From Raja brachyura (Eukaryota): 36,521 nucleotides of DNA. Position numbers and translations under genes: made by a program. Positions 1-36,521 of the stretch are shown piece after piece. Positions within the stretch are counted from its first letter, which is position 1, and every line of letters begins with the position of its first letter. A model generated the notes under the pieces. The model was not told the DNA's origin. It searched no databases and saw only the letters and a list, made by a program, of their open reading frames with translations. The DNA lies in contig CAUPSL010001515.1 of the NCBI GenBank assembly GCA_963514005.1, positions 1-36,521 on the forward strand, read 5' to 3'.

Positions 1-11517: not shown

Positions 11518-11538
11518 AGACTTGTGGATTGAGTAAAG
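11518..11538 (+). CDS. TRBC: TRBC exon 2, connecting peptide with interchain Cys (ETCGLSK)
   Basis: Acceptor tttgttcttacag at 11517; donor AAG|gtgagt at 11539; 21 nt, phase 1/1, in frame with exons 1 and 3. A short Cys-bearing exon is typical of TRBC. Confidence 0.88.
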
Positions 11539-11554
11539 GTGAGTGGCTCTACTT

Positions 11555-12681
11555 AACATAGAAACATAGTAAATAGGTGCAGGAGTAGGCCATTCGGCCC
11601 TTCGAGCCTGCACCGCCATTCAATGTGATCATGGCTGATCATCCAACTCAGTATCCCGTACCTGCCTTCTCTCCATACCCCCTGATCCCTTTAGCCACAT
11701 GTGCCACATCTAACGCCCTCTTAAATATAGCCAATGAACTGGCCTCAACTACCTTCTGTGGCAGAGAATTCCAGAGACTCACCACTCTCCGTGTAAAGAA
11801 TGTTTTCCTCATTTCGGTCCTAAAGGAATTCCCCCTTATCCTTAGACTGTGACCCCTTGTTCTGGACTCCCCCAACATCGGGAACAATCTTCCAACATCT
11901 AGCTTGTCCAACCCCTTAAGAATTTTGTAAGTTTCTATAAGATCCCCCCTCAATCTTCTAAATTCCAGCGAGTACAAGCCGAGTCTATCCAATCTTTCCT
12001 CATATGAAAGTCCTGACATCCCAGGAATCAGTCTGGTGAATCTTCTCTGTACCCCCTCTATGGCAAGGATGTCTTTCCTCAGATTTGGAGACCAAAACTG
12101 TATGCAATACTCCAGGTGTGGCCTCACCAAAACCCTGTACAACTGCAGTAGAACCTCCCTGCTCCTATACTCAAATCATTTCGCTATGAATGCTAACATA
12201 CCATTTGCTTTCTTCACTGCCTGCTGCACCTGCATGCCTACTTTCAATGACTGGTGTACCATGACACCCAGGTCTCGTCGCATCTCCCCCTTTCCTAATC
12301 TGCCACCATTCAGATAATAGTCTACCCTCATATTTTTGCCACCAAAGTGGATAACCTCACATTTATCCACATTATACTGCATCTGCCATGCATCTGCCCA
12401 TTCACTCAGCCTATCCAAATCACCCTGCAGCCTCCAAGCATCCTCCTCACACCTAACTATACCCCCCAGCTTGGTATCATCTTCAAATTTGGAGATGTTG
12501 CATTGAATTCCCTCGTCCAAATCATTAATATATATTGTAAATAGCTGGGGTCCCAGCACTGAGCCTTGCGGCACCCCACTAGTCACTGCCTGCCATTCTG
12601 AAAAGGACCCGTTTACTCCTACCCTTTGCCTCCAGTCTGCTAGCCAGTTCTCTATCCACATCAATACTGAATCCCCAATAC
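11555..12681 (-). mobile_element. 5'-truncated CR1 LINE (RT C-terminal part and 3' UTR), same family as 16332-17381
   Basis: ORFs 12176-12664 and 11648-12142 are one frame broken by a single TGA at 12176-12178; catagaaa tail at about 11555. Confidence 0.92.
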
Positions 12682-12749
12682 ACTTTAAATATGTATACCG
12701 TCATTATTTTAAGACTGTTTACCCTTTCTGTGAGTTAAAACTTAATAGC

Positions 12750-14130
12750 CTCACAGAGCCATACATAGAGTGCAAAAATACACTTCAGCCAAACCTGCCC
12801 TCGCCAACCAACATGCCACACCTACTTTATTACCATCTTTCCGTTCTTGGCCCACGTCCCCCTAAAGCTTTCCTATCCAGTTAACTTTCCAAACATTTCT
12901 TAAACGTTGTGATGGTGCTTGCCAGAACTACCCCCCCCCCCCCCCCCCCCCCCCGGGAACATGTTTCATACAGCCACTGTGTAGAAAAATTGACTCTCAG
13001 GTTCCTATTAAACGCTTCTCCTGCTCATCCCCCTCACCGTACACATATCACCACTGGTTCTCGATGCTCCATAATCTGGGAAAAAGACTGTGCATCTACT
13101 TGCTCTATTCATCGCATGATTTTGAACAGCTCTATAAGATAACCCTCATCCTCCTACTTTCCAAGGATTAAAGTCCTAGCCTGACTCAAGCTTTCCCTGC
13201 AGCTCAGGCCCTCGAGTCATGGCAACATTTATGTAAATATTCATGGCATCCTTTCCGGCTTAACAACATCTTTCCATAAACAGGGTGACCACAACTGAAC
13301 ATCAATACTCAAAATGTAGCCTTACCGATGTCTAGTACAGCTACTATATTACCTATGTCCTCTGGGTCTTGATTCCCCTATCGTGGGGGTAAAAGACTGT
13401 ACATTTACCCGATCTATTCCCCTCATGATTTTATACAATATCAGATCACATCATCCTCCTGCGCTCCTAAGAATACATTTTTAGCCTGCTGAAACTCTCC
13501 CTAAAGCTCAGACCCCGAGTCCTGGCAACATTCTCGTAAATCTTCTCTGCACAATTTCCCGGACATCAACATATTCCCTATAACATGGTATATGTAGTCC
13601 AAATGTGGCCTCACCAAAGTCTCCCTGTAACAGTCGTTCCACATTTCTACACTCAATTCTCTGACAAATAAAGGTAATGTGCAAAGTCAGCCTCCGAGGA
13701 CGGCTACGGGAATGCGTCTGCCGACTCCAGCCGGGCCGGAGATACAGAGTCCCGGCCGCAGGGGGCAAATCTGACCAGTCAATCCGCCGCGGAAGTCCCG
13801 GTGAGGTCGAGATTAGCACCCATACTCGGCCTCAGCGTCGCATTTTCGAGACGGATTTCTGGGAGGGATTTCAAGTATGCTCTCGTAACATGTTAGAGCT
13901 AAAGGAAGTGCCAGACCACCAGTTGCTGGAAAATCAGTGGCGGCAATGTATATTTGTGTTCCCTCTTTCAGAGAATTATGGACTTGGACCACAAGATCCC
14001 TCTGTACATCGATGCCGTTGAGGTTCTTGGCATTAACTATATAATTCCCCCTTGCATACGACCTCCCAAAGTGCAACATCTCGCACGTGCTCAGATTACA
14101 CTCCAACCACCATTTTTCTACCCATTTATG
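12750..14130 (-). mobile_element. Tandem degenerate CR1 fragments in intron 2, with a GC-rich insert at about 13693-13945
   Basis: VQRRFTRMLPG and QRDLVVQVHNSLK motifs in ORFs 13508-13819 and 13813-14106. Confidence 0.65.
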
Positions 14131-14320
14131 TAGCTAATCTTTCTCCCACTGAATACTTTGACATATTTCCTCACGGTCCGCAACCCCAGCGTTTGTTCAT
14201 TCATAATCATCTGTTATGTGAAAGTGCCTATACTACTTCAGCAAGTAAGAATTGATCGTGTAATAAACTTAATTCTTAACTCCAGATGTTCTTTACCACA
14301 TCTTTATATTCCTTTAACAG

Positions 14321-14427
14321 AAGCTAAAGTTCAGACAATGCAAACTGCGAAACTGACTTACCTGATCCTGATTTGCAAGAGTATTCTCTATGGAATAATT
14401 GTTTCTGTATTAGCTTGCAAAGCCAAG
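14321..14427 (+). CDS. TRBC: TRBC exon 3, transmembrane (EAKVQTMQTAKLTYLILICKSILYGIIVSVLACKAK)
   Basis: Acceptor cctttaacag at 14320; donor AAG|gtaagt at 14428. Contains the conserved TCR-beta TM pattern Y.IL..KS.LY with the intramembrane Lys that contacts CD3. Confidence 0.93.
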
Positions 14428-14469
14428 GTAAGTCTTTCTGGAGAAAATAATCCAGATATATGTCCAAGA

Positions 14470-15045
14470 TATATATTGTTGAGTATAGAAGTTGTGAGAG
14501 CATGCTGCAGTTATATGAGATGTCGGGGAGCCAACAGCAATAGTATTGTGTTCCACTTTTGTCACCATTATAGGAAAGATGTTGTCAAACTTGAAAACTT
14601 CAAAGAGGATTTACTACGATGTTGCCAGGACTCGAGGGACTGAGCTGTAGATAGAGATTGAACAGGCTATGGCTTTATTCCATGGAACGCAGGAGGGCGA
14701 GAGGTGATCTTATAAAGGTGTACAAAATCATGAGAGGAATAGATCGGGTAGTCTTTTGCCCAGAGTATGGGGAACGAGAACCAGAGAACAAAGGTTAAGG
14801 TGGAAGGGGAAAGATTTACTGACAACCTGAGGGGTAACTTTTTTATACAAAGGATGGTGGGTGTATGGAATGAGCTGCCACAGGAGATGTTTCAGACAGG
14901 TACTATCGCACCTTTTAAGAAACATTTAGACAGGTACATGGATAGGGTAGATTTAGAAGGATATGGTACAAACGCCGGCAGTTGGACAAGTGTAGATTGG
15001 GCATGTTGGGCGGCATGAGCCTCTTTCCATGCTGTACGACTCTAT
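14470..15045 (+). mobile_element. CR1 3' fragment
   Basis: ORF 14767-15018: LRGNFFIQRMVGVWNELP...FKKHLDRYM. Confidence 0.75.
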
Positions 15046-15210
15046 ATCCACCTTTGAGGGTAATTGGAGCTATTTTTCATTGAGCTTGGAATCATTGAGT
15101 CGTAGAGTCATACCACACGGAAACACGCCCTTTGTCCCAACATGCCTATGCCGACCAAGATGCACCATCTACACTAGTCCCACCTGCCCGCGTTTGGCCC
15201 ATATCCCTCT

Positions 15211-15335
15211 CATAGAAACATAGAAACATAGAAAATAGGTGCAGGAGTAAGCCATTCGGCCCTTAGAGCCTGCACCGCCATTCAATATGATCATGGCTGA
15301 TCACCCAACTCAGTATCCTGTACCTGCCTTCTCTC
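15211..15335 (-). mobile_element. Very short 3' fragment of the same CR1 family inserted in an older CR1 3' end
   Basis: (catagaaa)x3 tail plus 3' UTR closely matching 11560-11670; the host sequence resumes after ctctc. Confidence 0.8.
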
Positions 15336-16331
15336 AAACTATCTTATCCATATACCTGTCAAAAAAACATTGTGATAGTAAATGCTTTAACTACCTCCTC
15401 CAGCAGCTCTGTCCATATACGCACCTCCGTCTGTGTGAAAAATGTGCCCCCCATGTTCATTAATCCTTTCCCCCACCCCCCCTCACTTTAAAGTATTTCC
15501 TTTGGCTCTCGATTCCTCAGCCATGGATAAAAGGCTCTGCGCTTTCAACCTATCTATTCTCCTCTTTTTTTCTAAAACTCCATACGATCACACCTCATCC
15601 TCCTCAGCTCCAAGGAAGACAGTCCTAGCCTGCATTTGAGTCTTGGCAATGTCCTTGTAAATCGTCCCTGTACTCATTTCAATATTAAACACAGGGACAC
15701 AAATTGCTGCAGTAACTGAGCAGGTCAGGCAGCATCTCTAGAGAACATGTATAGGGGTGAGATCGGTCTAGACCCAAAGCATCACGTATCGATAATCTAC
15801 AGAAACAGATACATGGACAGAACATGTTAAGAGGGATATTCTGTTTTGCTGTCGCGTGTACCGAGGATAAAGTGAATAACGTTTAGTGCAAACAAAGAAA
15901 CATAAAACATAGAAACATAGGTGCAGGAGTAGGCCATTCGGCCCTTCGCGCCTGCACCGCCATTCTATATGATCATGGCTGATCATCCAACTCAGTATCC
16001 TGTACCTGACTTATCGCCATACCCCCTGATCCCTTTAGCCACAAGGGCAACATCTAACTCACTCGTAAATATAGCCAATGAACTGGCCTCAACTATCTTC
16101 TGTGGCAGTGAATTCCACAGATTCACCACTCTCTGTTTGAAAAATGTGTTTTCTCATCTCGGTCCTGGAGGACTTCCCCCTTCCCTTAAAATGTGACCCC
16201 TTGTTCTGGACTTCCCGAACATCGGGAACAATCCTCCTGCATCTAGCCTGTCCCACCCCTTAAGAATTGTATACGTTTCTATAAGATCCCCCCTCAATCT
16301 TCTAAATTCTAGCGACTACAACCCAAGTCTA

Positions 16332-17381
16332 GTAGTGCAGTGACTAGTGGGGTACCGCAAGACTCAGTGCTGGGACCCCAGCTATTTACAATATACATAA
16401 ATGATCTGGATGAGGGAATTGAAGGCAATATCTCCAAGTTTGCGGATGACACTAAGCTGGGGGGCAGTGTTAGCTGTGAGGAGGATGCTAGGAGAATGCA
16501 AGGTGACTTGGATAGGTTGGGTGAGTGGGCAAATGTTTGGCAGATGCAGTATAATGTGGATAAATGTGAGGTTATCCACTTTGGTGGCAAAAATAGGAAA
16601 ACCGACTACTATCTAAATGGTGGCCGATTAGGAAAAGGGGAGATGCAGCGCGACCTGGGCGTCATGGTACACCAGTCATTGAAAGTAGGCATGCAGGTAC
16701 AGCAGGCAGTGACGAAAGCCAATGGTATGTTAGCTTTCATAGCAAAAGGATTTGAGTATAGGAGCAGGGAGGTTCTACTTCAGTTGTATAGGGTCTTGGT
16801 GAGGCCACACCTGGAGTATTGCGCACAGTTCTGGTCTCCAAATCTGAGGAAGGATATTATTGCCATAGAGGGAGTGCAGCGAAGGTTCACCAGACTGATT
16901 CCTGGGATGTCAGGACTGTCTTATGAACAAAGTCTGCATAGACTCGGTTTATACTCTCTAGAATTTAGGAGATTGAGAGGGGATCTTATAGAAACTTACA
17001 AGATTCTTAAGGGATTGGACAGGCTAGATGCAGGAAGATTGTTCCCGATGTTAGGGAGGTCCAGGACAAGGGGTCACAGCTTAAGGATAAGTGGGGAATC
17101 TTATAGGACCGAGATGAGAAGGAATTTTTTCACACAGAGAGTGGTGGGTCTCTGGAACTCTCTGCCACAGAGGGTAGTTGAGGCCAGTTCATTGGCTATA
17201 TTTAAGAGGGAGTTAGATGTGGCCCTTGTGGCTAAGGGGATCAGAGGGTATGGAGAGAAGGCAGGTACGGGATACTGAGTTGGATGATCAGCCATGATCA
17301 TATTGAATGGCGGTGCAGGCTCGAAGGGCCGAATGGCCTACTCCTGCACCTAATTTCTATGTTTCTATCTATGTTTCTATG
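16332..17381 (+). mobile_element. Young 5'-truncated CR1 LINE copy nested in opposite orientation
   Basis: Uninterrupted 312-aa ORF 16340-17278 (GVPQDSVLGP, YINDL, FADDTK, RPHLEYC); (ttctatgt)n tail; flanked by AGTCTA at 16326-16331 and 17382-17387. Confidence 0.92.
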
Positions 17382-20300
17382 AGTCTATCCAGTCCTTCTT
17401 CATATGAAAGTCCTACCATCCCAGGAATCAGTCTGGGGAACTTTACATGTACTTCCTCTATGGAAATAATGCATTTCCTCAGATTTGGAGACCAAAACTG
17501 CACGCAATACTCCAGGGGTGGTCTCACCAAAACCCTGTACAACTGCAGTAGAATCTCCCTGCTCTTATAGTCAAGTGATTTTGCTATGAATGCTAACAAA
17601 CCATTCGCTTTCTTCACTGCCTGCTGCACCTGCATGTCTACATTCAATGAATGGTGTACCATGACACCCAGGTATCGTTGCATCTCCCCTTTTCCTAATC
17701 GGTCACCATTCAGATAATAGTCTACTTTCCTGTTTTTTCCACCAAAGTGGATAACCTCACATTAATAAACATTGTACTGGATGTGTCATGCATTTGCAAA
17801 CTCACCCAATCTATCCAAGTCACCTTGCAGCCTCCTAGCATCCTCCTCACAGCTAAGACTGCCCCCCAGCTTCGTGTCATCCGCAAACTTGGAAATGTTG
17901 CATTCAATTCCCTCATCCAGATCATTAATATATATTGCAAATAGCTGGGGTCCCAGCACTGAGCCTTGCCGCTAGTCACTGCCTGCCATTCTGAAAAGGC
18001 AGACGTTTACTCCTACTCTTTGCTCCTACTCCGTTTACTCCTACTCTTTGCATCCTGTCTGCCAGCCAGTTCTCTATCCACATCAATACTGAACCCCCAA
18101 TACCGTGTGCTTTAAGTTTGCATTCTAATCTATTATGTGGGACCATGTCGAAAGCCTTCTGAAAGTCCAGATATAACACATCCACTTGTTCCCCCTTATC
18201 CACTCTATTAGTTTCATCCTCGAAACATTCTATACGATTCGTCAGACATGAGTTACCTTTCATAAAGCCATGCTGACTTTGCCCAATGATCTCGCCACTT
18301 TCCAAATGTGCTGCTATCCCATCTTTAATAACGGACACTAGCATTTTCCCTTTTACCGATGTTAGACAAACTGGTATGTAATTCCCCGTTTTCTCACTCC
18401 CTCCATTTTTACAAAAAACTGGGTTACATTAGCTACCCTCCAATCCTCAGGAACTACTCCAGAATCTAAAGAGTTATGAACGATTATTTCAGCATCCACT
18501 ATTTCTGGGGCTACTTCCTTAAGTACTCTGGGATGCAGCCTATCTGGCCCTGTGGATTTATCGGCCTTTAATCCATTCAATTTAGCTAATACCATTTCCA
18601 GGCTAACCTGGATTTCACTCAGTTCCTCCATCTCATTTCACCCACGGCCCCCTGCTATTTCCGGCAGATTATTAATGTATTCCTTAGTGAAGACAGAACC
18701 AAAGTAGTTATTCAATTGGTCTGCCAATTGAATAACTACGTCGTTGTTCCCCATGATCAATTCACCTGTTTCTGACTGCAAGGGACCTACATTTGTTTTA
18801 ACTAATCTTTTTTTCTTCACGTATCTATAAAAACGTTTGCATTCAGTTTTTATGTTCCCTGCCAGTATTCTTTCATAATCTATTTTCCCTTTCCTAATCA
18901 AGTCCTTTGTCCTCCTCTGCTGGTCTCTGAATTTCTCCCAGTCGTCTGGTAGGCTGTTTTTTCTGGCTAATTTGTAAGCTTCATCTTTTGTTTTGATACC
19001 ATCCCTGATTTCCTTTGTTATCCACGGATGCGCTACCTTCCCTGATTTATTATTTTGCCAAACTGGGATGAACAATTGATGTAGTTGATCCATGCGGCCT
19101 ATAAATGCCTTCCATTACATATCCACCGTCAACCCTTTAAGAATGAATTGCCAGTCTATGTTGGCAAATTCACGTCTCAAACCCGCAAAGTTACCTTTAT
19201 TTAAGTTGAGAACCCTTGTTTCTGAATTAACAATGTCACTCTCCATCCTAATGAAGAACTCAACCATATTATGGTCGTTCTTGCCCAAGGGGCCACGCAC
19301 AACAAGGCTGCTAACTAACACTTACTCAACATTACTCAATACCCAGTCTAGAATAGCCTGCTCTCTCGTTGGTTCCTCTACAACTTGGTTTAGAAACCTA
19401 TCACGCATACCAAGAAATCCTCTTTCTCAGCACCCCTGCCAATTTGATTTACCCAATCTATATGTAGATTGAAGTCACCCATTATTACTGTTTTACCTTT
19501 GTTGCACGCATTTCTAATTTCCTGTTTGATCCCATCCCCAACTCCACTATTACTGTTAGGTGGCCTGTACACTACTCCCACTAGCGTTTTCTACCCCTTA
19601 GTGTTTCGCAGCTCTACCCATATCGATTCCACATCCTCGAAGCGAATGTACTTCCTTTCTATTGCGTTACTCTCCAACCAGCAACGCTACCCCACGTCCG
19701 TTTCCTTTCTGTCTATCCCTCCTGAATATTGAATATCCATGGATGTTCAGCTCCCAGCCTTGGTCACCCTGGAGCCATGCCTCCGTGATCCCGACTATAT
19801 CACATTCATTAATAACTATCTGCACATTAAACTCGTCCACCTGATTACGAATGCTCCTTGCATTGAGTCATAAAGCCTTCAGGCTTGTTTTTACAACACT
19901 CTTACGCCTAATACAATTATGTTGAAAAGTAGCCCTTTTTGATTGTTGCCCTGGATTTGTCTGGCCTGCCACTTTTACTTTTCACCTTGCTACCAATTGC
20001 TTCTACCCACATTTTACACCCACCTGCCTCTCTGCTCGTGTACCTATCCCCCTGCCACATTAGTTTAAATCCTCCCCGATAGCACCAGCAAACACTCCAC
20101 AAGGACACTGGTTCCATTCCAGCCCGGGTGCAGACCGTCCTGTTTCTACTGGTCCCACCTCCCCCACAACTGCTTCCAATGCCCTAGAAATGTAATCCCC
20201 ACCCCCCCTTGCAACATTTTCCAAGCCACGTATTAATCTGCAATATTCTCCTATTTCTACTCTGACTAGCACGTGGCGCTGGTGGTAATCCATAGATTAT

Positions 20301-21065
20301 TACCTTTGAGGTCCTACTTTTAAGTTTATCTACGAGCTCCCTAAATTCCCTTGTTGGACCTCATCCCGTTTAATAACTATATAGTTGGTGCCAATGTGCA
20401 CCACGATAACTGGCTGTTCTCCTCCCCCTCCAGAATGTTCTGCAGCCGTTCAGTAACATGCCTGACCCTTGCACCAGGGATGCAACGTACCATCCTGGAG
20501 TCTCGTTTGCGGCCTCAGATACGCCTATTGAATCCCCTGGTGCTATAGCTCTTCCACTCTTTTTCCGCCCCTCCTGTGCAGTAGAGCCACCCATGGTGCC
20601 ATCAACTTGGCTGCTGCCGCCTTCACCTGAAGAGCCATCTCCCCCAACAGTATCCAAAATGGTATAACTGTTTAGGAGGGAGATGACTGCAGGGGACTCC
20701 TGCACGACCTGCCTACTGCTACGTTGGCTAATGGCCACCCGTTCCCTTCCTGTCCGCTTAACTTTTAACTGCGGTGTGGCCAACTCACTGTACGTGCTAT
20801 TCACGACTTTTTCAGCATCGTGATGCTCCAGTATTAGTGCAATCACAGCTCCAATCGTTCAATGCGGTCTGCCATGAGCTGCAGCTGGACACACTTCCTG
20901 CAAACGTAGTCACCAGGGACACCGACCATACCCCTGATCTCCCACATGTTGCAGGATGAGCAAACCATGGGGCCGATATCAAGTGACATGGCTTACCCCC
21001 AAATTAAATCAACTCACGCACACTATAAAAATCATAATCCTTTAAACTGTACACTTACTAAAGAC

Positions 21066-21126
21066 CACTGTACCCGTAACTCATTGTACCCTTAACTCAC
21101 TGAACCCTTAACTCCTTGTACCCTTA
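21066..21126. repeat. 16-bp tandem repeat, about 4 copies (CACTGTACCCTTAACT)
   Basis: Units start at 21066, 21082, 21098 and 21114. Confidence 0.8.
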
Positions 21127-21179
21127 GTGAAAATTGCCGAAAGAATAAATGTTGAGTTCCAATAAAATCTGATTAAAGA

Positions 21180-21620
21180 TAGTTCAACTATTTTAAATGA
21201 GGTACACGGGAGATCAGGACGGCACTCTAGTTCGTGAGATTGCGATTTAGTTGCCTGATAATAGCTGGGATTAAACTGTCCCGGAATCGTGAGGTATGCG
21301 TTTTCAAACTTCTGTACTTCGTCCCCGATTTGAGAGCGGAGAAGAGGCAGTCACCGGAGAGAGAATGCTCCTTGATTATGCTGGTGGCCTTGCCGGGACA
21401 GCGTGGTGTGGATAGATTCAATGTTTCAATTGCATTATTGTCTGTCCTGCGTCCACACCTCTTTGTGATTGCTTGTGGTCTTGAATGGAGATGTCCCCAA
21501 AACATGTTGCGATGCATCCCAACAAAATGCTTTCTACGGTACATCTGTAGAACTTGGTGAGGACGGTTGAGGACATGGCAATATCAAATATTCAGAGGAA
21601 GTAGAGGCATTGGTGTTTTT
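21180..21620 (-). mobile_element. Rex1/Babar-type LINE 3' fragment
   Basis: ORF 21227-21544: RCPGKATSIIKEHSLSGDCLFSALKSGTKYRSLKTHTSRFRDSLIPAIIRQLN. Confidence 0.7.
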
Positions 21621-21867
21621 ACCTGAGATATAGGCCAAACACGTGCAGGTGGGACGGGTGCAGATGGGACACCTTGATTAGCATGGGCAAGTAGAGCCAA
21701 ATAGCCGGTTTCGGTGCTGTATTGACTGATACATTCTATGCCGCTTCCATCTCTGCTTCTCTCTCACCCACACCCCTTCCACACTCCCGCTCCCCTCCTC
21801 CCTTGCCGTGTTCTTCATGTCAGGACCCTGCTGCATACTCAAATATTAATATTGTATCTTGTTTCAG

Positions 21868-21894
21868 ACATCTTACAACAAAAGGTTTGATTAA
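21868..21894 (+). CDS. TRBC: TRBC exon 4, cytoplasmic tail TSYNKRFD*
   Basis: Acceptor atcttgtttcag at 21867; phase 0 matches the end of exon 3; lies in a non-repeat island; stop TAA 21892-21894. Resembles chondrichthyan TCR-beta C-termini as I recall them (not checked). Confidence 0.8.
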   Translation, partial: TSYNKRFD

Positions 21895-21959
21895 TGGACC
21901 AAGGTGATTCAACAACAATGGTACAACAGTAAGGCATGTATCACACATTTTATAAATTC

Positions 21960-22640
21960 GGTTAGTTTACATTGAACAGTACAGCACAGGAATAGGCCAT
22001 TCAGCCCGCAACAATGTGCCAGAAACAATGCCAAATTAAACTGATCACCCCTGCATATCCATTTGCCTACCTAAAATCCTGTTAAACGCCACTATCGTAC
22101 CTGCGTCCACTACCACCCCCGGGAGCACATTGCAGGCCGCCACCCGCTCTTGAGTGAACAATACTTGCCCTGGGCATCTCATTTAAAATTTACCCCTCTC
22201 GTTTTAAATCTATGATATCTCATAATGTTATAGATGTCCATCAAGTCCCCCCTCAGTCTCTGGCATGCCAGAGAAAACAAGCCAAGTATGTCCAACCTCT
22301 CCTTGTACTTTAAACCCTCTAATACAGGCAGAATTCTGAAAACATATCTTCTTCTCCCTCCCCATTGTCTCCCTGGCATGAAAAATGATTTTTAAAGCTG
22401 CATCGTGACATCGTGACTTATATACAATGACCCGGCTGATGAAGCCAAGCACGCCATATGACTTATTTACCACTCGATCCACTTGCGTTGGCTTTTTCAG
22501 GGAGCTGTGGACTTGGAACAAAATCCCTCCGTACATCGATATCTTGACGGGTATTGGCATTAACTGTACACGGTCTCCTTACATGCAACCCCCCCACGTA
22601 AAACATATCGCACTTGCTCAGCTTAATATCTATATGTCCT
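21960..22640 (-). mobile_element. Degenerate CR1 fragments
   Basis: YKERLDILGLFSL..RLRGDL in ORF 22179-22379. Confidence 0.65.
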
Positions 22641-22659
22641 TTCCATGGCCATTTATGTA

Positions 22660-22800
22660 GCAGTGATAGAGCCACTGCATCACAGCAGCAGAGACCCAAG
22701 GTAGATCCTGAACCTCGGTTGCTGTCGTTCAGGAGTTTGCATATTCTCCCTGTGACAACGTTGGATTCCACCGAGTGCTCCGATTTTCTCCCACGTCCCG
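22660..22800 (+). mobile_element. Truncated V-type SINE
   Basis: Degenerate match to the same SINE head and core. Confidence 0.6.
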
Positions 22801-22850
22801 ATTTTCTGATCTTTGATTTTATATGAATGTTTCTTGATTTCATTAATGTA

Positions 22851-23400
22851 CTAGACCAAGTGCAGACTCGTTGGGTCTGCTCTCCCAACGCACCCGTTCC
22901 CCACCCGTAGCACCCACGGGAGGCGTGGTTCTCCTACTCAACCATTTCCCGAACATAAGATTCCAGCACTCCTCTTCCTCCCCAGCCCCACAGGACTTGA
23001 AATAAAAAATCCCAATTGCACTTGCCCAATTGCAATACAAATTCACCCTCCCCCCCCCCCCCCCCGCCCCCCCCCCCCCCGCCCTGCTGGGAGCTATGAA
23101 GGCAACGATGTTGCAAATGTCGGGTGCACTTGTGATATGCCATTGACTTGAAAAGTTCAGAGTGTTCCTGATTGCAACTTTAAAATGGAAGTGTGTTGGA
23201 AGCTGTGAGAAATGATTTTAACAGTAAAATTGTTTTCAATGTTTACGTTTTTAAACTTTATTCGTAATAATTCGATAAATAAAGCACGAAATGTTAACAT
23301 AAGGTGATTGCGGCCTCGACGGGAAAAATGGCAGCCGGAATATGTAAAAAATATTTATCGTTTCCGCGTTGTTGTTTTTCGAAGATGTAAAGAGATTGAT
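22851..23400 (-). mobile_element. Non-autonomous Helitron-like element
   Basis: The minus strand ends GCAGACCC-AAC-GAGTCTGC (hairpin, 22862-22880) + ACTTGGTCTAG|T, the canonical Helitron 3' hairpin and CTAG. The 5' end is not defined. Confidence 0.6.
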
Positions 23401-23409
23401 GTAAACAAA

Positions 23410-24650
23410 TTTGATTGATTATTTTGAAGTCAGCAAAAAGGTTGGTGAGGGCAGAGATGTAGATGTTGTGTACATGGACTTTATTAGCTCATTCGACAAG
23501 GTGCCGCATGGTAGACTAATCTGAAAGGTTCGATCTCATGCGATCTAAGGTGAGATAGCATAGTGGATAGCAAATTGGTTTCATTTAAGGAAGCAGAGGG
23601 TCTTGGTTGAACGTTGCTTCCCAGAATGGAAGCTCGTGACTTGTGGTGTTCCACAGGGTTCGATTCTGCCCCCTTCCTATTTGTCATCTACATCAATGAT
23701 TTGGATGGGAACAACAGGGCAACCTCAGCTAGTTTGGTGATGATACTAAAGTTAGTGGTTTTGCAGTTAGTGAAGAAAGTTGTGAATGATTGAAGCATGA
23801 TCTGGATCGATTGCCCACGTCGACGTAGGAATGGTTGATATAATTTAATACAGAGAAGTGTGAGGTGTTGCATTTTGGGGCGTCGAACACGGGCAGGACC
23901 TACACAGTAAATAGTAGGCCTCTGAGTAGTGTTGTAAAGCAGAGGGGTCTGGGTATAAAAGCGCATGGTTCGTTGAAGGGTGACTCGTAGGTAGAGAAGG
24001 TGGTCAAAATGACTTTTGGCACTTTGGGCTTCATCAGCCAGAGTATTGAGTATAGAAGCTCGGAGGTCATGTTTCAGTTGTACAAAAATGGTAAGACCGC
24101 ATTTAGAATATTGTGTGAAGTTCTGTGCACCATGTTACAACATATATAACGTCAAGCTTGAAAGGTTTCAGCAAATATGTACGAGGACGTTGCCAGGACT
24201 AGAGGGTGTGAACTGTAGAGGGTGCTTAGTTAGGCTGGCTCTCTATTCCATGGAGCGCAGGAGGAATAGGGGAAATCTTACAGAGGTATATAAAGTCATG
24301 AGAGTAATCGATCGGGTAGATGTACAGAGTCATTTACACAGAGTAGGGGAGTCGAAGACCAGAGGACATAGATTCAAGGTCAAGGGGAAAGGATTTAACA
24401 GGAATTCGAATGGTAATTTTTTCGCACAGAGGATGGTGGGTGTATAGAACAAGCCACAAGAGGAGGTTGTTGAAGCTGGGACTATCCCATCGTTCACGAA
24501 ACAATTGGACAGGTACATGGATAGGACAGGTATGGAGGGTTATGGACCAAGGGCAGGCAAGTGGGACTAGGGTAGCTGGGACATTGTTGGCCGGTGTGTG
24601 CGAGTTTGGTCGAACGGGCCTGTTTCCGCACTGTATTACTCTATGAGTCT
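23410..24650 (+). mobile_element. Degenerate CR1 RT/3' portion
   Basis: VRPHLEYC...ESKTRGHRFKVKG in ORF 24016-24447; (ctatgact)-like tail at about 24640. Confidence 0.8.
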
Positions 24651-24654
24651 ACAA

Positions 24655-25060
24655 TATTTCCAATTTCATAATTTATCCTTTCATGGCTCCGTTATTTTAA
24701 TGTTTTTGTGGCTTTATCATTTCATGTTTCCATGATATATCTGATATCAGAATTAATCAACTTAGCGATATCTTTGCTTTCAAGATTGTATAACTTTATT
24801 GTTCCTTGATATCCCATATTTCAAGATTGCATAATTGTATGACACCATGTTTCCAATTTCAACATTATATGACCATGATTGCGATGATTTTGTGACATTA
24901 TGACTGTGATTCCATGATATTCATGATTTCCAGAATTGAATAATTTAGTAGTTCTAAAATACAACTAATTTCAGTTTTGTATAACTTTATAATTCCATGA
25001 TATCTCTGATTTCAGGCCTGTATAACCACGATCCTGTGATTTCAAGATTATACGAACCTA
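24655..25060. repeat. AT-rich imperfect minisatellite
   Basis: Recurrent tttcaagattgtataa and ttccatgatat motifs with roughly 40-bp spacing. Confidence 0.55.
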
Positions 25061-25288
25061 CCTTTCCTTGGATTTGAAATCAGTTTTGAATATTAATTCG
25101 CTTTGCTGCGTTAGTTCGGTGCGCTTGCTCATGACCTGTTACCTGTTTCACTCGGAAATCAATTTTCTTGTGATCCGGGGAGTTAGGTTTCCGACGATGG
25201 ACATCAAACTAAAATCTTTGCAGAGACCTCTGTATTCACCATTGATCTAGCAATCTGCATTTTTTATGTACATGGTCATATCTTAAGC

Positions 25289-25315
25289 AATAAAGAGAGC
25301 GTTACTGCAAATAAA
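25289..25315 (+). terminator. Tandem AATAAA polyadenylation signals, possible TRBC 3' end
   Basis: AATAAA at 25289-25294 and 25310-25315 in a non-repeat island downstream of exon 4, followed by T-rich sequence. No transcript evidence. Confidence 0.35.
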
Positions 25316-26184
25316 TCTCTCGTTTCTCATTTACTTATGTCATAGTTGCATAAAACGGAAATAGTCAGAATTCAAGGGGCCTGAGCTACAGAAACTTCAT
25401 AAATTATATGAGCAGTATTAGTCAAGTCTTGAATCATGGCTGATCTACATTTCCCTCGCAGCTGCATTGTCACGCCTTTACCCCATAACACCTGAAGCCT
25501 GTACTAATAAATATTTTTTGCAAACGCATACCTTTATCCATTGACCTGGCGTCGACAGCTGTCTGTGGCTAAGAATTCCACAGATTCACCACCATCTGGC
25601 TAAAGAATTTCCTCCACATCTACATTCTAAAGGAATACTATTTTATTCTGAGTCTGTAGCGTCTGGTCCTAGACTCTCCCACGAATCATAAAAACATATC
25701 CACATCCACTCTATCCAGAACATACTATTTGGTACGTTTCTATGTGGCCCCGCACTCATCCTTCTAAACTGCAACCGGTACAGGCCCAGTATCATCAAAT
25801 GCTAATGAATTAATCCAATCATCCTTGGATCATTCTTGTAAACCTCTGCTGGACACTCTCCAATCTGCGTGAAGGAGAGGTTCAGCAGGTTAGGCATGTA
25901 TACCTTGGAACACTGTAGATGTTGTACATATGGTTTCCAGCAACGCATTTGACAAGGTTCCGCATGGTAGGCTGCCCTGGATGGTTAGATGGCATGGGAT
26001 CCAGTGAGAGAGAGCTGAATGGATAGAAAAATTGAGTTCACAGAAGGAAGCAGAAGGTGATGTTGAAATGTAGTTTTTCGGACAGCAGGCCTGTGACTAG
26101 TGGCGTGCTCAGTGTTCGTTGCTGGGTCAATTGCTGTTTGTCATCATATCAATGATTTGGATGAGAACATACAAAGCATGATTA

Positions 26185-28850
26185 AGGTCATAAAGTAAGG
26201 AATAGGAACAGAATTAGGCAATTCAGCCCATCAAGTCTACTCAATCATTGCTGATATATCTATCCCTCGTCACCCCATTCTCCTGCCTTGTCCCCATAAC
26301 CTCTGACATCTGCACTAATCAAGAATCGATCTATCTGTGCCTTAAAGGTATCCACCTAGATGGCTTCTACAGCCTTCTGTGGCAGAGAATTCCACAGATT
26401 CACAACCCTCTAACTAAATAAATGTCAACCATCTCCTTCCTACAATAACGTACTTTAATTCTGAGGCTACAACATCTAGTTCTACACTCTCCCGCCAATG
26501 AAAACATCCTCTCCAATTCCACTATATGCAACATTTTCACCATTCTTTATGTTTCAATGTGGTCCCCCCTCATTGTTCTAAATTCCAGCGAGTACAGGCA
26601 CAGTGCCGACAAACGCCCATCATAAGTTAACCTACTTATTCCTGGGATCATTCTTGTAAACGGCCTCTGGGCCCCCTCCTGAACCAGCACATCCTTCCTC
26701 GGATCTGGTGCCCAGAATTACTCACAATATTCCAAATGCGGCCTTATTAGCGCTTTATAGAGTCTTGACATTTCATTCCTGTTGTTTTTTTCTAGCCCTC
26801 TTGAAATACCTGCTAGTATTTAGTCTGCTTGCTTTACTCCCGATTATACTTGCCTATTAACATTTTGGAAATCCTGCTCCTGCACTGCCAAGTCAATTTG
26901 CTCCTCCGATTTCTGGATTCTCACCCCATTTAGAAAATAGTCTACGCCTTTATTCCTATTACCAAAATGCATTACTGTACATTTTGCAGCACTATGTTCC
27001 ATCTGCCACTTGTCTGCCACTCTCCCAACCTATCAATGTCCTTCTGCAGAGTCCCTGTTTTCTCTACACTACCTGCAGCTCCACCTGTTTTCGTATCAAC
27101 CGCAAATTAATCAACAAAGACTTCAATCCACTCGTCCAAATCATTAGTATAGAATGCGAAGAGTAGCGCCCCCAGCACCGACCATTGCGGAACTCCACCA
27201 GTCACTGGTAGTCAACCAGAAAAATACCCCATTCTTGCCACCTCTTTGTCTTCTGCCATCCAGCGAAAATGATATTCATGTATACGCCCTTTGATACCGT
27301 GGGCTCTCATCTTCCTAAGCAGCATAACGTGTGGCACCGTATCAAGGGCTTAATATAAGTAAATGACATCTCCTTTGTCTGTACTGCCATTTACTTCTTC
27401 AAATAATTCCAGCCAATCTGTCAAGGAAGACCCCTTTACAAAGCCATGCTGACCTCGGCCTATTTTATCGTGAACATATCAGTTACCTGAAACATCCTTT
27501 TTAATGATCTTTAAAATCTTACCCAACCACTGAAGTCAGACTAACCGGCCTCTAGTTCCCACTATTATGCCTTGCTAGCTTTTTTTGTGCAGCGGGATAA
27601 TATTGGCAATTTTCTAATCATCTGGAACAACTTCTGACTATTGATTCATATAATAGCATTATCAATGGCTCCACAAACACTAAAGTCACCTCTTTCTGAA
27701 CCATATAGTGCAGTCCTTACGGTCCAGGTGACATCCAACTTCAGCCCTTTTAGTTTCCCAAGCATCTTCTCCCTGGTATTAACCACTCCACTAACTTCTA
27801 CCCCCTGACTCTTGAACCTCAGGCACGTTGCTGGTGTCTTCCTCTGTGCAGACGGATGAAAAAAGTTATCCAACTCCTCTGCCATTTCCTTATTCCCCAT
27901 TATCACTTCTCTCGCATCATTCTCCAGCAGTTTAATGTACATTCTTCTCTATTTCTTACACTTTGTGTAAATTAAGTGAGTCTTGCTATTATTTTTTGTA
28001 TTATTTTATCTTTTCTCCCTGTAATGTATATTTCTGTTACCATCTGACGCTCACCAATCCTCTGGCTTCCAACTAACCTTTGCACTGTTATACACCCTGT
28101 ATTTTACGTGTATACTGTCCTTGACTTCCCTTGTCAGCCACGGACGCGGCTGTCTCCTCCACGAACCTTTCTTCCGCTTTGGAATGAAATGATCCTGCAT
28201 ATCCCGGATTATTGCCTAAAATTCCTGTCAATTGGTGGTCTACCGTCCACCATTCTAGTCAACATTGGCCAGCTTCTCCCTCATGTCTCTGTTATCCCCG
28301 TTGTCAAGCTGCAATGCTGACACATCCAATTTCACCTTCTCCCTCTCAAATTGCATATTAAAACTTATCAAGTTGTGATCGCTACCTCCTAATGGTTCAT
28401 TTAACTTGATTTCCCTGATCAAATCCAGTTCATTACATAATCCTAAATGCAAAATGACCATTTCCTTGGTAGGCTCCTTCACAAGCTGCTTTAATAGTCC
28501 ATCTCGTAGGCTCTGTACATATTCCCTTTCTTGTAAACTAATACCAGCCTAATTTTCCCATTTATCTGCATATTGAAATCTCCCATGACCACCGGAGCAT
28601 TCCCCTATTTTCATGCCAATTTTATCTCCCGATGTACCCTATATCCTGGCTATTGTTTTGGGAGCTGTAAATAACTCCCATTAGGGCCTTCTTAGCCATA
28701 ATTTTTCAGCTCTATCCACAATAATTCTACATCATCTGATCCTATTTCACCCTCACCGCCACCCCCTATGCCCACCTTCCTGTCATTCCGATATGACGTA
28801 TAACCCTGAATATTAAGCTTGCAGTCCTCCGGTCCTCTTGCAGCCACATC
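26185..28850 (-). mobile_element. Long, heavily degenerate CR1 (endonuclease to 3' end)
   Basis: MGDFN-coding sequence at about 28572-28586; PLGGSDHN in ORF 28255-28482; RT and 3' UTR similarity toward 26185. Confidence 0.75.
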
Positions 28851-28869
28851 TTTTGGAATTGTTTCAAGC

Positions 28870-30163
28870 TGTAACTAGGAAAATGGACAAGGGAGAGCCA
28901 GTGGATGTAGTGTACCTGGACATTCAGAAAGCATTTGCTAAGGTCCAACATAGGAGATTAGCGGGAAAAATTGGGTCACATGGCATTGGGATAGAGTGCT
29001 GATATGGTTAGATAAATGGTTGGCAGACAGGAAACAAAGAGTCGGGATTGTTAAAGAAGGAACTGCAGATGCTGGAGAATCGAGGGTACACAAAGGGTAC
29101 CCAAAGAGTCGGGATTAACGGGTCCCTTTCCGAATGGCAGGCAGTGACTAGTGAGGTACCGCAAGGCTCGGTGCTGGGCCCACAACTATTTACAATATAC
29201 ATCAATGATTTGGGATTCAAAGTAACATTAGCAAATTTGCAGATGACACAAAACAGGGTGGCAGTGTGTACTGTGAGGAGGATGCTATGAAAATGCAGGG
29301 TGACTTGTTGGGGCAGTGGGCAGATGCATGGCAGCTGAAGTTTAATGCGGATAAATGTGAGGTTATCCACTTTGGTAATTAAAACAGGAAGGCAGATTAC
29401 TATCTAAATGGCGTCGTTCGGAAAAGGGGAAGTACAACTGGATCTGGGAGTCCTTGTGTATCAATCTATGAAAGCAAGCATGCAGGTACAGCAGGCAGTG
29501 AAGAAAGCGAATGGCATGTTGGCCATTATAACAAGATGAATCGAATATAGAAGCAAATAGATATTTCTGCAGTTGTACAGAGCCCTAGTGAGACCACACC
29601 TGGAATATTGTGTGCAGCTTTGGTCCCCTAATTTGAGGCAGGACATTCTTGCTATTGAGGGAGTGCAGCGTAGGTTTACAAGGTTAATTCCCAGGGTGGC
29701 TGGAAAGCCAATGCTGAGAGAATGGGGCAGCTGGGCGTGTACACTCTGGAGTTTAGAAGGATGAAAGGGGATCTCATTGAAACATATAAGATTGTTAAGG
29801 GCTTGGACACGCTAGAGGAAGGAAACATGTTCCCGATGTTGGGGGAGTCCAGAACCAGGCACCACAGTTTAAGAATAAGAAATAAGCCATTGAGAGCGGA
29901 GACGAGGAAACACGTTTTCTCAAAGAGAGTGGAGAGACTGTGGAATTCTCTGCCTCAGTGGAGGCGGTGGAGGCAGGTAATCTGGATGCTTTCAAGAGAG
30001 AGTTGGATATGGCTCTTAAACATAGCGGAGTCAGGGGATATGGGGAGAAGGCAGGAACGGGTTACTGATTTGGGGATGATCAGCTAAGATCACATTAAAT
30101 GGTGGTGCTGCTTCGAAGGACCGAATGGCCTACACCTGCACCCATTGTCTAGTGTCTATTGTC
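28870..30163 (+). mobile_element. CR1 RT/3' portion, subfamily with a (ttgtcta)n tail
   Basis: [19 protein letters not shown] and YRALVRPHLEYCVQ in ORFs 29048-30087; tail at 30145-30163. Confidence 0.85.
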
Positions 30164-30224
30164 GCTGTAATTCCCACAACATCATGCCTACCAATCTCTA
30201 ACTGTGCTACAAGCTCATCCACTG

Positions 30225-30555
30225 TGTTTCTTTTCCCATTGAGGGTAGGGAATATTCAAACAAGAGGGCATGACATGAGAATTAAGGGACAGACGTTTAG
30301 GGGTAACATGAGGGGGAACTTCTTTACTCAGAGAGTGGTGGCTGTGTGGAATGATCTTCCAGCAGAAGTGGTGGAGGCAGGATCGATTTTAACATTTAAA
30401 AGTAAAGTGGATAGGTATATGGACGGGAAGGGAATGGAGGGGTATGGTCTGAGTGCAGGTAGATGGGACTAGGGAAAAATAAATGGTCGGTACGGACTGG
30501 AAGGGCCGAGAAGGCCTGTTTCCGTGCTGTAATTGTTATATGGTTATATGGTTAT
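30225..30555 (+). mobile_element. CR1 3' fragment, subfamily with a (gttatatg)n tail
   Basis: TRGHDMRIKG...NFFTQRVVAVWN in ORF 30125-30472; tail at 30534-30556. Confidence 0.8.
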
Positions 30556-30589
30556 AGTACGCCCATTCAAATACACTTTAATTCAATAG

Positions 30590-31134
30590 TGACCTGTGAC
30601 ACCATTTTCAGGGAATTATGCACCTGCACTGTTAGATCCCACTGCTCCACACCACTCCCTGTCTACATGAGACGCCACTTTCAGGGAACTATGTACCTGC
30701 ATTCCTATATCTCTCCGCGCTACAACAATCCCTGTCTTCCTGTGACGCCAACTTCAGAAACAATATACCTGCACTCCTAGATCACTCAGCTCTAAAGCAC
30801 TTACCATCTACCTTTGACGGTACTTTCAATGAACTACTGTATGGACCTGCAGTTCTAGATCCCTCTGCTCCGCAACACTCCATGATTACGTGTGACTCCG
30901 CATTCTGGGAACTATGCACTGCACCTCTAGATACCTCTGCTCGAGAACACTCCATCTACACCGAGTACACCACTTTCAGGGAACTATGCACCTGCACCCC
31001 AATATCGCTCTGCACTGCAATACCTCCCGTCTACATGTGACGCCCATTTCAGTGAACTATTTACATTCACTCCAAGATCCCACTGCACTTCAACACTCCC
31101 TGCCTAAATGTGATACTACGTTCAGGGAACTATG
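30590..31134. repeat. About 7.5 diverged tandem copies of a ~73-bp unit derived from CR1 RT sequence
   Basis: The anchor tcagggaactatg and variants recur at about 30609, 30682, 30755, 30827, 30905, 30977, 31050 and 31123. Confidence 0.85.
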
Positions 31135-31139
31135 GAGGG

Positions 31140-31490
31140 TGGGGGTGGAGAGGAAAGTGGAAATAAATACACTTGTTTGTTTCTGAGTTGCACAGTTTGG
31201 CTTCCGTTGGCTTGCGGAAATACTGAGTCAAACGGAAAAAAAAGCCGTCAGAGATCGAACAAAGCAGGCGAGTCGAGAACAACAAGTAGCAGGTGCCTGG
31301 GAGGAGGCGGCAGTTCTTGCGGATGTGGTGTAAACACCAATTGTCTGTTCCACTACAACGTTGCCTGCGTAAAGTAGGTCACACCATCTCCGCCCGGTTT
31401 GTGGTCGAACTAGTTCTCGACATTTGAGTTTTAGTGTGTCATAGGGGGAAGGGATGTGGCTTGGTGCTCTGCTGAGTAGGCACCTGTTTC
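31140..31490. promoter_or_regulatory. Candidate TCR-beta 3' enhancer
   Basis: Non-repeat island about 9.3 kb 3' of the last coding exon. Motifs: CGGATGTGGT (31320-31329), GGATGTGGC (31452-31460), TGTGGT (31400-31405), E-boxes CAGGTG (31290) and CACCTG (31481), AP-1 TGAGTCA (31224-31230) and further GGAA cores. Confidence 0.5.
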
Positions 31491-32412
31491 TTTGTCGTTC
31501 TCTCACTCTCTCCCTCCCCTATCCCCCTCTCTCTCTCGCTCTATCTCTCTNNNNNNNNNNNNNNNNNNNNNNNNNNNNNNNNNNNNNNNNNNNNNNNNNN
31601 NNNNNNNNNNNNNNNNNNNNNNNNNNNNNNNNNNNNNNNNNNNNNNNNNNNNNNNNNNNNNNNNNNNNNNNNNNNNNNNNNNNNNNNNNNNNNNNNNNNN
31701 NNNNNNNNNNNNNNNNNNNNNNNNNNNNNNNNNNNNNNNNNNNNNNNNNNNNNNNNNNNNNNNNNNNNNNNNNNNNNNNNNNNNNNNNNNNNNNNNNNNN
31801 NNNNNNNNNNNNNNNNNNNNNNNNNNNNNNNNNNNNNNNNNNNNNNNNNNNNNGTTTCTTTATTTCTCCAGTTTCTCCTTTCTCTCTCCTCTCTCTCTCC
31901 TCTCCCCGCCACGTCGCTCCATCTTTCTCCCATGTGTCTCTCCTCTATCTCTTTCTCTCTCTCCCCCTTTCCCTCTGATGCAGTTGTACAATGGGGAGAG
32001 GAGAGAGGAGCAGATGGAGAGGGAGGAGATAGGGAGAGAGTGATAGAGTGGGGAGAGAAGAGACACGGAGAAGCGGGAGAGGGACGTATGGGCGAAAGAG
32101 AGGGATGGAGAGAGCGACAAACGAGAGAGATAAAGAAGAGAGACATGAGTGTGAGAGAAAGATAAAGAGAGAGGGAGGGGAGGAGACTGGACTGGACGGA
32201 GTGGGAAGTGGAGAGAGAGATGTAGAGAGAGGAGAGAGAAAAGAGGGAGAGAGATGGGAGAGAGATAGTAGAGAAAGAAATGGGATCAGGATTAGAGAAA
32301 GAGCGGACTGGAGAGAGAGATGGGAGAAAGATAGAAACATGGGAGGAGAGAAATAGGAAATAGAGAGGGGGAGAGATGTGGAGCAAGAGAGAGGTGGAGA
32401 AAGAGAGAGAGT
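31490..32412. repeat. CT then GA low-complexity tracts spanning a gap
   Basis: Base composition. Confidence 0.85.
31551..31853. other. Assembly gap (N)
   Basis: Run of N. Confidence 1.
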
Positions 32413-32534
32413 CTTAGAGTCATACAGAACGGAAACAGGCCCAAAGTGGCATCAAAGGTAGACAGGGAGTCTTGTAGAGTAACGAGATCTTGGGATGCAG
32501 GAAGATTGCTCCCTCAAATTTTAGTCACATGTAG

Positions 32535-33603
32535 CTAGCAAGCAAGTTTATTTACAAAGCATATGTCAGATACAAGGGAATTTAAAGTGCTTTAAACAAA
32601 GCAATAAAAAGAAAACTAAAGCAATTATAAACAGTCATTAAAAACAATAGAAAATAAAAACAAGCAAAAATAGAATGACAAGTATAAGATACTGGAATAA
32701 AAATTACAGTGCATTGTTAGGAATGAATAATTATTAAATTAAATTAAATTAAAAGTAATTAACAGTAGCGTCAAACAGAAGTCTTCAGCCCCGATTAAAA
32801 TGAACTGAGAGTTGGTGCGGACCTGCATTTTTCTGGAAATCTGTTCCATATATGTGGTGCATATAAAGTAAACGCTGCTTCTCCATGTTTAGGTCTGGCT
32901 ATGGGGACAGAAAGCACACCTGTCCTAGACGACCTCGGAGTATGGATAGTTCATAATACAGCAGAAGATCAGAAATGTATTTTGACCCTAGACCATTCTG
33001 TGCTTTATAAACCAACAGTAATATTTTGAAATCAATACTGTGACAGACTGGAAGCCAGTGTGAAGACCTCAAAACTGGAGTGTTGTGATCCACTTTCTTG
33101 GTCTTAGAGAGCATTCGAGCAGCAGCGTTCAGAATCAGCTGCAGCTGTCTAATCGATATTTTAGGGAGACTTTAATTGCAATGGTCAAGTCTACTGAAGA
33201 TAAATGCATGGACACTATTTTCCTATATCCTGCTGGATCATAAGTCATTTAACCCTTGGTATATGCTTAAGGTGTTAATTCGATAACAATGATTGTCTTA
33301 AAGTTGCTGTTGAAATTCAGGTCGGAGTCCTTGATTACACCAAGAGTTCTTGCTTTGTCCGTGGGTTTTAATTTTTGCCGATTGAAGCTGAGCACTGGCT
33401 TTTAATCGTTCCTATTTGGCTCCAAAAACAACTACCTCAATGTTGTCTTCGTTTAATTGAACAAAGTTGTGGCATGTCCAATCGTTAATTTGTTCGATGC
33501 ACTTACTTAGTATTCGGTTTGGACCATAGTCCCATGCTGATATGTTTTGGAAATCTGTGTGCCGTCTGCATAATTATGGTAAATTATTTTGTTTGTTTTC
33601 CAT
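32535..33603 (-). mobile_element. L2-clade LINE 3' portion
   Basis: ORF 32899-33114 has DHNTPVLRSSHWLPV...IDFKILLLVYKA; HNYADGTQI (YADD-derived) at about 33552-33578; L2-type 3' end (aaagcacttt...aaataaa on the minus strand) at about 32545-32595. Confidence 0.8.
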
Positions 33604-33609
33604 GTCTAT

Positions 33610-33820
33610 GAAAACTGCAATTGCTGTAAAAATCGAAGGTAGACAATAATGCTGGAAAACTCAGCGGGTGAGGCAGCATCTATGGAGCGAAGGAAAAATA
33701 AAGGATGCGACGGATATAGTGGGCAGTAGAAGAGCTGGCAAGGGGAGGGGAAGGAGTGGGTAAGCAAAGACTATCTGAAATTGGAGAAGTCAGTGGTCAC
33801 ACCGCTGGGGTGTAAATCAC
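33610..33820 (-). mobile_element. Penelope-like element 3' fragment
   Basis: Minus strand 33815-33771 reads LHPSGVTTDFSNFR*, resembling the P.G.N C-terminus of PLE GIY-YIG domains; adjacent to the same terminal-repeat family. Confidence 0.6.
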
Positions 33821-34934
33821 CGCCTCTTCCTTTCGTCTGTGTTGTGATCGAAAACCTGACCTGGTTAGTGATAAGTTGTTTAGACAAAAAGTTGTTCAGC
33901 TGTTGAAAACAGCCTTTTCTATTATTCTACTTAAAAATGCTGGGTTTGATATGGGCCTGTAATTGTACATTAGTGACATGTCTTGATTGTTCTTTGTTAA
34001 GTGTGGCTTGATGACTGCAGTTTTCAAGACCTTTGGGACGACACCTGAGAGAAGAGACGTGTTTACGATGTGTAGTAGATCTGAAGGTGGTCAAGAAAGC
34101 TTTCAACATATTGGCCTTCACCAGTCAGGGTATTAAGTAATGAAATTAGGACATCACGTCACAGTTGTTCAAGACCACGAGAGGCCACGCTTAGAGCATT
34201 AGGTTCATTTTTGTCGCTCTGCTACCAGGAGGATGTTGTTAAGCTGGCTAGGGTGCAGAAAATATTTACGAGGTTGTTGTCATGACTCGTGGGCCGGAGC
34301 TACTGGGAGAGGTTGGGAAAGCTGAATGCATTTAGATGGATATGCAGGGATTGGAGGGATATGGATCACGTACTGGCAGAGGAGATTAGTTTAATTTACC
34401 ATCGAATAGTGGCGTAGATAGGGTAGACAGTCAGAAACTTTCTCACCCCCAGGCTTGAAATGTCAAAGACGTGAGGGCATCACTTACAAAGTAGAATTCT
34501 GCAAAACAGTGAAACTTCGAAGAATTAACAGCAAATTACGGAACATAGAAACATAGAAAATAGGTGCAGAAGTAGGCCAACCGGCCGTTCGAGCCAGCAC
34601 CGCCATTCAATATTATCATCGCTGACCATCCAAAATCAGTGCCTCGTTCCGGCTTGTCCCTATATCCCTTGATTCCCTTACCCCTACGAGCTAAATCTAA
34701 TATCCTACACAACACGTGAACAGGCCCTTCATATCTGTGCCGAAGACCAGGCCAAGTTAAACTAATCTCCTCTGCCTGCAAGTGATCCATATCCCTCCTT
34801 TTCTGCATATTCATCTCAAAGACTCTTAAAAACCACTGCCGCATCTGCTTCTACGACCATGCCTCTCTTAATATTAGAAACTTATTTGAGGTCTCCACTG
34901 AACACGTGACAATAATAAACGACATCCTAAACAC

Positions 34935-35220
34935 TTAGTTTAGAGACACAGCGAGGAAACAGACCCTTCGTCCCACCAAATCTGCACTGACCAGCGACCC
35001 TCATACGCCAACGCTATCCAACACACTAGGGACAATTTTACATTTATTCCAAGCCAATTAACCTGCAAACCTGTAAATTGTTGTGGTTTGGGAGGAAAGC
35101 AAAGATCGCGGAAAACCCACGTAGTCACGGGGATAACGTACAAACCCCGTATAGACAGCACACGTAGTCAGGATCGCACCTGAGTCCCTGGTGCTTCAAG
35201 GCAGCAACTCAGACGCTGCA
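34935..35220 (-). mobile_element. V-type SINE
   Basis: Same family as 11075-11350. Confidence 0.7.
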
Positions 35221-35469
35221 GTATCTCGTACCTAATACACCCTAATCCAGGCAGCATTATGGGAAACCCTTCTACACCCTCTCCAAAATCACCACATTAT
35301 TCCAGTAATGGGACAATCAGAACTGCACGCTATACTTCAAATGTGGCCTAACCATTATCCTAAGAAATTGCATTCTGACTCCCTGCTCTTACAATCAATG
35401 CCCTGAATGTTGAAGGCATGCATACGGTACGTTATCTTTACCATTTACTGTACCATTCTATAATTAGAC

Positions 35470-35725
35470 CAGCGCAATAGTCGCCGCACAACGTCAGGAC
35501 CCGGGTGTGATCCTGACTGTGGGCGTTGCCTGTACGTTGTCTCTCTGTGATCGCGTGGGTTTTCTCCGGGTCTGGTTTCCTCCCACAATCCAAAGACATG
35601 CAGGTGTCTACGTTCATTTATTTCTGTAAATTGTAAAATGTCCTTATTGTGTCGGATAGCTATCGTTGCTTGGCACAGACCCGGTGGGCCGATGGGTCGG
35701 TTCCCACACTATATCTCCAAAAGTC
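35470..35725 (+). mobile_element. V-type SINE
   Basis: gacccgggtgtgatcctgact...gtgggttttctccggg...ttcctcccaca core. Confidence 0.65.
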
Positions 35726-36099
35726 TAAATAAAAGTCTGCCATAGCTCTCTTTTTCCGTTTCTCCTTCTCTCTTCCTCACACTCTCCTCCCTCTATTCGT
35801 TCTCCCTCGTCCCCTCTCATTACTACCCCTCCCTTTTTCTGCCCCTCTATCCCCGTTTTCCCTCGCTCCTTACTCACCTCTCCTCTTCGCCACCCTCCCT
35901 TTCTTTCTTCCACCTCTCCCCTCCCTCTCCCTCTCTCTTTCTCTCTTCTAGACAGTTCGTAGTTTAGAGTTTAGTTCGTGTTAAGCAGTACTCGCAAGCC
36001 TGATAGTTGCTGGGACGAATCTGTTCCTTATCCTGGAGGTCACCGTTTTCAGACTTGTGCATTCTTCCGGACATTGAAAAGGAACTGCAGATGCCGGTG

Positions 36100-36521
36100 G
36101 TGAGGAAGAAAAATGCGATGCCATCATTCATTTCAAGAAGACTAGAATATAATAACAGGGATGTAAATCTTAGGTTTTATTTTACATTTGGTCTGACCTC
36201 ATTTGGAGAATTGTGAGCAATTTTGGGCCCAATACCTGAGGAAGGATGTGTTGGCTTTGGAGAGGGCCCAGAAGAGGTTTACGACAATGTTATTGGGGAT
36301 GATTGGGTTAACGTATGACGTGACGACATTGGGCCTGTACTCGCTGGAGTTTAGAAGGGTGAGGGGGGACTGAGGATGTGGAGGATGTTTCCAGTAGTGG
36401 GAGAGTCCAGGACCAGATGGCATTGCCACAGAATAAAATGACGTACCCATAGAAAGGAGAAAATTATGATTTTTTTAACCAGAGGCTGGTTAATCTGTGG
36501 ACTTCATTTCCAGAGACGGTG
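36100..36521 (+). mobile_element. Degenerate CR1 fragment running off the window end
   Basis: Similarity to the other CR1 RT C-terminal regions in the window. Confidence 0.7.

Follow-up and report, generated by a model that had tools for sequence, protein, structure and literature searches.

A candidate T-lineage enhancer 3' of the TCR-beta constant gene in a skate

Does the TCR-beta locus of a cartilaginous fish carry an enhancer comparable to the E-beta element of mammals? The question is raised by a stretch of 36.5 kb of skate DNA, referred to below as the window, in which a short island stands among repeats downstream of a constant gene. The mouse E-beta is located between C-beta2 and V-beta31 (PMC13639285), and a putative bovine E-beta is reported ~8.7 kb 3' of TRBC3 (PMC2685407). 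A sequence-only reading had likened the position of the skate island to that of mammalian E-beta, and this likeness holds, the island being 9.2 kb past the stop codon and the putative bovine element ~8.7 kb past TRBC3.

One gene is present in the window, on the plus strand and in four exons. Judged by its protein matches, it is a batoid TCR-beta constant gene (TRBC), with exons as follows:

9067-9417, plus strand: TRBC exon 1, a C1-set Ig domain (Pfam C1-set, E=1.6e-17; AG/GT ends)
11518-11538, plus strand: TRBC exon 2, connecting peptide with the interchain Cys (by-eye reading; match to the hinge of P0001)
14321-14427, plus strand: TRBC exon 3, transmembrane (tblastn, 92% against P0001 residues 239-276)
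21868-21894, plus strand: TRBC exon 4, coding part up to the stop (by eye; C-terminus of P0001, P0002 and P0007 matched)

Exon 1 shares 82% identity with P0001 and 73% with a gene model of Leucoraja erinacea; against shark chains, several of which are named TCR beta, the identity is 50-58%. A second batoid TRBC paralogue was sought in the protein collection, where only P0001 and P0002 were found. The constant gene spans 12.8 kb, swollen by LINE pieces; 3' pieces of LINE reverse transcriptase occur in its introns on opposite strands (16313-17278, RVT_1 E=4e-9, and 11648-12700). Intron 1 also includes, 5' of the hinge exon, a degenerate copy of the transmembrane exon (9704-9817), 79% identical to 14300-14421 and 71% to P0001 across 28 residues. 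Its acceptor is intact, but it lacks a donor, bears a deletion and is interrupted by an in-frame stop: a relic of a local exon duplication. Candidate poly(A) regions for TRBC are marked by AATAAA words at 23278 and 25289/25310. Upstream, a J segment is absent within the 9 kb 5' of TRBC exon 1 (1-9066), a stretch with two N gaps, and the window as a whole gave no credible V match, D-beta core near the island, J (FGxGT) codon pattern or good RSS. In the horn shark, five TRBC-bearing gene models (P0009-P0013), 0-3 residues apart, are placed on four contigs; they make several TRB clusters plausible in a cartilaginous fish, but could also be haplotypes. Several of these models also match LINE-derived stretches of the window, which points to mis-predicted exons.

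The island starts 9246 bp 3' of the TRBC stop codon. Its extent, its 5' flank and its GC box are:

31135-31510, unstranded: low-copy non-coding island, candidate enhancer (no self-match in the window; at most two records per run)
30595-31134, unstranded: 73-bp tandem array of a dispersed repeat, the 5' flank of the island (TRF, 7.4 copies; many records per run)
31388-31395, minus strand: GC box (Sp/KLF), the only one of the window outside a C-run

The region 31135-31550 has no self-match within the window, 57% of which has one. Other stretches lacking a self-match, with a CpG o/e of at least 0.87 where measured, are found at 1164-1720, 13590-13950, 22799-23435 and 25026-25421. On its 3' side, the island is followed by a CT tract and then by a 303-N gap, which begins 41 bp past the island; the window ends 5 kb 3' of the island, and no inverted V-beta was seen in these 5 kb. 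The CpG o/e of the core is 1.03 versus a window median of 0.52.

A coding exon at the island is ruled out by 1-bp frameshifting indels in relatives and by the absence of any Pfam family for its 87-codon frame. At ~31172-31196, a polypyrimidine tract followed by CAG looks like a splice acceptor, and there may be a non-coding exon. Known RNAs were discarded as well: the 19 weak Rfam matches all fall on a CT/GA tract at 31926-32053, with none in the island, and the tRNA search gave none at the island. The plus strand of the island folds slightly better than its shuffles (z=-2.1), and the minus strand folds like them. The search for a CTCF site 3' of the island returned only uninformative matches, with 2 mismatches to the consensus, and a 22-base core pattern had no match in a metagenome scan.

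A motif scan of the window recovered all eight motifs previously read in the island, each at its coordinates; they are given below with an extra Ets core that the earlier list did not include and with the two arms of an inverted repeat:

31320-31329, plus strand: Ets-Runx composite 1, CGGATGTGGT
31452-31460, plus strand: Ets-Runx composite 2, GGATGTGGC, with a weak Ets half (MGGAWR unmatched)
31400-31406, plus strand: stand-alone Runx site TGTGGT(C), a full match to TGYGGTY
31289-31295: E-box 1, CAGGTG at 31290 (GCAGGTG at 31289)
31481-31487: E-box 2, CACCTG at 31481
31224-31230, unstranded: AP-1 site TGAGTCA
31204: Myb-like CCGTTG
31330: forkhead-like GTAAACA
31200-31206, minus strand: extra Ets core (GGAA), overlapping the Myb-like site
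31275-31298, plus strand: left arm of an imperfect inverted repeat, containing E-box 1
31478-31502, minus strand: right arm of the inverted repeat, containing E-box 2

An Ikaros-like GGGAA is also present at the island, and no WGATAR word of the GATA type occurs in it.

Chance was assessed by dinucleotide shuffles, using consensus words picked once the finding was known. Two copies of GGATGTGG were reached in none of 20,000 island shuffles, and even one copy in 1% of them. A pair within 351 bp turned up once in 400 shuffles of the 14.3-kb region 3' of the gene and five times in 200 whole-window shuffles. Two GGATGTGG words within 351 bp are unusual. The extended form GGATGTGGY occurs twice in the window, together with three other GGATGTGG words without the final pyrimidine. 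Taken one by one, the remaining listed motifs are unremarkable, with p=0.065 for three Runx sites, p=0.068 for two E-boxes, p=0.068 for AP-1 and p=0.59 for Myb; the shuffles gave p=0.004 for five Ets-type sites and p=0.007 for three forkhead-type sites. With a fixed score combining composite, Runx, E-box and AP-1, the island ranks at the top of 1373 sliding windows with 8, the runner-up reaching 6, a rank that is partly circular because the motifs had been picked with the sequence already in view. The score of the 24-25-bp inverted repeat was attained by 2 of 1000 shuffles; as both E-boxes are mirror copies in this one repeat, they are not independent observations.

Related organisms were used to determine the copy status of the island. 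For 31135-31500, 22 runs are listed, none of which is an RNA run, and four of them, from four studies and four organisms (C, D, E and G), were compared over 31060-31510 at 80% likeness, the runs being located by exact 31-mers. The comparison does not take in organisms F, H and I, with shares of 0.05-0.07, or A and B, with 0.45-0.63, and cover is absent at 31263-31327 in organism C and past 31359 in organism D. Copy types were judged by records, contig depth not being taken as copy number; the two records of organism G differ 4.5-fold in depth. In every run, two records at most account for the summed depth over the island, whereas many fall on the flanking repeat, so that the island is not a repeat family.

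Two copy types are found in relatives, a count drawn from the contigs of the four compared organisms. The type 1 copy is the orthologue, continuous with the flanking repeat. It shows 43 differences in 437 bases in organism E, 46 in 451 in G and none in 167 in C (depth 2), and is represented by two short records in D. The orthologue identity in E and G (89.8-90.2%) is no higher than that of records half made of flanking repeat (90.9-93.6%); it thus gives no sign of selection and could be neutral. As the compared organisms align at ~90% even over the flanking repeat, they are near relatives. The type 2 copy matches the following part of the island:

31170-31449, unstranded: part common to the paralogous copy (85-88% identity; alignment begins at 31170-31173 in all four runs)

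Its runs have a substitution set in common, with 128-594 unaligned bases beside the match. The common start, common substitutions and unaligned flanks indicate a paralogue older than the split of the compared organisms. The island had been called unique, which is correct as to its low copy number and the absence of a self-match in the window but leaves out the second, diverged copy of relatives. Likewise, the single-copy check that had been proposed separates the island from repeat families but yields an orthologue plus an older paralogue in relatives.

Site-by-site statements on conservation rest on the differences listed, 40 of the 81 rows of the difference table. Among these, none falls in composite 1, E-box 1, the AP-1 site (four covering runs), the Runx site at 31400 (C, E and G) or E-box 2, nor anywhere in 31464-31496 in E and G. 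Composite 2 is identical in organism C and carries three substitutions (31455, 31456 and 31458) in the E and G orthologues; it is thus broken in two of the three covering runs, and the paralogue alignments stop short of it. With these substitutions, the two-composite match to mouse betaE4/betaE6 does not look like a kept feature. The Myb-like and forkhead-like sites are present in the window as described but arose by changes on its own lineage: both copy types of relatives oppose the window (31207; 31333; 31330 in E), which makes these sites recent by-products. The eight motifs together show no depletion of changes, 7 of the 34 listed places falling in 57 of 327 bp (5.9 expected, p=0.78); five of the eight are untouched among the differences listed (p=0.27).

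The conservation is most pronounced in one block:

31278-31329, plus strand: most conserved block, 52 bp, with E-box 1, a G-rich Sp/KLF-like run and composite 1

Among the differences listed, one falls in this block (31313) versus 20 in the preceding 80 bp. For the organism G paralogue, 17 of 19 differences are listed, all of them 5' of 31278; for that of organism D, 22 of 28 are listed, one of them inside the block. The scan p is 0.007 (G) and 0.019 (D) if no unlisted change falls in the block, and becomes 0.25 for G, with a binomial value of 0.48 for D, in the worst case for unlisted changes, where the block loses significance. The paralogue comparisons have common ancestry, and because exact 31-mers served to find the runs, this selection itself ensures some invariant stretch. 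The E-box/Ets-Runx block, near-unchanged in the paralogue, is therefore the best sign of constraint but is suggestive only. Two changes look function-preserving: T>A at 31202 in the paralogue converts the Ets core GGAA to GGAT, and G>C at 31330 completes the Runx consensus of composite 1. At 31245-31251, three substitutions in the paralogue of C and D create a GATA-type site, at another position in the motif order, and E and G display a TGACAG (TALE-type) word. The lone TCF/LEF-like site (31258) is altered in relatives.

The enhancer reading is based on four observations, namely the location 3' of TRBC, the motif content, the low copy number and the retained core; the fact that the paralogue aligns just across the motif-rich part is also counted in its favour. 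From these, we consider it fairly, though not strongly, probable that the island serves the skate TCR-beta locus as a T-lineage enhancer and works like mammalian E-beta. Runx/CBF-beta would bind composite 1 (31320) cooperatively with an Ets1-type factor, and an E protein would occupy the E-box 30 bp 5' of it, with contributions from the second Runx site, the AP-1 site, the extra Ets cores and the Sp/KLF sites. The resulting complex would open chromatin and loop to D-beta/V-beta promoters upstream of the window, leading to germline transcription, recombination and expression at TRB. The working core would be constituted of E-box 1 and composite 1, possibly with AP-1 and the Runx site at 31400, and composite 2 and the 'Myb' and 'forkhead' sites would be lineage-specific extras or by-products. 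The element would have been duplicated before the four compared organisms split, most simply together with a TRB cluster. We infer each of these steps in the skate, from motif to binding to target.

Several reported features of mammalian enhancers make such a mechanism conceivable. Ets/Runx composites mark many T-cell enhancers and are typical of distal enhancers, not promoters; the TCR-beta and TCR-alpha enhancer sites are quoted as CAGGATGTGGT and GAGGATGTGGC, whose sequence and spacing recur in the skate composite, and loss of Ets1 reduces Runx and CBP binding at E-beta (PMC2787013). The composite spacing was reported as cooperative in vitro in 266 of 325 regions (PMC10681739). E-beta is abolished by mutating both Runx sites and impaired by mutating one (PMC5288706). 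Ets/Runx and E-box motifs are enriched generally at Ets1 sites of early thymocytes (PMC4856961). The elephant shark has an almost completely conserved Runt domain and a high level of Runx3 in thymus (PMC3974841). Since Ets/Runx composites mark many T-cell enhancers, TRB is named here as the target by proximity alone.

The skate element was compared with E-beta (mouse betaE1-betaE6, human T-beta2-4 and the putative bovine element) by position and motifs. Like E-beta, it stands several kb downstream of the final exon of a C-beta gene, includes a GGATGTGG-type composite and has three Runx motifs within a space of a few hundred bp, three putative Runx motifs being also reported in mouse E-beta (PMC5288706). 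In both, an E-box of the kappaE2 type and a bZIP site are found 5' of the first composite. The skate order AP-1, E-box, Ets/Runx and Runx recalls the order CRE (betaE2), kappaE2 box (betaE3) and Runx sites (betaE4, betaE6), as these are named in E-beta (PMC2685407, PMC5288706). The sizes are similar, the skate candidate extending over 330 bp, compared with a 560-bp core for mouse E-beta and a 187-bp minimal match for the bovine one. E-beta is described with two composites and E-alpha with one (PMC7696796); unlike E-beta, the skate element has one composite kept across relatives, two paralogous copies and E-boxes in an inverted repeat. The copy of the window also lacks the GATA site (betaE1), which is kept in mammalian E-beta (PMC2685407), and has AP-1 in place of the CRE.

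Other systems are resembled as well. The single stable composite, the E-boxes and the AP-1 site are reminiscent of E-alpha with its T-alpha2 Ets/Runx site, and composite 2 has GGATGTGGC in common with the E-alpha site quoted in PMC2787013, whereas the skate element is located at TRB and not TRA/D, and its TCF/LEF-like site is altered in relatives. The ETS1/RUNX T-cell composite class (motif 4, Hollenhorst 2009) displays the same composite, spacing and distal position but is genome-wide. It is doubtful that the bZIP, E-box and Ets/Runx core and mammalian E-beta are direct homologues, handed down from the ancestor of jawed vertebrates, and that the core was duplicated in skates with the TRB cluster. 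The deep conservation and orthology to mammalian E-beta suggested at the outset are open to the same degree of doubt.

The island could instead be neutral low-copy DNA, for example the relic of a small non-autonomous DNA transposon or part of an ancient segmental duplication, in which the motifs would be coincidental and the E-box simply doubled by the inverted repeat. A relic would explain the 228 bp enclosed between 24-25-bp inverted arms whose repeat is significant (2/1000 shuffles), the plus-strand fold slightly better than shuffles (z=-2.1) and the fact that each genome has two or more copies whose common 5' edge is sharp. However, each run has two record types at 80% likeness versus many on the neighbouring repeat, no target-site duplication was seen by eye, the common part begins 105 bp beyond the left arm, and the right arm is not reached by the paralogue alignments. 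Neutrality as such is in keeping with a motif set undepleted of changes, an orthologue identity that fits neutral drift and the non-retention of composite 2 and of the Myb and forkhead sites; against it, a single GGATGTGG appears in just 1% of island shuffles and the 52-bp block is near-invariant between paralogues. Neutral DNA is thus an unlikely explanation, though one to be taken seriously. An enhancer of haematopoietic or other type, which either originated independently in skates or serves a neighbour gene past the window, is a very unlikely one. Clusters of Ets/Runx, E-box and AP-1 sites are indeed a common grammar of thymocyte enhancers (PMC4856961, PMC2787013), short sites arise readily in evolution and the window stops 5 kb downstream, but TRBC is the sole gene in the window and the position fits E-beta.

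The island could also be a promoter, of the D-beta type for a further D-J-C cluster or for a V segment or a non-coding RNA, the rest of which would be in or past the 303-N gap. The GC box, several Ets cores, AP-1 site, Ikaros-like GGGAA and core CpG o/e of 1.03 point that way and recall mouse PD-beta1, which employs Sp1, AP-1, Ikaros and GATA (PMC2685407); the paralogue would suit tandem clusters, and the gap begins only 41 bp past the island. Yet the window offers no credible D-beta core near the island, J pattern, V match or good RSS, a CpG o/e of 0.86-0.94 is reached in other non-repeat stretches too, and Ets/Runx composites typify distal enhancers (PMC2787013), which together render a promoter quite improbable.

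The skate island, read as a T-lineage enhancer, is a candidate addition to the E-beta-like enhancers. In the literature searched, E-beta is described only in placental mammals and no TCR-beta enhancer of a cartilaginous fish was found, older subscription work on shark and skate TCR-beta being outside that search; for the fish, shark and skate TCR-beta enhancer papers that it covered, figures and supplements may hold more. The word 'enhancer' occurs zero times in the available text of the opossum, axolotl, squamate and catfish TRB papers (PMC12529555, PMC2275272, PMC11754216, PMC8656973). A specialist would anticipate some such enhancer, so that the surprise is moderate and the value lies in a question made testable. 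If the homology is true, the Runx/Ets switch for TCR-beta recombination would date to the origin of alpha-beta T cells. If the element was duplicated with TRB clusters, each cluster would have its own enhancer, and exclusion between clusters would become testable via two natural variants. With a 330-bp candidate, a 52-bp core and a natural paralogue, the age of the Runx/Ets logic itself becomes testable.
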